Shown: positions 1 to 64,000 of the stretch, one piece after another
Position numbering within the stretch: position 1 is the first letter of the stretch
How the letters are laid out: each line of letters opens with the position of its first letter
Origin: Bacteriovoracaceae bacterium
GTDB taxonomy: Bacteria; Bdellovibrionota; Bacteriovoracia; Bacteriovoracales; Bacteriovoracaceae
Reading direction: 5' to 3'
DNA: 64,000 bases
NCBI GenBank assembly: GCA_013141065.1
Contig: JABFRR010000003.1
Coordinates: 252,415 to 316,414, forward strand
Notes under the pieces: generated by a model
What the model was told of the DNA's origin: nothing
The model's database searches: none
The model's input: only the letters and a program-made list of their open reading frames with translations
Made by a program: the position numbers and the translations under genes

Positions 1-1
1 T

Positions 2-763
2 ATTTATGTTCAAAGAGAGCTTGGTTTAAAAAACGCAAAAGCTTTTGATATTTCAGCTCGTTGTTCAAATAAAATTTTAGGTTTGCATTTAGCAAAATCT
101 TTGATGCTTACAGATCCTAAGTTAAAACGTGTTTTATTATGTGGTGGACATAAAACAGGTGATCTCGTTAATTACAAAGATCCCAATACCAGATTTCTCT
201 ATAACTTGGCAGATGGTGGTTCGGCCATATTACTAGAAAAAAGTGAAATAGCCTGCAATCCACTTTTAGAATCATCAATTATTACAGACGGTGATTTCAC
301 GACCGATGTCATTGTGCCGGCCGGAGGAACAAGACATCCTCTACGTGATCAACCAGAGATGAGCATGACCTATTTACAAGTTCCTGACGTCGATGGAATG
401 AGAGAGCGCCTTGAAAAAAGATCTATCGTTAATTTTCTTCAAGTCATTAGAGAGGCTTCACTTAATGAACTTAAAAAACCAATAGATTATCTTGCACTTT
501 TACATATGAAAAAATCAGCCCATGATGCAATTTTAGAACCTATGGAATTAGCGCAATCTCAGTCGATTTATCTTGATCATTACGGCCATTTCGGCGCTCC
601 AGATCAAGTGCTTTCATTGGGGCTGGCGGAAAAAAGAGGACTCGTTAAAAAAGGCGATCATGTTGTTTTAGCTTCTGCTGGAATCGGTTACATGTGGTCG
701 GCAATGAGTTTAAGGTGGGATGAAGCTACGTTTAATACAAATGAATTACAAGATTTAGGTTAA
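2..763 (+). CDS. 3-oxoacyl-ACP synthase III (FabH-like) protein, 5'-partial (frame open to the window edge)
   Basis: The frame upstream of the track start (83) reads IYVQRELGLKNAKAFDISARCSNKILG, including the catalytic-Cys motif AFD.SA.CS. C-terminus LVKKGDHVVLASAGIGYMW.A is typical of KAS III. Confidence 0.85.
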   Translation: MYVQRELGLKNAKAFDISARCSNKILGLHLAKSLMLTDPKLKRVLLCGGHKTGDLVNYKDPNTRFLYNLADGGSAILLEKSEIACNPLLESSIITDGDFTTDVIVPAGGTRHPLRDQPEMSMTYLQVPDVDGMRERLEKRSIVNFLQVIREASLNELKKPIDYLALLHMKKSAHDAILEPMELAQSQSIYLDHYGHFGAPDQVLSLGLAEKRGLVKKGDHVVLASAGIGYMWSAMSLRWDEATFNTNELQDLG

Positions 764-784
764 TAAATTTATAAGGAGATTTTT

Positions 785-1516
785 ATGTTAGGTTTAACAA
801 ACAAAAGAGTATTTATTACTGGAGCTGCAAGTGGAATTGGGCGTGCAACGGCAGAAAGATTTTATAAAGAAGGATCAGAATTGGTTTTAATTGATATGCC
901 AACTCTTGAAGCAGCAGAGCTTCAAAGCCTTTTTCCCAATAAAATGACTTACATCCAAGGGGATGTCACAACTTTAGATGTTCAAAATAAAATTAAAGCT
1001 GAAGCAGAAAAAGGTATTGATGTTCTTGTGAATAATGCCGGAATTACGAGAGATGCAACTTTATTAAAAATGACTGATGAACAGTGGGATTCAGTCATTG
1101 CGGTTAACTTAACGGCAATTTTTAAATTGACTCGTTTAGCGGCTGAAAAAATGAAAGCTCAAGGTCGCGGTGGTGTTATTTTAAATGCAGCCTCTGTTGT
1201 TGCACATTATGGTAATTTTGGACAAGCGAATTATTCTGCAACTAAAGCGGGAGTGATTGCTATGACCAAAACACTTTCAAAAGAACTTGGTAAAGACCAA
1301 ATAAGAGTCAATGCCGTGGCCCCTGGATTTATTGCAACACCAATGGTTGCTAAAATGCCAGAAAAAGTTTTAACAATGATGGAAGAAAAATCTCCTCTTC
1401 GTCGTTTAGGAAAACCAGAAGAAATTGCAGCAGCCTACGCATTTTTAGCGAGTGACGATGCAAAATATATAACAGGAACAACACTAAATGTTGATGGTGG
1501 TACAATATTAGGCTAG
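785..1516 (+). CDS. fabG: 3-oxoacyl-ACP reductase (SDR)
   Basis: TGAASGIG, NNAGITRD, GNFGQANYSATKAG, NAVAPGFI motifs; GGAG RBS. Confidence 0.85.
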   Translation: MLGLTNKRVFITGAASGIGRATAERFYKEGSELVLIDMPTLEAAELQSLFPNKMTYIQGDVTTLDVQNKIKAEAEKGIDVLVNNAGITRDATLLKMTDEQWDSVIAVNLTAIFKLTRLAAEKMKAQGRGGVILNAASVVAHYGNFGQANYSATKAGVIAMTKTLSKELGKDQIRVNAVAPGFIATPMVAKMPEKVLTMMEEKSPLRRLGKPEEIAAAYAFLASDDAKYITGTTLNVDGGTILG

Positions 1517-1584
1517 AACTTTTTTCGTCATTAGAAGGCGAAAAAAAACAGATTACAGACCCGACGATTGTTTTAGTCAACGGA

Positions 1585-2307
1585 TTGTTTGCTGATCTAT
1601 CTTCATATGACGGAGCCTGTTTTTATCTTAAAGAGAAGTTTCAAGTCTTAAGATATGATTGTCGTGGACAAGGTAAATCACCTAAGCCATTGGGGATTTA
1701 TCACCTTAAGGACCATGTTTTAGATTTGGCGAATCTTTTAAATGATAAAAAACTCGGAAAGATAATTCTTGTTGGTCTTAGTAATGGTGCAAGAATAGCG
1801 ATGGAATACGCCAGGCTCTTTCCTGAGAATGTAGTGGGGGTGTGTGCCTGTGATTGTTTTGATATTCCCACACCGATGATTAAAGCAAAGTTAGGTAGCT
1901 GGTTAATGGCCCATGAAGTTGGAGGCGCCTTACATCGATTCGATGTTGCGACACCATGGATATGGGGAGAAGATGTCTTTAACGAAAAAAGTGAATTGTT
2001 TTTAAGCTATCGTGAAAAAGCAGGAAGTTTACCTGATCACGTAGTTAAAGGCCTCTTAAAGGGGGCAATGGAAACTGATATTGATGTAAGTGAACTATCG
2101 TGCCCAGTGCTTTTTGTTGCTGGTCGAGAGGATCTACTGACACCACCTTTTTTGCATGAAAAAATGTCTAGTCGTGCAAAAAAAGGAGAATTTAAGATGT
2201 CCGAAGGAGGGCACGCAGGTCTTATTGAAAGACCTGCCATTATGGAAAAACAAATATTACCTTGGATAGAAAGTTTACAAGAAAAATTACGAGAGAATTT
2301 AAAATGA
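1585..2307 (+). CDS. alpha/beta hydrolase (true start probably upstream, see findings)
   Basis: GLSNG nucleophile elbow, YDCRGQG, GREDLLTP, GGHAG. In-frame PTIVLVNG begins at 1561. Confidence 0.85.
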   Translation: MFADLSSYDGACFYLKEKFQVLRYDCRGQGKSPKPLGIYHLKDHVLDLANLLNDKKLGKIILVGLSNGARIAMEYARLFPENVVGVCACDCFDIPTPMIKAKLGSWLMAHEVGGALHRFDVATPWIWGEDVFNEKSELFLSYREKAGSLPDHVVKGLLKGAMETDIDVSELSCPVLFVAGREDLLTPPFLHEKMSSRAKKGEFKMSEGGHAGLIERPAIMEKQILPWIESLQEKLRENLK

Positions 2308-3788
2308 ATTACTGGATCGATTTCTTAGAGAAAAATGCATTAGAATTTCCTAATAAAATTGCCATCATTGATCAAGAATCAGCGAGGCGACTGACATATA
2401 AAGAACTCAATCATGAAGTTGAATTATGGAGTTCTGTTCTTTTGTCTCAAAATGTATCTAAAAAAGATTCCGTCGCATTTTTAAATTCTCAAAACTGCTT
2501 GGCCCATTTGACCTTAATGCTGGCGTGTTCAAAAATAGGTGCCTTATTTGTTCCCTTGAATTTTAGATTGTCCAAATCTGAAATTGAAGAAGTTGTCATT
2601 CGCTTGGAACCTAAGCTTTACATTGGTAACGGAGACAAGTTTCTCAACGTTACAACTCAGTATTTAAATTTACAAACTGTAGATTTTTCACTTCATGAAA
2701 GTAAAATTCAAAAAAATAAATTTGATAAATCGGGTTTGGATGAAACTATTCTCATGCTTTTTACTTCGGGATCAACTGGAGTTCCTAAAGGTGTAATGTT
2801 TCATGGAGAAATGCTTTTAAGTAATCAAGTAGAGACATGTAAAGGTTGGGGGCTGACTAGTGATGATGTCACTTTAGTAGAAACACCTTTCTTCCATACT
2901 GGTGGATACAATGTTTTACTATTGCCTCTTCTGTACTTAGGAGGAACTGCTATTCTCGCTCAATCTTTTAATCCTGATAATGTATTTGACTGTATTGAAA
3001 AAGAAAAAGTTTCCGTATACTTTGGTGTTCCTACAATGTTTCAAATGTTATTAGAAAAGCCTCGTTTCAAAACTTGTGATTTTTCTTCTCTGCGTTTTTT
3101 CATTTCTGGTGGAGCCGCTTGTTCAGTGCCGATGATAGAAGAATACCAAAAAAAGAATTTAATGTTTAAACAAGGATTCGGTCTCACTGAGGTAGGTCCC
3201 AATTATTTTTTATTAGATGAAAAAGATGCCATTAGAAAATCGGGTTCTATTGGTAAACCAATGCCCCATTCAATTGTTCGCGTAGAAACGAAAGACGGTA
3301 AAGAGGCCATGGTAAACGAACCTGGTGAGCTTCTCATTACAGGCCCACATGTCTGCGCAGGATATTATCAAAATGCCGAAGCATTTAAAGAAACTTATAA
3401 AAATGGTTATTTCTACACTGGCGATTTAGTAAAATTTGATGAAGAAGGTTTTTTCTATGTCGTGGGAAGAATCAAAGACATGTACATTTCAGGCGGGGAA
3501 AATGTATACCCTGGTGAAGTTGAAAGACAAATTACTTCTCATGCAGAAATAAGTGAGGCAGTGGTTGTCTCAGTTCCTAGTGAAAAGTGGGGAGAAGTTG
3601 GTTTTGCATTTTTAAAAACTAATTTAGAGACAATGACGATTGAAGCATTACGCGACTATTTAAATCCGCTATTGTCCCGCTATAAACATCCGCATTATAT
3701 TTGTGCTCTCAAGGATTTTCCATTACTCGCTAATGGTAAAGTCGATAGAAAGATCCTCAAGAAAAAAGCACTAGAAATAGTCGTTTAA
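2304..3788 (+). CDS. acyl-CoA synthetase / AMP-binding enzyme (long-chain fatty acid- or MenE-like)
   Basis: FTSGSTGVPKG, QGFGLTE, YTGD, GRIKDMYISGGENVYP, NGKVDR. ATG at 2304 overlaps the upstream TGA (ATGA). Confidence 0.9.
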   Translation: MNYWIDFLEKNALEFPNKIAIIDQESARRLTYKELNHEVELWSSVLLSQNVSKKDSVAFLNSQNCLAHLTLMLACSKIGALFVPLNFRLSKSEIEEVVIRLEPKLYIGNGDKFLNVTTQYLNLQTVDFSLHESKIQKNKFDKSGLDETILMLFTSGSTGVPKGVMFHGEMLLSNQVETCKGWGLTSDDVTLVETPFFHTGGYNVLLLPLLYLGGTAILAQSFNPDNVFDCIEKEKVSVYFGVPTMFQMLLEKPRFKTCDFSSLRFFISGGAACSVPMIEEYQKKNLMFKQGFGLTEVGPNYFLLDEKDAIRKSGSIGKPMPHSIVRVETKDGKEAMVNEPGELLITGPHVCAGYYQNAEAFKETYKNGYFYTGDLVKFDEEGFFYVVGRIKDMYISGGENVYPGEVERQITSHAEISEAVVVSVPSEKWGEVGFAFLKTNLETMTIEALRDYLNPLLSRYKHPHYICALKDFPLLANGKVDRKILKKKALEIVV

Positions 3789-3910
3789 TTTTTATTTTTT
3801 GATTTTACTTTTACACGGACTTTTGATTTTTCAATATTTGTTTTTGTTACAAAAATTATCATAACTAAACCAGTTCCAACGACAACGGTAACGATATCTA
3901 AAATGCTCAT
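3785..3910 (-). CDS. 41-aa small single-pass membrane protein (not in ORF track)
   Basis: GGAG-N5-ATG; MSILDIVTVVVGTGLVMIIFVTKTNIEKSKVRVKVKSKNKN*, hydrophobic helix plus basic tail. Confidence 0.6.
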   Translation of the reverse strand: MSILDIVTVVVGTGLVMIIFVTKTNIEKSKVRVKVKSKNKN

Positions 3911-3981
3911 ACGCTCTCCATGATTAATGCTGAGATCAAAATCTCTAGAGCTTTATCGGCAGAGTTAAGAGATGTCTTAAA

Positions 3982-4263
3982 TTAGTCTTTTGTAATGATA
4001 TCAAGTAGCTTGCTTTCATCTTCGGGACGCAAGCCTAAAAACCATTCGCCTTTTGGGTATAAAACACCGGCAATACCTGACTGACATTCTCCTAAACATG
4101 TGACTGAAGAAACTTTTACCGAGTCTTTGAGCTCTGATTCTCGGATCTTATTTTTAAGATTTCTCCTCAATGTTACCGCTTCTTCAGGTGAAGACTCGAC
4201 TCCACTGGGCTTAGAATAGGTACAACTAGTGCAGATAAAAAGATGTTTTTTAATTTGATTCAT
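3982..4263 (-). CDS. DUF1636 / thioredoxin-like (2Fe-2S) metal-binding protein
   Basis: HLFICTSC ... VSSVTCLGECQSG pattern; ATG at 4263 preferred over 4344. Confidence 0.65.
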   Translation of the reverse strand: MNQIKKHLFICTSCTYSKPSGVESSPEEAVTLRRNLKNKIRESELKDSVKVSSVTCLGECQSGIAGVLYPKGEWFLGLRPEDESKLLDIITKD

Positions 4264-4367
4264 AAAAAATAAATATTCTTCGGTTAATATTCTCTGAAAG
4301 TATTTTCTTAATTGTATAATATCGATATCATATTTAAGACACATTTTTTTACGACAAGAGGTTTATT

Positions 4368-5780
4368 ATGGGGCTCGGGCAAAGACAAAAGGCCTTAGAG
4401 ATTAATCTCAACGCCTATATCTATGGAACTTTTGCAGAAATCGGTGCAGGACAGGAAGCTGCTCGTCATTTTTTTAGGGCCGGTGGTGCTGCGGGCACTA
4501 TTGCTAAGAGTATTTCAGCCTATGACATGACAATGAGTGATGCAATTTATGGAAAAGAAACTTCCGGGCGCTACGTTTGTGAAGAACGCCTTCAAAAGAT
4601 GCTTGATACAGAGTACGAAATTTTAATATCAAGACTTCATGAAATAAAACCCCCAGAAACCACCTATTTTGCTTTTGCCAATACTGTATCGGCCAAGTCT
4701 TTTAAAGGAACTGGGGAGAATCATGGTTGGTTGGGAATTAAATTTCAACATAAACCAGGGGCAACTCCTTCTCAAGTCATCATGCATGTAAGCATGCTAG
4801 ACGCAGAAAATATTCAACAACAAGAAGCTCTGGGATATATTGGAGTGAATCTTGTTTATGCAGCTTACTTCTTGGCCACTGATCGCGAAAAATTTATTTC
4901 TAGTTTGATGGATGGTTTGACAACTGCTCGAATTAAAATTGATATGATCAGCGTAAAAGGTGAAGCCTTCAAAGGAATTGACGGCCGTCTTTTGTGTCTT
5001 GAATTAGTAAAGATGAAACTTTGTGAAGCCGTCATTTTTGACGTAGATGGAAAAGTTTTACAAGCTTCTGAAGTTCTTTATAAGAAAAATGTTTTAGTGG
5101 TGAGAGGTGGTTACAGGCCGCCTACTAATCTTAGTTTAAATATGCTTGAATGTGGTCTAAAGAAATTCAAGTCAACTCTAGAGCCAGCCGAAAAAGAAAA
5201 CATTATTGTGATTCCAGAAATTAGTATGTCGCAGCTATTGGATAGAGGTGTCGTTGATAATGAAGATTTTTTGGCACGAATTGATTTATTATCTGCTCTT
5301 GGACAAAAAGTCCTTATTTCTAATTCAGAAAGTTATAGTGATTTAAATTATTTTTTTACAAAATCTTCGAAGAAAAAAATTGCCTTTGTTATGGCCTCGT
5401 ATAATCTTGAGGAAATATTAAATAAAACTCGTTATGATGAAAGTCGATGTGGATTGGGATTACTAGGATCGATGGGGAAATTGTTTGAACCGAATACCAG
5501 GTTATTTATCTATCCTGCACGGGAAGATGAGGCGAGCAAAATACAAACAATTAATTCTATAACAGTTGATAAAGAACTTAATTCGCTTTTAAATTATTTT
5601 AAAGAAAATAAATATATAGAAGATATCACTGATTATGATCCGGCAGTTATATCAATTTGGTCACGAAGGGTTCTAAAAATGATTCAAGAAGGATCTTCTG
5701 GCTGGGAGAGTTTTGTTCCAGATTCTGTGGCAAAAACGGTTAAAGCAAAATGTTTATTTGGAGCAAAGTGTGATGTTTAA
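4368..5780 (+). CDS. uncharacterised nucleotidyltransferase-like protein (CinA-like N-terminus, NadD-like C-terminus)
   Basis: YGTFAEIGAGQE.ARHFFRAGGA family motif; VVRGGYRPPT; C-terminal SIWSRRV..MI.EG...W..FVP..VA..V....LF resembles the NadD tail. Confidence 0.6.
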   Translation: MGLGQRQKALEINLNAYIYGTFAEIGAGQEAARHFFRAGGAAGTIAKSISAYDMTMSDAIYGKETSGRYVCEERLQKMLDTEYEILISRLHEIKPPETTYFAFANTVSAKSFKGTGENHGWLGIKFQHKPGATPSQVIMHVSMLDAENIQQQEALGYIGVNLVYAAYFLATDREKFISSLMDGLTTARIKIDMISVKGEAFKGIDGRLLCLELVKMKLCEAVIFDVDGKVLQASEVLYKKNVLVVRGGYRPPTNLSLNMLECGLKKFKSTLEPAEKENIIVIPEISMSQLLDRGVVDNEDFLARIDLLSALGQKVLISNSESYSDLNYFFTKSSKKKIAFVMASYNLEEILNKTRYDESRCGLGLLGSMGKLFEPNTRLFIYPAREDEASKIQTINSITVDKELNSLLNYFKENKYIEDITDYDPAVISIWSRRVLKMIQEGSSGWESFVPDSVAKTVKAKCLFGAKCDV

Positions 5781-6597
5781 AAAATGTATTATTTTTCTCA
5801 GCGTTTTATTTTTTTCAACTTCGGCCTTTTCTTGGGGGAAAACCGGTCACCGAGTCATTGGTGAAATTGCTCAAAGAAACTTAAGTAGTGAAGCAAAAAA
5901 AGGAGTGGAATTGCTCTTAGGCAGTGAGGACCTGGCACGTGTTTCAACTTGGGCAGATGAGATTAGGTCTATTCGTAAGTATGATTACGCAGCCCCTTGG
6001 CATTATTCTAGCATCCCAACAGGAAAAACATATTTTGATCAAAAACGTTCTAAAGATGGAGATGTGATTGAGTCGCTATTTCGTTTTGAAGAAACTCTTC
6101 GTGATTCAAAAAAATCTAAGTCAGAAAAAGCAGAGTCATTAAAATTTTTAGTTCACATGATGGGGGACTTGCATCAACCACTTCATGTTGGAATTGCTGA
6201 AGACCGTGGTGGAAATACTGTCAAAGTGAAATGGTTTAAAACTGAAACTAATCTTCACGCATTATGGGACGAAAGCATTGTTGATTTTGAACAGTTCTCT
6301 TACAGTGAATACGCCAATCAACTTAACCATTTTTCTAAAGATGAAAAAACCAATTTTGTGGCAGGTACATTTTTAGATTGGGCCCGTGAATCTATGGAGC
6401 TTAGAACTTTGGTTTATGATGTCGGTACACCAGAAAGTGTTGGCTACGAGTACCATCATAAAATTAAGCCTGCAATGGAATTGCGAATGAGACAAGCAGG
6501 TCTTAGACTTGCTCACATTTTAAACAGAGTGTTTAAAAATGAAAAAATGCAAAAAGATTATTCTGATCTTCACACAAAAGTAAAAGAGAATATATAA
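5773..6597 (+). CDS. secreted S1/P1 nuclease
   Basis: Signal peptide, WGKTGHRVIG, TWADEIR, WHY, HMMGDLHQPLH, NLHALWD. Confidence 0.92.
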   Translation: MFKKCIIFLSVLFFSTSAFSWGKTGHRVIGEIAQRNLSSEAKKGVELLLGSEDLARVSTWADEIRSIRKYDYAAPWHYSSIPTGKTYFDQKRSKDGDVIESLFRFEETLRDSKKSKSEKAESLKFLVHMMGDLHQPLHVGIAEDRGGNTVKVKWFKTETNLHALWDESIVDFEQFSYSEYANQLNHFSKDEKTNFVAGTFLDWARESMELRTLVYDVGTPESVGYEYHHKIKPAMELRMRQAGLRLAHILNRVFKNEKMQKDYSDLHTKVKENI

Positions 6598-6611
6598 ATT
6601 AAGAGGGTACT

Positions 6612-7013
6612 ATGGCCTTAGATAAAAAAATTCAACGAGATGTACTTATTTGTGATGATGATAAGGGGATCTGTGAAATCCTCAAAGAGTATTGCGTAAA
6701 TATGGGGTGTTTTAAGAATATTGTCGTTGCTCATGATGGAATTACTGCAACTCAAAAATTACGAAATCAAAAGTTTGCACTAGTCTTACTCGATATCAGT
6801 ATGCCTAAAAAAACTGGTTTTGATCTTATTGGTGAATTTGTACCAGGATCTCTAAATGTAAAAGAGAATATTTTGATAGTTTCTGGAACACTTGAAAAAG
6901 ATTTAATTGCAAAGATCATTCAAAATAAAGTTACGAATTTTATGGTTAAACCTTTTGACGAAACTCAATTTCAAGAAAAAGTTTTAAAAATACTCTCAAC
7001 TCAAAAAGTATAA
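6612..7013 (+). CDS. single-domain response regulator (CheY-like)
   Basis: LICDDD, LLDISMP phosphoacceptor, FMVKPF. Confidence 0.88.
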   Translation: MALDKKIQRDVLICDDDKGICEILKEYCVNMGCFKNIVVAHDGITATQKLRNQKFALVLLDISMPKKTGFDLIGEFVPGSLNVKENILIVSGTLEKDLIAKIIQNKVTNFMVKPFDETQFQEKVLKILSTQKV

Positions 7014-7034
7014 ATTTTTTCCCTAGGATAATTT

Positions 7035-7385
7035 ATGTCTCAAGAAACGATTAAACTGGCACCTGGTGAATTTTTACTACACGAAGGCGACCAGAGTACG
7101 GAGATGTATTATCTAATTTCAGGAACTTTAAACGTCATTAAAAGAAAGGGTGATAAGACTGCGACCATTGGATCTATTATCGCAGGTGAGTTGGTTGGAG
7201 AAATGTCTTTTTTAGACCGAGAACCAAGATGTGCAACAGTTCAAGCACTCAGTGAATGTACTCTTATCGTTATCCCTAACGAAAACTTTGAAGATAATCT
7301 AAGCAAGATGCCAAAATGGTTTAGAGCACTGATTAGTACCCTATTGGACCGCTTGAGAAGGGCCAATGTGAGAATCAAAATTTAA
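7035..7385 (+). CDS. cyclic-nucleotide-binding domain protein
   Basis: LLHEGD, YYLISG, GELVGEMSFLDREPRCATV. Confidence 0.88.
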   Translation: MSQETIKLAPGEFLLHEGDQSTEMYYLISGTLNVIKRKGDKTATIGSIIAGELVGEMSFLDREPRCATVQALSECTLIVIPNENFEDNLSKMPKWFRALISTLLDRLRRANVRIKI

Positions 7386-7965
7386 TGTGGAAATGTTTTT
7401 CAATTAACAACTTTTCAGTGTGAGAAAATTGATTATTATCGATTGATAAATGTACTAGGTCTAACTTTTCTTTAAGTTTAAGAGGAATTGTTTTTAGTCT
7501 GTTACTTTCTAGATTTAATCGTTTTAAATTTTTTAATTCAAATATACTTTCGGGGATTTCATCTATTATATTATGGCCGAGGTCTAGATTGTATAGTTCT
7601 GGAAATCGACCTAAAAATCTTTCAAGAGTTTTATTAGGCAAAAAATTATGTCCCAATATTAGTGTTTCGATGAAAGACTCACTATCAAGATCAGGTAAGG
7701 TTTGTATTCTATTATTTTTAAGACTTAAATATTTTAGCTTTGGTAGTAAAAAAATATCTTTTGGAAGATTAGAAACTTTTGTTGAGACAAGTGACAATTT
7801 TTTTAAATTCTTTAGTATGGAGATATCATCTGGAAAAAAACTAAAATTACCCCCAATAATTTCCCAGTCTGTTACGTCCCATTGATTCAAGACTTCAATA
7901 GGAAACGACGTGTCCTTATCACTGCATCTTGTAATTATTTTTTTGTCATAACGCTGAACAAACAT
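7375..7965 (-). CDS. leucine-rich repeat protein
   Basis: Repeated LxxLxLxxNxIxxLP units. Confidence 0.88.
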   Translation of the reverse strand: MFVQRYDKKIITRCSDKDTSFPIEVLNQWDVTDWEIIGGNFSFFPDDISILKNLKKLSLVSTKVSNLPKDIFLLPKLKYLSLKNNRIQTLPDLDSESFIETLILGHNFLPNKTLERFLGRFPELYNLDLGHNIIDEIPESIFELKNLKRLNLESNRLKTIPLKLKEKLDLVHLSIDNNQFSHTEKLLIEKHFHIKF

Positions 7966-7968
7966 GGT

Positions 7969-8313
7969 TTATAGATCCTGAACATACTTATTATGTGAAT
8001 CGACTAATATACACTTTGGAATTATTGGACGATCACTTAAAGCGTAACTGAAAATGATAATTTCTTCACCCTTTTTTATGAGAAGCGCTGCTGCACCATT
8101 CACGCAAATCATTCCAGTTCCCCTAGTGCCAGCAATGACATAAGTTTCTAGTCTGTTACCACTGGTGTTACTGACAACTGTAACTTTTTGACCGGCCCAC
8201 AAATCAATTCTGTCGAGTAAATCTTGGTCAATTGTAATGCTGCCTATATAAGAAAGGTCTGCTTGTGTAACGGTAGCTTTATGAATTTTACTTTGTAATA
8301 TTTCTCTTAACAT
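7969..8313 (-). CDS. panD: aspartate 1-decarboxylase
   Basis: MLREILQSKIHKATVT, YIGSITID (Gly-Ser cleavage site), RLETYVI, ICVNGAAA. Confidence 0.93.
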   Translation of the reverse strand: MLREILQSKIHKATVTQADLSYIGSITIDQDLLDRIDLWAGQKVTVVSNTSGNRLETYVIAGTRGTGMICVNGAAALLIKKGEEIIIFSYALSDRPIIPKCILVDSHNKYVQDL

Positions 8314-8323
8314 TTTTTGATTC

Positions 8324-9526
8324 TCACAATCCATTAGGTCCTGGAATGCCCAGGAAATATAGTATAGAAGTCATCGGCCCATGACTTAAGTGTTGTTGTG
8401 CTTCTTTTTTTACAATATCTTTTGCATGAAAGGCGATTCCTAGTCCGGCAGCTGCAAGCATTGGTAGGTCATTGGCCCCGTCTCCAATAGCGACAACTTG
8501 TTCTAGTGAAATATTTTCTTGTTGAGAGATCAGTTTAACTAAAATGGCTTTTTGGTTGGCATTTACAATTGTTCCAATTACATTTCCTGTAAGTTTACCG
8601 TCCTTAATTTCTAGTTCATTAGCAAAAGAATAATCCAGGCCTAATTTCTTTTTAAGCGCGTCTGCAAAAAAGGTGAAGCCCCCAGAAATGAGCGCGACTT
8701 TATATCCTAAAAGTTTTATGGTTGAAATAAATTCTTCTACTCCTTGAGTAAGAGGAAGATTTTCTAATACATTTTGCATTCGTGAGACTTCCAGGCCTTT
8801 AAGTTTTGAAACCCTTAGTTTAAGGGACTCATCAAAATCTATTTCACCATTCATTGCTCTGTGAGTGATTTCTTTGACTTCCGAGCCGACACCGCACAGT
8901 TCTGCTAATTCATCAATGACTTCTGCTTGAATAAGTGTAGAGTCCATATCAAAGACGATCATGCGTTTATTTCTTCTGAAGACGTTATCTTTTAAGAAAG
9001 CAACATCAATTTTATGCATTGTTGAAACTTGCATTAGATCAGATTTGAGGGCTTTAGTGTCTAAGGTTTTGGGAATTGATGTTGAGATCTCCATAGATGA
9101 AAATTCACGAGGAGACACTTTATCAATACGTTCAATGTTAATTTTATACTTCGCGAGAATTTGAGCAAGATCGGCGATAAAACTAGCAGTAACAATGTGT
9201 GGAGAAACACAAGTGACGATAAATTTTTCACTTTCCATTTCAATAGTGACAACTTGTGTTTCGACAACTTTATAACTGAGTGTGAGTCCCATAAAGTTTG
9301 CATCAAACAGTAAATCTTTTAAGACATTTCCGTTGTGACTATTTTCTAGGCCATTAAATCCTAAAACAAAACTGAGTGATAAAAGTCCGTGAGTAACGGC
9401 CTGACCCATGTCTAGAATATCGACTTCATAGCTACTAATAATTTTCATAAGACGGGCGGTAATACCAGGGCCATCGGGCCCACTGACAGTGACTAGAATT
9501 GTTTTTCCACTTAAGAGTTGATTCAC
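8324..9526 (-). CDS. serB: phosphoserine phosphatase with ACT domains
   Basis: VSGPDGPGIT ACT domain; FDMDSTLIQAEVIDELA; GDGANDLPML. Confidence 0.93.
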   Translation of the reverse strand: MNQLLSGKTILVTVSGPDGPGITARLMKIISSYEVDILDMGQAVTHGLLSLSFVLGFNGLENSHNGNVLKDLLFDANFMGLTLSYKVVETQVVTIEMESEKFIVTCVSPHIVTASFIADLAQILAKYKINIERIDKVSPREFSSMEISTSIPKTLDTKALKSDLMQVSTMHKIDVAFLKDNVFRRNKRMIVFDMDSTLIQAEVIDELAELCGVGSEVKEITHRAMNGEIDFDESLKLRVSKLKGLEVSRMQNVLENLPLTQGVEEFISTIKLLGYKVALISGGFTFFADALKKKLGLDYSFANELEIKDGKLTGNVIGTIVNANQKAILVKLISQQENISLEQVVAIGDGANDLPMLAAAGLGIAFHAKDIVKKEAQQHLSHGPMTSILYFLGIPGPNGL

Positions 9527-9531
9527 TTTAA

Positions 9532-10161
9532 TTATCCCTTGCTACTTTTAATGAGGCGTTTTTTTTCTTTTCTCATTTTTTGAATTTTAGCGATTAGCCC
9601 AATCGAATACTCCACAGCAGAGTATAGCGAAAAGAGTGAAGCTAGATAAATGGCAATTGTGCCTAATAAAGGCATATTGATTCCCCAAGGGACATCGTCG
9701 GCCATTAGTAAGGGAATCCCCACCATTTGAGTTGCCGTTTTCCATTTTCCAAGTGCACCAACTGGAACACTTATGCCTTTTTCCATGGCCAGTAGTCTTA
9801 GAGCAGTAATATACATTTCTCTGAGCACTAAAATGAGCACTACAAGTACGTGAACTCGATCCATTGCTTGAAGCATGATCAATGCACTGATAACGAGAAA
9901 TTTATCGGCGATTGGATCTAAAAATGATCCAAAAATTGTGACAATATTTTTTTTTCTGGCAATAAAGCCATCGAGAAAATCGGTGATAGATGCGGCTACG
10001 AAAGTCCAGGCTGCAATATAGTTGAGTAATACTGTGTGCGCTCCTGCCCATTCATATTTTTGGTTCACACTAAACAAAGAAAAAATAATTATAGGAATCA
10101 AAATCACTCGAAACATCGTCAAGCGATTCGGAAGATTGTCAATTTCCCATTCATTATTCAT
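9532..10161 (-). CDS. pgsA: CDP-diacylglycerol-glycerol-3-phosphate 3-phosphatidyltransferase
   Basis: LPNRLTMFRV, TDFLDGFIAR...FGSFLDPIADK, GKWKT. Confidence 0.92.
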   Translation of the reverse strand: MNNEWEIDNLPNRLTMFRVILIPIIIFSLFSVNQKYEWAGAHTVLLNYIAAWTFVAASITDFLDGFIARKKNIVTIFGSFLDPIADKFLVISALIMLQAMDRVHVLVVLILVLREMYITALRLLAMEKGISVPVGALGKWKTATQMVGIPLLMADDVPWGINMPLLGTIAIYLASLFSLYSAVEYSIGLIAKIQKMRKEKKRLIKSSKG

Positions 10162-10231
10162 TTTTTTCCTTCTTATATATATTGCCATCTTATTTTAACC
10201 TAAGAGTAGTAAAGCTTACTAGGAGAAAAAA

Positions 10232-10954
10232 TTGGAAAGGCACCTTAGTTTAATTAAAACCGACTTTAAAGAACTCGAAAAAAGAGTTTTCCCGAGATTC
10301 CCCTTCGGATTCATGATGTTTAAGGATGGTAATTCATCAAAGATGGTCTATGAAGTCAAAGATATTTCACTTACCGGGATGCAGTTATGTTTTCGCGATG
10401 GGACTCACCAATATAAAATTGGTTCAATCATTGAAGGTGAACTTCATTGGCGTGGGTCAAACATGAAAGTAAAAGCGAAGATTCAATGGGTAAGGGAAGC
10501 CGCTTTAGGAATATCTTTTGACACATCGATTAGTTTTGAAGAAAAAATGAGATCTTTTCTTTCATTTGAAAACATTGTTGCGCATATTAAACCTCTTCAT
10601 AAAGCTGAATTGGCAATCGAGCTTCCTAATAATCTAAAATATTGGCTCAAAGCTGACGGTGTTTTGGATTTATTTGTGTGGGAGCATACCTCTCAGGGTG
10701 TTTCTCGCTTTCAAATTCTCATAATGGAACAATTCATTGAATGGGAAGAAGGAATCGGCCTTAAGACGGGAAAATTAATTACTCAACGCGACCTTGAAAC
10801 TCCTTTGTCGTTAGAAGATGAATTTACATTTCAAATTGATGAGAGTGTGAACACGGAAAAAGTCGAGATGGCTTTAGGCGTTGTAAGGAAAATTTCACAA
10901 GACCATTTGCCTTTAGAGGCGCGTGAATTCTTGATATACAAACTTGGTGGATAA
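10232..10954 (+). CDS. PilZ-domain protein
   Basis: RVFPRFP ... VKDISLTGM (RxxxR, DxSxxG); ALGISF. Confidence 0.75.
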   Translation: MERHLSLIKTDFKELEKRVFPRFPFGFMMFKDGNSSKMVYEVKDISLTGMQLCFRDGTHQYKIGSIIEGELHWRGSNMKVKAKIQWVREAALGISFDTSISFEEKMRSFLSFENIVAHIKPLHKAELAIELPNNLKYWLKADGVLDLFVWEHTSQGVSRFQILIMEQFIEWEEGIGLKTGKLITQRDLETPLSLEDEFTFQIDESVNTEKVEMALGVVRKISQDHLPLEAREFLIYKLGG

Positions 10955-10957
10955 AAC

Positions 10958-10986
10958 TTTTCACTCCCTTTGTTCCCCTCTATAAT
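10958..10986 (+). promoter_or_regulatory. sigma70-like promoter for glpX operon
   Basis: TTTTCA-N17-TATAAT ending 37 nt before the ATG. Confidence 0.45.
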
Positions 10987-11022
10987 CAATTTGATTAATT
11001 CAAATTGAATGGAGTTTTCCCA

Positions 11023-11976
11023 ATGAATAGAAACTTAGCACTCGAATTTGTACGTGTAACAGAAATGGCTGCAATCGCTTCTGCCCGTTTGATGGGGCGT
11101 GGAGATGAAAAAGCTGCTGATCAAGCGGCCGTAGATGCCATGAGGGCCATGTTAGATTCTGTCGATTGTGATGCAACAGTTGTCATTGGTGAAGGCGAAA
11201 GAGACGAAGCTCCAATGCTTTATATTGGTGAAAAAGTTGGTTCCGGAAAAGGCCCAGAACTTGAAATTGCTCTTGATCCTCTTGAAGGGACAACCGTTTG
11301 TGCGACTGGTGGTTATAATTCCATTTCAGTTATGGCGATTGCTGAAAAAGGAAATTTTCTTCATGCTCCTGATACTTACATGCAAAAAATTGCGGTAGGT
11401 CGCGAAGGAAGAGGGCTGATAGATATAAATGAATCTGCAAAAGAAAATTTAAGAAGACTGGCAGAAGCAAAAAAATGTCGTATTGCCGATTTGACTGCTG
11501 TGGTTTTGGATAGACCTCGACATAAAGAACTCATTTTTGAAATTAGAGAGGCTGGTGCGCGAATTCAACTCATTGGAGACGGTGATGTGTCTGCTGCGAT
11601 CGCATGCTGTGAACCGAACTCTGGAGTTGATATTTTATTTGGTATTGGGGGAGCACCTGAAGGTGTCCTTGCAGCTGCTGCACTAAGATGTATGGGAGGA
11701 GACTTCCAAGGGATTTTAAAACCGCGCAATGAAGAAGAAATTATTCGTGCTAGAAAAATGGGAATTGCTGATATTAAAAAAGTTTTCAAACTCGATGACC
11801 TGGCCCGTGGAAATGTAATGTTTGTCGCCACTGGAGTGACTACGGGAAATTTTCTTAATGGAGTTAAATTTAAATCTTGGGGAGCTGTGACTCATTCAAT
11901 AGTGATGCGCTCAAGTTCTGGTACTGTCAGACATATTGAAGCTGAACATCACTTTGATACTAAACCTCGATATTAA
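11023..11976 (+). CDS. glpX: class II fructose-1,6-bisphosphatase
   Basis: MNRNLALEFVRVTE, VIGEGERDEAPML, DPLEGT, GIGGAPEGV; GGAG RBS before 11023. Confidence 0.95.
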   Translation: MNRNLALEFVRVTEMAAIASARLMGRGDEKAADQAAVDAMRAMLDSVDCDATVVIGEGERDEAPMLYIGEKVGSGKGPELEIALDPLEGTTVCATGGYNSISVMAIAEKGNFLHAPDTYMQKIAVGREGRGLIDINESAKENLRRLAEAKKCRIADLTAVVLDRPRHKELIFEIREAGARIQLIGDGDVSAAIACCEPNSGVDILFGIGGAPEGVLAAAALRCMGGDFQGILKPRNEEEIIRARKMGIADIKKVFKLDDLARGNVMFVATGVTTGNFLNGVKFKSWGAVTHSIVMRSSSGTVRHIEAEHHFDTKPRY

Positions 11977-12027
11977 GTGAAAAAATTATTTTTATTTTTA
12001 TTCATAGTATTTTACGGAGAATTGACA

Positions 12028-12453
12028 ATGGCCAATGCAACTAGAACTGAAACTTTCGATGTAGATATAAACAAGCTTTATGACGTCATCGTTGATTATG
12101 CTCGTTACCCGGAATTTGTAGATGGGGTCAGTACCACTAAAGTTCTCAGTCAAAATGAGACACATGCCAAAGTAGAATATTCAGTAAATATGATAAAGAG
12201 TTTTAAGTATATTCTCTCTACCACTCAGCAACGTCCTAATAAAATTTCATGGGTATTGGACTCAGGGGATCTCTTTAAGAAAAATGATGGGAGTTGGACA
12301 TTAAAAGATTTAGGAAATGGTAAAACTGAAGTCACGTATGCATTAGAAGTTGATTTTAAAATGTTTGCACCGAATGCAATTTTAACGGCCCTTACTGAAA
12401 AAAATCTACCAGTCATGATGCAGTCATTTTTAAAAAGAGCAAAAGCTAAATAA
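12028..12453 (+). CDS. SRPBCC/START (RatA-like) protein
   Basis: DYARYPEFV, GSWTL.DLG.GKT.VTY.L.V pattern; GGAGA RBS supports start 12028. Confidence 0.75.
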   Translation: MANATRTETFDVDINKLYDVIVDYARYPEFVDGVSTTKVLSQNETHAKVEYSVNMIKSFKYILSTTQQRPNKISWVLDSGDLFKKNDGSWTLKDLGNGKTEVTYALEVDFKMFAPNAILTALTEKNLPVMMQSFLKRAKAK

Positions 12454-12476
12454 ATGAGCTAACAAAAGGAATAGTG

Positions 12477-12806
12477 ATGAGTGAAAAAGAAAATAAATCC
12501 TCTCCTATCGAAGGAATTATAAAAAAGGTAGTCTCGGTCGGTATTGGTGCAGCGTTTATGACAGAAGAATCTGTCAAAAAAATTCTCGAAGATCTACCTT
12601 TGCCTAAAGAAATTTTAAATGGCCTAGTTTCAAATGCTAAAGGTGCAAAAGAAGATTTTACCAATGGTATTCGTGAAGAAATAAAATCCTACCTCTCTAA
12701 AGTAGATGCGACTAAGATTGCGAGTGAGCTCTTAGAAAAGTACGATATAGAAGTTGAAGCAAAATTTAGATTCAAAAAGAAAGATCAAAGCCGTGCAAAA
12801 GAATGA
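12477..12806 (+). CDS. phasin-like hypothetical protein
   Basis: IIKKVVSVGIGAAFMTEE pattern; AAGGA RBS. Confidence 0.5.
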   Translation: MSEKENKSSPIEGIIKKVVSVGIGAAFMTEESVKKILEDLPLPKEILNGLVSNAKGAKEDFTNGIREEIKSYLSKVDATKIASELLEKYDIEVEAKFRFKKKDQSRAKE

Positions 12807-13476
12807 AATAGAAATAAGATTAAAAAAACTAAAAGCAGAACTTAAAAAAGTTGAGCTCATCGCAGTTAGTAAGTATTCTGAAATTGAAGATGTAGTGAGG
12901 GCCTACGAATGTGGTCAATTAAGTTTTGGTGAAAATCGAGTTTCTGATCTTGAAATAAAAGCTGAGTATTTTAAGAATAATAATTTAAACGATGTGAAGT
13001 GGCATTTCATCGGTCACCTTCAAAGCAATAAAGCACGTGAGCTATTAAAAATTCCTGGTCTCTATGCCATTCACTCGGTCGACTCACTCAGGCTTTTAGA
13101 AGAGTTGCTCAAAAAAGAGCACGAATTTAAGGGGTCAGAACTTAAAATATTTTTTCAAATCAATACTAGCCATGAAAATGAAAAATCCGGGTTTGAATCC
13201 ATGGATGAACTAAAAAAAGCAGTTCAATTACTTCTCACACGTACAGATTCTAAGTTAAAAATAGAAGGTTTAATGACAATGGGGGCGATTCGGACTGAAG
13301 ATGTTAAGGCTTCTGCGCTTAAATCTTTTAGAGATTTAAAGGCCATTAGAGAGCAACTATCGATTACTTTTGGTCTTAGTCACCTCAAACTATCCATGGG
13401 AATGAGTGGGGATTATAAAGAGGCCCTAGCTGAAGGTGCAGATTATATCCGTATAGGCTCTTTAATTTTTAAATAG
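12793..13476 (+). CDS. yggS: PLP homeostasis protein
   Basis: LIAVSK, FGENRV, WHFIGHLQSNK, GLMTMG, LSMGMSGDY...G...IRIGS.IF; start approximate. Confidence 0.92.
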   Translation: MQKNEIEIRLKKLKAELKKVELIAVSKYSEIEDVVRAYECGQLSFGENRVSDLEIKAEYFKNNNLNDVKWHFIGHLQSNKARELLKIPGLYAIHSVDSLRLLEELLKKEHEFKGSELKIFFQINTSHENEKSGFESMDELKKAVQLLLTRTDSKLKIEGLMTMGAIRTEDVKASALKSFRDLKAIREQLSITFGLSHLKLSMGMSGDYKEALAEGADYIRIGSLIFK

Positions 13477-13644
13477 TTCCATTTGTTCTATTGTAATATT
13501 TTCACAACTTAAGTTCCTTTTAGCCTCCAAGGCAATTAATTTGATATATCCAATTATTAGATAAGAAGGCTATGGGTTTTCTATGGGAAAAATGAGAAGA
13601 CATAGTGTTATAGTGCTCTAAATCAATTGAAACATGAGGTCGTT

Positions 13645-14592
13645 ATGAGTCAAAGAAAAGTGCCGGAATTAAGTTTGTTAAGTTATGTTCACGGAAGTGA
13701 AAATGATAAAAATAAATTTGTTGATAATATTTTCACTGGACTTAAAGATTACGGATTTATTATTTTAAAAGACCATACGATAGAGCAAAAAAAAATTGAT
13801 AAAGCCTACGCGCTGGTAAAAGAATTTTTTGATTTACCACTTGAAACAAAATTAAAATATCAAGGTAATAATGGTGGTCAACGTGGTTATACTCCTTTTA
13901 AAACTGAGCACGCAAAAAATAATAAGAACCCTGACTTAAAAGAGTTTTGGCATGTTGGTAGAGAACTTGTATCAACAAGTGCCTATAAAGGTGTTTACCC
14001 TGAAAATGTCTGGCCTGGGGAAGTCGCTGAACTTAAAAAAACATTTATTGAGTTATTTGAGGCCATGGACTCAACTTCTATTTTACTTCTTGAAACTATT
14101 GGTAAGGGTTTAGATTTGCCTCAGGATTATTTTACAAAAATGATACACGATGGAAATTCGATTATTCGTATGATTCATTATCCACCAACAAAAGGTGAAG
14201 ACACAAAAAACTCAGTCAGAGCTGCTGCTCATGAAGATATTAATCTTATCACTATGCTTGTTGGTGCAACTGATTCAGGCCTTCAGTTATTGGAGAGAGA
14301 TGGATCGTGGTTAGATGTTGAATCTCGACCAGGTGAAATCGTTGTCGATACAGGAGACATGATGTCGAGAATCACTAATAATTTATTACCTTCAACTACT
14401 CATAGAGTTATCAATCCAAGTGATGATGGCAGTGCTCGTTTTTCAATGCCATTTTTTGTCCACCCACATTCGAATGCAATGTTGAAATGTATTCCTTCAT
14501 GTGTAAATAATGGTGGCAGAGTTGCAGAAGATGATATTCGTGCTGGAGATTTTCTTAATCAAAGACTTAGAGAAATTGGACTTATAAAATAA
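13645..14592 (+). CDS. 2OG-Fe(II) oxygenase, isopenicillin N synthase family
   Basis: HYPP, AAAHEDINLIT (HxD), THRV, RFSMPFF. Confidence 0.9.
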   Translation: MSQRKVPELSLLSYVHGSENDKNKFVDNIFTGLKDYGFIILKDHTIEQKKIDKAYALVKEFFDLPLETKLKYQGNNGGQRGYTPFKTEHAKNNKNPDLKEFWHVGRELVSTSAYKGVYPENVWPGEVAELKKTFIELFEAMDSTSILLLETIGKGLDLPQDYFTKMIHDGNSIIRMIHYPPTKGEDTKNSVRAAAHEDINLITMLVGATDSGLQLLERDGSWLDVESRPGEIVVDTGDMMSRITNNLLPSTTHRVINPSDDGSARFSMPFFVHPHSNAMLKCIPSCVNNGGRVAEDDIRAGDFLNQRLREIGLIK

Positions 14593-15537
14593 TTAAAATC
14601 TCACACCAACACTGCCGCGAATTGTAAGGCTGTTGGTGGTTTGATTTGTTCCATCTAAGAATGTTTCAGATGTACTAACTGATTCAATACCTGATTCAAA
14701 AACCATCGAAAATGATTGGCTTATTTTAAGTAGGTAACCTATTCTGGCTTCGGGCAATATGATAACCCTACCGACAACATCTTCATTATCGATTGTCGTC
14801 GTTGATCGGCCAATACCTGCAGCAAGGGTAACGTAAAAATTATTTTTCAATGAAGCTGAATAATTGACAAAATGATAGGTGGTGGCCAAAAGCGCCATTG
14901 TTCTTCTAGTGGGAATATCGAGTTGAGGATCTTCTATTCGGTAGATTTCACTATCAATTCGTAGTCCGAGACTCATTTCAAACTCAGGAATGAATTTATA
15001 ATTGTAGTCAAAACTAAAATTATTTCCTGATCTGCCAGTATTTTTTTCATCTACGACTGATGAAGAAGATTGTGCTAGGCCTTTTGAGAGACTTGCCTTT
15101 AAAGTGAAAGTTGTAGGATTATTCACGACATTCATTCTTTCTTTGATTGTTAAATCTGGAACGAGTCCAGAGTCACCGGCCACTTCAAGCGCAACATTTC
15201 CATAAACAGTAGAGTTAATACTAATGATATCATTTTTATTAAAGGGTAAAGTGACATTCATGTCGAGCGGTGCCCACATCGAAAAATCTCTATTAACTTC
15301 AATTGCCCTGCAAACGATACTTACGTTATCATTAGCAAATATAATTTCCTGGCCTTTGAAAACACCATCTTTCATCCCCTTGGAGATAATTAATGAGCGT
15401 TGGTTTTTTGAAACCGTCTGAATAACTGTCAATTCTTCTTTTGCATGTAATTGCGAAGACAACTGTAAAGAGACTAAAAAACATAGGCTTAAGATTAGTT
15501 CTCTATAAATGGGCTTCTTCTTTTGAGTTAGTCTCAT
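14593..15537 (-). CDS. exported protein with probable C-terminal outer-membrane beta-barrel
   Basis: Signal peptide, amphipathic strands, terminal GVRF. Confidence 0.6.
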   Translation of the reverse strand: MRLTQKKKPIYRELILSLCFLVSLQLSSQLHAKEELTVIQTVSKNQRSLIISKGMKDGVFKGQEIIFANDNVSIVCRAIEVNRDFSMWAPLDMNVTLPFNKNDIISINSTVYGNVALEVAGDSGLVPDLTIKERMNVVNNPTTFTLKASLSKGLAQSSSSVVDEKNTGRSGNNFSFDYNYKFIPEFEMSLGLRIDSEIYRIEDPQLDIPTRRTMALLATTYHFVNYSASLKNNFYVTLAAGIGRSTTTIDNEDVVGRVIILPEARIGYLLKISQSFSMVFESGIESVSTSETFLDGTNQTTNSLTIRGSVGVRF

Positions 15538-15685
15538 AAGGTCATTTTAACACACTAAGTGCCAATAAAAAGACTCACTTTTTTGACCCCCCCTGTAAAA
15601 TGCCCACCCGAAACGCTCTGATATTGCAAGTCTTTTTCTCAATAGTGCAATTAGTAACCGACAATGGAACTAGGAGATAAAATAG

Positions 15686-15712
15686 TAAAGATCGCTATGT
15701 ATAGTTCGATAA
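15686..15712 (+). promoter_or_regulatory. sigma28 (FliA)-type promoter of the giant lipoprotein
   Basis: TAAA-N15-TTCGATAA (consensus TAAA-N15-GCCGATAA), ending 34 nt before the ATG. Confidence 0.65.
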
Positions 15713-15745
15713 GATTTAGAAATAGAATTGAGGAGTATAGGCCCA

Positions 15746-18700
15746 ATGTTTTTTCTTAAGTCCTTATTTACTACAGTGACATTTTCAGCATTACTTTTTG
15801 CTGTTAGTAGTTGCGTTCCCAAAGCGACCGAGAAAAAAGCTAATTGTGGTGTTAATCAATCTTTTAATGCTTCAACTCGTTCTTGTGTTTCTGTCAGTGA
15901 GTTGAGAAAAAAACCAGTAGGAACAAAAACTTCTGCAACCATGACCGAAGAGGTTCCACTTAAAGTTGAACTCACTTATACCGATGGCAATAATAATTCG
16001 GCCATCGCGTGCTCGGTTACACCTGGAAGCTCTAATCTTGAAATTATTTCCCCAGCACTTTTTAATTCAAACTTTTTTAATGAAATCGATGCTTATTACG
16101 GTTCAGTAATATTATTGGCAAGTTATATTCCTTTTCCTGATTTTGTCGCAGGAGATGCTTATAAGCTTGCGATGACTAATGCGCGAACAAGTTTAATAGC
16201 TGCTCTTAACCATGCAAATGTTCTGACTCAAGCTGATATCATTGTCGCACGGGCCGACGACATAATTACCCTTGCTGGTGCTCATACAGGTCTTGCCAGT
16301 GTGGCAGGAATGCTTACACAAACAACTGCGAGAAGAACGACTTTCATTAATTACTATGATCAATTTAAAAATCGTTGTGAATGTTTATCTGGAACTTGCC
16401 ATACTATTTTAATTCCGAAGCAAAACCAATTTGGTGCCGCTAATTTTAGTTACACAATTAGCGATCTAGATGGTGAAAGTGAAGAACGAGCAGTAAGTGT
16501 GTCTATAACGGCTCGCTCAAGAGCGACCACAACACATTTAAAGCCTGTTGCAAGATCAGGTAGTGCAAGTGGAGCAGAAAGTAATACGGCCACACCTATA
16601 GGCTTTCCAGTCAATATTCCAGAAGCTGCAGATACTAATTATAATGCTGGAAGTTCAACAACATTTACCTATAGTTTTGATGGAACAATTGTTGGAAGTG
16701 GAATTGCTTCTTATGGACAAACACTATTTGGGAAATTAACTTCTTGTATGGGGCTATCAGGTTCGGCCACTAATGATAGAACATGTACCTACACTCCAAA
16801 TAATGGAGACACATTCGATACTATTATTTTTTCTCAAGCTAATGCAACAATCGGAACACTTACCTATACGGCCATTGCTAATGGATTAGTTGGAACAAAT
16901 GTATCAATACAATACTTCGATTTACGTTCAACAAATCCATCAATTGATGCTCCCAATGCAGATGTAAGTAAAATGTTGCCCTTTTCATTGGCATCCCTCG
17001 TGACAAATGAAAGTTTCATTAGAGTAGAGGGAAATGAAATTAAAGTTTTCATGCATCCTACTGTTACAAGTGCATTGGATATCGAAAATCTAATTAATAA
17101 TGATCCTCAGGCCAATCGACTTGTTTTAGTTTCAGGAGGCTTGCCGACAGATTTTCCTGATCCGGTTGTTGAAACTCTTTTACCTGTTAATTTAGCTGGT
17201 GGAACGGATGGATACGATTCTTTTTCTTTTAAGGCCAATAATACATTTGCTAATTCTGTGAATACATCAAAAATGACGATTAAAATTACTGGAACAAACG
17301 ATGCTCCAAGAGTTCCAGCAGAAATTGCTCAAGTTGTTCCCGATGTAACAATACTTGAAACGGCCGTCGGGCAAACAGCAATTTTTAATTTTCGAGATGT
17401 TGATAGTTTTGCAACTGCCTTTACCATTAATGCAGCACTAGATTCACTGGCCTGTACAACTGCCAGTGCCGCTCCTGCCTATGTGGCTTTAGTGACCAAT
17501 CCTATTCTCACAAATACACCACTCACTCTGGCCTTTGATCCATTGGCGCCTTCTGTACCGGTTTGTGATCTTGTAGGGGATTGCACATTCAATGTGACGT
17601 TAAGTAAAACACTTCCATTTCTTAGCAATGATTATGATAGAGAAGTTTGCTTGTATTATACTATTACTGACCTATCAGGGGCGACTTCCTCACTTGCACA
17701 AGCAGTAAAAATAAAAGTGACACCCATCAATGACGTCCCGGTCATTTCGGTATTGCCAAGTGCAGACTACGACGAAGACAGTGCAGGTTTTACAACCCTC
17801 ACAGTTGATAGTGGATCAATTCATCCTTTTGAGCTTGATCAAACCATGGATGTCACATTGTCGAGTTCTGTGCCGACGCTTATTCCGAACGTAGCATGTA
17901 AGGATTATACTGCTGCTACGACTGCTCCAACACCAACGGCCGTTGGACAATATTATTTAAACACAACTGGTACAGAATATAAGTGTTATGTTTCAACAGG
18001 AACAACTGTTACTGATTGGAAGTTATATCCTTCTTTAACGGCAATACCAGTTTGTCCTTATACACTACAAAGTAAAGGGCCTCCGACAGTAACACCAACT
18101 GCGGCAAACCTCCATCACCTCGATACCAAAAATAATATTTGTTATAAATCGAGTGCAGTGGGTGCCACATTTGTTTGGAGTAAAAATACAGAAATTTCTG
18201 AATATAAAATCGCCTCTGCTTCTTTGCCTGATATTTCAGGAAATTCGACAATCACAATTACTGTAAAAGACAGCGGTGGAGTGACTAACGGTGGAATTGA
18301 TACTGCGACAACAACTTTTGTGCAAACTGTTTTACCACTTAACGATGCTCCTTATATTTTAACTAAGTTTGCCTCCGTAGAAACCAACGAAGGAGGAGCA
18401 ATTCAATCTTCTGGCGTTGTCATAGATGAAGATTTTGCTGCCACTGCAGATGAAGATGTTCAAAATATTATTATCAAAGATATCACAACTGATAATACCA
18501 ATGTTTTACCTAAGTCATCTATTTCATTTTTCTTTGATGAAAATGATAATACAATTCGCGACGCTGCTGAAACACTTTATAATGCAGCTTCGTTACCTTC
18601 TGCTAATCTTGATTCTGATTCAACGAAAGATTTCAAACGTCACAAGTTGTATTTTAAATTAGATCCCGTGGATGGTATTTCAGGAAACGCAAACGTAACG

Positions 18701-20986
18701 GTTACATTTGAAGATACCGACTTAGCTGTCACTGTTCCTGCTCAAATTCCATTGGAGTCTAGTTTTACTTTTGCTTTTATTGTTCATCCGATTGCGGCCT
18801 TACATAACGGTTGGAAAAACATTACTTCTGTTGGAATTAAAACTAATAAACTCAATTCACCTGTAAGTGCTAAACTTGCGGCCAATAATAAAGATGTGGC
18901 CCCTGAATCAGATATTAAATGTAGCTATGATACTACTGGATGCTCTGGTGGAGAGTCTGGAGCGCAATGCTTGAATGTTACGAGTCCACATAATGTTGTG
19001 ACACCAATAATAGCTAATGCGATTTATTGGGATCGTTCAAATAAAACGTGTTACAGAAATACAGTGATCAATGATAAATTTTCATGGGTAGAATTTAATA
19101 CAACATGTCCACTCACCAGAGTCGTTGGCTTTTGCGGCGGAGTTAATTGTATAAAGTCTTCTGATCCAACAACGGCTGGAGTCATTCCGACTGCACTTAA
19201 ACAATATGCTTATGATACTACGGCAAATAAATGTTATGTGAGTACCGGATTAACTGTGAATGATTGGATAGAGTATAATCCTTCTAAAGTAAATTTAGAA
19301 TGGAAGCCTTTTACTATTGTTGGCTCTGGAAGTTTTAATATTGTCAGTGTTGCAAGTCATAGAATTTATCGACGCGAAGCTGGTGAAGATTTCGATTTCT
19401 CGGCAACTGGACATATTGGAAGTGTTGCAAGCAATGTTTACAAATATACCGACAATACCGCACTATCTGGTAAGGTTTATTACTATCTCGTTCGTCCAGT
19501 TGACTCTATTAAATCTTTTCCTACCTTTACTCCAGAAGTTTATTCTGAGGTACGAGTTGTGGCATCCCCAACTAATAACGTATTTGTTCACCGTTGGATG
19601 ATGAATCAAGAAGTTTGTAATAGTATGAATATTACTCAAACAACTTCTCCAAACTTTGTCGATCCAACAAATAACTTCCGCTGTCAGTATAAAGGCCCTG
19701 GTGAAACGGCAGGATATTACGATTCGGGTGCTGATTTATTTGTCGATCTTCAAGAGCTAGGATGTGCTTATGCTCCTGCTCCAAAATGTGGGGCCAATGG
19801 ATGCGTTGGTATGGGCAATCCGGTAGCTTCTGGTGCGAGTGCTGCACTTTTAACTGATCACGATCTTTATTATGATCGCTCAAATGGAAAATGTTATGTC
19901 TATGATTCTGGAACTGCTCCTGTGTGGAATGAAATAGAAACTTACCCAGGGGTTCTCGCTTCAACAATTACCAACAAACTGGTCTCTGCACTTAATGCTC
20001 CAGTCGTTAATATCACTCAAACAAGAGCAGCTGCAATTTGTAGCAGCCGAGATGCTCCTACTACTGACTTAGTTCTTCCTAGTCCTGTTCTTCCGAATAA
20101 AAAACAATTTATTGCATACTCTGCTTCACGTTACGATATTACTGATAGCCAAATCACTCCACTTGAAGAAGGTTTTTCATTAAATGCCTACTCTCGTTGT
20201 AATAGTAGTTCTGCTAGTGGATTAGAGGCCACTTACGTCGATGCCGCCATACCTTCGACGACTTTTATTTTCTCTCTTCCTGGAACGTCTTCATCTTTAA
20301 TTAGATCGATGGTGACCGGCTCTGTTCCTAGTACACTCAATTATTCTACAGAAGCTTGTACTTCTCGTTACGGTATTCAAGATCTGTACGGTAACGTCGC
20401 AGAGTGGACGACCGATAGAATGCAATGCTCGGCCGCTGATCTGACTTGTACTTCACAGGGATTGGCATCTAGCTATTCGACCTTTGATTTTGGTGTTAAT
20501 GATTTTTACGGTTTTAACTTAGAAACGGGGCCTTATAATGACAGCAATGGAATCACTCCAGGGCCTGAAGCACTGGATACCTATTTAACGAGCTGGACCT
20601 TTGCTGATGAATTGTATGAAGCCGGAAAATTTTCATTTCCAATGGGTCTGCCTATTAATGTTAATATCGATAGAGTTTTAGTGATTGAAGATTCTCCCGC
20701 AATTCCTTATATTCTTGATATCGGTCCTGTTTCAGGAATTACAACTGCTAAACTTCATGAAGACAGCATTATTGTCAATGGTGCTGATGTGAAAGCTGGA
20801 GCTACCGACATTGGAGCTTGGGCAGTTGGTGGTGGCTATAAATCTGGTAATGGTGCAGGTCGATTTAGTATGGAACTTATTGAAGCTTCCACAGCACGTT
20901 CTGATGTAGGATTAAGATGCGTCGTTCCTGTCGATAAAACTTTATATCCAGTAGATTCAAGACCTCAATATAATTATTCATACTGA
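15746..20986 (+). CDS. giant multidomain surface lipoprotein/adhesin (cadherin/Ig-like repeats, FN3, FGE-sulfatase/C-type-lectin-like C-terminus)
   Basis: GAGGAG RBS; lipobox LLFAVSSC; TNDAP/INDVP/LNDAP linkers; FN3-like LEW...IYRR...YTD......YYYLVRP; YGIQDLYGNVAEWT and DVGLRCV. Confidence 0.8.
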   Translation: MFFLKSLFTTVTFSALLFAVSSCVPKATEKKANCGVNQSFNASTRSCVSVSELRKKPVGTKTSATMTEEVPLKVELTYTDGNNNSAIACSVTPGSSNLEIISPALFNSNFFNEIDAYYGSVILLASYIPFPDFVAGDAYKLAMTNARTSLIAALNHANVLTQADIIVARADDIITLAGAHTGLASVAGMLTQTTARRTTFINYYDQFKNRCECLSGTCHTILIPKQNQFGAANFSYTISDLDGESEERAVSVSITARSRATTTHLKPVARSGSASGAESNTATPIGFPVNIPEAADTNYNAGSSTTFTYSFDGTIVGSGIASYGQTLFGKLTSCMGLSGSATNDRTCTYTPNNGDTFDTIIFSQANATIGTLTYTAIANGLVGTNVSIQYFDLRSTNPSIDAPNADVSKMLPFSLASLVTNESFIRVEGNEIKVFMHPTVTSALDIENLINNDPQANRLVLVSGGLPTDFPDPVVETLLPVNLAGGTDGYDSFSFKANNTFANSVNTSKMTIKITGTNDAPRVPAEIAQVVPDVTILETAVGQTAIFNFRDVDSFATAFTINAALDSLACTTASAAPAYVALVTNPILTNTPLTLAFDPLAPSVPVCDLVGDCTFNVTLSKTLPFLSNDYDREVCLYYTITDLSGATSSLAQAVKIKVTPINDVPVISVLPSADYDEDSAGFTTLTVDSGSIHPFELDQTMDVTLSSSVPTLIPNVACKDYTAATTAPTPTAVGQYYLNTTGTEYKCYVSTGTTVTDWKLYPSLTAIPVCPYTLQSKGPPTVTPTAANLHHLDTKNNICYKSSAVGATFVWSKNTEISEYKIASASLPDISGNSTITITVKDSGGVTNGGIDTATTTFVQTVLPLNDAPYILTKFASVETNEGGAIQSSGVVIDEDFAATADEDVQNIIIKDITTDNTNVLPKSSISFFFDENDNTIRDAAETLYNAASLPSANLDSDSTKDFKRHKLYFKLDPVDGISGNANVTVTFEDTDLAVTVPAQIPLESSFTFAFIVHPIAALHNGWKNITSVGIKTNKLNSPVSAKLAANNKDVAPESDIKCSYDTTGCSGGESGAQCLNVTSPHNVVTPIIANAIYWDRSNKTCYRNTVINDKFSWVEFNTTCPLTRVVGFCGGVNCIKSSDPTTAGVIPTALKQYAYDTTANKCYVSTGLTVNDWIEYNPSKVNLEWKPFTIVGSGSFNIVSVASHRIYRREAGEDFDFSATGHIGSVASNVYKYTDNTALSGKVYYYLVRPVDSIKSFPTFTPEVYSEVRVVASPTNNVFVHRWMMNQEVCNSMNITQTTSPNFVDPTNNFRCQYKGPGETAGYYDSGADLFVDLQELGCAYAPAPKCGANGCVGMGNPVASGASAALLTDHDLYYDRSNGKCYVYDSGTAPVWNEIETYPGVLASTITNKLVSALNAPVVNITQTRAAAICSSRDAPTTDLVLPSPVLPNKKQFIAYSASRYDITDSQITPLEEGFSLNAYSRCNSSSASGLEATYVDAAIPSTTFIFSLPGTSSSLIRSMVTGSVPSTLNYSTEACTSRYGIQDLYGNVAEWTTDRMQCSAADLTCTSQGLASSYSTFDFGVNDFYGFNLETGPYNDSNGITPGPEALDTYLTSWTFADELYEAGKFSFPMGLPINVNIDRVLVIEDSPAIPYILDIGPVSGITTAKLHEDSIIVNGADVKAGATDIGAWAVGGGYKSGNGAGRFSMELIEASTARSDVGLRCVVPVDKTLYPVDSRPQYNYSY

Positions 20987-21017
20987 TATCATTTGTCTCT
21001 TTTGTGAGATTTAGGTT

Positions 21018-21051
21018 AAAATATCCTTGTTAGAATTCAAGGATGTTTTTT
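21018..21051 (+). terminator. intrinsic terminator after the adhesin gene; 3' arm contains the next gene's AAGGA
   Basis: AAAATATCCTTG-N8-CAAGGATGTTTT stem running into a T-tract. Confidence 0.5.
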
Positions 21052-21052
21052 A

Positions 21053-21391
21053 ATGTTTCAAAGTCTTGGTCTTTTAGTAATTTCCAATTTATTTATGACA
21101 TTTGCTTGGTATGGGCATTTGAAATCTCATCAACATTCTAAACTCTGGGTAGTCATACTTGTCTCGTGGAGCATTGCTTTTTTTGAATACTGTTTTCAAG
21201 TTCCTGCCAACCGGCTGGGGATCACGGTCATGAATATGGCCCAGCTCAAAGTCATGCAAGAAGTGATCACAATGACAGTCTTTGCACTTTTTGCAGTGTT
21301 ATATATGAAAGTTCCACTGACAAAAAATTTTTTATATGCCAGTGTATGTTTAGTGATGGCCGCTTTTTTTATCTTTCGTGATAAAGTCTAG
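21053..21391 (+). CDS. DMT family (DUF486) membrane protein
   Basis: SNLFMTFAWYGHLK, SW.IAFFEYCFQVPANR.G, QLKVMQEVIT. Confidence 0.88.
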   Translation: MFQSLGLLVISNLFMTFAWYGHLKSHQHSKLWVVILVSWSIAFFEYCFQVPANRLGITVMNMAQLKVMQEVITMTVFALFAVLYMKVPLTKNFLYASVCLVMAAFFIFRDKV

Positions 21392-21418
21392 CTTAATAAT
21401 TTTAGGGAAGAGGTTTTT

Positions 21419-22246
21419 ATGGGAAAAGTGATTAGTTTTATCAATCAAAAAGGTGGCGTGGGAAAAACGACGATGGCGTTTAATACCGCTTTTGCTTTAG
21501 CACAAAATGGAAAAAAAGTTTTGGCCATTGATCTTGATCCACAGGCAAACCTCACTTTACTTTTTAATGCTCAAAATAAACATAATCTTCATCATCTCTT
21601 AATTAATTCAATAAAAGAATTAAAGATGCTCCATGTGCCAATGATACTTTCAGAAATACTTCACTATAGCACCAATGATGTAGTGGTTGATCTTATTCCA
21701 GGTGGCCAAGAACTTTCAGGTTTTGATTTAACAGTTGCTTCAATCAATGCTCCTAGACAGTTAGTTTTGAAAAAATTTCTTGAGGCCAATGAACTCTCTC
21801 GTCGTTATGACTATATTATTATTGATTGTCCTCCAACTTTAGGACTTCTGGTCGTTAATGCACTTTGTGCGAGTGATGGAGTCATTATTCCATTTAAAGC
21901 TGATGATTTTTCATATAAAGGACTCGAACATTTTTATCAAGTACTAGCAGATATTGAAGAAATGGGAATTGTGACTGCGCCTGAAATTGTATTACATGTA
22001 CCTAATTTAGTTGATTTAAGAAGAAAACAAGAACAAGACGATTTAGAAAAAATTGTAAAATCAATTGGTGAAGAACTTGGTGAGGGGATGGTTTTTTCTC
22101 CTTTTTTAAATAAGGCAGGTCTAGTAAAATCATTATCAGGTAGAAAATCAGTATTTGATTTTAAAGGGCAAGACTTTAATGAACTTCGTGAGAAATTTAT
22201 AGGAATTGCTGAAAAAATAGAGGAGTGGTCAAATGTCCGTCAATAA
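21419..22246 (+). CDS. ParA/Soj family ATPase (orphan)
   Basis: NQKGGVGKTT, IDLDPQAN, IIIDCPPTLG. Confidence 0.9.
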   Translation: MGKVISFINQKGGVGKTTMAFNTAFALAQNGKKVLAIDLDPQANLTLLFNAQNKHNLHHLLINSIKELKMLHVPMILSEILHYSTNDVVVDLIPGGQELSGFDLTVASINAPRQLVLKKFLEANELSRRYDYIIIDCPPTLGLLVVNALCASDGVIIPFKADDFSYKGLEHFYQVLADIEEMGIVTAPEIVLHVPNLVDLRRKQEQDDLEKIVKSIGEELGEGMVFSPFLNKAGLVKSLSGRKSVFDFKGQDFNELREKFIGIAEKIEEWSNVRQ

Positions 22247-22508
22247 TAAAAGTCTAAATCCTCTTTATGTCGTAAGAAACAACGGAGTTGATGTGGAATC
22301 TGCAAATAGTTTTTTTGATTTATTTTTAAAGAAAACCGGTCTTGATCAAGTGATGGTTGTTTTAGAAAATATTCTAGCGATTCTTCTTTCACAAGTGACG
22401 AGTTACCCGATTTTTATGGAAGTGAAAAAAATATTTGATCAACTTTTTGAAAAAGTTATTGAGCTGATGTTTCAAGCACAACAAATGATGTCTAAATCAA
22501 AAATATAA
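22233..22508 (+). CDS. hypothetical protein overlapping the ParA stop
   Basis: GAGGAG RBS within the ParA 3' end; 91 aa. Confidence 0.6.
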   Translation: MSVNNKSLNPLYVVRNNGVDVESANSFFDLFLKKTGLDQVMVVLENILAILLSQVTSYPIFMEVKKIFDQLFEKVIELMFQAQQMMSKSKI

Positions 22509-22832
22509 TTATTTAGACCGAATTCTTCTCGGTTTAATTTCACTTTCTTTTGGAGCAGGCAAATCTTCTTGAAGGGAATTCACTTTCTTTAATCCTGCAA
22601 GACCTGAACTCACTTCATCAGCAATATAATCGTTAGATAAGAGTGGATCTTTTTCATCTTCATCTAAAGACAATTGGTCGATCGCCTCAACATTGAGCAT
22701 TTGGCTTCTTTCAATAGATAATAGTTCGTCTTCAAGTCCTGATAAATCAATTTCTTGACTGAAAACTAGTGAAGAATGACTAAGGGCCAATGCGAGAAAT
22801 GAGTGTCTTAAAAGTTTTTTAATTTTTTTCAT
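22509..22832 (-). CDS. acidic exported hypothetical protein
   Basis: MKKIKK... signal peptide ending VFS-Q. Confidence 0.55.
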   Translation of the reverse strand: MKKIKKLLRHSFLALALSHSSLVFSQEIDLSGLEDELLSIERSQMLNVEAIDQLSLDEDEKDPLLSNDYIADEVSSGLAGLKKVNSLQEDLPAPKESEIKPRRIRSK

Positions 22833-22887
22833 GAACCATAGTTTTTCACAACCCAAACGGTTTTAAAAGGGCCTTTATAAAAGAAGC

Positions 22888-23979
22888 ATGCTAAATTTGG
22901 CCATGCCGAAAAATGCTAATTTAAATCAAGATAATCAAGATCTTAAGCTTTCTTCCTACTCTTATGATCTCCCTCCCGAACTGGTTGCCCAAAGGCCAAT
23001 CGATGGAGTCAATCGCGACTTGTCCCGCTTAATGGTTTACAACGCCGCAACTGGTCAATTAACTCATGACCATTTTTATAATCTCGATAAGTATATTCCC
23101 GTTGATTCGACTTTAGTTTTTAATCAGTCAAAAGTTTTTCCCTCAAGACTTTTGGGGCAGAAGAATTCTGGTGGGAGAGCGGAACTTTTTTTATTGTCAG
23201 CTGAAAAAAATGAAAAAAATATCTTTCCTTGTTTGATAAAATCTCGCGGGAAAAAAAAGATTGGTGATGTTTTTAATTTTAGTGAGGATTTATCTGCGTT
23301 AATTAAAGAGATTAATGAGGATGGAACATTTGGAGTTCAGTTAACTATTCCCAATAAATTTCCCACCCTAATGAATTACTTACAAAATCACGCAATGATA
23401 CCGATTCCTCCCTATATAAGGAAAGGAGAGAGTGATGAAAAAGATAAAACCTCTTATCAAACTCTTTATTCTAAAGATGTCGGTTCAGTAGCCGCACCAA
23501 CTGCGGGTCTTCATTTTACAGAAAATGTTTTTAATAAATTAAAATTAAAAAAAATTGAAAGTGCTTTTGTTACATTACATGTCGGACTTGGAACTTTTAA
23601 GCCAGTGACTGTTGATAACTTATCTGATCACATTATGCACTCTGAAGATTATTTTATTGATCAAGCAAACCAAAATAAAATTAAAGCTGCTAAAAATATT
23701 TTTGCAGTCGGCACGACTTCCTTGCGAGTTTTAGAATCGAGTTTTGGCCAAGAAGTCACTCCCAATCAAATATACAAAACACAAATTTTTTTACATCCTG
23801 GAATTGAGATTCAAAGTGTTCGGGGATTAATTACCAATTTTCATTTGCCTGAATCCACTCTCTTAATGCTGGTGTCCGCTCTTATCGGTCGCGAAAAAAC
23901 CTTAGAGCTGTATAAACTGGCCGTTTTAGAAAAATACCGTTTTTTTTCTTACGGTGACGCCATGTTGATAATTAAATAA
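22888..23979 (+). CDS. queA: S-adenosylmethionine:tRNA ribosyltransferase-isomerase
   Basis: IPIPPYI, YQT, GSVAAPTAGLHFT, LHVGLGTF, TNFHLP.STL, YRFFSYGDAM. Confidence 0.96.
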   Translation: MLNLAMPKNANLNQDNQDLKLSSYSYDLPPELVAQRPIDGVNRDLSRLMVYNAATGQLTHDHFYNLDKYIPVDSTLVFNQSKVFPSRLLGQKNSGGRAELFLLSAEKNEKNIFPCLIKSRGKKKIGDVFNFSEDLSALIKEINEDGTFGVQLTIPNKFPTLMNYLQNHAMIPIPPYIRKGESDEKDKTSYQTLYSKDVGSVAAPTAGLHFTENVFNKLKLKKIESAFVTLHVGLGTFKPVTVDNLSDHIMHSEDYFIDQANQNKIKAAKNIFAVGTTSLRVLESSFGQEVTPNQIYKTQIFLHPGIEIQSVRGLITNFHLPESTLLMLVSALIGREKTLELYKLAVLEKYRFFSYGDAMLIIK

Positions 23980-23995
23980 AAGGATAGAACTATTT

Positions 23996-25117
23996 ATGTC
24001 GAAAATGATTTTTAAGAAAATCGCTCAATCAAAAAAAGCCAGGGCCGGAGTTATCACAACAGAGCACGGACTTATTGAGACTCCCATTTTTATGCCAGTG
24101 GGAACAAGGGCATCGGTCAAGACGATGTGGCAAGAAGAATTAGAAGAAATGAACGCTCAGATAATTTTGGGAAATACTTATCACCTCTATTTGCGTCCAG
24201 GACATGAATTAATTGAAAAAGTGGGTGGAGGTCTTCACGGTTTTATGAAATGGGACCGGGCGATTTTGACGGATAGTGGAGGCTACCAAGTATTTTCACT
24301 TTCAAGTATGAATAAAGTCACGGAAGAAGGAGTTACATTCTCATCTCATTTGGATGGTTCCAAACATCTTATTAGTCCCGAAAAATCAATGGAAATTCAA
24401 CGCGCTCTCGGAAGTGACATTGTCATGAATTTTGATGAATGCCCGGCCTTACCTGCGACTAAAGATCGTCTCAGAGAAAGTATGGAGCTCACTTTGAGAT
24501 GGGCCCAACGTTGCAGAAATTATCCACTAAAGCCACATCAAAGTCTTTTTGGTATAATCCAGGGTGGTCTACATTTTGATTTGCGAACTGAATGTATGGA
24601 AAGATTAAAATCAATGGATTTTGAAGGCTTTGCTCTCGGTGGCCTTTCTGTTGGTGAAAAAAATGAAGAAATGGTTAATTTTCTCGATCAGTTTGTTCAC
24701 ACAATGCCTGAAGATAAACCTCGCTATCTAATGGGAGTGGGAAAGCCGCTTGATATATTAAATGGAATTAAGGCCGGTATTGATATGTTTGATTGTGTTT
24801 TGCCTACCAGAAATGCGAGAAACGGTCAGTTTCTCACGAAGGGTGGCCCGCTCAATATTAAAAAAGAAAAATTTAAAGAGGATACACTACCTCCGGATCC
24901 AACTTGTAACTGTAAAGTTTGTAAAAAATATAGCCGTTCGTATATTCGACATTTATTCACAGTTGGAGAATACCTAGCGGGAAATATGATTACTTATCAC
25001 AATCTTTATTTTTATTTGGAAATGACTCGAAATGCTAGAGAAGCGATCAAGCTGGATAAGTTTGACGAGTTTTATTCAACGTTTTATAACTCTTATCAAT
25101 CAAATATGTGGAACTAA
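23996..25117 (+). CDS. tgt: queuine tRNA-guanine transglycosylase
   Basis: TPIFMPVGT, NTYHL, TDSGGYQVFSL, DMFDCVLPTR, CNC..C..H zinc site. Confidence 0.97.
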   Translation: MSKMIFKKIAQSKKARAGVITTEHGLIETPIFMPVGTRASVKTMWQEELEEMNAQIILGNTYHLYLRPGHELIEKVGGGLHGFMKWDRAILTDSGGYQVFSLSSMNKVTEEGVTFSSHLDGSKHLISPEKSMEIQRALGSDIVMNFDECPALPATKDRLRESMELTLRWAQRCRNYPLKPHQSLFGIIQGGLHFDLRTECMERLKSMDFEGFALGGLSVGEKNEEMVNFLDQFVHTMPEDKPRYLMGVGKPLDILNGIKAGIDMFDCVLPTRNARNGQFLTKGGPLNIKKEKFKEDTLPPDPTCNCKVCKKYSRSYIRHLFTVGEYLAGNMITYHNLYFYLEMTRNAREAIKLDKFDEFYSTFYNSYQSNMWN

Positions 25118-25137
25118 ATTTTTAAAAAGGAATAATC

Positions 25138-25494
25138 ATGTTAAAATTTCTCGCTATTATGCTACTGACTTTCTCAACTAATGTTTTTGCTCAAGCAGCA
25201 GCTGCTCCAGCGCAAAATCCATTGATGCAATTTCTTCCACTAGTAGTTGTCTTTATCATTTTTTATTTTTTAATGATTCGTCCGCAAAAGAAAAAATTTG
25301 ATCAAGAACAAGCACTTTTAGAAAAATTAGCAAAGGGGGATGAAATTTATACCAAGTCTGGCCTAATTGGGACAGTTCATGGAATTACTGATACAGTTAT
25401 TACAGTAGAAGTTTCAGAAGGTGTTCGATTTAAGGTTTTAAAAAATCAAATCGGTGGCCTTTATAAAACTTTAACAGACGCCAACAAAAAATAG
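25138..25494 (+). CDS. yajC: preprotein translocase subunit YajC
   Basis: FYFLMIRPQKKK, KGDEIYTKSGLIG. Confidence 0.93.
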   Translation: MLKFLAIMLLTFSTNVFAQAAAAPAQNPLMQFLPLVVVFIIFYFLMIRPQKKKFDQEQALLEKLAKGDEIYTKSGLIGTVHGITDTVITVEVSEGVRFKVLKNQIGGLYKTLTDANKK

Positions 25495-25516
25495 AATATT
25501 TTAGAGGAGAGACTGT

Positions 25517-25792
25517 ATGTTTGGATTAGGTGCTGGAGAGTTGTTGCTGATATTTGTTATCGCCATATTATTTTTAGGGCCGAAAAAAATACCAGAGCTG
25601 GCTAAAGGATTGGGTCAAGCTATGCGCGAATTCCAAAAAGCCCGCGATGACATGATGACAGAACTCCACAAACCTCATGTAACGACAGATGCACAAAAAA
25701 AAGCTGATGTTGATGTTGTGGCCCAGACAGTTGAAACAAGTCCTGCTGAAGAAGCTAAGACAGTCCCTCACGATCCTCCTAAGAATACCTAA
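25517..25792 (+). CDS. tatA: twin-arginine translocase TatA/TatB family subunit
   Basis: MFGLGAGELLLIFVIAILFLGPKKIPELAKGLG.A.REF. Confidence 0.88.
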   Translation: MFGLGAGELLLIFVIAILFLGPKKIPELAKGLGQAMREFQKARDDMMTELHKPHVTTDAQKKADVDVVAQTVETSPAEEAKTVPHDPPKNT

Positions 25793-25800
25793 AACCTTTC

Positions 25801-25855
25801 TTGCATTTTCATAAAAAGATCAACTATACTTTCTGATACATTCAGAAAGTATAGT
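25801..25855 (+). promoter_or_regulatory. sigma70-like promoter for secDF overlapped by a perfect 14-bp inverted repeat
   Basis: TTGCAT(25801)-N18-TATACT(25825); arms ACTATACTTTCTGA 25823-25836 and TCAGAAAGTATAGT 25842-25855. Confidence 0.55.
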
Positions 25856-25887
25856 GATTTTGCCATCAAAAAAAAGGGAGTTTTTTA

Positions 25888-27594
25888 ATGAAGACCAGCT
25901 GGTGGGTACGCTTTAGTGTACTTCTCGTTCTTGTTGCCACATCGGTAATTGTTCTACTACCAACAGTTTTAAAGTTTGATGAAAATGGGTCTTATCCTGT
26001 TAAGTCAAAAATCAATTTAGGCCTTGATCTTCAAGGTGGCCTCTATATGATTATGGGAATTGACTTTAAAAAGGTCTATCGCGATGAAGTACAAACATAT
26101 TCGCGAAAAATTGAATCTTACATGAAAGATCAAGAAATTAAAGTGACCATTGGCAATCTTGATGCAACTGATGTCAACGATCCAAAGCAGATGCTTACTT
26201 TTGAGAAACTCTCAGATGTTGAAGTCGCAAAGAAAAAATTAAAAGAATTCTTCGGCAATAATATCCGCATTACGAGTGAAGATAAACAAAACATTCAAAT
26301 CGCCTTAGCGACAATCGTTAAAAATGATATTGAAACTCAATCAGTAGGTAAATCTATTGAAGTCATCAGAAACCGTATTGATGAGTTCGGAGTCACTGAA
26401 CCTGAAATCACGGCACAAGGTGAAGACCGCATTGTTGTTCAATTACCAGGTGTAAGAGATATTGAAAGAGCAAAAGAACTCATTGGGCGAACAGCTAAAT
26501 TAGAATTTAAAATTGTGAATGACGATGTTTCTCCGGCTACAATGCAAACTTGGTTAGATAAAGGAAAAGCTGCCGGTATTGTTTATAAAAAAGGTGAACG
26601 TTTTTCTGATTACATCAAAAAAATGAATGAGCTCTTAGTTTCTGATTTACCAGTTGGGCACGAACTCGCTTTTGAAAAATCAAACACTCCTGGAAGTGAT
26701 GAATCCATTAATATTCCATATGTCGTCGAAGCCACTCCAAGAATTACTGGAGATGATCTTTCAGATGCTCGAGTACAAATTGATCCACAAAAAAATGAAC
26801 CATATGTTTCAATGGAATTTAAGCCACAAGGATCTAGCCGATTTGAAGAAACAACTGGTTCAAATATTGGTAAAAGAATGGCCGTGGTATTAGATGGAAA
26901 TGTTTATTCTGCGCCAGTGATTCAAGCAAAAATCGCTGGTGGAAGTGCGCAAATTACTTTAGGCCGTGGTGCTGATTTTAATAAAATCATGAGAGAAGCC
27001 CGCGATCTGGCTTTGGTCTTACGTGCTGGAGCTCTTCCGGTTCAATTAGATTTTCTAGAACAAAGAACAGTTGGTCCAAATTTAGGGAGTGAATCAATTG
27101 ATAAAGCCCAATTTGCTTCCATCGTTGGTTGCGTAATTCTCTTTATTTTTATCATGGTTTATTACCGATTTTCAGGTGTGATTGCGACTGTGACCTTACT
27201 TTTAAACGTTCTTTTCACAGTGGCCTTATTAGTTGCTTTTGGGGCAACCTTAACACTTCCGGGTATCGCCGGTATTGCTCTCACTGTCGGTATGGCAGTA
27301 GATGGTAACATCATTATTATGGAAAAAATAAGGGATGAAGTGAGAAGTGGACTTAGTAATATTAAAGCTGTGCAGTCTGGCTTTGATTCTGCACTTTGGA
27401 CACTTTTAGATGCAAACATTACTTCGGCCGCTGCTGGGATTTGTTTACTGAATTTTGGTACAGGACCGATCCGTGGTTTTGCTGTCACTTTATTGATTGG
27501 TTTAGTTGTGACTTTATATACTGCCTACTCAGTTTCGAAAATTATGTTTGAATTTTACATGGAAAAAACTGAAGGCAAGTCACTAAGTATTTAA
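25888..27594 (+). CDS. secD: protein translocase subunit SecD
   Basis: INLGLDLQGG, RNRIDEFGVTEP, LRAGALP, GMAVDGNI. Confidence 0.97.
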   Translation: MKTSWWVRFSVLLVLVATSVIVLLPTVLKFDENGSYPVKSKINLGLDLQGGLYMIMGIDFKKVYRDEVQTYSRKIESYMKDQEIKVTIGNLDATDVNDPKQMLTFEKLSDVEVAKKKLKEFFGNNIRITSEDKQNIQIALATIVKNDIETQSVGKSIEVIRNRIDEFGVTEPEITAQGEDRIVVQLPGVRDIERAKELIGRTAKLEFKIVNDDVSPATMQTWLDKGKAAGIVYKKGERFSDYIKKMNELLVSDLPVGHELAFEKSNTPGSDESINIPYVVEATPRITGDDLSDARVQIDPQKNEPYVSMEFKPQGSSRFEETTGSNIGKRMAVVLDGNVYSAPVIQAKIAGGSAQITLGRGADFNKIMREARDLALVLRAGALPVQLDFLEQRTVGPNLGSESIDKAQFASIVGCVILFIFIMVYYRFSGVIATVTLLLNVLFTVALLVAFGATLTLPGIAGIALTVGMAVDGNIIIMEKIRDEVRSGLSNIKAVQSGFDSALWTLLDANITSAAAGICLLNFGTGPIRGFAVTLLIGLVVTLYTAYSVSKIMFEFYMEKTEGKSLSI

Positions 27595-27636
27595 TTGTTT
27601 ATTTTTTTTTAGCCTAAGACAGGCAGGAGTTATTAT

Positions 27637-28575
27637 ATGTTCCAGTTAATAAAAGTTGGTACGAATATAGATTTCATGGGGAAAATGAAATACATCGCTT
27701 TTGGTTCATTAATCGTTTGCTTGATTTCAATTTGGGGCATAATTAACAAAATGAATTATGGAGTTGATTTTCGCGGTGGAGCTGAAATTCAAGTGAAATT
27801 TTCACAGTCAGTTGGAACAGATGAGCTAAGAAATTCATTGAGCACGAGTGGATTTCAAGGTGTGAGTGTTCAGACGATTGGTGAGCCCAGTGAAAATAAT
27901 GTACTAGTAAAAGTTCAAGCTAAGGACACGGAGCTAAATCTTGTCACTGAAGGAGTCACGAAAGCCCTTCAAACGTCATTTGTCGGAAATACGGTTACAG
28001 TTGAAAAAGTTGACATTGTCGGTCCCAAAGCCGGAGCAGAGCTCAGGTCTTCAGCAATTAAGGCGATGTTTTGGGCCATTATTTCAATCATGATTTATAT
28101 CGGAGTTCGTTTCGATTTTAGGTATGCACCAGGAACAATGCTTTCAATCATTCACGATTTACTCGTTATTTGTGGAGTCTTAGCTTTTACTGGAATGGAA
28201 TTTTCATTACAAATTGTTGGAGCTCTTTTGGCGCTTATTGGTTATTCAGTAAACGATACTGTTGTTATTTATGACAGGATTAGAGAGTATGAAACAAAAA
28301 ACCCAAACAAGTCGTTAATTCAAAATATCAATGATGCCGTCAATGACACTCTTTCTCGTACAATTATAACTGCACTGGCCACTTTTATTGTTTGCCTTTC
28401 AATGTACTTTCTTGGCGGTGGAGCAATCAAAGATTTCTTTTTTGTTTTATCGGTAGGTATTTTATTAGGTACATACTCAACTGTTTATATTGCTGCAGGA
28501 GTTGTTGTGACTTCAGATTTAATTTCAAAAAAAATGGGATCAAAAAATACCAATGCAACGAACGTTACGGCTTAG
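27637..28575 (+). CDS. secF: protein translocase subunit SecF
   Basis: GVDFRGG, VGPKAG.EL, GYSVNDTVVIYDRIRE. Confidence 0.97.
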   Translation: MFQLIKVGTNIDFMGKMKYIAFGSLIVCLISIWGIINKMNYGVDFRGGAEIQVKFSQSVGTDELRNSLSTSGFQGVSVQTIGEPSENNVLVKVQAKDTELNLVTEGVTKALQTSFVGNTVTVEKVDIVGPKAGAELRSSAIKAMFWAIISIMIYIGVRFDFRYAPGTMLSIIHDLLVICGVLAFTGMEFSLQIVGALLALIGYSVNDTVVIYDRIREYETKNPNKSLIQNINDAVNDTLSRTIITALATFIVCLSMYFLGGGAIKDFFFVLSVGILLGTYSTVYIAAGVVVTSDLISKKMGSKNTNATNVTA

Positions 28576-29323
28576 TTTCTTACAAAATTTTATTTTACTT
28601 CAAGGTCTCCTTTTTGGAGACCTTGTTTTTTCACAAGTGCCAGAGTCAAACACTGAAGGCACAGAAGTAAGTGTAGAAGTCCAAGAGCAACATGACACTA
28701 AGGATTTAGAAGAGTTACTTAAAAAATATAATAAAGATCAAGTTAAAGTCATTGAGGATAATTCTAAAATTCATAACATTGAATCTAATAGTGAAGACAG
28801 TGAGATGAGAGAATTCGAACTTGAAGCTGCCGCTCTCAACACAAAGATTGCACAAATACATAAAAAAAAGACTAATGACAAAATACCCACCAATGAAAAA
28901 CTTTCAGAATCCGTTCGTTTGGTTTTACAACCCTTGCAAATTCTCTCAGAAAAGGAACTAGAAAATCTTCTCTTAGAGACTTCAAAAACTTCGAAGTTAA
29001 AACCCTTGTTTGAAAAATTTCCCAAAACTGTCACTTTCAGTGTGGGAATGATTAAAAATAAAGACGCTATTCCTAGCTTGGTTTCAGTGGTTGAAGACAA
29101 GCCACGACTTTTAAATTTTGCTGTATTTATGCTGGCCACGATCTTAGTAGGACTTTTTTTAAAGAAGCTTTTTTTTAACAAAGACCGCTCATTTTTAGGT
29201 CTCATTTTCTTTTTTATTATCCGTATTCAATTAATGTTTTTACTTCGCGTAGGAATTATTTATTACTTTTACAGTAAAGAATTTACTCCCGCTTCTATCG
29301 TATTTAAAAAAGTATTTCTCTAA
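28553..29323 (+). CDS. hypothetical exported/membrane protein with two C-terminal TM helices
   Basis: 256-aa ORF, signal-like N-terminus, hydrophobic C-terminus; start uncertain because a terminator lies in its first codons. Confidence 0.6.
   Translation: MQRTLRLSFLQNFILLQGLLFGDLVFSQVPESNTEGTEVSVEVQEQHDTKDLEELLKKYNKDQVKVIEDNSKIHNIESNSEDSEMREFELEAAALNTKIAQIHKKKTNDKIPTNEKLSESVRLVLQPLQILSEKELENLLLETSKTSKLKPLFEKFPKTVTFSVGMIKNKDAIPSLVSVVEDKPRLLNFAVFMLATILVGLFLKKLFFNKDRSFLGLIFFFIIRIQLMFLLRVGIIYYFYSKEFTPASIVFKKVFL
28601..28631 (+). terminator. Rho-independent terminator downstream of secF
   Basis: Perfect CAAGGTCTCC-TTTTT-GGAGACCTTG followed by T6. Confidence 0.75.
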
Positions 29324-29334
29324 TAACGGTTTGG

Positions 29335-31056
29335 CTAACCTTTTGGAATACAACCAAGACGCTTATCGCTTGTTCGATCACTCGTTGGCGGTGTAGTTTG
29401 GGTTTTACCTTCTAAAGAATCGAAGCTACGAACGGTGAAGAGTTTACGATTTCCTTGCGTGAGAGCATCGGCAGTAGTACTTGTCGGCCAGTAATAATAA
29501 ATAGTTTTCGTATTCATTGAACTTTCATCAGCTCTAATTTTTAATGCATTTTGGATATAAAAACCATAATTTAACAATGTACTTTCACGAACGAGCATTA
29601 ATCCATAAACTGGAACATAGACATTATTTTTGAGAATCATTTCTCCTTCTTTTTCTGCGATGTAGAGTCCTTCTGAATCTCCAATGAACTCACCGAGAAC
29701 GTTAAAGAGAGGTTGGTTTCCATTAAAGTGAGTCGAATTAGGACAGTATGACTTTCCTGACTCTGCGTATGTAAATGGAATCATCACGTAACCTAATAAA
29801 GCATTTTGTGCGGTCACACCATCAGATGTTGGTCTATTGGGAAAGTTGAGTGGAAAAAAAAGATTCATTGTAGATCCTGGCAATTGGTATTCATTGGCCA
29901 GCTTTTCTTCAATAACTTTATTTATCGTTAATCTCCCCCCATTTTCTGCCTTAGCTGTAAATCGCGAATCTGCCTTGTCCCAAAGGGCCAGGGCACCAGG
30001 AATAAGTTCTAATCGTTCATATTCAACAGAGTCTTTACCTGGATGAAGTTGTTCATCGTGACATACGGTCGGGGACTGGGTGTTTCCTCCAGGAGGCAAT
30101 ATAGGCGCAGGCATTTCGTTAGCTGCAAAATAATAAAGTAAGCGAGTATAATTTGTTCTGATAATATTTCCAGTTGCATCAACCATTCCACCGTAAGTCA
30201 TGCATGTGTACTGATTGAGAGGAGTTACTTTTAATGCACCTAGATTTGATCCACTGTCTGTTGTTTGATCTTTTCTTCTAATTTGAAATTCTTTTGATTG
30301 AGCATTCGAGCCAGATTTAAATTCATTTATTTTTAAGATCCAAGTTTTATTTTTGGCGAGCTTGTTCACGTTCACAGTAAATGAGTTTGATCCAGGAGAG
30401 AGATTTGGTGGCAGAGTTTCAGTCGTATTACCATCAGTTGCAGTCACAATACACTGAGGTGTTTCTGGATCGCTACTTAATTGAACAGTACACCAATTAA
30501 ATAGATTTCCGATTTTTGTATTAAGAGCTATTTCTGGCCCGACAGTTGTATTAACGTAAAGAATTGGTTGATCAGAAACTGGCTTATTTGCACATGTCAC
30601 ATCACAATCACTGAGAATATCGGCTTTACCGTTAATACATGAACAAAAATCATTTTTAATAAAAATAGCGTTATTAGGTCGTGTGTCTAAAATAACATCT
30701 GAAACACAAATATTGGCCGAACCATTAACTCTTGAAAGTAAAACATCTGAAGGGACCGTTTCTACCAGTGTTGTTCCACCGGCAATAAGATCTTTTTTTA
30801 TTTTTGACAGTTCTTCTATTTCAGCAATGTGAGTGCCTGATAAGCAGCTCTTTGTACAATTGTCATAGGGTGCACTATAAACTAGCAGGTCACTGCCGCA
30901 GCCATCTTGATTTCCATTATCAATCGAGAAATCCTTAACGAATCCTTTTCTTTTAGCTAGAGAAGTATCCCCAACACATGAAGCAAGCAGGCTTACCAAA
31001 AATATAATTATGGTGGATGCAAAGTATTTTTTTAAATAAATATTACGATTTAGCAT
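29335..31056 (-). CDS. Cys-rich hypothetical lipoprotein
   Basis: Lipobox LLASC; many paired cysteines; AAGAAGA before ATG 31056. Confidence 0.7.
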   Translation of the reverse strand: MLNRNIYLKKYFASTIIIFLVSLLASCVGDTSLAKRKGFVKDFSIDNGNQDGCGSDLLVYSAPYDNCTKSCLSGTHIAEIEELSKIKKDLIAGGTTLVETVPSDVLLSRVNGSANICVSDVILDTRPNNAIFIKNDFCSCINGKADILSDCDVTCANKPVSDQPILYVNTTVGPEIALNTKIGNLFNWCTVQLSSDPETPQCIVTATDGNTTETLPPNLSPGSNSFTVNVNKLAKNKTWILKINEFKSGSNAQSKEFQIRRKDQTTDSGSNLGALKVTPLNQYTCMTYGGMVDATGNIIRTNYTRLLYYFAANEMPAPILPPGGNTQSPTVCHDEQLHPGKDSVEYERLELIPGALALWDKADSRFTAKAENGGRLTINKVIEEKLANEYQLPGSTMNLFFPLNFPNRPTSDGVTAQNALLGYVMIPFTYAESGKSYCPNSTHFNGNQPLFNVLGEFIGDSEGLYIAEKEGEMILKNNVYVPVYGLMLVRESTLLNYGFYIQNALKIRADESSMNTKTIYYYWPTSTTADALTQGNRKLFTVRSFDSLEGKTQTTPPTSDRTSDKRLGCIPKG

Positions 31057-31113
31057 ATTTTCTTCTTTGCTAGTGCGTTCATTAAATTCTTTTAAAATCA
31101 AATCCTAGTCATA

Positions 31114-31140
31114 TTATCGACTTTATATTCTCCAACTTTA
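31114..31140 (-). promoter_or_regulatory. sigma28 (FliA)-type promoter of the Cys-rich lipoprotein
   Basis: Minus strand TAAA-GTTGGAGAATATAAA-GTCGATAA (1 mismatch to consensus). Confidence 0.72.
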
Positions 31141-31372
31141 GCCTTGATCATAATGGACTATTCTTATTTTAAACCTGGAAGAGGCTAGACTTGAGTAAAA
31201 TAGCTGCTATTGTTAAAAATAAGTAATTTTAGAGACTTATCTTATAGGGTCTAGCTTTGGACCTTTATTAAGCTGCCTCATTTAAGAGGCAAGCTAAAGG
31301 TTTAATTAGTTCTAACCGATAGATTTTTATAAAGATTAAAAATTCTTTTTTTATAATTCCAGGAGATCCTAT

Positions 31373-31678
31373 ATGACTAAGGCAGATTTGATTGCAGCGC
31401 TTGAAAAGCAAGCTAACCTTACTCACAAGCAAGCTGAAACCATCATTAACATTACGTTTGATAGTATGATCAAGGCGCTTTATGAAGACGAGAGAATCGA
31501 AATCAGAGGTTTTGGTTCATTTGCGAATAGAAACTACAAGGCCTACGAAGGACGCAATCCTAAGACTGGAAAAATCGTTAAAGTCCCACCTAAAAAAGTT
31601 CCATTTTTTAAAGTTGGTAAAGAACTTAAAGAAATGGTGGATGAAGGTAAAGACAAGTACGTGATCCGCGAAGCTTAA
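31373..31678 (+). CDS. ihfB: integration host factor subunit beta
   Basis: RIEIRGFGSF, GRNPKTG, KVPFFKVGKELKE. Confidence 0.85.
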   Translation: MTKADLIAALEKQANLTHKQAETIINITFDSMIKALYEDERIEIRGFGSFANRNYKAYEGRNPKTGKIVKVPPKKVPFFKVGKELKEMVDEGKDKYVIREA

Positions 31679-31693
31679 TTACCTTATTTTACA

Positions 31694-31722
31694 TTGACAT
31701 ATTTAAGGGGTTCGAAGAGAAT
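31694..31722 (+). promoter_or_regulatory. sigma70-like promoter of tRNA-Cys
   Basis: TTGACA-N17-GAGAAT ending 22 nt before the tRNA. Confidence 0.5.
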
Positions 31723-31743
31723 CCCTTTATCTTTTTATCCAAT

Positions 31744-31821
31744 GGAGACGTGCCAGAGTGGTCCAATGGAACGGTTTGCAAAACCGTAAAGCCGGCGGTT
31801 CAAATCCGCCCGTCTCCTCCA
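31744..31821 (+). tRNA. tRNA-Cys(GCA)
   Basis: Acceptor GGAGACG/CGTCTCC, anticodon arm ACGGT-TTGCAAA-ACCGT, T-arm GGCGG-TTCAAAT-CCGCC, U discriminator, encoded CCA. Confidence 0.97.
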
Positions 31822-31845
31822 GTTTTGATCCGTTTTTGCCTTTAA

Positions 31846-31858
31846 AATCAATTACTTA
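31846..31858 (+). promoter_or_regulatory. IHF binding site in the attL region
   Basis: AATCAATTACTTA matches WATCAANNNNTTR; lies between tRNA 3' end and integrase. Confidence 0.5.
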
Positions 31859-31943
31859 AATCACTTTTTTCACTAACTAGCGGTGTGGCGGTAAACGTTA
31901 CAATTTCAATGATTTATTACGCTTTTTGTTTTAATGTTTATTT

Positions 31944-33173
31944 ATGAACATTGATGAATTAAAAAAGATTAAAAGCTTCATGATCGAGAAAGACAAGTCA
32001 GTCTTTAGGATTCGATACAGAACCATCGACAATATCCAGCATAGATTACCTCCTGATAAACATCCTGCATTTAGGAATAAAGAAGAAGCTCAAGACTGGA
32101 TTAAAACCAAGCAAGCTTTTTTAGCAGGTGAGAAATCTCGAATTGCTAGGATTGTAGCTAATAATAAACGTTATCCATTAGTTCAAGAAAAACTGAAGCT
32201 CTATTGTGATTATAAGCTTGAAAGTAAACTTAAAGACATTAAGACCATTGAAGCTTATTTCCAGAACTATATCTTTAATTTCTTCTTGTCCGTTAAACAG
32301 ACTCAAAACTTAAACGAATGGTCTTTGTTCTATCCTGAGTTCTTAAAGCATTTAAAGACAGTTAAAAGTAAGAAGGGAGTCCCATTAGCAGTAGAGACTC
32401 AACGTAAAATATGCTTCTATTTTAATGATTTTTTAGAGTACCTTTACAAGAATAAGCACACTACTACTTATATTGAAAAGTTAGACATTCCTGATTCTGA
32501 AGACTCTGAGTTAACCTTAGCTGAAGCATACTGGACCGAAGAAGAAATAGAGAAGGTATTACCTTTTTTAACTGAAGATGTACGCAATCTTTTTATCTTT
32601 GGATTAGAAACAGGTATGCGAATAAGTGAGATTTTAGGGGTTACTAGACAGCTTTATTATAAAGGTAGCCTACCTCGAAAAGAGATCAATGAGAGCTTAA
32701 TAAAGAACGGTATAAGCTATAACGGTTACATCAGGCTAGAGAGTCAACTTGATACTAACAAAGACGGTGTATTCACCTTAAAGCCTCTAAAAGGGAAGGA
32801 TAAGATCCTAAGTAAACATGCTCGTTACATTCCTGTAAGTGAGAAATGTTTTGAGATAGTTAAGCATTACAATAATAAAATTGTCGGAATGGGGACCGTT
32901 CAAGACAGAGACTCTAGAAATCTATTCTGGGAAAGTTTAACTAAGTCTAAGGTTAATACCGAAATACAGGATTCGTGTAAACTAGCTGGTATTCCCATTA
33001 AAACTACTCACTCTACTAGACATACTTTTTGTACTAATTTCCTTCTAAAAACTTCATCAGAATTTCTAACAAAGATCATAAGTGGTCACAGCAGTGATAA
33101 AGCCTTTAAAAGATACTTACACTTGATTGAAAGTTTAGCGGATAATAAGAACAGAAGTAGTGGATTGTTGTAA
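31944..33173 (+). CDS. tyrosine recombinase/integrase at tRNA-Cys
   Basis: ETGMRISEIL (R), HSTRHTF (HxxR), GHSS...KRY (H, Y); intact ORF next to the tRNA 3' end. Confidence 0.92.
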   Translation: MNIDELKKIKSFMIEKDKSVFRIRYRTIDNIQHRLPPDKHPAFRNKEEAQDWIKTKQAFLAGEKSRIARIVANNKRYPLVQEKLKLYCDYKLESKLKDIKTIEAYFQNYIFNFFLSVKQTQNLNEWSLFYPEFLKHLKTVKSKKGVPLAVETQRKICFYFNDFLEYLYKNKHTTTYIEKLDIPDSEDSELTLAEAYWTEEEIEKVLPFLTEDVRNLFIFGLETGMRISEILGVTRQLYYKGSLPRKEINESLIKNGISYNGYIRLESQLDTNKDGVFTLKPLKGKDKILSKHARYIPVSEKCFEIVKHYNNKIVGMGTVQDRDSRNLFWESLTKSKVNTEIQDSCKLAGIPIKTTHSTRHTFCTNFLLKTSSEFLTKIISGHSSDKAFKRYLHLIESLADNKNRSSGLL

Positions 33174-33572
33174 AAAGAGCAGCATCTACCTAAGCACCGC
33201 CCCTAAATTACAGAGAAAAATCACCTACGTTTCAGCTTGATCAAATAGCTTGAGTTAAACCAAGACACAGTTTCTGAGATGAAAAAACTACATTCTTTAT
33301 GGCCCGTGACAAGTGTAACTTCGTTCGGAAATACATTTTGTCGATGACAGAATAAATTAGATTGCATCTTTTAGATAATCATCTTTAAGAAAGCAAGTGG
33401 TTTCTAAATAATATTTCTCCTTTCCTCTAGAAAGAGTAAAAGTTTAGCCGCTATGCCCGCCGAACCTCGCACGAGCAGTGACTGCTTCATTAGATTTTCT
33501 ACCTGGAAGTTTTTATCTGTGAACTAATCCATTACCTTAAACAGAATTTCGCCTTAGCTTATTCATTCATCT

Positions 33573-34866
33573 TAATGGGCCTCATCCTTCATCCCTAATT
33601 CACCCGAAACAATCCTTATGCTTTACTTAACAATCGCTTTCCTGTCATCAAGAATAAGAAAGGGATTTGTTTCCTAATTCACTTCCATGTGAAATCAAAT
33701 GAACGAGATTCTATTAGCGTTTCTGTCCAACAAGTAATCGTAGTCGTTTTCTTTCCTTTAAGTACTCCTCGTAATCGTCATTGTATGTATCATTATTTTT
33801 TAATAAGTGAAGAGATAATGAGGAAATTTTTCTAGCCAATGCAACTTTGGCATCTTTGGCAGAAATTCCCTTGGCCCTAAGTGCATCGTGATAATCTCGC
33901 AAAGTTGTTTCAGTTCTCATTGCTGATTCTGCAGCTCCAATAAAAACATCTCTCAACTCACGACGACCGTGGACTCTTTTATTGCCATATATTTTACCAG
34001 CTGAAATTTGTATATGACGAACTAGCATACAGTATCCCCAGAATTGATGTTTGTTTCTGAATCTCTCTGGTTGACATACTATTGCTGCAATTACATTGGC
34101 ACGAACGATACTGATTCCAGGAATAGTCATTAAGTTTCTAATCGGACGATACTTTTTTTGATTATTTTTAAACCAATCTAGATATTTAATTTTTTCATTT
34201 TCAAGAAACTCGACTTGACTAAAAAGATTAGTGGCCACAAATCTTGCAGAATCATTTTTTAATTCAATACATCGATCTTTGTTTTTATAAAAATTGTTTT
34301 CATCCGTCTTGAGCCCTTCAGCTCTGAAGACGGATTTTAATCTATTTTTAAAACGTACAATTTCTTGAACAATGTCGAGATAGCCACTTACTGATGTTCT
34401 TAGTTGTGCCCAATGGGAATTATCGTGAAAAACTTCTTTTAAATGTCCGCATCGAAGTTCATTAGCTAGATGAATTGCATCTCTAAAATCTGTTTTTGCC
34501 CCAGATTTTTTTGCAACATATGTTGGATTACAAACTAACAATCGATCCACCTTTTCCTTGAGTGAAATATACAACCATTGTGAAATAGTTGACTCTTCGA
34601 ATGTGAGAATACGCTCACCATTTATTGACTCGATAACATTCCAGAGGTTCTTTTCTGAAGTGTCGACTGTTTTTCTCAGGATACAATCGCCAGTTTCATT
34701 CAAAACGGCAAAAGTTGATGTTGATGAATGGGCGTCAAGGCCGATAAAATACTTCATAAGCAGCACTCCTTGTGATCAAAATGTTTATAGAGATACAAAC
34801 ATTTTAATATCCACACGCTTAATTGCTGGCACGCTAGGTTTTTGCCTAGATGAGGCCCAAGTGGAT
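33573..34866 (-). mobile_element. IS110 family, IS1111-type insertion sequence
   Basis: 11-bp subterminal IRs TGGGCCTCATC (33576-33586 / 34849-34859), 7 nt from the left end and 3 nt from the right end; TA at both junctions; joining the flanks restores an 8-bp inverted repeat. Confidence 0.75.
33714..34757 (-). CDS. IS110-family transposase/recombinase, intact
   Basis: IGLDAH (D), TFEES (E), KTDFRDA (D,D); Tnp domain LMTIPGI...ISAG; AAGGAG RBS. Confidence 0.92.
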   Translation of the reverse strand: MKYFIGLDAHSSTSTFAVLNETGDCILRKTVDTSEKNLWNVIESINGERILTFEESTISQWLYISLKEKVDRLLVCNPTYVAKKSGAKTDFRDAIHLANELRCGHLKEVFHDNSHWAQLRTSVSGYLDIVQEIVRFKNRLKSVFRAEGLKTDENNFYKNKDRCIELKNDSARFVATNLFSQVEFLENEKIKYLDWFKNNQKKYRPIRNLMTIPGISIVRANVIAAIVCQPERFRNKHQFWGYCMLVRHIQISAGKIYGNKRVHGRRELRDVFIGAAESAMRTETTLRDYHDALRAKGISAKDAKVALARKISSLSLHLLKNNDTYNDDYEEYLKERKRLRLLVGQKR

Positions 34867-35266
34867 TACGCCCTAAGGCGGTGCTGCTTTCTTACCTTGT
34901 CAAATTGCTCTTCAGGTCAGCCAGACTGCAGAGTACTACAATAAAAACAAAAAATTGCCAGAGGCAGATAACTCTAAAAAAACTTCTTTGGTGAGCCAAG
35001 GTAGTAGCAAATAGTCTAAATATCGAGCGTTTTACCATCTGCCTTAAATTGATAGTTGGTAGAAAGAATAGTTGTTTCAGAAGTATTTTTTTCCTCAATG
35101 TTTGCATCAGTCAAAACTAAATCAGCACCAAGTGTTTTTTCATTTGATAAGACTTCCATCAACATTTTTAATTTTCCTAAAGTTTGATTTAAAGACTTTT
35201 AAAAATATAACGAAAAATGTTTTTAACTACCAGTTAAGAAATGGTTAGTGTTTTGTTTGAAAGCTT

Positions 35267-36175
35267 TTAGAGTTTTAAAATATCTTCGATGATATTTGCC
35301 GCAAACTCACTGCTGCTTTTGCCTTTTTCAATCGAGGTATATTGAGCTTCTGGTGTCGTAAGAGGACTCGGAGTTAAAAGAGATTGAACAAAGTTATTGG
35401 CCTGAATAGTCTTAGTTTTATCATCAGCGAATTTAGTGGCAGCTAAAATTTCAATATTTTTAACCTGCGCTATTTGAGTACTTAGATTGTCTGATGCCGC
35501 CATCATCTCTAGTCGAATATCAAGCTGGCGTAGATAAGCCGTTTTGAATTTTGGAGTTCCTGAATGATATCTGGCATACCATTTTGAATCACTTTTTTCA
35601 TGGCGTAATTTAATGATATTGAGAATTTCGGCCATTTTCATGAACGCGTATTCAAGATCAACTTGTACTAATTCCTTATCTATAAGTGGCATATTCATTC
35701 TCGTGAATTCTCTGTTCCACATATCAACATTAATTTGAGCAATTGAAAGATCCCCAGTTGAAGAAATTTTATTGGCCTTAAAATTACTTTCAGTGTCTAT
35801 AATGGAAACAAAAATTTGTGGTTCAATATTGTATTTTTTAATGGCCAGGGAGAGTTTAGTTGCAATTATATCTCTTGTTTCCTCATCTAGTTCTGGTTGA
35901 ACAACAGCAATCATATTGGCAATTACAAATGCATCTGTTGGATATTGTTTTTTGTCAAAATTTTCAAAACGTGGAGGAATGCTTTCTTTCGTTTCTACAC
36001 TAAATTTATTGTAACCGCGATAGGGGATTGCGGCGGCCCTTAACTCTTTAGGGGCAATTTTTTTGATAGGCAAATCAACCGTGGCAACATTTTTTGTGCT
36101 TGAACAACTTTGTAGTGTCAAAAGCAGTAAAAGGGATGCATGAGTGAACGAATGTTTTTTAATTTTTGTTTTCAT
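35267..36175 (-). CDS. lipoprotein with lytic transglycosylase (SLT) domain
   Basis: Lipobox LTLQSC; IAKK-like helix then IIDTESNF (catalytic Glu), SIAQIN, ARYHSG. Confidence 0.75.
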   Translation of the reverse strand: MKTKIKKHSFTHASLLLLLTLQSCSSTKNVATVDLPIKKIAPKELRAAAIPYRGYNKFSVETKESIPPRFENFDKKQYPTDAFVIANMIAVVQPELDEETRDIIATKLSLAIKKYNIEPQIFVSIIDTESNFKANKISSTGDLSIAQINVDMWNREFTRMNMPLIDKELVQVDLEYAFMKMAEILNIIKLRHEKSDSKWYARYHSGTPKFKTAYLRQLDIRLEMMAASDNLSTQIAQVKNIEILAATKFADDKTKTIQANNFVQSLLTPSPLTTPEAQYTSIEKGKSSSEFAANIIEDILKL

Positions 36176-36291
36176 GGGACGCACTATAATCTTAATTTTT
36201 AATTAATGAAGATAGGGCATACCTTTTTATATGATAGCTAAATGACACCAGACTATCAGCTTGAAATAATGAGTTTTTAAAGAAAAATAGA

Positions 36292-36447
36292 CTATCGTCT
36301 TTTCTTGTTAGACCTCACTTTACTTTTATCGACACTTCCTTTTCCGTTATAACCGGAACCTTTAAATCCCGGAACACCGGCATGATCCTTAAGAGATTCT
36401 TCTTTGGGGGCAAGATTCTTTTCTGATTCGCTTTTCTTTTTCGTCAT
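36292..36447 (-). CDS. 51-aa basic, Gly/Lys-rich small protein (not in ORF track)
   Basis: AAGGAG-N10-ATG; MTKKKSESEKNLAPKEESLKDHAGVPGFKGSGYNGKGSVDKSKVRSNKKRR*; follows the SDR on the same strand. Confidence 0.65.
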   Translation of the reverse strand: MTKKKSESEKNLAPKEESLKDHAGVPGFKGSGYNGKGSVDKSKVRSNKKRR

Positions 36448-36473
36448 ATAGTTAGATCTCCTTTTTTTAACTT

Positions 36474-37262
36474 TTATTTTGCCAAATATCCACCATCAAC
36501 AGGATAAAAATTTCCAGTCAAATAACTGGCCCTATCAGAACTTAAAAAAAGAATTAAATCTGCAACTTCAGATGCCTTTCCAAATCTATTCATTGGATGA
36601 AGTGACTCAATTTCTTTTTTCATCGTTTCATTTTTTATAATGGGTGAAATCATTGGAGTTTCGATAAACGCTGGTCCAATTGAATTTATTCTGATTCCCC
36701 TTGTTGCGTAATCAATGGCCGCTGTCTTAGTTAAACCCACAACGCCATGTTTGGAAGCTGTATATGCAGAAGATCCAGGGTAACCAACTTGACCTAGTAT
36801 AGACGAGATATTGGTAATTGATCCTCCACCAGACTTAATTAATGCGGGTATTTCACTCCTCATACAATAGAATACACCAGATAGATTCGTTTGAATGACT
36901 TTATCCCAATTTTCGATTGAAGAATCAGCAGAATCTTTGAGCTCGCCGCTAATTCCAGCGTTATTGCAAGCGGTATCTAATCTGCCAAAAATTCTCACTG
37001 TTTCATAAATTAATTTTTCACATTCTATGGCATTTGAAACATCTGCTTTAATAAAAATGGCCTGTCCACCCGATGAAATTATTTCGTGCGCAACAGCTCC
37101 ACCCAAATCTTCATTAGTGTCTGTTACAACTACTGCTGCACCATTTGCGGCATATGCAAGAGCAGCGGCTTTTCCTATTCCTGATGCAGAACCAGTTACT
37201 AAGGCGACTTTACCAGTAAAAAAATCACTGTAAGATGATCTTTTAATATTGTTTTCAACCAT
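36474..37262 (-). CDS. SDR oxidoreductase (glucose-1-dehydrogenase-like)
   Basis: TGSASGIG, NNAGI, YTASKHGV, PMNRFG. Confidence 0.9.
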   Translation of the reverse strand: MVENNIKRSSYSDFFTGKVALVTGSASGIGKAAALAYAANGAAVVVTDTNEDLGGAVAHEIISSGGQAIFIKADVSNAIECEKLIYETVRIFGRLDTACNNAGISGELKDSADSSIENWDKVIQTNLSGVFYCMRSEIPALIKSGGGSITNISSILGQVGYPGSSAYTASKHGVVGLTKTAAIDYATRGIRINSIGPAFIETPMISPIIKNETMKKEIESLHPMNRFGKASEVADLILFLSSDRASYLTGNFYPVDGGYLAK

Positions 37263-37432
37263 ACAAAAATTCTCCTTTTTTAATTTTCTTAAGGCATTAA
37301 TAATTAAGTATATTCGAGTTAGGCAACAATGATTAATACTTAAAAACTATATTAAACAAAAGTTTATGTATTAGTGCTTTATGTTTATTTCATGCATTTT
37401 AAAAGTGATAAAAATTATCAGGAGAATTACTT

Positions 37433-37642
37433 ATGGAAGAAAAGTCAAAACTAGAAAGTGAATATCAACAATTGTTAGTAAGGATAAAGCATCTTGAAAA
37501 GGATTTGCAAACACCTCTTAGTCGAGACCCAGAGGAGCTTGCAGTAGAACTGATAAATCGAAATATTACCTACAGTCTTTATCAGGTTGAAAAACAAAAT
37601 TTACAAAAAATAGTCAATGACTTAAAAAATTACCCTTCTTAG
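37433..37642 (+). CDS. short coiled-coil protein resembling the N-terminus of TraR/DksA-like proteins, no zinc finger
   Basis: AGGAGA RBS; LEKDLQTPLSRDPEELAVELIN. Confidence 0.5.
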   Translation: MEEKSKLESEYQQLLVRIKHLEKDLQTPLSRDPEELAVELINRNITYSLYQVEKQNLQKIVNDLKNYPS

Positions 37643-38112
37643 ATTATGACATAAGGTGTTTCACTACTTTTTTTAATTCCTTTTTCATTTCTTAACTGAC
37701 TTTCTCTAATTTTTGTTAATTTACTAATATCATCTCCCATTAATGTAAGTATGTCGTCAGCTGAAATTATCCCGCAGAGCGCCCCATCATCACTAATTAC
37801 AGGTAATCGTTTAACACCATGTCGATTCATTTTTCCAATAGTCTCATACATACTATCACTTTCTTTTATTACAATTGGATTACTTTGCATGATTTGATCA
37901 ACACGGATTTCACCTGGCTTTGATATTGCTCCGACGGTTAATGCAATATCTCTATCAGTCACAATACCAGCTGGTATTTGCTTACCATTAATTGTTTCTA
38001 CAACAACAATGCTTCCAATATGATTTTTTAACATGAGTTCCGACACATTATTTAATGTTGCGTCTTTTTGAATAGTAATCACTTTTTTATTGCATAAGTT
38101 TTTAATAGACAT
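37639..38112 (-). CDS. CBS-domain pair protein
   Basis: LMLKNHIGSIVVVE, GIVTDRDI, VKRLPVI, GIISADDI; GGAGG RBS. Confidence 0.9.
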   Translation of the reverse strand: MSIKNLCNKKVITIQKDATLNNVSELMLKNHIGSIVVVETINGKQIPAGIVTDRDIALTVGAISKPGEIRVDQIMQSNPIVIKESDSMYETIGKMNRHGVKRLPVISDDGALCGIISADDILTLMGDDISKLTKIRESQLRNEKGIKKSSETPYVII

Positions 38113-38324
38113 ATTACCTCCAATGTAAGAATACAAGGTTTATTTTGTACTCAGTTTTTAATATTTTTCTATACTTAAAACTTAATCATTTTTTTTGAAA
38201 AAGTTTTCTCCTCAACTAAAACGTTGCTCAAATAAAAATAAGATCATTCTCCAATTCGTGCTCTTACTATAGAGCTACATCACGGTGTTCGATCCTCAAA
38301 TCCCCATACTCCTTGAGAGTGCGA

Positions 38325-39441
38325 TTATCCTATAGATAAACCACTAGATAAAAATCGGGGGCAAGTTGAAGATTGAGGGTAGCTATGCTGCCCTCGATAA
38401 TCTTTGTATTCAAGTTCAATTTTATTCTTCTTTTTATAAGCTCTCTTGTCTTTTAAAACTCTGAAGCAAATCGCTAATATCTTTCTTGCTATTGCCACTT
38501 TTGCTTTGTTGTAATTCATTCTCTTTCTTAAAAAATCATATTCCGCTCTTAGTTCCTCATCACTAGCAATTGCCGGTATCACAGCTTCTACCAGTGCCCA
38601 TCGAAGTAGATGGTTTCCACTTTTTGTAATTCGTCCCTGAGTTGTCTTTCCCCCTGAGGAATAAGTTGCAGGTATTAGGCCTGCATAGCTTGATAATTTT
38701 TTTACTGTTTTAAATCTTTCAATCTCACCAATTTCAGAATCAATTAACATTGAAAAAAATTGTCCAATACCTGGAATCGTTTTTAATAGCTGAGCATTCT
38801 TGCTTTCTTTAAAGTTTTCTCCAATAACGTCTTCAATTTCTTTAATGTAAAGATTAATCATATCTATAAAACTCATTTCTCTTTCTATTAGTGCCCTATC
38901 CATTGGGCTAAAACAAAGTTCTTCTATTTGTTTTTCGCCCTTTCTTTCCAAATTGATCCGTTACTGCTTTCCACTTCTGTACTTCTTCTGGATAACGATC
39001 AACTATTGTCACAATTCTATTTTTTACTTTCGTTCTCGTTTGAACAAAAAATATTCGTTGTCTTAACAGCGTTCTCAAGTCTCGTACTTCTCTCGGTGCC
39101 ACATAACATTCAGGGATCATGTTCACTCGTAATAGATCTGCTAAAACAGTTGCATCGATTTTATCAGTCTTAATCTTTGCTTCAGCAATTGCTTTTACTT
39201 TATACGGATTTGCTAGCACAACATGGTCAATCATTTCTTCAAGCCACTCGTGCATTACTTGCCAATTTCTACAAGATTCCAAAACCGCAGCAGAGTCATT
39301 GGTGAAAGGCTTTAAAAACTTATTCACGTCTGCTTTTTTATTCATTACCTGACCAGATCGTAAAACTTTTCCCATCTCATCTTTCACCACTAAGTAAGAA
39401 AACTTTTTGTGATAATCAACACCAATGTTATACTTTGCCAT
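38325..39441 (-). pseudogene. IS110 transposase split by a +1 frameshift near 38938
   Basis: N-part IGVDYHK...VLESC...KTDKIDA; C-part LKTIPGIG...YAGLIP...SSG. Removing one G in AAA GGG CGA joins GKKG to EKQIEEL. Confidence 0.85.
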
Positions 39442-39536
39442 GTGTACCTCCAGGTTAGGGGAACCTCGGTTCGCCCTCTCATAAATTAAGCTCAGGCCCA
39501 TTCCTGAAGCTTCTCTATTTAAATCCTGAGGTACAC
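39442..39536 (-). ncRNA. candidate structured (bridge/seek-like) RNA in the IS110 left end
   Basis: 12-bp outer stem GTGTACCTCAGG/CCTGGAGGTACAC enclosing hairpins 39488-39512 and 39457-39477; guides not identified. Confidence 0.4.
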
Positions 39537-39619
39537 TTTTAAAATTTTCCATTCTCTACATTTATTCCGGATTGACTTCAGTAAGCTATTCACTTACATA
39601 CCGTCTCCTTAGAAAAATA

Positions 39620-40105
39620 TTAATTGGTTTTGCTTGCGTGATCAAAGTAATGATCAAAACTATATTTACCAGGCCCGAAATAGTAGTAATGGATTGTTCC
39701 TCCTAAAAGAGCTAAATTTTTTAAAAATAAAACCTGCTGATTTTGAATTTCAACGACATCGCTTATGGCCCAAAAGTTGTGCATATAAAGTGTTACAAGA
39801 ATTAAAAATACCATTAATAGCAGGCTGCCCATTTTAGTAAAAATTCCCAGTATAAGCCCAAATCCACCAATGAGTGCCATGAGACCAGTAATTAAGACAA
39901 AATTATCTGGAAACGGAATGTTCTTCTTTATTGCTATATCTATTGCTGATTGTTCGAAATGCCCAAATGAGGCAATAATAAAATATAATGAAAAAAAGAC
40001 TCTGCCAAAAAGGACTAAACTATGATTTAGTATTTTGGAACCAATCCAGTTACTAGTACTTAGTTTGACACTGCTGATTGTTTTGTCCATTGTATTTAAT
40101 TTCAT
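39620..40105 (-). CDS. DoxX family membrane protein
   Basis: LFGRVFFSLYFI...GHF, HNFW, FLKNLALLGG...GPGKYS. Confidence 0.88.
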   Translation of the reverse strand: MKLNTMDKTISSVKLSTSNWIGSKILNHSLVLFGRVFFSLYFIIASFGHFEQSAIDIAIKKNIPFPDNFVLITGLMALIGGFGLILGIFTKMGSLLLMVFLILVTLYMHNFWAISDVVEIQNQQVLFLKNLALLGGTIHYYYFGPGKYSFDHYFDHASKTN

Positions 40106-40211
40106 ACGTTCCTTGTTGTTAATTATTTAATAGCTAATGGGAGGATATGAAAAAAATTGAATCAAAAACAATACTTTTTTTGTCTGTTTAGTATAGTCAA
40201 TGTGAATAGAT

Positions 40212-41135
40212 TTAATCTTTGCCAGTTAACTCTACGGAAATAAACTGTGTACAATCATTTCTTTGGTAGAGGGAGTAACCAAGATATGTCTGAATTAGTT
40301 TTTGATGTTTAGCAATGTTTTCAATACTTTCATCTTTAATTATTAATTCTTTAATCCAACCTGGAGTTGGGGGAGTACGTCCATATTTGAGAGTCTCAAT
40401 TCCAAAATATTTTGTAACTTCTTCTTTCCATCCTCTCTCTTTAAAGAAATTAAACCAATGATCTGGGTAAAATAAAAATGGAGAATTCTCCATTTGTTTT
40501 AACCTTTTTGGTGTTCTTAAAAATTTTAGGATTTCTGGTGAGTAGTATTCAGTTATCCATAATTTAAAATTTTGAAGTGCATACAAATCACAGGCCAATG
40601 ATTCAGCTTGTTTATTGGTTAAATAAGGAATGACACCTTCAGTGAGAACAAGTATATTTTTTGATTTATCAGATATTTCAGTCAAAAATTTTTTTCGCTT
40701 ATCAATATCTGTTAGGTCAATAGCAATTCTCTTTAATTGACAGTTTGGTGTAAAACGATCTAATTTTTCATTTTTTAAATCAATTATTTGTGGAAAATCT
40801 GCTTCTATCCAATTTATTTTTTGAGGTAGTGACATTCGGTAAGGCCTGGTGTCTAGACCGGCACCTAAATTTAAAATTGTATCAATTTCACTAAAGGGAT
40901 TTTCCAAGATTTTAGAAATAAGCTCATCAATGATTAATGTGCGAATAACCACTGACCATGCGGTATAACGAGATCCTTGAGTATAACTTGCAAGTCCTTT
41001 ACCAAGTTGACCGATAAGAATTTGGGCAAACTCATCTTTAAATAGTGCATTTGTTTTTTTTGATTCAAGTGCCCTATAGGCGGCAACCCATAATGCAGTA
41101 TCTGACACGTGATTTATTTCATTCTTTGATTTCAT
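40212..41135 (-). CDS. SAM-dependent methyltransferase, LCM/O-methyltransferase family
   Basis: VSDTALWVAAYRALES, VIRT..ID, NLGAGLDTRPYR, EGVIPYL. Confidence 0.88.
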   Translation of the reverse strand: MKSKNEINHVSDTALWVAAYRALESKKTNALFKDEFAQILIGQLGKGLASYTQGSRYTAWSVVIRTLIIDELISKILENPFSEIDTILNLGAGLDTRPYRMSLPQKINWIEADFPQIIDLKNEKLDRFTPNCQLKRIAIDLTDIDKRKKFLTEISDKSKNILVLTEGVIPYLTNKQAESLACDLYALQNFKLWITEYYSPEILKFLRTPKRLKQMENSPFLFYPDHWFNFFKERGWKEEVTKYFGIETLKYGRTPPTPGWIKELIIKDESIENIAKHQKLIQTYLGYSLYQRNDCTQFISVELTGKD

Positions 41136-41263
41136 CTTTTTTTAATTTTTTATGGCCATCACTTTGAATTAATTATCAAAACATTAGTAATAAGACATTT
41201 GTTCTATAGTTTATGACAATGACTTAGACTAAAAAATCTTAAACCCGTTCTTTTGGAGGAACA

Positions 41264-41632
41264 ATGAAATTATTTTTAGTCACTTTATGTCTTAGCGTAT
41301 TTATCTTTAATTCTGCCTTTGCTCAGAGTTTAAAATCTAACATGAAATCGAGCCAGACACTGTTGAAGCAAATTGCAGCGACAATGAATGACACAACAAA
41401 AAATCAAGAAAATGCCGTAAATGTCTCAAAGATGGTGGTATTTTTTGAAGCTGCAAGAAATCAAAGTCCTGATTCTGGATCCCTTAAAAACTATCAAGAA
41501 CTTATGGACCAAAGCATTGTATTAATGAAGTCACTTGAATCAGCATTTAAAGCTAATGATAATGCTTTGGTCTTATCAATAATGCAAAAACTTAATACTG
41601 CTAAAAAAGAAGGACACGATCTTTATAAATAA
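41264..41632 (+). CDS. cytochrome b562-like periplasmic four-helix protein
   Basis: Signal peptide; N-terminal Met (LKSNMK) and C-terminal His (EGHDLYK) at b562 heme-ligand positions. Confidence 0.7.
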   Translation: MKLFLVTLCLSVFIFNSAFAQSLKSNMKSSQTLLKQIAATMNDTTKNQENAVNVSKMVVFFEAARNQSPDSGSLKNYQELMDQSIVLMKSLESAFKANDNALVLSIMQKLNTAKKEGHDLYK

Positions 41633-41747
41633 GCTTAAGTAAACATAAATCTCCGATATAGAGACTAATAGAATCTTAACAATAAACCGTTTGACGGTAT
41701 ATTCATGCTAAGGCTTTATAGAACCCAGTAACTATACCGGAGGATTT

Positions 41748-42746
41748 ATGTTTAAAAGTTTGACTTTAATCGCTTGCACTAGCTTTTTTATGAACACAAT
41801 TGCTTTTGCTCAATCGACAATTAAAATTGATGGATCAAGCACTGTTTTTCCCGTTACAGAAGCTGTAGCTGAAGAATTTCAAAACTCTAAAAAGGGTGCT
41901 ATTCGAGTGACTGTTGGAATTTCTGGAACTGGTGGTGGATTTAAAAAATTCTGCCGCGGTGAAACAGATGTTCAAAATGCTTCACGTCCAATCTCAAAAG
42001 AAGAAATGGAAGTTTGTGCGAAAGCCGGCATTCAATATTACGAACTCCCAGTTGCTTATGATGCAATGGTGGTTGCTGTAAATCCAAAAAATACTTGGGT
42101 TAAAGATATAACTGTTGAAGACCTAAAAAAAATGTGGGAACCAGCTGCTCAAGGTAAAATTTTAAAATGGAACCAAGTTCGTGCAGAATGGCCTGATGCT
42201 CCTCTAAATCTTTTTGGTGCTGGATCGGATTCTGGAACTTTTGATTATTTTACAGAAGCCGTTAATGGAAAATCTAAAGCTAGTAGAGGGGATTTCACGG
42301 GAAGTGAAGATGACAATACTCTAGTATTAGGAATCTCAAATGATAAAAATGCACTTGGCTACCTTCCGTATTCATACTACTCATCTAACATGAAAAAAAT
42401 GAAAGCTCTTGGTATCATCGGTGGTCCAGAAGCTCCTTCAAAAGTTGCGGTTTTACCTTCAAAAGCTACTGTTGAAAATGGAACATACTTTCCACTTTCA
42501 CGTCCACTTTTTATTTATGTAAGTAGCATAAGTGCAGCTAAGCCAGAAGTAATGGAGTTCACAAAATTTTATATTGAAAAAGCTGGTGAATTAGCTAGTC
42601 AAGTGAAATATGTTGCTCTTCCAGCGAAAGCTTACAAAATGAGCTTAGATAACGTTGCAAAAAAGAAAATGGGAACAGTTTTTGGTGGTCACAATGAAGT
42701 CGGACTTAAAATTGAAGACTTGCTAAAACGCGAAGCAAAACATTAA
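41748..42746 (+). CDS. pstS: phosphate ABC transporter substrate-binding protein
   Basis: [38 protein letters not shown]. Confidence 0.95.
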
Positions 42747-42757
42747 TATCATCCTTA

Positions 42758-43702
42758 ATGTTTAAATTAACTGACCATCAGTCTTCGAATTCTAAAAAAA
42801 TGAGATTAAAATCTTCTCGTGGATTCTCTGCGAGAATTTACGAGAAGATTATTGAATATGTTTTATTTCTGGCCGCACTGGCCTCTGTCTTCGTAACTCT
42901 TGGAATCGCCTATGTACTTATCAGCGAATCCATTCCTTTTTTTAAAGTAGTTTCCATCATAGATTTTATTACTGATAAACAATGGACTCCATTGTTTGCG
43001 GACGCTCATTTCGGAATTAGGCCACTTCTTGCCGGAACGTTTGTCACCACCGCCATTGCTTTAATTGTCGCTATCCCTGTGGGGTCAGTGATTGCAATTT
43101 ACTTAAGTGAATATGCACATCCTAGAGCTCGCGAGATACTAAAGCCTATTTTAGAATTATTAAGTGCTATTCCCACAGTTGTGTATGGGTATTTTGCTCT
43201 ATTATTTGTTTCACCTTTACTTCAAAAAATATTCGTTAACATGACAGGATTTAACATGCTCTCTGCTGGAATTGTCATGGGTATAATGATTATTCCTTAT
43301 GTCAGTTCACTCAGTGAAGATGCGATGCGGGCCGTTCCTATGCATATGAGAGAAGGCTCTTTTGCCATGGGGGCAACAAGGCTTCAAACTTCTGTTAATG
43401 TCGTTGTGCCAGCTGCTTTTTCGGGTATTTCTGCCGCTTACATTTTAGCAGTTTCGCGTGCTATCGGTGAAACAATGATTGTGGCGATTGCCGCTGGGAT
43501 GCAGCCCAATTTTACGCTTAATCCGACAGAGCCGGCATCGACCATCACTGCTTATATTGTGCAAGTCAGTCTTGGGGATCTTCCCCATGGGAGCATAGGT
43601 TATCAAACAATATTTGCTGCTGGTTTGACCCTTTTACTTTTTACTTTTGCTCTTAATATAGCCGGGCATTTTTTAAAAAAGAAATTTGGAGAACGCTACT
43701 AA
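42758..43702 (+). CDS. pstC: phosphate ABC transporter permease
   Basis: AIYLSEY, IPTVVYG, SRAIGETM. Confidence 0.95.
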   Translation: MFKLTDHQSSNSKKMRLKSSRGFSARIYEKIIEYVLFLAALASVFVTLGIAYVLISESIPFFKVVSIIDFITDKQWTPLFADAHFGIRPLLAGTFVTTAIALIVAIPVGSVIAIYLSEYAHPRAREILKPILELLSAIPTVVYGYFALLFVSPLLQKIFVNMTGFNMLSAGIVMGIMIIPYVSSLSEDAMRAVPMHMREGSFAMGATRLQTSVNVVVPAAFSGISAAYILAVSRAIGETMIVAIAAGMQPNFTLNPTEPASTITAYIVQVSLGDLPHGSIGYQTIFAAGLTLLLFTFALNIAGHFLKKKFGERY

Positions 43703-44619
43703 TGGAGCTAAAAACAAATTACAAACGCCAACTATTGATAAATAAAATCTTTGATGTTTTTTTTAAATACTTAGGTTTATTTTTTCTTATTTGTGCCTTA
43801 ATTGCCTTACTGGCCTTGATTGGAAACTTAGTTTCAGAAGGTTTTGGAAGACTTTCATTTCAATTTCTTTCTTCATTTCCAAGTCGCTTCGCGGATAAAT
43901 CTGGAATTTTGTCTGCATGGGTGGGCTCTTTTGCAGTGATGTTAATGACTGCTCTTTTTGCCATTCCATTAGGAGTAGCTTCAGGAGTTTATCTTGAAGA
44001 ATATGCTCCAAAGAATAAAATAACGACTTTTATTGAGCTTAACATTACGAATCTTGCAGGGGTTCCCTCGATTATATTTGGACTTATGGCCCTCGGTCTT
44101 TTTGTCTATAAAATGTCGCTAGGGCAAAGTATTATTACTGCCGGTATGACTTTGGGGCTTTTAGTTTTACCAGTAATTATTGTGACCACTAGAGAAGCGA
44201 TTAAAACGATTCCTGTGCATATTAGAGAAGCCTCGTACGCAGTTGGAGCAACTAAGTTGCAGACTATCCGCTACCATATTCTTCCTTATTCTGCAGGTGG
44301 AATTATAACGGGAATTATTATCGCAATGTCGAGAGCGATTGGAGAGACAGCACCTTTAATTACTATTGGAGCACTGACTTTTATTGCATTTTTACCAGCT
44401 TCTCCTTTTATTTCTCAGGCACCTTTTGTTTCAACACAATGGATGTTTGATCCTTTTACAGTTCTCCCGATTCAAATGTTTAACTGGGTCTCAAGACCTC
44501 AAGAAGATTTTCACACTAATGCAGCGGCTGCCGGCTTAATTTTAATAGTTTTTACACTTACATTAACTGCAGTAGCGATTATTATTCGCAATTATTTTAG
44601 AAAAAGAATTAAATGGTAA
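43702..44619 (+). CDS. pstA: phosphate ABC transporter permease
   Basis: [28 protein letters not shown]. Confidence 0.95.
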
Positions 44620-44641
44620 ATTTAAGAAGTTAGGAATTTAT

Positions 44642-45418
44642 ATGCCAACTGAATTAGAAAATATTAAAGCAGAAGTAAAAGATTTAAATTTCTATTATGG
44701 AGATGTTAAGGCCCTTAAGGGTGTAAATCTTAAAATTCCAGAGAAAAAAGTTATTTCACTTATTGGCCCTTCTGGATGTGGAAAGACGACTTTACTTCGT
44801 TGTTTTAATCGCATGCATGATTTTTATACAAATCATTCTCACACTGGTGAGATTATTTTAAATCCAGAAGGTGTAAATATCCTTGATCGAAAAATTGATC
44901 CCATTGAAGTGCGCATGCGAATAAGTATGGTGTTTCAAAAACCAAATCCATTTCCAAAAACAATTTTTGAAAATGTGGCCTATGGACTGCGTGTTCGAGG
45001 TGTGACAAAAAGATCTGTTTTACTTGAACGAGTCGAAAAAGCACTTACGGTTTCTGCTCTTTGGAATGAAGTAAAGGATAGACTTGATCAACAGGCCTTC
45101 AACCTCTCGGGCGGTCAACAGCAACGTTTGTGTATTGCTAGGGCCCTAGCGATTGATCCTGAGATCGTATTATTTGATGAGCCCACTTCAGCATTAGACC
45201 CAATTGCGACAGCGAGAATTGAAGAATTAGTAAGTGAATTAAAAAAAGAAGTTTCAATTTTAATTGTTACACACAATATGCAACAGGCCGGTCGAATTTC
45301 AGATTATACTGGATTTATGTACATGGGTGAGTTGGTCGAGTTTGGTGATACAGATAAAATCTTTACTAATCCCAAAGAAAAGCTGACTGAAGATTATATT
45401 TCAGGTCATTTTGGATAA
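44642..45418 (+). CDS. pstB: phosphate ABC transporter ATP-binding protein
   Basis: [42 protein letters not shown]. Confidence 0.96.
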
Positions 45419-45437
45419 GTTTAAATTTTTCTTAGAT

Positions 45438-46052
45438 TCAAATTAATGAAAAGTGATTTTTGTAGTCTAATCTTCCAGCTTCGATGACTTTATAAGCTTC
45501 AAGACGGCCATAAATGCATTCAATTTCTGTCTTTATTGCTTCACCAGGGATTGATTTATAAGATAAGAAATAATGTCTGATTCGATCAAGAACAACTGGA
45601 TTTAAGTCTTCTAATTCTTTAATATGAGTATAAAAAGGATCACCATTTAAAATTGCAATTAATTTATCATCAACTTCACCAGAATCAAGAAGCCTAATTC
45701 CGCCAATAATTCGAACATCCATTATTATATCTGCTCTTTCAATTGGTAATTCTGACAAAATACAAATATCAAGAGGGTCGCCATCTCCTCTTACTGCCTT
45801 TTTAGAAAGTTTAGTTGTTTCTTCGGCAGAATAGGTTTGGGGGATAAAACCGTAGAGAGTTGAAGGGACAGAAGAAAATTTTTGTGGGCGGTCAACTTTT
45901 AAAAAACCAGTTTCTTTACAAATTTCGTATTTGATAACATCGTTAGGGAGAATTTCGATGTAAGCACGAACTACTTGTGGTGCACCTTCACCGATAGCTA
46001 TACCATGCCAAGGATGAGGGCGATGAGCATGATAAAAAGTTTTATTGTTCAT
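45438..46052 (-). CDS. ppa: inorganic pyrophosphatase (family I)
   Basis: RPHPWHG, YGFIPQTY, DGDPLDIC, DDKLIA. Confidence 0.93.
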   Translation of the reverse strand: MNNKTFYHAHRPHPWHGIAIGEGAPQVVRAYIEILPNDVIKYEICKETGFLKVDRPQKFSSVPSTLYGFIPQTYSAEETTKLSKKAVRGDGDPLDICILSELPIERADIIMDVRIIGGIRLLDSGEVDDKLIAILNGDPFYTHIKELEDLNPVVLDRIRHYFLSYKSIPGEAIKTEIECIYGRLEAYKVIEAGRLDYKNHFSLI

Positions 46053-46058
46053 AATAAA

Positions 46059-46556
46059 TTATTTTAAGACAGCTAAAGCAGCTTGGTAATTAGGTTCATT
46101 TACTATGTCAGAAACTAATTCCGTATAGAGAACTTTATCATCTGGAGATAAAACGATAACTGCTCTTGCATGGAGTCCTGCAAGTGGAGTATCGATGAGT
46201 TCAAGTCCCCATTCTTTGCCAAAGCTACTTTTAAAAGAAGAGAGAGTTTCGACATTATTTATTCCTTCAGCACCACAAAATCTGGCCATGGCAAATGGCA
46301 GATCTAGGGCAACGTTTAAAACGACTGTATTTTTTAAACCAGCAGCTTCTTTATTAAAAGTTCGTACGGAGGTCGCACAAACTCCAGTATCTATACTTGG
46401 AAAAATACTGATGACTTTATACATACCTTTGTAATTTTCGTTAGAAACTTCTGTCAAATCGTTCTTAACAAGTTTTGTAAATAAGGCCACTTGACCAACT
46501 TTTGGAAGTTCTCCGTTTGTATTTGCTGGGCCACCTCTAAATGCTGTCTTTGACAT
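46059..46556 (-). CDS. tpx: thiol peroxidase
   Basis: FPSIDTGVCATS, DLPFAMARFCG, EPNY. Confidence 0.95.
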   Translation of the reverse strand: MSKTAFRGGPANTNGELPKVGQVALFTKLVKNDLTEVSNENYKGMYKVISIFPSIDTGVCATSVRTFNKEAAGLKNTVVLNVALDLPFAMARFCGAEGINNVETLSSFKSSFGKEWGLELIDTPLAGLHARAVIVLSPDDKVLYTELVSDIVNEPNYQAALAVLK

Positions 46557-46792
46557 AAAAACTCCTCGAAAAAAGTATTTTTCTATTTTGACTTATTTTT
46601 TCATACTTCGCCACTTCCAATTTCTCTTTTGCCTATAAAATTTACAACTTTTTTTTTGTTTCTTGGATTTGTAGACATTCGACGTGATAAATCATACCAA
46701 AATATTATTTTTGGAAGAATTATGTCTTTTTTACGTCAAAAGCACTTGTATTTTGTTTTTTAGCTACATTTATAATTGCTCCGGCATTCGCT

Positions 46793-48379
46793 CTTACTAT
46801 TACCCACAACTTTCATCAGTTGTGGGTTTTTTGTTTTTTGGGCCCTGAGTCTAGGCCACTCTATTTAGATCTATTAACCTTTTAAGTTAAATAACTTCAA
46901 GAGGTTTTTATGACTCAAAATGATGCTTCTTCTTGGATTCAAGAAGAGTTTTCTTCTCATGCCTTTAGCGATGATCGTCTTCACAAGAGACTTTTAAAAA
47001 TTACCAAATCTCTAGCAGAGGCACCGACTTTATCTATTAATCAAGCATGTGCTGAGTGGGCAGCCGTGAAAGGTGCTTATCGATTTTTTGACAACAACTC
47101 CGTCTCAAGCGATCTTATCCTAGATCCTCATTATAGAATTACATATGAAAGGTCGTTACCTGACGATCGTATTCTTATCGTTCAAGATACTTCTAAAATT
47201 AATTATGATTCACATCGGGCAACCGAAGGACTTAGTTCTTATAGCACTTCTAAAGGATTTGAAACTCACGGCCTTATTACTCATACAGCTCTTGCAGTTA
47301 ACACGGATGGAGTTCCATTAGGAGTAATCGATCAAAAAACTTGGACGAGAAGTATTGATGATGATGTCAAAGAATTGAGTGAATATAAAAATTATAAAAG
47401 ACCAATTGAAGAAAAAGAAAGTTATAGATGGATTGAGGCTTTAAAGAAATCTAAAGAACGAATGCCAGATAAAGATATTGTAATAGTTGGAGATCGTGAA
47501 AATGATATCTATGAGTTTTTTCAAGAAGCTTTAATTGAGGATGTGAATTTTGTTGTTCGTTCATCGTCTCCTAGAACGATAGAGGATACTTCCGGACTCC
47601 ATCAAAATATGGATCACAAACTTCGGAAATTGCCTGAAATGGGGCGAGTGTGTTTACACATTCCTGCAAAGCAGGGAGTGGCGGCACGTTCAGCAGTGCT
47701 TGAACTTCGTTTTACTGAGGTTATGTTGTTAAGTAGACCAAGGGAATTAAGATTGCGAGATCAGATACGCGAGTAGATATTCCATTAAATGTAGTTGAGC
47801 TTGTTGAAAGAAATCCACCGAAAGGAATAAAAGCTCTTCACTGGAGAATTTTAACTAATTTAAAAGTTAACAATGATAAAGAAGCATTAGAAATCATTCA
47901 TTATTACAAGCAAAGATGGCAAATTGAGACATTTTTTAAAATTTTAAAATCCACGTGCAAGGTTGAGGATTGTCGACTTGGACATGCTGAAAAATTAATT
48001 AAATTTATTGCATTGAAGTCGATAATTGCCTGGAGAATTTATTGGGCAACGATGCTGAGGCGAGAATCATCAGAATTACCAGCTGATTGTATTATTACAA
48101 CGGCCGAATGGAAGTCAGCCTGGGTGACGTTAAATTACAAAAAAAATAAAAAGAAAAAAATCCCTAATCAGATTCCTGAAAAAGTCCCTACTCTTGATAC
48201 AGTTATAAAATGGATTGCTCAACTTGGAGGCTGGCTTGGTCGTAAGGGTGATGGTGAACCGGGTGTTATGAGTATTGCGAAAGGCTGGCAAAGAATAGAA
48301 TCAGGTGCAATGATGTGGGAGACAATGAATGATCAATGCAAAAAACCCACAACCGATGAAAGTTGTGGGTAATAGTAAG
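46793..48379 (+). mobile_element. IS4 family (IS50/Tn5-like) insertion sequence, 1587 bp
   Basis: 41-bp TIRs (46793-46833 / 48339-48379, 1 mismatch); 10-bp TSD GGCATTCGCT (46783-46792 / 48380-48389). Confidence 0.95.
46910..48372 (+). pseudogene. IS4/Tn5-type transposase with a frameshift near 47740
   Basis: VQDTS and VGDRENDIY in the first frame; YKQRWQIETFFKILK (YREK) and LGGWLGRKGDGEPG in the second frame, open from 47737. Confidence 0.88.
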
Positions 48380-48737
48380 GGCATTCGCTAAGTCAGCATC
48401 ATGTTCGCTTTTTGTGAGTGATCCTGTAATTAATCACACAATTTTTGGAAGAAATTCAGGGTCAAATAAAGTCAATTCTGGAGTAATAAGAAAACTTCAA
48501 GATGCAGGTTTTTCAATAACAACTAATGAAAATAAGGCCCAATTTACTATGAATACAGAGGTTCGTTGTGGGCAGACATTAACAATCTTTGGTTTTTCAA
48601 ATGCATGCCAAACAGAAGTTACTTTTATCAATAATATAGAGGAAAAAGTTGCTTATACTGATGGCCTAACTGCTCCGAATGCTGGTTTAAACATTGATTT
48701 TAACTCTATTAATTTTCCACTTTGTAAAGACCTCTAA

Positions 48738-48784
48738 TTTAACATCACTGCGCTAAACAATATGTTTAGTGCAGTGAAGTTAAA
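48738..48784 (+). terminator. 22-bp near-perfect hairpin directly after the interrupted gene's stop
   Basis: TTTAACATCACTGCGCTAAACA-ATA-TGTTTAGTGCAGTGAAGTTAAA (1 mismatch, 1 G-T). Confidence 0.55.
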
Positions 48785-49073
48785 ATACTAAATTATCTTA
48801 TGAATCAAACATCAGAATCTTTATACAAAATACAGCTGCGATACTTAATGTTATTTTAAAAAATGCGGAAATTACTGATTCTATACCCATTTCTTTTTGT
48901 CTCATTTTTAATAATTTTTCATGTGGGCACCTCTATCGTCTAGATTATTTTTAATTCAAGCGAAAAAAGCATATTTTTTTAAAATTGCTTTGTTTAATTT
49001 TTTCTCACATAATTTATTTATCAAGTATAATGTACTTTCAATATGTTCAAAAATTAGTTATCTCTCGGAGATT

Positions 49074-49616
49074 ATGTATAAACCTAAAAGATTAAAACTC
49101 TCACTCAGAATGAAGCTATTTTTAGACTCAGCTCTTCAAAATGATTCATTTTGGGATCTTTGTTGTGATCACGGATATGTGGGGCTTGGTGCCCTCGTGT
49201 TAAATAATCATGAAAAATCTTTTACTTCAGTTTATTTTGTTGATCAAGTTTCACATATTATGAAGTCGCTTCAACTTAGAATTGATCATCTTTATAATAA
49301 ACCCAATATTCCTTATGCGCTTTATTGTTTACCAGCAGAAGATCTTGATGTTGATTTAACAGGAACAGTGCTTATTGCAGGTGTTGGGGGTTTTACGATT
49401 AAGAAAATATTAAGCAATCTATTATCTAAGAACAAATTAAAGGCCAAACGACTTTTACTTTCACCCCACACAGATGTAAAAATACTGGAAGAATATATTG
49501 CATTTGATGAATATCAAAAGTGCTATTTTTTAAAAGACAAATTGAGTGTTGTTGTTGGTAAAAAAGAAAAACCATTTTATATTTTAGATCAAAAAAATAT
49601 CAAGGAGATCTCGTGA
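49074..49616 (+). CDS. trmK: tRNA (adenine-22-N1)-methyltransferase-like protein
   Basis: WDLCCDHGY, VLIAGVGGFTI; GGAG RBS supports start 49074. Confidence 0.65.
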   Translation: MYKPKRLKLSLRMKLFLDSALQNDSFWDLCCDHGYVGLGALVLNNHEKSFTSVYFVDQVSHIMKSLQLRIDHLYNKPNIPYALYCLPAEDLDVDLTGTVLIAGVGGFTIKKILSNLLSKNKLKAKRLLLSPHTDVKILEEYIAFDEYQKCYFLKDKLSVVVGKKEKPFYILDQKNIKEIS

Positions 49617-50055
49617 GTCAGGTGAATGCTAACTTGTTTTATCCATGTCTTGGGATGCTTGTCCTCACTTTTATCGTTTTAGTTCATATGTTTATAACTA
49701 GAGTTGTCGCTTTAAAATCAAAAGAAGTGAGGATGAGTTATTTTAGAACTTTTAGTTCTAAAATTGACACACTTCCAGATCGTATGCGCAGGCTTCTAGG
49801 AATTTTACTAATTTATTTGAAGTTCCAACTCTTTTTTATATGCTCTGTCTTTTTGCCACAGTACTCAATCAAGTCGACCAGGTGCTTGTGGTCATGGCCT
49901 GGGTTTATGTATTCATTAGATGTTTTCACTCTTTTATTCATCTCACTAATAATAATATTACCTACAGAAGTATTTCTTATGGACTAAGTTGGCTTGTGCT
50001 CATATTTTTTGCTGCCAGACTTGCTCTTAAGTTGATGTATTTGAATTTCTTCTAA
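49613..50055 (+). pseudogene. MAPEG family membrane protein with a 1-nt frameshift near 49787
   Basis: Frame 1 gives the TM helix and ...LPDRM; frame 2 gives QASRNFTNLFEVPTLFY...AWVYVFIR..HS.IH. Confidence 0.8.
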
Positions 50056-51241
50056 AGAACATAAGCAATAGGCAAAGCCCAGTTATTAGAGCTGCTGCAT
50101 AGTAGGGGGCTCCTGGAATATTTCCTGCTTCACGGTGAGTGTAATAAGCAAATAAATTTGTATAAATAAGTGGGCCTAATATAGCTGTAAGACTGGTTAG
50201 TGAGACTAATGTTCCTTGCAATTCTCCTTGTAGACCTGCATCTCCATCTTTGGTAATTAATGATTGAAGTGAAGGCATAGTAATACCAGTAAAAAGTAGT
50301 AATGAGGTTACGGCATAAATCATCCATGCTTTTTCGACTATTCCATAAAGAAAAAAGGCGAGTATCAAAACGCAAGATCCGTAAATCACAGATTTATATT
50401 CGCCAATTTTAGTGGTGATAAAACGAGTTGAAAGCCCTTGGCCTAATCCAAAGGCGAGGCCCACAACGGTGAGTGAAAGACCTACTTGTAATGAATTCCA
50501 GCCAAATTTGTAATGGGTGTATAAGGCCCAAATACTTGGATGTGATTGTCCTGCCAAGTTTGTGAGAAAAAATGCCCAAATGAGAGTTGTTCCATTTGAC
50601 CGAAAGAGGACTTTAAATACTGATTTAAAGGGATTCATTTGAGAAAAATCAATTTTGTTTTTTCTTTTTTCCTTTATAAGTGATTCTGGTAAAACAAATA
50701 ATCCAAAAACAAAATTCGATAAAGTTAAAACAGCTGCAACAATAAAAGGTAAGTGGTGACCGTAACTTCCTACAAGTCCGCCTAAGGCAGGGCCCACAAC
50801 AAAACCTACACCAAAAGCGGCGCCAACAAGTCCAAAGTTTCCCGTGCGATTTTTATCGTTTGAAATATCTGCAATATATGAAGAAGCAACAGTAAGACTT
50901 GCACCTGTAAGACCTGAAATAATTCGTCCAATAAATAAGAGTAATAAACTAGGGGAATAGGCCATAAGTAAATAATCTATTCCCGATCCAAATAAAGCGA
51001 CCAAGAGCACTGGCCTTCTTCCAAAACGATCTGAAAGTGAACCTAAAAAAGGGGATGCCAGAAAAAGCATAAGGCTATAAATGGAGATAAAATATCCAAA
51101 GTAGGTACTTACAAAAGCCTCATCTGTACCAAAACGCCTGATAACTTCTGGAAGAATCGGTACAATTAGGCCAATGCCAATAGCATCTAAGAGAATTGTT
51201 ATAAATATAAAAGTCATGCGTGCTTCAGATTTTTTCATCAA
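50027..51241 (-). CDS. TetA-like MFS efflux transporter
   Basis: LDAIGIGLIVPILP, LSDRFGRRPVLL, GPALGG, LPESL, QGELQG. Confidence 0.9.
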   Translation of the reverse strand: MMKKSEARMTFIFITILLDAIGIGLIVPILPEVIRRFGTDEAFVSTYFGYFISIYSLMLFLASPFLGSLSDRFGRRPVLLVALFGSGIDYLLMAYSPSLLLLFIGRIISGLTGASLTVASSYIADISNDKNRTGNFGLVGAAFGVGFVVGPALGGLVGSYGHHLPFIVAAVLTLSNFVFGLFVLPESLIKEKRKNKIDFSQMNPFKSVFKVLFRSNGTTLIWAFFLTNLAGQSHPSIWALYTHYKFGWNSLQVGLSLTVVGLAFGLGQGLSTRFITTKIGEYKSVIYGSCVLILAFFLYGIVEKAWMIYAVTSLLLFTGITMPSLQSLITKDGDAGLQGELQGTLVSLTSLTAILGPLIYTNLFAYYTHREAGNIPGAPYYAAALITGLCLLLMFFRRNSNTST

Positions 51242-51454
51242 TTAATTATGATGAAGTATTCACTTGTTGTCAGTTTAGTTCTTAATGCTTTAGTCATTTT
51301 TGGACAAAATGATACTTAAATTCTTTGAGAAAATATCATTTACTTAAAAAATCTTACAATTGAGTCTTTTGTGACAAGGCAAAACATATTGAGATGGCCA
51401 ATCTTGGATGAATCAATTTACTTTGCCAAAAAATTGTAGTGTCGGGGAGTTTTT

Positions 51455-52453
51455 ATGAAAATTAAAATGATGAGCAAGCTTAATCAAATGAAATATTTTG
51501 CTGTCTTGTTGCTGGCAGTACTTTTTTTAATCCTCTATTCCTTCAATGCATTTTCTCAGTCTGAAGTGCCGATGGGAGTAGATGATACTTTTTCGATGCA
51601 AGCTTCTCAGGCCATTTACAAACCAGAAGTCAGATATATTGAATACGAATCAACTTGCTCACGAGAAGTTTATGATGGAACAGTGTCAACTTGTTCTTCG
51701 GGAAGAACTGAACGCCGATGTCGCAAGATCTCTGGTGTTGGTGAAGAGTGTTGGGAGGAAACTGAAGAGATCTGTAGTGATGTAGAGACGACTAGAACAG
51801 AGACATATAGCTGCACTAAAGTTGATCGTGTAGTTGAGCAGGTATATGACTATAATGTCACTGCTAATATTAATGTAGTGAAATCACTTCGTTCAAAAAA
51901 CTATGATCTTGGACAATGTTATTTTGGTGTCAGATTAGAAGCAAGTTCAGAATCTTTTTATGCTCGTTGTAATGAAGCTATAATAAGAATAAATATTTTA
52001 GAACGCAAAGAAACGATTGATCAAAGAAACAAAAATAGAAATATAGTTCTGGAGCTTGATTTTTTTCCAATAGCAGAATTAAATGCATTAAAGTTTGGAT
52101 TAGTTGATTTAAAATTTACTAATAATAAACTAACATTCAATTCATTTGATCTCACTAAGTCTTCAAACTATAAACTGACTGTTGTATTATCGAGGAACAG
52201 AATTCTTCTTAAAGATAAAGTTATCTTAACTAAAGTCTTAAGTGCCAGTGATTTAAAAATCATCTCTCAGGATAAAAATGGACTTTCTTTATTCGAAGTT
52301 GATTTGCAAAAATTAAGTGGTGGTTTTGATTCAACTAAAAAGCACAATCTAAAAGTTGAATTAAAAACAATTAAAAGTGTTGATGTTTCAAACTCTATTA
52401 ATTTACCGGCCCTCACGAACATTCATAATAATTCTTTAATTATCAATAATTAA
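51455..52453 (+). CDS. exported protein with Cys-rich N-terminal domain
   Basis: GGGGAG RBS, signal peptide, six Cys in ~55 aa. Confidence 0.65.
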   Translation: MKIKMMSKLNQMKYFAVLLLAVLFLILYSFNAFSQSEVPMGVDDTFSMQASQAIYKPEVRYIEYESTCSREVYDGTVSTCSSGRTERRCRKISGVGEECWEETEEICSDVETTRTETYSCTKVDRVVEQVYDYNVTANINVVKSLRSKNYDLGQCYFGVRLEASSESFYARCNEAIIRINILERKETIDQRNKNRNIVLELDFFPIAELNALKFGLVDLKFTNNKLTFNSFDLTKSSNYKLTVVLSRNRILLKDKVILTKVLSASDLKIISQDKNGLSLFEVDLQKLSGGFDSTKKHNLKVELKTIKSVDVSNSINLPALTNIHNNSLIINN

Positions 52454-52547
52454 CTGTGCTTTTAATGTATTTGGGTGAGAGTCTGTAAAGATTTCACGAC
52501 GTCCTAATCTACTTTAAAGTTTGACTAATTCCTCTTATAAGTAGCGC

Positions 52548-53045
52548 ATGAAAACACAAACTATAATTTTTAGTTTTTTAACTCTTTGTCTTTATATTTC
52601 TAAGTATAACTCAGAGGCCATGGCATCTGGGTTTCCTCAATCTCCTGATTTAACTATAACGACTGGGAAATTATGTGATCAACCAGTCAAACACCGTTAC
52701 CCCGAGAACATTGCTTACTGTGAAAGAGATGTCACTTATCAAACTAAAGAAATAGTTATCAATGAATATGATCAGAAAAAAGGATACACAATTTCAAGTC
52801 TTCCAAGAGCAGATTTTAAAATAGACCATCTTATACCACTTTGTGCTGGCGGGTCTAACGACGTAGAAAATCTTTGGCCACAACATAAGTCAGTCTATGT
52901 TAAAACAGATCCAATAGAACCCGTTCTTTGTGAAAAGATGGCCATGGGAAGATTAAAACAAGCTGATGCCGTTCGAATAATCATCGAAGCCAAGACTTTT
53001 CACGAAAAAATTCCGACATTAAGTAAATACGTGAACAAACTTTAA
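52548..53045 (+). CDS. secreted HNH-type nuclease
   Basis: Signal peptide; IDHLIPLCAGGSND.ENLWPQ. Confidence 0.7.
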   Translation: MKTQTIIFSFLTLCLYISKYNSEAMASGFPQSPDLTITTGKLCDQPVKHRYPENIAYCERDVTYQTKEIVINEYDQKKGYTISSLPRADFKIDHLIPLCAGGSNDVENLWPQHKSVYVKTDPIEPVLCEKMAMGRLKQADAVRIIIEAKTFHEKIPTLSKYVNKL

Positions 53046-54215
53046 TTATTGTTTATAATTCTTGAGAAAAATATTGAGTTCTCTAGCGCCTTCAACAATC
53101 ATTTGTGTTTCACAACTAAAGGCCAAACGTATTGATTGAAGACTTGATTTTGTCTCACCAAAACAACTTCCTGGTGCATTTCCAATTCCCTTTTGAGCCA
53201 AATCTTCAGAAAGTTTTTCCACGTCTAAACCTTCTTTGACCCTGCACCAAAGATAAAAAGCAGCTTTAGGAACATAGGGAGTGAGAATATCTTGGCCTTT
53301 GAGAGAATCTAAAAACAAATTTCTTCGTTTTAAATATTCTGCATTCATTTCATCCATCCAACTTTGTGGAGTATCTTTGACAGCGTGAATGGCTCCCCAT
53401 TGAGTAACGCTATTGATTCCATTTACTGTACACCTGAGCAATTTAGCTGCTCTGTCATTAAATAGTTGGTGAGTCGAAACAAAATAACCAACTCTCATTC
53501 CACTCATGGCATATGATTTTGAATAAGAAAAAACGGAAACTATTTTTTCATAAGTAGGAATCAATGAAGCGATTGACGTATGTGTCCCGCCATCAAATAA
53601 AATATGCTCATAGGCTTCGTCACTGACAATCCATAAATTATTTTTAACAGCAAGATCAGCAATCTTTTTAAGTTCTTCAACTGGAATAATAGCACCCGTT
53701 GGATTTTGTGGAGAATTTAAAAAAATGACTTTGGTTTTTTTGGTAATGGCCTTTTCAATTTCAGCCGCTGCATAGACATAATTTGTTTCAGGTTTTAATT
53801 CAATTCCAATAGTTTTAGCTCCTGCAAGTCGGGCATTTTCGACTGCCTCAGTCCACATGGGATCAGGTACGATAACTTCGTCTCCCTCTTCTATAATACA
53901 TTGATAAGTGACATATAAAGCATGCATGGCCCCATTGGTAATCGATACATGTGAAGCTTTAACCGGGATTTTATTTTGAGTGTTGAGTTTGGTGGCAAGG
54001 GCCTCTCTTAATTCTGGTATTCCATTATTTGGAATGTAGTGAGTTTTGTTGGCTTCGAGTGCTTTGATGACGGCACTTTTTACATTGGGATGAACGTCAA
54101 AACTGGGGTCACCCGATTCAAAACGATAGATTTTTTGTCCGTCCTTTTGTGCCTGCATAAGTTTTTCTCTGATGACGACAATTTTACCAAGCGAGATGTT
54201 ATCGAGACGATTCAT
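53046..54215 (-). CDS. PLP-dependent aminotransferase class I/II
   Basis: NSPQNPTG, VSDEAYE, SYSKSYAMSGMRVGY. Confidence 0.92.
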   Translation of the reverse strand: MNRLDNISLGKIVVIREKLMQAQKDGQKIYRFESGDPSFDVHPNVKSAVIKALEANKTHYIPNNGIPELREALATKLNTQNKIPVKASHVSITNGAMHALYVTYQCIIEEGDEVIVPDPMWTEAVENARLAGAKTIGIELKPETNYVYAAAEIEKAITKKTKVIFLNSPQNPTGAIIPVEELKKIADLAVKNNLWIVSDEAYEHILFDGGTHTSIASLIPTYEKIVSVFSYSKSYAMSGMRVGYFVSTHQLFNDRAAKLLRCTVNGINSVTQWGAIHAVKDTPQSWMDEMNAEYLKRRNLFLDSLKGQDILTPYVPKAAFYLWCRVKEGLDVEKLSEDLAQKGIGNAPGSCFGETKSSLQSIRLAFSCETQMIVEGARELNIFLKNYKQ

Positions 54216-54235
54216 TGAGTTGACTCCCTAAGTTG

Positions 54236-55022
54236 TTAGTATAGTGAAAATTTGCAGCGATTTAAAAGATAAGCATCAAAAGCAACATTTGAGATTAGTT
54301 TCTTATTAAAAAAGACATTGTTGCCTTTTTTAGAATCAGTGAACCACAACTCACTTACTGGAACTAAGCAATTTTTTTGTCCCTTCTTTTTTATGGTAAC
54401 AATTTTTTTTGCATTTATTGCATCAAAGCCAATAGGCCAATCAGCTAGAGCACTGGCTTCAATGACGACACCAGAACCTGTGTATTCAACGTTAGGAATA
54501 AGAGCTTCTCCTTGAGAATTTTGCTTGATAGGCCCTTCTTTTAAAACACCTCGGAGAATTTCTAGAGTTTTTGCATTATAAACAACTTCTTCTTTGGTCG
54601 GTAACGTCACAATGATCTCATCAGACTCATAACGAATGGCCGGAAGAATTTCGCGTGGGAAAAAAAACATAATTTTTAAATGAGCATGACTTTCGTATTC
54701 GTCTGGGGCATCCCATAGTAGTAGACCCATATCTGATCTGGCCAAGTCTTCAAACATAAATTCATATTCACGGCCGAGGTTAAACCCTTCCATTGGAACA
54801 ATTTTATTGACCCCTGAATTTTTAAATTTCATCTTTTGGGTTAACGGCAAAGCAGACATCCCAATAAAGATGATCTCTAGTAAGGCATCTAGTACTACTG
54901 AGATGATGTTCATTAGATTCTTTAAAAGGCACTTGAATGACAGTTTCATCAAAAGTAACTGGTGCCGCACTTAAGGATAGACTTATAAATAAGCTGAAAA
55001 ATAAGGCTTTGAAAAATGGCAT
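54236..55022 (-). pseudogene. exported hypothetical protein with a 1-nt frameshift near 54825
   Basis: GGAG RBS and signal peptide ORF (55022-54822) ends at ATT TAA; removing one base continues into KNSGVNKIVPMEG... to 54236. Confidence 0.7.
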
Positions 55023-55355
55023 GAGTGTCTCCGAGGTAAATCGGTTTTGGATTCATGATATTGTTCATTAATTATTTCGATTAAAAAAGTGAAAAAGACA
55101 ACTTTTTGATTAAAAACTCGCAAAATCCAACTTCGCAGGTACAAAAATAGAAAAAACCCGACCAAAAAACTAGGTAGTAGCTCTTTGTAAATGAATTTGA
55201 GTTCAAATGAGAGTGTCAAAAAATACCAGATCAGTTTCCTTGTACCAAAATTTGAAAACTGAGCTAAAATATTAATTAAATAAGCCGTTAAGGAATAAAA
55301 ATACAAGACTTTACAAGAATGTAAAATGTTCTCAATAAGACTAGGAGTCAACAAA

Positions 55356-55967
55356 ATGGAATTGTTACAATTATTTAAGCAAGGTGGATTTATCATGTAC
55401 CCGCTATTGATTTTTTCAATCGCAGCGTGGACAGTTGGAATTCAAAAGATTTGGTTTCTCATTAATTTTAATAAACAAGCAAAATATTTTTACGAAGAAG
55501 GAATGAGAATCATTCAGTCAAAACGTTTTAATGAAATGGAATGGCTTTATAAAAACTGTCCTGAAATTATTGCAAAACCACACTCAGCAATTTTTGAAGA
55601 AGCTTCTTCACCTGAGGAATGGGAATCTCGCATGCAAAGAAGACTTAATGAAACGACAATGGGCCTTAAGAAAAATATTTGGGTTCTCGGTACTGTCGGT
55701 TCAAGTGCTCCGTTTGTTGGTCTCTTTGGAACAGTTTGGGGGATCATGGGATCGTTTAAAGAAATTGGAGCTGCCGGTAAAGCGGGTTTTGCGATTGTTT
55801 CTTCTTCGATTTCAGAAGCACTTATTGCTACTGCTGCAGGTATCTTAGTGGCAGTCATTGCTGTTATGTTTTATAACTACATACTTGTAAAAATTTCTGA
55901 AGCCCTAGCTAATTTCAAAAATGGTCTTGGTGATATGGCCGAATCATTTAATGCAGCTAAAAAATAG
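55356..55967 (+). CDS. MotA/TolQ/ExbB proton channel
   Basis: GGFIMYPL, LGTVGSSAPFVGLFGTVWGI, ISEALIATAAG. Confidence 0.92.
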   Translation: MELLQLFKQGGFIMYPLLIFSIAAWTVGIQKIWFLINFNKQAKYFYEEGMRIIQSKRFNEMEWLYKNCPEIIAKPHSAIFEEASSPEEWESRMQRRLNETTMGLKKNIWVLGTVGSSAPFVGLFGTVWGIMGSFKEIGAAGKAGFAIVSSSISEALIATAAGILVAVIAVMFYNYILVKISEALANFKNGLGDMAESFNAAKK

Positions 55968-55976
55968 GAGCTCAAT

Positions 55977-56420
55977 ATGTCAATGGGAAGTTTAAATAGT
56001 AATAATTCAGATGGTGAAGAAAGTATTGTTTCTGAAATCAACATGACTCCGTTGATTGATATCATGCTCGTTTTATTAATTATCTTTATGGTTACCAGCA
56101 CAGCTGCTTTAGAGTCGGGCTTAGATATTGAATTGCCAAAAACTGCAATTACCAATGAAAAAAAACAAGACGAAATTCTTATCATTACTCTTAGTAAAGA
56201 TGGAAAAGTGGCCCTGCAAGGAAAATTTGTTGATCCTACTAAGTTGTCTGAAGAAATGGTCGCAAAACTAGCTGAGCTAAAAACGGAGTCTGTTATTCTT
56301 GAAGGAGACACACAGGCATTTTTAGGTAGAGCAGTAGAGATTATGGATATTGCTAAAAATGCAGGAGCAAAGAATTTTTCGATTGCTGCTGAAGAAGATC
56401 CTTCTAAGCGATTAAAGTAA
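55977..56420 (+). CDS. ExbD/TolR family protein
   Basis: EINMTPLIDIMLVLLIIFMVT. Confidence 0.93.
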   Translation: MSMGSLNSNNSDGEESIVSEINMTPLIDIMLVLLIIFMVTSTAALESGLDIELPKTAITNEKKQDEILIITLSKDGKVALQGKFVDPTKLSEEMVAKLAELKTESVILEGDTQAFLGRAVEIMDIAKNAGAKNFSIAAEEDPSKRLK

Positions 56421-56457
56421 TAAAGTTTTTTTCTGTTTTATTATTAAGAGGATCAAC

Positions 56458-57600
56458 ATGACTGCTGTAAAGAAATTAAAAATAACTCCCGGTGAAAGTT
56501 CGATGGAAATCGAAACCAAGCGCTTTAATAAGCGTGCTTTGATCGGAAGTGTGATCATTCATTTATTTTTCTTTTTAATCAAACTACCTCATTTGGTTTT
56601 AGAACATAAATTAAAAGATGATCCAAAATTAATTCCTATTACAATGACAGTAGTCACCCCACCTTCTCGCAATAAATTAGTGGAAAATAAATTAACTGTC
56701 GCTCAACCAGAAAAAACCCCTGTTGAAGCACAGAAAGTTAAAAATGGAACTGATAGAGTGATTCCGAAATCAGATCGTCTTGGAGATAAGACCCAAAAAG
56801 TCGTTCAAGATGTTCAAAAGGGAGATCCTGGTTCAAAAATTAAGACGGCCTACAAGCCTGGCACTGATGTGAGAAAAGCTCCCAAAACAACTGTAGGATC
56901 TGGTTCAGCAGCGAGTAAAGTAAAGGCCGTGGATAATAACACCGGTGGTTCAGGGGATACTTATAAAGGTTTTGATATGACTAACGTTACTGATTCCATT
57001 CAAAAAAGTGGAAAAGGGCTTAATCGCTTAGCGGCCAAAGGGGCCAAAGATGATGGTGGAGCTGGTTTTGGAACCGGTGGTGGAATTGGTAATGGAGTTG
57101 GAGGGGGAACAGGTAATGGATTCATTACTGGTTCACCTAATGGCACTGCCAATATGGCAAAAGTTGCAACAAACATTGGAAGCCTAAGTGGATCTGCTAC
57201 TGGAAAAATTGATTCTAGTCGCGGTTTTGATGGCCTTGCTCAAAAAGGCTCTGTAAGTGTGGCAGGAGTTCCAATAGAAAAAATTTCTGTCTCAAATATT
57301 AATCCAGACGAAATCAGAAGAATCCTTAGAGATCATATTCCACAGTTTCGTTATTGCTATCAAGCTGAATTAGATTCAAATAAAAATCCAGAGGGTCTTC
57401 AAGGGCGCATGACTTTTAAATTTAGTATTGGCGGAACTGGCCGAGTCACTAAGTCTGAAATTCAATCAGAAGAAATTTCTTCAGATAAAGTTCGCGACTG
57501 TATCAAAAATGTTCTAGGAGGAATTCAATTTCCAAGTCCTGGAGCGGGCAAAACAGTTGATGTGTCACAACCGATAAATTTTTATCCTAAGCGAATCTAA
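56458..57600 (+). CDS. TonB-like protein with AgmX/PglI-type C-terminal domain
   Basis: N-terminal TM helix, Gly-rich linker, IRRIL..HIPQFRYCY..EL...LQG...FKF.IG..GRV...CI. Confidence 0.8.
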   Translation: MTAVKKLKITPGESSMEIETKRFNKRALIGSVIIHLFFFLIKLPHLVLEHKLKDDPKLIPITMTVVTPPSRNKLVENKLTVAQPEKTPVEAQKVKNGTDRVIPKSDRLGDKTQKVVQDVQKGDPGSKIKTAYKPGTDVRKAPKTTVGSGSAASKVKAVDNNTGGSGDTYKGFDMTNVTDSIQKSGKGLNRLAAKGAKDDGGAGFGTGGGIGNGVGGGTGNGFITGSPNGTANMAKVATNIGSLSGSATGKIDSSRGFDGLAQKGSVSVAGVPIEKISVSNINPDEIRRILRDHIPQFRYCYQAELDSNKNPEGLQGRMTFKFSIGGTGRVTKSEIQSEEISSDKVRDCIKNVLGGIQFPSPGAGKTVDVSQPINFYPKRI

Positions 57601-57603
57601 TTT

Positions 57604-57999
57604 TTAGTTTCGATATAAAAGTGAATTATTTTTAAAGTTTTTTCTTAAATTTCTTTGATCAATGGGAATTATGAAGGCATTAGCACTAGCTAGTGCCATT
57701 CCAAAAATAATAGAATTCCACATTAACAACGTGCGATCAAAATAAAGTAAAAACCACGGCGATACCATTAACCAAATACCAGTCAAGACTAAAAGCCAAT
57801 ACTCCCATGAAAACATGGCTTTCGTTTTTTGGGTGAGACTCGAAAGAACAATGACAGAGAGTCCTATAAAAAGAAAATTCCACATTGCTACATTGACGGC
57901 ATTGTTCTTAAATCCAGGGCCCAGAGTCCACGGTAAAATAAATACCCAAAAACCAATCACGTAATTAAGTGAGAGAGTCCATTTTAGTTTATTTATCAT
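57604..57999 (-). CDS. SPW-repeat membrane protein
   Basis: GFWVFILPWTLG and GIWLMVSPWFL repeats. Confidence 0.75.
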   Translation of the reverse strand: MINKLKWTLSLNYVIGFWVFILPWTLGPGFKNNAVNVAMWNFLFIGLSVIVLSSLTQKTKAMFSWEYWLLVLTGIWLMVSPWFLLYFDRTLLMWNSIIFGMALASANAFIIPIDQRNLRKNFKNNSLLYRN

Positions 58000-58002
58000 A
58001 AA

Positions 58003-58569
58003 CTAGTACCAGTATTTAAGTGCAAGTCCAGTTGAAAATGAATCCTGGATTTCAGTGGTATAAAGATATTTTGCTGTTAATCCTAAAGATAAATAGTCTC
58101 GTGATTTTGATTGAATGGGTATATCAAAACCAGCGACCGGCCCTGCGGACCATTTAGTTGATGAATCTAAAAACAATGGGCCAGCTGTCACTCCTACATA
58201 TGAGCTACGAAGAACGGGGACATTTCCACCAAAATTATATGTCCCTCTACCCAGCACAGAAGTTTTCTGAACATCTGAATTATCTAATTCGGTAGTGACA
58301 ACTTCTGCTCCAACTCCTATTGGAATTGAAGGCTGATAACCTACATTTATTCCAAACTCTGGTGCAGAATCAATGTCTCCGTTTGGATTATTGAGTCCAG
58401 CAGTTAAACCCATATGCATTTTATACATACTTTTATCTTCGATTTCTCGAGGCTCTGGAAGTGTCCCTTCCATTTTATTTCTCATTTCCATTTTATCTTC
58501 ACGTGACATTTGTGCATGAGCAGTAAGTGAAGAAATTGAGAGAGTGGAAATCAATAAAATTTTGTACAT
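58003..58569 (-). CDS. small outer-membrane beta-barrel protein
   Basis: GGAGG RBS at 58569; signal peptide; eight amphipathic strands; terminal LKYWY. Confidence 0.65.
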   Translation of the reverse strand: MYKILLISTLSISSLTAHAQMSREDKMEMRNKMEGTLPEPREIEDKSMYKMHMGLTAGLNNPNGDIDSAPEFGINVGYQPSIPIGVGAEVVTTELDNSDVQKTSVLGRGTYNFGGNVPVLRSSYVGVTAGPLFLDSSTKWSAGPVAGFDIPIQSKSRDYLSLGLTAKYLYTTEIQDSFSTGLALKYWY

Positions 58570-58722
58570 AGTGCCTCCAATAAAAAATGTAAATCCAAAA
58601 GAATTGGAATAGTCATTTTTATCAAAGTGCAATTGAGAGACCATTTTTAGAAGTCTATAATTAGAGGTAAAGTGCTTACTTTTGTTTTTACTATGTCCAA
58701 TTTTGTCTGAACGATGGGACAA

Positions 58723-59178
58723 TTATTCTCGTAGAGTGAGAATTATTTGGTACTGTGCCAATGAAACTGGATTAATCGACAATCTTGAACCTTTTTGCAC
58801 TAAAGGCATCGCCTCGAGTCCCTTAGTCTCTTTTATTTTTGACAATGTGATGATCTTATTAAAATTTTCAACAAATTCAACTTCCACCATAAACCATCTA
58901 GGATTTTTTAGGTTTGCCTTTGAATCAAAATAATCACTGTTAGAATCAAATTGAGTAGGATCAGGATGTGAGGGCCTAGATATTCTAGCAAGCCCTGCAA
59001 CTCCAGGAACCTCACAGCTTGAATGGTAAAAGAGGACGATGTCGCCAATCTTCATTTCATCCCGCATATAGTTTCGGGCCTGATAATTTCTCACACCATC
59101 CCATCCAGATTTTTTTTTCTTTTTTAGGTCATCAATAGAAAAAACATCTGGTTCACTTTTCATTAACCAATAATTCAT
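58723..59178 (-). CDS. EVE domain protein
   Basis: YWLMKSEP..FSI, WDGVRNYQARNYMR, RLSINPV. Confidence 0.92.
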   Translation of the reverse strand: MNYWLMKSEPDVFSIDDLKKKKKSGWDGVRNYQARNYMRDEMKIGDIVLFYHSSCEVPGVAGLARISRPSHPDPTQFDSNSDYFDSKANLKNPRWFMVEVEFVENFNKIITLSKIKETKGLEAMPLVQKGSRLSINPVSLAQYQIILTLRE

Positions 59179-59236
59179 ACAGGCCTTGGAATTTTTTTGA
59201 GTGTTTCATTGAATGTATGATAATTCTTTGAGTGTA

Positions 59237-59518
59237 CTAAATCAAAGTGAGTTTTCGCATATAAGTCACTTTGAGCTCTTCTTGACTTATGGGGGTGCTT
59301 AATTCGGCGGTTCTTTTTCTTTCTTTTTCCTTTGCTTCTTTCTTTTTCTTTTTTTCTAGCTCTTTTTTACCTTGATCTAATTCAAGATCTAAGGCCACAT
59401 TATTTTGCTCCATTCCCGAAACTGCTGAATCACTGATGGCCGATTTTAGACCGTGTTTCACTAAAGACATCTCAGTCATAAAGTTTTTGTTATTGGGTAA
59501 TTTGCTGTCGATAATCAT
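59237..59518 (-). CDS. hypothetical protein with Lys/Glu-rich coiled coil
   Basis: 93-aa ORF filling the gap on the local strand. Confidence 0.5.
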   Translation of the reverse strand: MIIDSKLPNNKNFMTEMSLVKHGLKSAISDSAVSGMEQNNVALDLELDQGKKELEKKKKKEAKEKERKRTAELSTPISQEELKVTYMRKLTLI

Positions 59519-59618
59519 TGGATTATTATAATCCCATAGGGATAATAACTAAAATTTCTCTTTATTAACTTCTAAGTACTTAATTTTTGAAACTTATTGG
59601 CCTAAGCTTATGGCCATA

Positions 59619-60140
59619 TTAAGAGGCAATTTTCTCTGGAAAAAAATTCCACCACTCTAAGGGATCATCATCTGATAAACGCAGACAAAGTTCAGGTGAC
59701 CACCTGGGTTTTTTAGGAATTTTTTTCAAAACGAGACCTGATGTTTTTAAACTTTTAGACCCTTTTTTCCCATTACATTCTTTACAGCATGTAACGACAT
59801 TTTCCCATGAAGTAGCACCTTGTTGAGACACAGGTACAACATGGTCAAAAGTGAGTTCATGTACGGGCAATTTAATTGAACAATACTGACATTGAAATTG
59901 GTCTCTAAAAAATACATTCATGCGAGTGAATTTTACATTGAGAGAAATTTTATGATTTTGAAATAAGCGGAGAATCTTTGGAAGTTTATAAGAAGTCGAT
60001 ACTGTTCTGATGAGTTTATTATCATACTCATCAACGACCTCTGCTCGGCCGGTCAGATAAAGAATCATGGCCTTTTGCCAGTGAATGATCTTTACAGGAA
60101 AATAGTTGCAGTCCAGAAGCAACGTCCTCATCAAAATCAT
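59619..60140 (-). CDS. HNH endonuclease (McrA-like)
   Basis: RDQFQCQYC, TFDHVVP...G..SWENVVTCCKECN.KK. Confidence 0.9.
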   Translation of the reverse strand: MILMRTLLLDCNYFPVKIIHWQKAMILYLTGRAEVVDEYDNKLIRTVSTSYKLPKILRLFQNHKISLNVKFTRMNVFFRDQFQCQYCSIKLPVHELTFDHVVPVSQQGATSWENVVTCCKECNGKKGSKSLKTSGLVLKKIPKKPRWSPELCLRLSDDDPLEWWNFFPEKIAS

Positions 60141-60230
60141 TATAGCATAAATTCAAAAGAGGTAGGAGAGGAGGCAAGATTTTGTAATAAAATTAGTTAG
60201 CTATGGCCGACCAAAACACTTCTTAACTGA

Positions 60231-61379
60231 CTAGATAGTGCGTAAAAAACGTCGCTCGATCTTCATTTGATAATTAAATTCCTTAAATTTTGAAGGCTTA
60301 ATGTCTACTTTAAGCTCTCTTTTAATCGACTCAATTTCTTCTAACTCCTCTGGAATATAGAGCGTGATTGCCATTCCTCCTTTGTCATGTCTGGCGGTTC
60401 GTCCAATGCGGTGGACATATGAATCACAAGATTGAGGAGGGTTAAAATTTATCACGTGAGTGACATGGGGAATATCGAGTCCTCTTGAGGCCACATCGGT
60501 GGCAACAAGGATATTTATCGTTTTTTCTCTGAAGGCATTTAAAGATTTTTTCCTTTGGTGAGTGGTCATGTCTCCTTCAAGGATGGTGCTCTTATAGTTA
60601 TCTTCAAGCAGGTATGTATTTAAAGTGCGCGCTTCTTCTTTTGTTTTAGTAAAAACTAAGCATGATTTTATTTTTTTATGTTTTAATAAAAATTTAAAAA
60701 AAGGATAGCGTAACTCTGGTGATATAGGACAAAAAATTTCTTCGATAACTTCCTTAGGTTTATTTGATTCAATATCAATTGTTACTGAATCAACTAAAAA
60801 TTCTTCAGTTAATTTTTTTACTTCTTCGTTCATTGTTGCAGAAAAAAGCAGAGTTTGAGTTCGGTTATTTGTCGCTTCGAGAGCAAATTGCAAGTGGGGA
60901 TAAAACCCCATATCCATCAACTGATCGGCTTCATCTAAAACAAGTGTCTCAACTCCACTGAGGTCAATGGTCTTTTTTTCAATGTGATCCTTCAAGCGAC
61001 CTGGACAAGCAACGATCAAATGAATGCCCTGTTTTAATTCTCTTTCTTGTTCACTAAAGCTAGAACCACCATAAAGACTGGTGCAGATGATTTTTGTATA
61101 ACGGGCACATTTTTTAGAAACACCTAAGATTTGCTCCGATAATTCCTTTGTTGGAGTAATGATAAGTATTTTTGTAGGTTTTTTAGCTTTTCCAATGAGT
61201 TTAGAGATCAGAGGAAGAGCGTACGCGAGAGTTTTACCACTTCCTGTTTGTGAAAGGGCAATAACATTCTTACCCTCTAAAATTAGGGGAATGGCCTGAG
61301 ATTGGACATCGGTAAAATTATTAATCTTCATGTCTATTAAGGCTTTTGTAATTTCTTCTGGAAAACTAAAATTGTTCAT
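60231..61379 (-). CDS. DEAD-box RNA helicase
   Basis: QTGSGKT, PGRL, DEAD, SAT, HRIGRTAR. Confidence 0.95.
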   Translation of the reverse strand: MNNFSFPEEITKALIDMKINNFTDVQSQAIPLILEGKNVIALSQTGSGKTLAYALPLISKLIGKAKKPTKILIITPTKELSEQILGVSKKCARYTKIICTSLYGGSSFSEQERELKQGIHLIVACPGRLKDHIEKKTIDLSGVETLVLDEADQLMDMGFYPHLQFALEATNNRTQTLLFSATMNEEVKKLTEEFLVDSVTIDIESNKPKEVIEEIFCPISPELRYPFFKFLLKHKKIKSCLVFTKTKEEARTLNTYLLEDNYKSTILEGDMTTHQRKKSLNAFREKTINILVATDVASRGLDIPHVTHVINFNPPQSCDSYVHRIGRTARHDKGGMAITLYIPEELEEIESIKRELKVDIKPSKFKEFNYQMKIERRFLRTI

Positions 61380-62314
61380 TTTTTTCCCAAGTGAGTCATC
61401 TTAAAGCAATGATGAACTTTACTGTCTCGATAATCTTCTGGGATAGTCTTTGGAGTGATGTCTGTGACAATTGCTAATTCCGCAATTAGTGGGTCTATTT
61501 TAAATTTTCTTTTGTTATTAGAAAAATACAGAACCCCGTCTGGAGCAAGTAGGCGCATGCAATGTTTGATTAAAAAGACTTGGTCCTTTTCTACTTCGAA
61601 ATCTTCTTCCATTTTTTTTGAATTCGAAAAAGTTGGAGGATCAAGAATGATAAGATCAAATCGACTCGATGCTTTTTCTAGATAAACCATTGCACTGTCG
61701 GTAACAAAAATGTGGTCTTTAAGAGGAATAAAGTTTGCTTCAAAATTCTTTCGGGCCCAATCTTGGTAGGTTGTAGACATATCGACACTGGTGACTTGTC
61801 TTGCTCCACCCAAAGCGGCAACGACACTAATTGATCCAGTATAAGAAAAAAGATTTAATACTTTTTTTCCCTGACTTTCTTTAAAGACCATTTGCCTCAA
61901 AGGCCTGTGGTCTAAAAAAAGCCCGGTGTCTAGGTAGTCATGTAAATTGACAATGAAATTCGCAGTTTTTTCAGTCACCAGCATTGTTTCATTTTTATCT
62001 TCTAGTTTTGTGTATTGGGTGCTTCCTTTTTGCTTAGAACGAGATTTAATAATGACTCTTTCTTCAGGAATATTAAGAATTTCTTTTACCGCAGAAATTA
62101 TATAATTAAAATGATCAAATTTTTCGGCATCAATTTCATCATCACGCTTTTCAAATATCACTGCATAATCTTTATAGACATCTACAATAAAAGGAAAATC
62201 GGGAATATCTTTTTCATATAATCGATAGGCTTCAATGATTTCTCTCGCGGCCAATTTTTTACGGTGTTTGTAGTTTTTTTCGATGCGGTTTTTAATGGTG
62301 TTATAATCAGACAT
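61376..62314 (-). CDS. RlmK/RlmI-like rRNA SAM-methyltransferase
   Basis: DYLDTGLFLDHR, LNLFSYTGS, ILDPPTFSNSKKM. Confidence 0.88.
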   Translation of the reverse strand: MSDYNTIKNRIEKNYKHRKKLAAREIIEAYRLYEKDIPDFPFIVDVYKDYAVIFEKRDDEIDAEKFDHFNYIISAVKEILNIPEERVIIKSRSKQKGSTQYTKLEDKNETMLVTEKTANFIVNLHDYLDTGLFLDHRPLRQMVFKESQGKKVLNLFSYTGSISVVAALGGARQVTSVDMSTTYQDWARKNFEANFIPLKDHIFVTDSAMVYLEKASSRFDLIILDPPTFSNSKKMEEDFEVEKDQVFLIKHCMRLLAPDGVLYFSNNKRKFKIDPLIAELAIVTDITPKTIPEDYRDSKVHHCFKMTHLGKK

Positions 62315-62843
62315 TGTGATTCTGCTTTTTTGATCCTAGTTTCTTTTCAAGTTTTATAACTTCTTCCAGGCTCTGATTATGAAACCGAATGCAGTACTCA
62401 CCGAGCTTAAGGGTGATGTCGGCATTAATTTTTTTATGAATTCCAAAAACTTCAAAGGCAAACTGAGGATAACGTTCGACGACTTTTTCTAAAGGCTCTT
62501 TTGTGACAAATTCAACATGCTCGAGACCACTTTTATAACTATGTCCTGGCTTAGGAGCTGGAAGCTCTAAAAGATCAATATTTCGGTTTTTAAAGACAAT
62601 GGGCTTGTGAAGTTTAAATGTAGATATCAATCGGTGATTGACCATCGATTCAATAAGTAGTTCACCAAAGTTCATGAGTTCTGATTTTTTTAATTTATAT
62701 TCGTCAAGCGAGCTGACTCGGTAACATAAATGATCGAGTGGGTATTTATCTAAATCTAAACCGATGTCATCAAGTTTAGAAAAAAGATCTTCTAAAAAAA
62801 TAATGGGATCAGTAATGATGTCGGCAAGACTTTGAGGCTGCAT
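62307..62843 (-). CDS. YecM-like VOC family protein
   Basis: LDHLCYRV, INHRLI, LELPAPK, GLEHVEFV, FHNQSL. Confidence 0.85.
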   Translation of the reverse strand: MQPQSLADIITDPIIFLEDLFSKLDDIGLDLDKYPLDHLCYRVSSLDEYKLKKSELMNFGELLIESMVNHRLISTFKLHKPIVFKNRNIDLLELPAPKPGHSYKSGLEHVEFVTKEPLEKVVERYPQFAFEVFGIHKKINADITLKLGEYCIRFHNQSLEEVIKLEKKLGSKKQNHNV

Positions 62844-62860
62844 TTTTTATCCTATATTTC

Positions 62861-64000
62861 TTAGCGGTAGTCAGAGTTTTTATAAAAATGAACATTAGGA
62901 TTTTTTTCCATGACTAGTTTTAAATCCCATTCAGACCTAACAGAAAAACAAATTCTTTTTTTATGATCATAAACGATATTCGAAGAATTTGTTGCCATGA
63001 ATTTTCCTTCGTCTTTTTCAGTGTCAAATTTAAGCCATCTTACCCCAATAAAACTATGACCTTCATAAGCTGCATTCACATTATATTCGTCTTCTAGGCG
63101 GTATTTCACAACTTCAAATTGTAAGGCCCCGACCGCCCCTAAGATTTTTTCACCAGTTGAATGCCTAGTGAAAAGTTGAACTGTTCCTTCTTCTGAAAGT
63201 TGCTGCAAACCTTTTTCAAGTTGTTTTCCTTTCATGGGGTCTTTTAAAACAACTTTATTAAATATTTCTGGGGCAAAATTGGGAATTCCGGTAAACATAA
63301 ACTTCGATTTTTCTGTGAAGGTATCACCAATTTGAAATTTTCCATTATCATGAAGCCCGATAATATCTCCGGGAAATGCTTCTTCTGTAATTTCTCTATC
63401 TTGAGCTTGAAACATTAAGGGAGTGGCAATCTTCAATTCTTTATCAGTTCGTACGTGATAGATTTTTTGGTTGCGATTAAATTTTCCTGAACACACTCTT
63501 AAAAAAGCAATGCGATCGCGGTGTTTTTTATCCATGTTCGCTTGAATTTTAAAAATAAAGCCGGTGAATTCTTCCGTGGTTAATGGATCAATAATTTGCG
63601 TTTTTGCTTCTGAATCAAATGGGTAAAGTTTAACTTCTCGGGGCTTGGGCCCTGGAGCTGAGCTTGAAATCATATCCAGAGTTTCTTTAACGCCAAAATT
63701 ATTAAGTGCTGATCCAAAAAATACAGGAGACTGAATTCCAGCGAGAAACTCTTCTGTTTCAAAACGACCAATAAGAGCGGCCACCATTTCGAGTTCTTCT
63801 TTGAGAATTGCCAACAAGGGGGCTCCAATGAAGGCCAGAACTTCTGGAGAATCAAGATTGGCGGCATCTATAATTTTTGGATTAAAAGGATCTTTAGCGT
63901 CTTTAAAACTCATGATCTGCTTAGTTCTTAAATCGAATACACCTTTGAAGTCCACTCCCGAACCAATCGGCCATGTCATGGGTACGCATTGGATGTTGAG
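62861..64000 (-). CDS. prfC: peptide chain release factor 3, 5'-partial
   Basis: MTWPIG, VFFGSALNNFGV, FKIQANMD..HRDRIAF.RVCSG, GAVGALQFEV; frame open to the window edge. Confidence 0.95.
   Translation of the reverse strand, partial: LNIQCVPMTWPIGSGVDFKGVFDLRTKQIMSFKDAKDPFNPKIIDAANLDSPEVLAFIGAPLLAILKEELEMVAALIGRFETEEFLAGIQSPVFFGSALNNFGVKETLDMISSSAPGPKPREVKLYPFDSEAKTQIIDPLTTEEFTGFIFKIQANMDKKHRDRIAFLRVCSGKFNRNQKIYHVRTDKELKIATPLMFQAQDREITEEAFPGDIIGLHDNGKFQIGDTFTEKSKFMFTGIPNFAPEIFNKVVLKDPMKGKQLEKGLQQLSEEGTVQLFTRHSTGEKILGAVGALQFEVVKYRLEDEYNVNAAYEGHSFIGVRWLKFDTEKDEGKFMATNSSNIVYDHKKRICFSVRSEWDLKLVMEKNPNVHFYKNSDYR

Follow-up and report, generated by a model that had tools for sequence, protein, structure and literature searches.

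To our knowledge, prey recognition by predators other than Bdellovibrio bacteriovorus is poorly understood. Several described systems resemble parts of the locus analysed here. PorK, GldK and GldJ, which belong to type IX secretion and gliding in Bacteroidota, are structural parts of envelope machines; PorK has about 490 aa and no Ig stalk, and it forms rings with PorN. Among the variable proteins of diversity-generating retroelements (DGRs), TvpA of Treponema denticola and LdtA of Legionella are lipoproteins. TaqVP, another such protein, carries inserts between its core elements (PMC6328139). The predator precedent is the mosaic adhesive trimer (MAT) fibre Bd2740 of B. bacteriovorus, which has a C-type-lectin tip whose fold has been compared with that of Mtd; MATs, for which a prey-recognition role has been proposed, are trimeric beta-helix/beta-prism proteins that share an N-terminal domain of ~130 aa, and many of them have an S74 chaperone-protease (PMC10769870).

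We analysed a window of 64,000 nucleotides from a Bacteriovoracaceae bacterium, in which one gene encodes a giant protein that we consider a good candidate for a surface-binding protein of the free-swimming hunting stage, because it combines a conserved sigma-28 promoter, a cadherin/Ig-like stalk and a non-enzymatic lectin-fold head. It resembles MATs as a putative predator surface protein that pairs a long stalk with a modular binding tip, but it is a predicted lipoprotein made of beads-on-a-string Ig/cadherin domains. The S74 peptidase family is found at three places in the same genome, none of them in the giant gene, and the predicted Ig/cadherin sandwiches do not fit the trimeric beta-helix/beta-prism fibre of the MAT superfamily. 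Tandem Ig/cadherin-like domains with xNDxP linkers are shared with bacterial cadherin-like/BIg repeat adhesins, and the pairing of FN3 or a stalk with an FGE-like head is shared with crAss-like phage tail fibres that have a SUMF-like head. In the literature searched we found no description of a lipid anchor, helical-bundle insert, CY...W modules, FN3 and FGE-like head combined under sigma-28 control.

The giant gene is one uninterrupted open reading frame of 1746 aa (15746-20986, + strand), in agreement with the lipoprotein gene of about this length described in the sequence-only reading (Table 1). Although TTG at 15728 offers an alternative start, we place the start at ATG 15746 because of the GAGGAG upstream and the match to orthologue N-termini. 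The signal peptide ends in FAVSS-C, which conforms to the lipobox pattern [LVI][ASTVI][GAS]C, and the lipobox Cys is kept in every orthologue whose N-terminus can be read; the protein is a predicted lipoprotein with Cys23 as its lipidation site. Its Cys residues, described earlier as many pairs, number 37. No known surface-lipoprotein exporter was identified, a point against a surface-binding role; the Slam (PF04575) search carries no weight here, as its controls gave no match.

Table 1. Features of the giant gene and its surroundings (positions in the window)
Feature	Position	Strand	Basis or remark
314-aa orphan protein, divergently transcribed	14593..15537	-	translation; signal peptide, C-terminal ...IGxRF
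Conserved upstream element ACC(G/T)GACAAT-N~10-GGAGATAAAATAGTAA	15657..15688	+	adjoins/overlaps the -35 of the sigma-28 site
Sigma-28 (FliA)-type promoter TAAAGATC-N11-TTCGATAA	15686..15712	+	orthologue conservation, own-genome flagellar sites
Shine-Dalgarno sequence GAGGAG	15730..15735	+	10 nt before ATG; sequence
Predicted lipoprotein signal peptide, lipobox AVSS-C (Cys23)	15746..15814	+	followed by conserved tether CVPKATEKKAxC
N-terminal disulfide hairpin and first Ig/cadherin-like domain	15815..16519	+	AF2 model
Second Ig-like domain with inserted alpha/beta module (aa ~355-495), ending at GTNDAPR	16520..17320	+	AF2 secondary structure
Two more Ig/cadherin-like domains, ending at PINDVPV and PLNDAPY	17321..18361	+	AF2, sequence
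Conserved, acidic, cadherin-like domain whose E/D/N clusters are invariant	18362..18790	+	orthologue alignment; AF2 beta-sandwich
Cys-rich region with further CY...W modules	18791..19270	+	AF2; partly low model confidence
FN3 domain, aa ~1176-1270	19271..19555	+	AF2 and Foldseek
FGE-subtype C-type-lectin (CLec) fold domain with large inserts, aa 1271-1746	19556..20986	+	Foldseek, Pfam; followed by stop codon
Terminator-like hairpin, 12-bp stem and T-run	21018..21057	+	between the stop codon of the giant gene and the next gene

The promoter takes the form TAAAG-N16-CGATAA and lies 33 nt ahead of ATG 15746. The loose sigma-28 pattern occurs 92 times genome-wide against 79 expected, and a single site alone is not significant; that the motif by itself is not rare in this AT-rich genome weighs against our reading of the gene. 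The strict motif is found upstream of 17/24 orthologues, compared with 0.0025 expected from shuffles, and this phylogenetic footprinting strengthens the FliA promoter call that had been made from the sequence. The same form precedes the motA-like gene of the genome and 5/6 high-scoring flagellin genes, and a fliA gene is present. The site matches the Bdellovibrio attack-phase consensus TTAAG-N16-CCGATA, and FliA is the global attack-phase regulator in that genus (PMC3627812). With a TAAAG-N16-(C/T)CGATAA-type site at a suitable distance, its conservation and fliA in the genome, the giant gene is a predicted member of the FliA (sigma-28) regulon and would thereby fall within the attack-phase programme of flagellated, free-swimming cells. 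The further upstream element in Table 1 was seen in an alignment of 19 promoter regions at 80% consensus, and a scan of the intergenic region 15538-15745 found no sigma-70 promoter.

We next describe the stalk, for which the AF2 model has a mean pLDDT of 79. Its Foldseek matches include the ectodomains of protocadherin, N-cadherin and C-cadherin as well as titin (E 1e-12 to 1e-13), together with bacterial Ig-array proteins. In whole-protein scans no Pfam or NCBIfam match reaches threshold, neither Cadherin_5 and Big_9 (Pfam) nor the tandem-95 repeat (NCBIfam). The cadherin-like NDAP/NDVP linkers noticed earlier correspond to three xNDxP motifs, GTNDAPR (aa 518), PINDVPV (aa 662) and PLNDAPY (aa 866). 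The modelled stalk is a series of tandem Ig/cadherin-like beta-sandwiches joined by xNDxP linkers, the architecture of cadherin-like and bacterial Ig repeat proteins. Inserted in its first domain is a predicted four-helix bundle (aa 103-208, nt 16052-16369; helices 81-186 of the modelled fragment, pLDDT about 90). The alpha/beta module of the second domain holds the same place in orthologues; we rejected it as a phage tail-sheath module, as a PHROG search gave no match, and phmmer gave no support for similar modules inside the CLec loops of orthologues L022, L030 and L032. The domain ending at PLNDAPY carries two Cys-Tyr...Trp mini-modules, and the acidic domain has the invariant columns ETNEGG, DED and DxNDN, motifs which suggest that it probably binds Ca2+. 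An FN3-like domain had been suspected near 19280-19510, where the AF2 model and many Foldseek matches (probability 1.0, TMt 0.55-0.73) place an FN3 domain with slightly wider limits; the region also has a weak profile match to 3mpc.

The head was modelled with a pTM of 0.80, with its most conserved stretch, aa 1477-1536, at a pLDDT below 50. Its top Foldseek matches are TaqVP (5vf4, E 1.2e-4, probability 1.0), Mtd of Bordetella phage (E 4.5e-3) and FGE (E 5e-3), and on the phage side tail fibres, the crAss-like ones at E 2e-6, and a SUMF-like protein (E 2e-6 to 1e-4 for the phage matches as a group). The TM-scores of 0.27-0.41 are low because of the inserts, but matches this modest (E 1e-4) count against our reading, as does the Pfam FGE-sulfatase (PF03781) score of the protein itself, where the full length reaches 15.3 bits and a fragment 18.9 bits, short of the gathering threshold of 23.3 bits. 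Across the family, 21/27 members match this Pfam entry at E <= 0.01, the best at 5.7e-7. The model, the structural matches and these family matches uphold the FGE/C-type-lectin fold proposed for the C-terminus, whose motifs lie exactly where they had been reported (YGIQDLYGNVAEWT from nt 20369, DVGLRCV from nt 20903), and we assign the modelled head to the FGE-subtype CLec fold resembling DGR variable proteins. PDB searches with single sequences and profiles returned no significant match for the giant protein; the top single-sequence match, an autolysin, is 44 residues long and was discarded as chance.

The Pfam similarity and the FGE structures among the matches would also suit an FGE/SUMF1/EgtB-type enzyme with an extracytoplasmic substrate. 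We regard this as very improbable. The giant protein has no Cys between GGG(Y) (aa 1695) and GLRC (aa 1722), and therefore lacks the FGE catalytic Cys pair, as the sequence-only reading had suspected; 25/26 aligned orthologues likewise have no Cys pair at the copper-binding position of FGE. In every case the domain forms the terminal part of a giant protein with many Ig domains, and its profile finds only 793 relatives in 1.84 billion representatives, which we read as a divergent branch separate from canonical FGEs.

The likeness to DGR variable proteins raises the question of whether the giant protein is itself the target of such a retroelement. TaqVP is the best structural match of the head, and TaqVP, Mtd, TvpA and LdtA share its fold subtype, the location of the (in the giant protein, putative) binding region at the extreme C-terminus and a final G-F/L-R strand. 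The C-terminal pattern GG-x-(Y/W)-x-x-G-x-x-AG-x-F...G-(F/L)-R-C, which we take to resemble DGR variable regions, points the same way. However, the 3' 287 nt have no second copy anywhere in the genome (92% complete), there is no direct repeat of at least 40 nt within 13000-24000, and the sole reverse transcriptase of the genome, its only RVT_1 gene, lies on another contig (contig 6) between hsdS and hsdR in a type I restriction locus. Housekeeping genes flank all orthologous loci, and orthologues conserve the segment that corresponds to the variable region. With neither a template repeat nor a DGR reverse transcriptase found in this 92%-complete genome, we reject the status of DGR target, which is almost certainly wrong. 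The giant protein differs from the DGR proteins in having no retroelement, template repeat or hypervariable residues and in its head of about 475 aa, which, like TaqVP, has inserts between core elements, though much larger ones, and stands on a ~1250-aa stalk. It diversifies by loop insertion and recombination, not by adenine mutagenesis.

Upon comparing about 20 orthologous loci, we observe that neighbour proteins are 75-94% identical, in contrast to 40-67% for the giant protein, which evolves faster than its neighbours. The changes are unevenly spread, with dS about 1 in the N-terminal stalk and 0.1-0.3 in the head. Among close strains, divergence is concentrated in the membrane-proximal N-terminal third, with the four-helix bundle as the most divergent block (69% identity to the nearest relative, compared with 92% overall; dS 1.28). 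Recombination has made a mosaic of the N-terminal stalk; the earlier description of the protein as a mosaic stands in an evolutionary sense, because the stalk blocks have discordant histories. In the tip, for which a comparison of orthologues had been proposed, variation is by insertion into loops. The insertions measure 70-190 aa and lie at four sites downstream of the GNVAEW strand, among them the segment that corresponds to the variable region of DGR proteins (PMC6328139), but the CLec core is the most conserved part of the protein and is under strong purifying selection (dN/dS about 0.03). No positive selection was seen by pairwise dN/dS, with every region at 0.21 or lower.

Such conservation of the head, together with close-strain variation at the lipid-anchored N-terminal end, is not as expected of a diversifying distal prey-recognition tip and counts against the surface-binding reading; a ligand that is itself conserved, and possibly the cell's own, would account for it just as well. 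The giant protein could accordingly be a self-directed structural envelope protein, with a CLec head that binds within the predator's own envelope. Its partner might be the adjacent orphan, a predicted outer-membrane protein, or the flagellar sheath, or else peptidoglycan if the giant protein faces the periplasm. This we consider rather unlikely, although a fair amount of evidence fits it. The head is nearly invariant between close strains, the gene is near-core and strictly syntenic with a predicted outer-membrane protein invariably adjacent, and a flagellum- or sheath-associated role would also fit sigma-28 control. PorK, GldK and GldJ offer an analogy as lipoproteins with a non-catalytic FGE-sulfatase-like domain, and PorK/GldK-type lipoproteins are the sole sequence-level PDB matches of the head, sharing PxVxI(t/s)...A..(F/I)C..R...LP and G(l/i)xDxxGNVAEW at E about 0.05 in the profile search. 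The giant gene, however, has no T9SS context, the structural neighbours of its head are mostly ligand-binding DGR proteins and phage fibres and not PorK, the protein changes at a rate far above that of its neighbours, and a >1100-aa Ig-like stalk with lineage-specific loop inserts is typical of outward-reaching adhesins. If it were a self-directed structural component, it would be a fairly ordinary large envelope protein.

On balance we think it probable that the giant gene encodes a sigma-28-driven, attack-phase outer-membrane lipoprotein whose lectin-fold head binds prey or another surface. It would be transcribed as a single-gene unit from the sigma-28 (FliA) promoter, and the promoter suggests expression in the attack phase. 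The product would be exported by Sec and then lipidated at Cys23, and an outer-membrane, surface-exposed location seems likely. A stalk of ~1150 aa is predicted to carry the FN3 domain and the non-catalytic FGE-subtype CLec head, which by analogy to Mtd, TvpA, TaqVP and phage tail fibres may bind its ligand, on prey or another surface, through the face of its last strands and loops. Lineages add whole insert domains in the head loops while keeping the head core, and stalk blocks are swapped by recombination. As a single gene with a conserved promoter and a head domain that can be folded, it is an experimentally tractable, family-wide candidate for prey recognition. It also shows the lectin scaffold of DGR proteins at work with no retroelement, varied by loop-domain insertion and stalk recombination instead, and is a useful comparison for the diversification of binding proteins.

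Finally, we consider the divergent 314-aa neighbour, which has no match in Pfam, NCBIfam or PDB. Its C-terminal end suggests that it may be of the outer-membrane beta-barrel type. A bolder joint claim, decidedly unlikely as a whole, would make the giant protein, perhaps with this neighbour, the Bacteriovoracaceae counterpart of MAT fibres in family-wide, attack-phase prey docking, with a conserved, DGR-like head directed at a universal Gram-negative envelope molecule, lineage-specific loop domains and a recombining stalk that tune its range or help it to escape pressure from prey and phages, and the neighbour as a dedicated surface-export or anchoring partner. The neighbour adjoins the giant gene in all of about 20 orthologous loci, and its terminal G-x-R-F is kept in 20/20 orthologues. 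Positional orthologues of the giant gene were identified in about 20 genomes; the gene is syntenic and near-core in Bacteriovoracaceae (109/151 genomes), and weaker matches occur in 11/194 genomes of other families of the phylum.

The best-supported reading of the giant gene is that it encodes an outer-membrane lipoprotein of the flagellated phase, with a ligand-binding C-type-lectin-fold (CLec) head on a long stalk. The gene is one uninterrupted frame of 1746 codons, with GAGGAG 10 nt upstream of the start ATG, to which the N-termini of the orthologues align. The N-terminus contains a lipobox, MFFLKSLFTTVTFSALLFAVSS before the Cys, and this Cys is present in all orthologues with a readable N-terminus, together with a strongly conserved CVPKATEKKAxC. 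We recovered the sequence features of the sequence-only reading, with all three NDAP/NDVP linkers found, the many cysteines counted as 37, and the C-terminal motifs YGIQDLYGNVAEWT and DVGLRCV placed correctly at nt 20369 and 20903. Whole-protein family scans returned FGE-sulfatase (formylglycine-generating enzyme, FGE), Big_9, Cadherin_5 and tandem-95 repeat, all sub-threshold, and the annotation is therefore based on relatives and structure prediction. Mini-modules of the form Y-x-(D/N)-x4-7-C-Y-x8-12-W are dispersed in the protein, three detected by regular expression and more by eye (near aa 1090, and near aa 1376 inside a CLec insert).

Features of the giant gene, its product and related loci (aa numbering from the ATG)
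Feature	Window position (strand)	Protein position (aa)	Description
Orphan gene	14593-15537 (-)		314-aa protein; signal peptide; conserved C-terminal ...IG(V/L/I)RF
Second conserved element	15657-15688		~32 nt; ACC(G/T)GACAAT-N~10-GGAGATAAAATAGTAA
Sigma-28-type site	15686-15712		TAAAGATC-N11-TTCGATAA; 33 nt before ATG
Giant lipoprotein gene	15746-20986 (+)	1-1746	ATG at 15746
Four-helix bundle		~103-208	AlphaFold2
Alpha/beta insert	16808-17230	~355-495	AlphaFold2
xNDxP linkers		518, 662, 866	GTNDAPR, PINDVPV, PLNDAPY
CY...W mini-modules	17951-18178, 19205-19267		further copies
CLec head		1271-1746	C-terminal
Conserved segment of head	20174-20353	1477-1536	SRCNSS.A.GLE...IPSTS..YSLPGT.SSGIRS.YTGS
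N-terminal segment versus closest relative		103-666	dS 0.9-1.3; dN/dS 0.04-0.14
C-terminal segment versus closest relative		1016-1746	dS 0.10-0.28; dN/dS 0-0.09
Second lipoprotein gene	29335-31140 (-)		588-aa ORF; preceded by TAAAGTTG-N11-GTCGATAA
RVT_1 gene	G000:C6:3846-5393 (L036:805-2352, -)		515 aa; window's own genome
Tandem paralogues	G000:C11:113308-126321 (L045)		1365, 1462, 1513 aa; other contig of same genome

Regarding expression, the sigma-28-type site alone would be weak evidence of a promoter, since the genome has 92 copies of the loose pattern TAAA-N16-18-CGATAA where base composition predicts ~79. Its weight is raised by sites at motility genes, by the presence of fliA and by conservation in family members. 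The same form, TAAAGATT-N11-TTCGATAA, precedes a motA-like gene, near variants precede 5 of the 6 high-scoring flagellin genes of the genome, and the fliA gene scores above the NCBIfam cut-off. Of 24 family members, 17 (19 for a relaxed form) have the strict form TAAAG-N16-CGATAA at 33-67 nt upstream of the start codon, with variable spacer sequence, compared to a mean count of 0.0025 in 2000 shuffles, and the FliA promoter that had been proposed is thus supported. This form equals the attack-phase consensus TTAAG-N16-CCGATA, mapped experimentally in Bdellovibrio bacteriovorus, where 92 of the 140 promoters of that phase share it and where it was ascribed to FliA as global attack-phase regulator (PMC3627812); by analogy, FliA attack-phase control may carry over to Bacteriovoracaceae. 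A search of the upstream intergenic region gave no sigma-70-like site. Beyond the stop codon lie a 12-bp hairpin and a T-run, so transcription is probably monocistronic. The second conserved element, just upstream of or overlapping the sigma-28 -35, is shifted by ~10 nt (one helical turn) in one orthologue group and does not fit sigma-70 spacing.

The FGE/C-type-lectin fold claimed for the C-terminus is borne out by several searches that agree. In an AlphaFold2 model of aa 1172-1746 (27 sequences; pTM 0.80, mean pLDDT 73), the first ~100 residues form the FN3-like domain that had also been predicted (FN3 matches at probability 1.0, TMt up to 0.73). The best Foldseek match of the head is TaqVP, the variable protein of a Thermus aquaticus diversity-generating retroelement (DGR; E 1.2e-4), followed by Mtd of a Bordetella phage and then formylglycine-generating enzymes, with low TM-scores because of inserts. 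Predicted viral structures that resemble the head include a crAss-like phage tail fibre (E 2e-6), tail-collar fibres and a phage protein named 'sulfatase-modifying factor enzyme-like'. Pfam FGE-sulfatase is matched by 21 of the 27 orthologous C-termini (best E 5.7e-7), the window protein itself falling below threshold, and weak matches of the family profile to PorK/GldK lipoproteins fall at the two classic FGE-domain motifs. The head also agrees in layout with TaqVP, for which inserts between the core elements have been described (PMC6328139). The head and stalk models both derive from shallow alignments (25-27 sequences), and their domain borders are approximate. The conserved segment of the head has the top sequence conservation in the protein, yet its pLDDT is below 50; a functional loop, or an interface beyond the model's placing, could account for this.

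An FGE enzyme was rejected, since no Cys occurs in the stretch that corresponds to its catalytic site (flanked by GGG(Y), aa 1695, and GLRC, aa 1722), in keeping with the sequence-only reading, in which the catalytic motif was not evident; 25 of the 26 aligned orthologues likewise have no Cys there. A DGR target was ruled out by repeat searches, reverse transcriptase context and flanking genes. The genome (92% complete) contains no second copy of the 3' 287 nt of the gene, and there are no direct repeats of at least 40 nt within window 13000-24000. Its sole RVT_1 gene lies on another contig between type I restriction hsdS and hsdR, and this reverse transcriptase is probably defence-associated (defence-island) rather than part of a DGR. 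Housekeeping genes flank the giant gene in all relatives.

The stalk (AlphaFold2, aa 23-1171, 25 aligned sequences; mean pLDDT 79) begins with a short disulfide hairpin. Next come an Ig/cadherin-like domain into which a confident four-helix bundle is inserted, a second sandwich with a confident alpha/beta insert, and additional sandwiches, which end at the three xNDxP linkers. An acidic domain, in which clusters of E/D/N are invariant, and a Cys-rich region, partly of low confidence, complete the stalk. The acidic domain is a putative Ca2+-binding element, and an Ig/cadherin stalk stiffened by Ca would hold the ligand-binding head. Foldseek matches of the stalk include titin Ig arrays, the ectodomains of protocadherin, N-cadherin and C-cadherin (E 1e-12 to 1e-13), and bacterial Ig-array proteins, among them Aureispira GhpA, a grappling-hook protein per its PDB entry title; we read these as generic tandem-sandwich matches. 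The alpha/beta module keeps its position in orthologues, and no PHROG or Pfam match supports a phage tail-sheath origin for it. The architecture described for the mosaic adhesive trimer (MAT) fibres of Bdellovibrio (PMC10769870) was rejected for the giant lipoprotein, whose predicted stalk, in contrast, is not a beta-helix and which has no S74 domain; S74 proteins are encoded elsewhere in the genome.

A word-indexed search found 27 homologues, all with uninformative names, of which 22 span the full length (33-92% identity). Scanning a single genome for each species gave 29 loci, all from Bacteriovoracaceae, Bacteriovorax or less precisely named Bdellovibrionota/Oligoflexia MAGs. With a profile of the C-terminal domain alone, we detected 793 representatives among 1.84 billion proteins, 342 at E <= 1e-30, and nearly all of the best 150 matches are 1100-2500 aa long and have the domain C-terminally. 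The domain occurs in 109 of 151 genomes of the window's family (59/69 genera; 85/111 high-quality genomes). In a phylum-wide sample it was present in 46/57 genomes of this family, whereas in other families it was found in only 11/194, with much weaker scores. The giant gene is a positional orthologue in ~20 loci, where it is flanked on one side by a 2OG-Fe(II) oxygenase gene and the divergently transcribed orphan gene, and on the other by DMT_6, a ParA-like ATPase, QueA and Tgt. The orphan gene divergently adjoins it in ~20 genomes, and family and structure searches with its product gave no match. Endings of the type ...IGxRF are found in outer-membrane beta-barrels, and the orphan protein may be such a barrel and a partner of the lipoprotein.

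Between orthologous loci the neighbours are 75-94% identical and the giant protein 40-67%, so its rate of evolution is far above theirs. In a comparison of 26 orthologues, conservation is highest in the CLec core and FN3 and lowest in aa 101-200 and 501-700; nonetheless, the CLec region contains most of the inserted alignment columns. Single orthologues have CLec inserts of 70-190 aa at four sites, namely after the GNVAEW strand, after GPxND, after IVNG, and between the G-R-Y and G-F-R-C strands, inside the DGR variable-region equivalent. The loop inserts of four orthologues (L009, L021, L026, L007; columns ~540-700 and ~790-850 of alignment A2) share the pattern G-F-P-x-x-G-x-(I/V)-x-(I/V)...E-x-(I/L/M)-x-Y-(T/S)-G...F-T-G-(V/L)-x-R-G...H, which may be that of a small domain common in phage tail/fibre proteins. 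The closest relative, on a Logan contig, has 92% protein identity; against a DNA background of ~89% over 19 kb, the 5' third of the gene is 74-81% identical and the 3' two-thirds 91-98%. A shift within the gene is also seen in dS (Nei-Gojobori; table) and points to recombination, by which the N-terminal stalk would have acquired a more divergent allele, rather than to positive selection alone. Orthologues L009 and L012 are 87% identical in aa 24-258 and only 32% in aa 526-872, and discordant block similarities in other pairs too make the protein a mosaic in the evolutionary sense. The mosaic of the earlier description thus holds in this sense, and that picture needs amending chiefly in that the fast-changing part is the membrane-proximal end, not the lectin head.

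An adhesin or receptor is the somewhat likelier function, given that phage fibres and DGR proteins predominate among the structural matches, that the stalk is long, that loop domains are specific to lineages, and that the protein evolves fast compared with those encoded next to it. These same observations speak against a self-directed structural protein, a less likely alternative that is nevertheless favoured by the strongly conserved head, the near-core status of the gene and the invariably adjacent orphan gene. Prey, an abiotic or biotic surface, and the predator's own envelope are all candidate sources of the ligand. The elements are separately known, namely adhesins that are lipoproteins, stalks of cadherin-like type and CLec binding domains of FGE type (TvpA, LdtA, Mtd, phage fibres); our literature search found no description of this family. 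What appears new is their combination, in which a DGR-like head occurs in the absence of a DGR, loop insertions and stalk recombination supply the diversity, footprinting supports a sigma-28 promoter, and synteny extends through a family of predators. As a candidate prey-recognition protein of Bacteriovoracaceae, the giant lipoprotein is tractable.

The three tandem paralogous giant lipoproteins of the same genome contain FN3 or HYDIN-like Ig domains, and one of their regions is related to the FN3/CLec part of the window protein. Besides the second lipoprotein gene in the window, several further large lipoproteins of the genome (e.g. on contigs C6 and C13) have TAAAG-N16-CGATAA just upstream, which suggests a set of envelope lipoproteins linked to sigma-28.

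Follow-up and report, generated by a model that had tools for sequence, protein, structure and literature searches.

The insertion sequence at positions 33382 to 34902 (minus strand, counting one core TG copy) of the window, the whole 64,000-nucleotide stretch analyzed here, belongs by its sequence features to a known class, the IS1111-type elements with a seekRNA/bridge-RNA guide layout, and is a defective member of that class. It is very likely that this copy is bounded by a 2-nt TG core, that the guides of its family lie in two predicted loops (A and B), and that 97 bp have been lost from the window copy. An intact 3′ non-coding region would consist of module I (~125 nt, directly after the stop codon), loop A (86 nt) and loop B. 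The 3′-strand of loop A (..NNN-GAC..) would copy the 2 nt of the target to the left of the core plus the core itself, and its 5′-strand would be the presumed right-target guide; the 5′-strand of loop B (CAYURUYN) would complement the core and the left end, and its 3′-strand would copy the last 4 nt of the element plus the core. These segments are designated M1 (loop A, 3′-strand), M3 (loop B, 5′-strand) and M2 (loop B, 3′-strand), and by analogy with IS621 they would correspond to the left-target, right-donor and left-donor guides, respectively. As in ISEc11 and IS621, the transposase would be expected to pair the RNA with target and donor DNA and to exchange strands at the core, and the window copy could move only with RNA from intact siblings.

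Transposase and Class Membership

The transposase gene occupies positions 33714 to 34757 on the minus strand as an intact open reading frame encoding 347 aa from an ATG, and a GTG located upstream at 34766 would extend the protein to 350 aa. The protein matches the Pfam domains DEDD_Tnp_IS110 (PF01548, E = 5.8e-17) and Transposase_20 (PF02371, E = 4e-12), and its sole solved relative is the IS621 transposase, which is matched in the C-terminal domain only (E = 0.0045). One serine of the window protein aligns with IS621 residue S241, which was identified as catalytic in the structural study of that enzyme (Hiraizumi et al., 2024, PMC11208158). The features that define the IS110 superfamily, namely a DEDD/RuvC-like N-terminal domain, a Transposase_20 C-terminal domain and a conserved serine, are all present.

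Within this superfamily, IS1111 elements are recognized by a subterminal inverted repeat of the 12-bp class and by extended non-coding sequence on the downstream side of the gene (Siddiquee et al., 2024, PMC11187229). More than 40 homologues share a conserved inverted repeat within the 11–13-bp range (TAAGAAAGCAG/CTTGCTTTCTTA, 12 bp including one mismatch), and the non-coding sequence measures ~145 nt upstream of the gene versus 333 nt downstream (430 nt in intact copies). The IS1111 type assigned in the initial annotation agrees with the Pfam domains, with the subterminal position of the inverted repeats and with the long non-coding stretch behind the gene. The terminal extensions measure 8 + 4 nt when the core is counted on the left and 6 + 6 nt when it is counted on the right, compared with 7 + 3 nt in IS1111; the 8/4 count retains the 4-nt asymmetry of IS1111 but not its lengths. 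The C-terminal motif reads ML-R----SA(G) in place of the GL-P----S(T)G of IS1111, with the serine kept and the G and P replaced. A search of Rfam with the window region and four intact non-coding regions returned no family match, and only sub-threshold, miRNA-type chance matches were obtained, all of them outside the non-coding region. A scan for promoters and terminators found nothing above chance in the non-coding region, where no promoter stands out.

Element Ends, Core, and Copies

The genome contains ~10 copies of the element, whose shared sequence in copy alignments reaches exactly to the equivalents of positions 34902 and 33382, with divergence outside them, and which fall into two subfamilies, A (~95% identity to the window copy) and B (~85%). 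The window copy is 1521 bp long with one core TG counted, and intact siblings counted likewise are ~1617–1625 bp; measured from TTTGAC to AAAGATG, the lengths are 1525 bp and 1621–1629 bp, respectively. All copies share the left boundary ..TTTGACAAGG-TAAGAAAGCAG.. and the right boundary ..CTTGCTTTCTTA-AAGATG, and the flanks outside are unrelated and A/T-rich. The ends were also placed by ~50 homologues and by one empty site, the sequence ..GGAGGTAATAAATT-TG-ATTAAAC.., which is uninterrupted in a genome of the same genus at the exact insertion point of the copy L004. Because the empty site contains a single TG, and L004 has TG at both its left and right junctions, recombination is assigned to a 2-nt core. 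An NG core common to both junctions predicts that the base preceding G at the left junction, which is the third base of the NNN triplet, is identical to base 5 of the 6 nt at the right end; this identity always holds among the elements available (34 with left flanks and 44 with right flanks), and the empty site confirms it.

Read along the minus strand, the left end consists of the target-derived TT (34904–34903), the left core copy TG (34902–34901, placed by the empty site), the right-donor sequence ACAAGG directly after the core (34900–34895), and the left subterminal inverted repeat TAAGAAAGCAG (34894–34884), which is the inverted match of positions 33397–33386. The right end consists of the right subterminal inverted repeat CTTGCTTTCTTA (33397–33386, placed by the copy alignments and the empty site), the left-donor sequence AAGA directly after it (33385–33382), and the right core copy TG (33381–33380). 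The circle junction is predicted to read ..CTTAAAGA-TG-ACAAGGTAAG... Scans of genomes and metagenomes identified ~90 homologous loci with 53–88% protein identity, many of which are colinear across the whole 1.6 kb, including the 3′ non-coding region.

An intact transposase open reading frame is present in L002, L005, L006 and the window copy, and a broken one in L003, L004 and L007–L010. Both the gene and the non-coding region are intact in L002, and L003 and L004 have an intact non-coding region and identical ends; judged by sequence, full autonomy seems restricted to L002 in subfamily A and L006 in subfamily B. Two further copies are damaged: L005 (G000:C6) ends inside module I after GGAAACAAATCC and is without the guide region and right end, and L011 (G000:C17) retains only the 3′ third of the gene and the non-coding region. 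The copy L004 is inserted precisely within a gene’s TTG start codon, 8 nt past an AGGAGG ribosome-binding site, and this gene is uninterrupted in the same-genus genome G179 (L132, G179:C3). Full-length relatives (L046 and L047) were also found on contigs binned as Draconibacterium (Bacteroidota) and Leptolyngbyaceae (Cyanobacteria), which reflect either horizontal spread across phyla or binning errors in metagenome-assembled genomes.

Just past the right end of the window copy, positions 33365–33374 carry CTAAAAGATG, a near-repeat of the end sequence CTTAAAGATG, and the right flank of L010 holds AAGATGAATGAG, which resembles the context of the internal left-donor guide; these likenesses could be due to chance in A/T-rich DNA or could be a trace of target preference. 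On the same side, a tRNA gene (31744–31818, plus strand, 61 bits) is followed by a gene for a 409-aa tyrosine integrase (31944–33173, PF00589), an arrangement that is the usual start of an integrated island, and the insertion sequence lies ~200 bp past the integrase stop codon.

A Deletion in the Guide Region of the Window Copy

Alignment with L002, L004 and L006 showed that 97 bp are missing from the window copy between two 10-bp ATGAGGCCCA repeats in direct orientation, the fusion of which has left the scar GGATGAGGCCCA at positions 33576 to 33587 (minus strand). The initial annotation had taken position 33576 as an element end and the adjoining sequence as a ~140-nt 3′ non-coding end; this position is the deletion scar, and the non-coding region spans 33713–33382 here and ~430 nt in intact siblings. 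The lost 97 bp comprise the 5′-strand of loop A (the putative right-target guide), a hairpin, M1, the 3′-half of the outer stem, and M3. Both the left-target segment and the putative right-target segment are thereby deleted, and no GACTGGCAY motif was found inside the window element. The surviving guide is the left-donor segment AAGATG (M2, positions 33568 to 33573, minus strand), whose sequence is a sense copy of the element’s last 4 nt together with the core TG. The window copy thus retains the transposase gene, both ends and module I, with the left-donor guide only.

To judge from its sequence, the window copy most likely cannot make a working guide RNA, and as only the left-donor guide is left, it probably depends on the RNA of its siblings. 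The non-coding region of ISEc11 can act in trans (Siddiquee et al., 2024, PMC11187229); by analogy, the window copy could therefore still be mobilized by sibling RNA. The same deletion recurs in L031, an element from another genus. A third candidate, L071, was rejected as an instance of it, since a different deletion has removed module I and loop A in that element and the right-donor guide is kept.

Module I, a Structured Domain Downstream of the Gene

Almost all of the interval flagged by the initial annotation (33576–33713) is taken up by module I (33588 to 33713, minus strand), a structured RNA domain predicted from covariation across homologues. Its helices are P1a (33709–33705 with 33595–33591), P1b (33702–33695 with 33607–33600), P2 (33693–33689 with 33682–33678), P3 (33673–33663 with 33615–33606), and an inner helix, CUUUC/GAAAG, identified in alignment A3. 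In this alignment of 33 homologues, 87.4% of cells are paired under the model, and 16 of the 28 pairs have changed on both sides, compared with 8.7 in shuffles, none of 500 of which reached the observed value; sliding the partners by 1–3 columns gave a far lower score, and the single-sequence fold has a z of −2.4. Helix P3 is the stem that the initial annotation had drawn, in which GAAACAAATCC (33673–33663) pairs with GGATTGTTTC (33615–33606) over 10 bp with one bulge. The stem is upheld by a swapped-arm test in 36 homologues, where cognate arms gave −10.8 kcal/mol and swapped arms −7.9 kcal/mol (0 of 5000 permutations reached the cognate mean), with one competing pairing alternative remaining for the 3′-arm. 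The interior helices of the minimum-free-energy fold were rejected, as they pair worse across homologues than P3 and CUUUC/GAAAG.

The exact 10-nt direct repeat GTGAATTAGG that had been reported on the minus strand is present at 33682–33673 and 33603–33594, and its two copies have separate places in the fold. The 5′-copy consists of the 3′-strand of P2 (UUCAC/GUGAA, with compensatory UUUAC/GUAGA and GUAAA variants) and a junction, and the 3′-copy runs through the 3′-strand of P1b and an internal loop into part of P1a; the repeat is not retained as a repeat in other clades. No column of module I follows the flanks or ends beyond clade-confounded signals, and no guide was detectable in it. Three candidates were examined and set aside. 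A column in the 3′ repeat copy seemingly antisense to the first core base (40/43) was dismissed as clade-confounded, since the “wrong” base accompanies the TG core of L067 and L069; AUUGUUA was rejected as a right-donor guide, being not conserved in the clades with an AG core; and a CAGAAG-like string in the 5′-arm in one clade is part of P3, and clades ending in AAGATG lack such a copy.

The chances are about even that module I is the structural 5′ domain of a long precursor transcript, with a function in scaffolding, processing or stability. A role apart from guiding, either as a 3′-UTR stabilizer or terminator of the transposase mRNA or as a processing signal that frees the guide RNA, is a serious possibility that falls somewhat short of being expected. 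The domain begins 3 nt past the stop codon, has a long closing helix on its outside, matches no Rfam family, and has been retained in the window copy despite the loss of the guides, all of which would suit such a role, as would the joint loss of module I and loop A in L071; on the other side, there is no terminator-like U-tract after module I, and nothing separates an independent role from that of a scaffold in a longer guide RNA.

Guide-Like Segments in Loops A and B

A single MAFFT alignment of the whole non-coding region, folded with RNAalifold, was too misaligned, and anchored modules were therefore used: the non-coding region of each element was anchored on conserved motifs and compared with the element’s own junctions. 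The guide-like segments sit downstream of module I in the two loops, and three of the four covary with the junctions of their own element. For M1 (NNN-GAC-TGGCAC, in the 86-nt module), the three bases to the left of GAC are matched in 36, 38, and 37 of 38 elements, compared with 11–18 matches in shuffles, with more than 12 different triplets among 38 independent elements; position −4 shows a marginal match only. M2 consists of the 6 nt that follow the second GAGGCCCA; in nearly all of ~50 elements it is identical to the 6 nt behind the right inverted repeat, and it occurs in seven variants (AAGATG, CAGAAG, TAGGAG, AAGGAG, CAGACG, CAGGAG, and TAGAAG), with mismatches of one base each in three elements; in the column analysis, its variable positions were matched in 44 of 44 elements (z up to 8.5). 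M3, the segment CAYURUYN within ..AUCCAAC-CAUUAUCA-UGGCAC.., is antisense to the core plus left end TGACAAKG and pairs with 6–8 of these 8 bases; one position covaries as A-U (8), G-C (3), and C-G (1), and in several clades the antisense guides of the two loops have A or G opposite the first core base A. Donor-binding segments with predicted complementarity to the element ends, including the core, are thus found in the homologues.

On the right-target side, the column-by-flank correlation was without a signal for any right-flank base past the core (5152 tests, best z = 3.2), and no non-coding column followed left-flank bases beyond −4. Matches of at least 6 nt between the non-coding region and the right flanks, sense or antisense, were scattered at chance level with no consistent position, and the right-flank logo is weakly A-rich only. 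The complementarity of the 5′-strand of loop A to the right flanks modestly exceeds that of shuffles in two registers (P = 0.004 and <0.0005). This variable strand is the natural candidate for a right-target guide, a weakly supported one, so that the firmly specified target amounts to only ~4–5 nt (WTT-TG). The left-target guide of L002 (G000:C6) differs by one base from that of its siblings (CCATTTTTTGAC versus CCATTATTTGAC); the left flank of this copy is GCCATTTTTGAC, and the variant base gives the guide a better match to its own insertion site.

The folds of both loops place the antisense strand 5′ and the sense strand 3′. In alignment A2 (34 sequences), loop A is an internal loop with 12-nt strands between an outer stem and an inner hairpin, the 3′-strand being M1 and the 5′-strand the variable one; 13 of its 22 pairs show compensatory changes, and its stems include G-U pairs that are workable on this strand alone. 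In loop B, M3 forms the 5′ side and M2 the 3′ side, with a length-variable hairpin closed via the second GAGGCCCA; no convincing covariation was found for an outer closing stem of this loop. The remaining non-coding region, module III (33398 to 33567, minus strand), is conserved in all homologues and, when its alignment is inspected by eye, contains compensatory GCAG/CTGC, GTGG/CCAC, and GCCAC/GTGGC pairs. Its last ~70 nt (33398–33470) form a long hairpin, the 3′-strand of which enters the right inverted repeat (AAGCNNNCTRAA .. TTYAG-AA-NNNGCTTGC), and compensatory changes across clades were likewise seen by eye.

The internal sense copies of the junctions might instead be DNA relics, that is, pseudo-ends left by old tandem or nested insertions that do not act as RNA guides; being sense copies, they need no RNA as far as the sequence alone is concerned. 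This explanation is very improbable. More than 12 triplet variants and seven 6-nt variants are tracked across lineages, which would need continuing co-evolution; the copies occupy single-stranded sides of loops, and the stems that flank these loops have changed in a compensatory way, with the strand-specific G-U pairs among the changes; a third segment, antisense to the left end, covaries with the left end as well; and the layout matches that of experimentally proven seekRNAs.

The 5′-UTR and the Ends Proposed Earlier

The concept of the initial annotation, a bridge or seek RNA encoded in the 3′ non-coding region, is reasonable, and the specific guide, ends and interval that it named are wrong. 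What holds is the location in the 3′ non-coding region, where the guide segments of the family covary with the junctions; what does not is the flagged interval, which lies upstream of the guide loops. In that earlier model, the 138 nt at 33576–33713 were themselves the guide RNA, with AGTGAATTA serving as the donor guide for a circle junction and left end at TAATCCACT. It is in keeping with this model that an IS1111 guide RNA is encoded downstream of the transposase gene, that the stem is real, and that the 8/9 match of AGTGAATTA to the reverse complement of TAATCCACT (34868–34860) is present. The model is nevertheless scarcely credible. TAATCCACT is no end, as it lies 34 nt inside the true left end at 34902, in the 5′-arm of a 5′-UTR hairpin (34807 to 34868, minus strand) where it pairs with GTGGATAT (34814–34807), a pairing that has changed in a compensatory way to CCTAT/ATAGG in L026 and L045. 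In the 9-mer, GUGAA remains base-paired as the 3′-strand of a small hairpin, where it covaries with UUCAC, and the segments that do covary with the junctions are downstream of the interval. When the homologues were checked for covariation of the 9-mer with element ends, as the initial annotation had itself proposed, none was found: the left-end motif has changed in L026 and L045, and the 9-mer region did not follow.

The ends at 33573 and 34866 given earlier, which are contradicted by the copy alignments and the empty site, rest on an internal repeat, GGGCCTCATC/GATGAGGCCC, the left side of which is not conserved in L043, L044, L045 and L026, where the outer 12-bp inverted repeat is invariant. 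In the 5′-UTR (34821–34860), UUGGGCCUCAUC and GCGUGCCAG are perfect complements of the outer-stem strands of loop A, GAUGAGGCCCAA and CUGGCACGC; this complementarity, which explains the false inverted repeat, is found in this lineage and is not conserved in L043–L045 and L026. A nested arrangement, in which an inner insertion sequence bounded by GGGCCTCATC/GATGAGGCCC (34866–33573) lies inside a separate small mobile or hairpin-forming target sequence, is extremely unlikely: the inner 11–12-bp inverted repeat is perfect in this lineage and fits a spacing of 7 nt on the left and 3 nt on the right, but its left repeat is lost in the four elements above with the outer one kept, its right-hand repeat is present in intact copies as two direct copies that form RNA stems, no copy of the outer part without the transposase part occurs in this genome, the outer parts have diverged along with the inner ones between subfamilies A and B (~85%), the whole 1.6-kb unit is conserved down to ~60% protein identity, and the outer ends are defined by the empty site.

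Implications

The reading of the window element as a defective IS1111-type copy corrects the element boundaries for genome annotation, and an intact-looking transposase gene sits in a copy that is probably unable to guide itself. RNA-guided IS110/IS1111 recombinases are under development as programmable genome-editing tools, and this clade constitutes a natural data set of ~50 elements with an empty site that proves the 2-nt core and with three guides readable from junction covariation. Its specified target is very short, it has an additional structured RNA domain, and its guide module has been lost twice by the same repeat-flanked deletion. A broader proposal, that this clade of IS1111-like elements, present in predatory bacteria and many metagenomes, runs a relaxed-specificity RNA-guided recombination in which 2–3 target bases and a 2-nt core are read, and that module I is needed for it, is speculative and rather unlikely. 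If it were true, the conserved 125-nt module I would be without a counterpart in described seekRNAs or bridge RNAs and might serve to process guide RNA out of the transposase mRNA or to load it.

Comparison with Known Systems

ISPpu9, whose Ssr9 module is dispensable for transposition and whose modules move as separate circles (Pares-Guillen et al., 2025, PMC12288879), is also an IS110-family element with a modular region downstream of the transposase gene that varies between copies. In the window copy, by contrast, a simple deletion between direct repeats of 10 bp accounts for the missing piece and took guide segments with it.

The bridge RNA of IS621 (Durrant et al., 2024, PMC11208160; Hiraizumi et al., 2024, PMC11208158) shares with the RNA predicted here the two internal loops, each with one strand that pairs with the bottom strand and one whose DNA partner is the top strand, the bottom-strand-pairing strand copying, in the sense orientation, left-target or left-donor sequence together with the core. 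A 2-nt core common to target and donor, established here by the empty site, and the serine aligned with S241 are further points of likeness. The two systems differ in that the RNA is located 3′ rather than 5′ of the gene, the order of the strands within the loops is reversed, the core is NG (TG in the window) rather than CT, and the target guides are much shorter here; in addition, the similarity of the proteins is marginal (E = 0.0045, in the C-terminal domain only).

The closest layout is that of the IS1111 elements ISEc11, ISKpn4, and ISPa11, for which seekRNAs have been described (Siddiquee et al., 2024, PMC11187229). The family described here differs from them in its ~430-nt non-coding region, which is much longer and contains the extra module I and a clearly separate donor loop; in its 8/4-nt rather than 7/3-nt extensions and its motif ML-R----SA rather than GL-P----S(T)G; and in its firmly specified target of 2–3 bases plus the 2-nt core, compared with ~12 bp in ISEc11. 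The window copy differs further in having lost most of its RNA module. The shared features are the DEDD transposase, the ~12-bp subterminal inverted repeats, the long downstream non-coding region, and the match of target-derived flank bases to the RNA, here a predicted one. IS1111 seekRNAs are 82–96 nt long and carry the segment complementary to the top strand 5′ of the segment complementary to the bottom strand (Siddiquee et al., 2024, PMC11187229); the same antisense-then-sense order is seen here, and the 86 nt of loop A fall within their length range.
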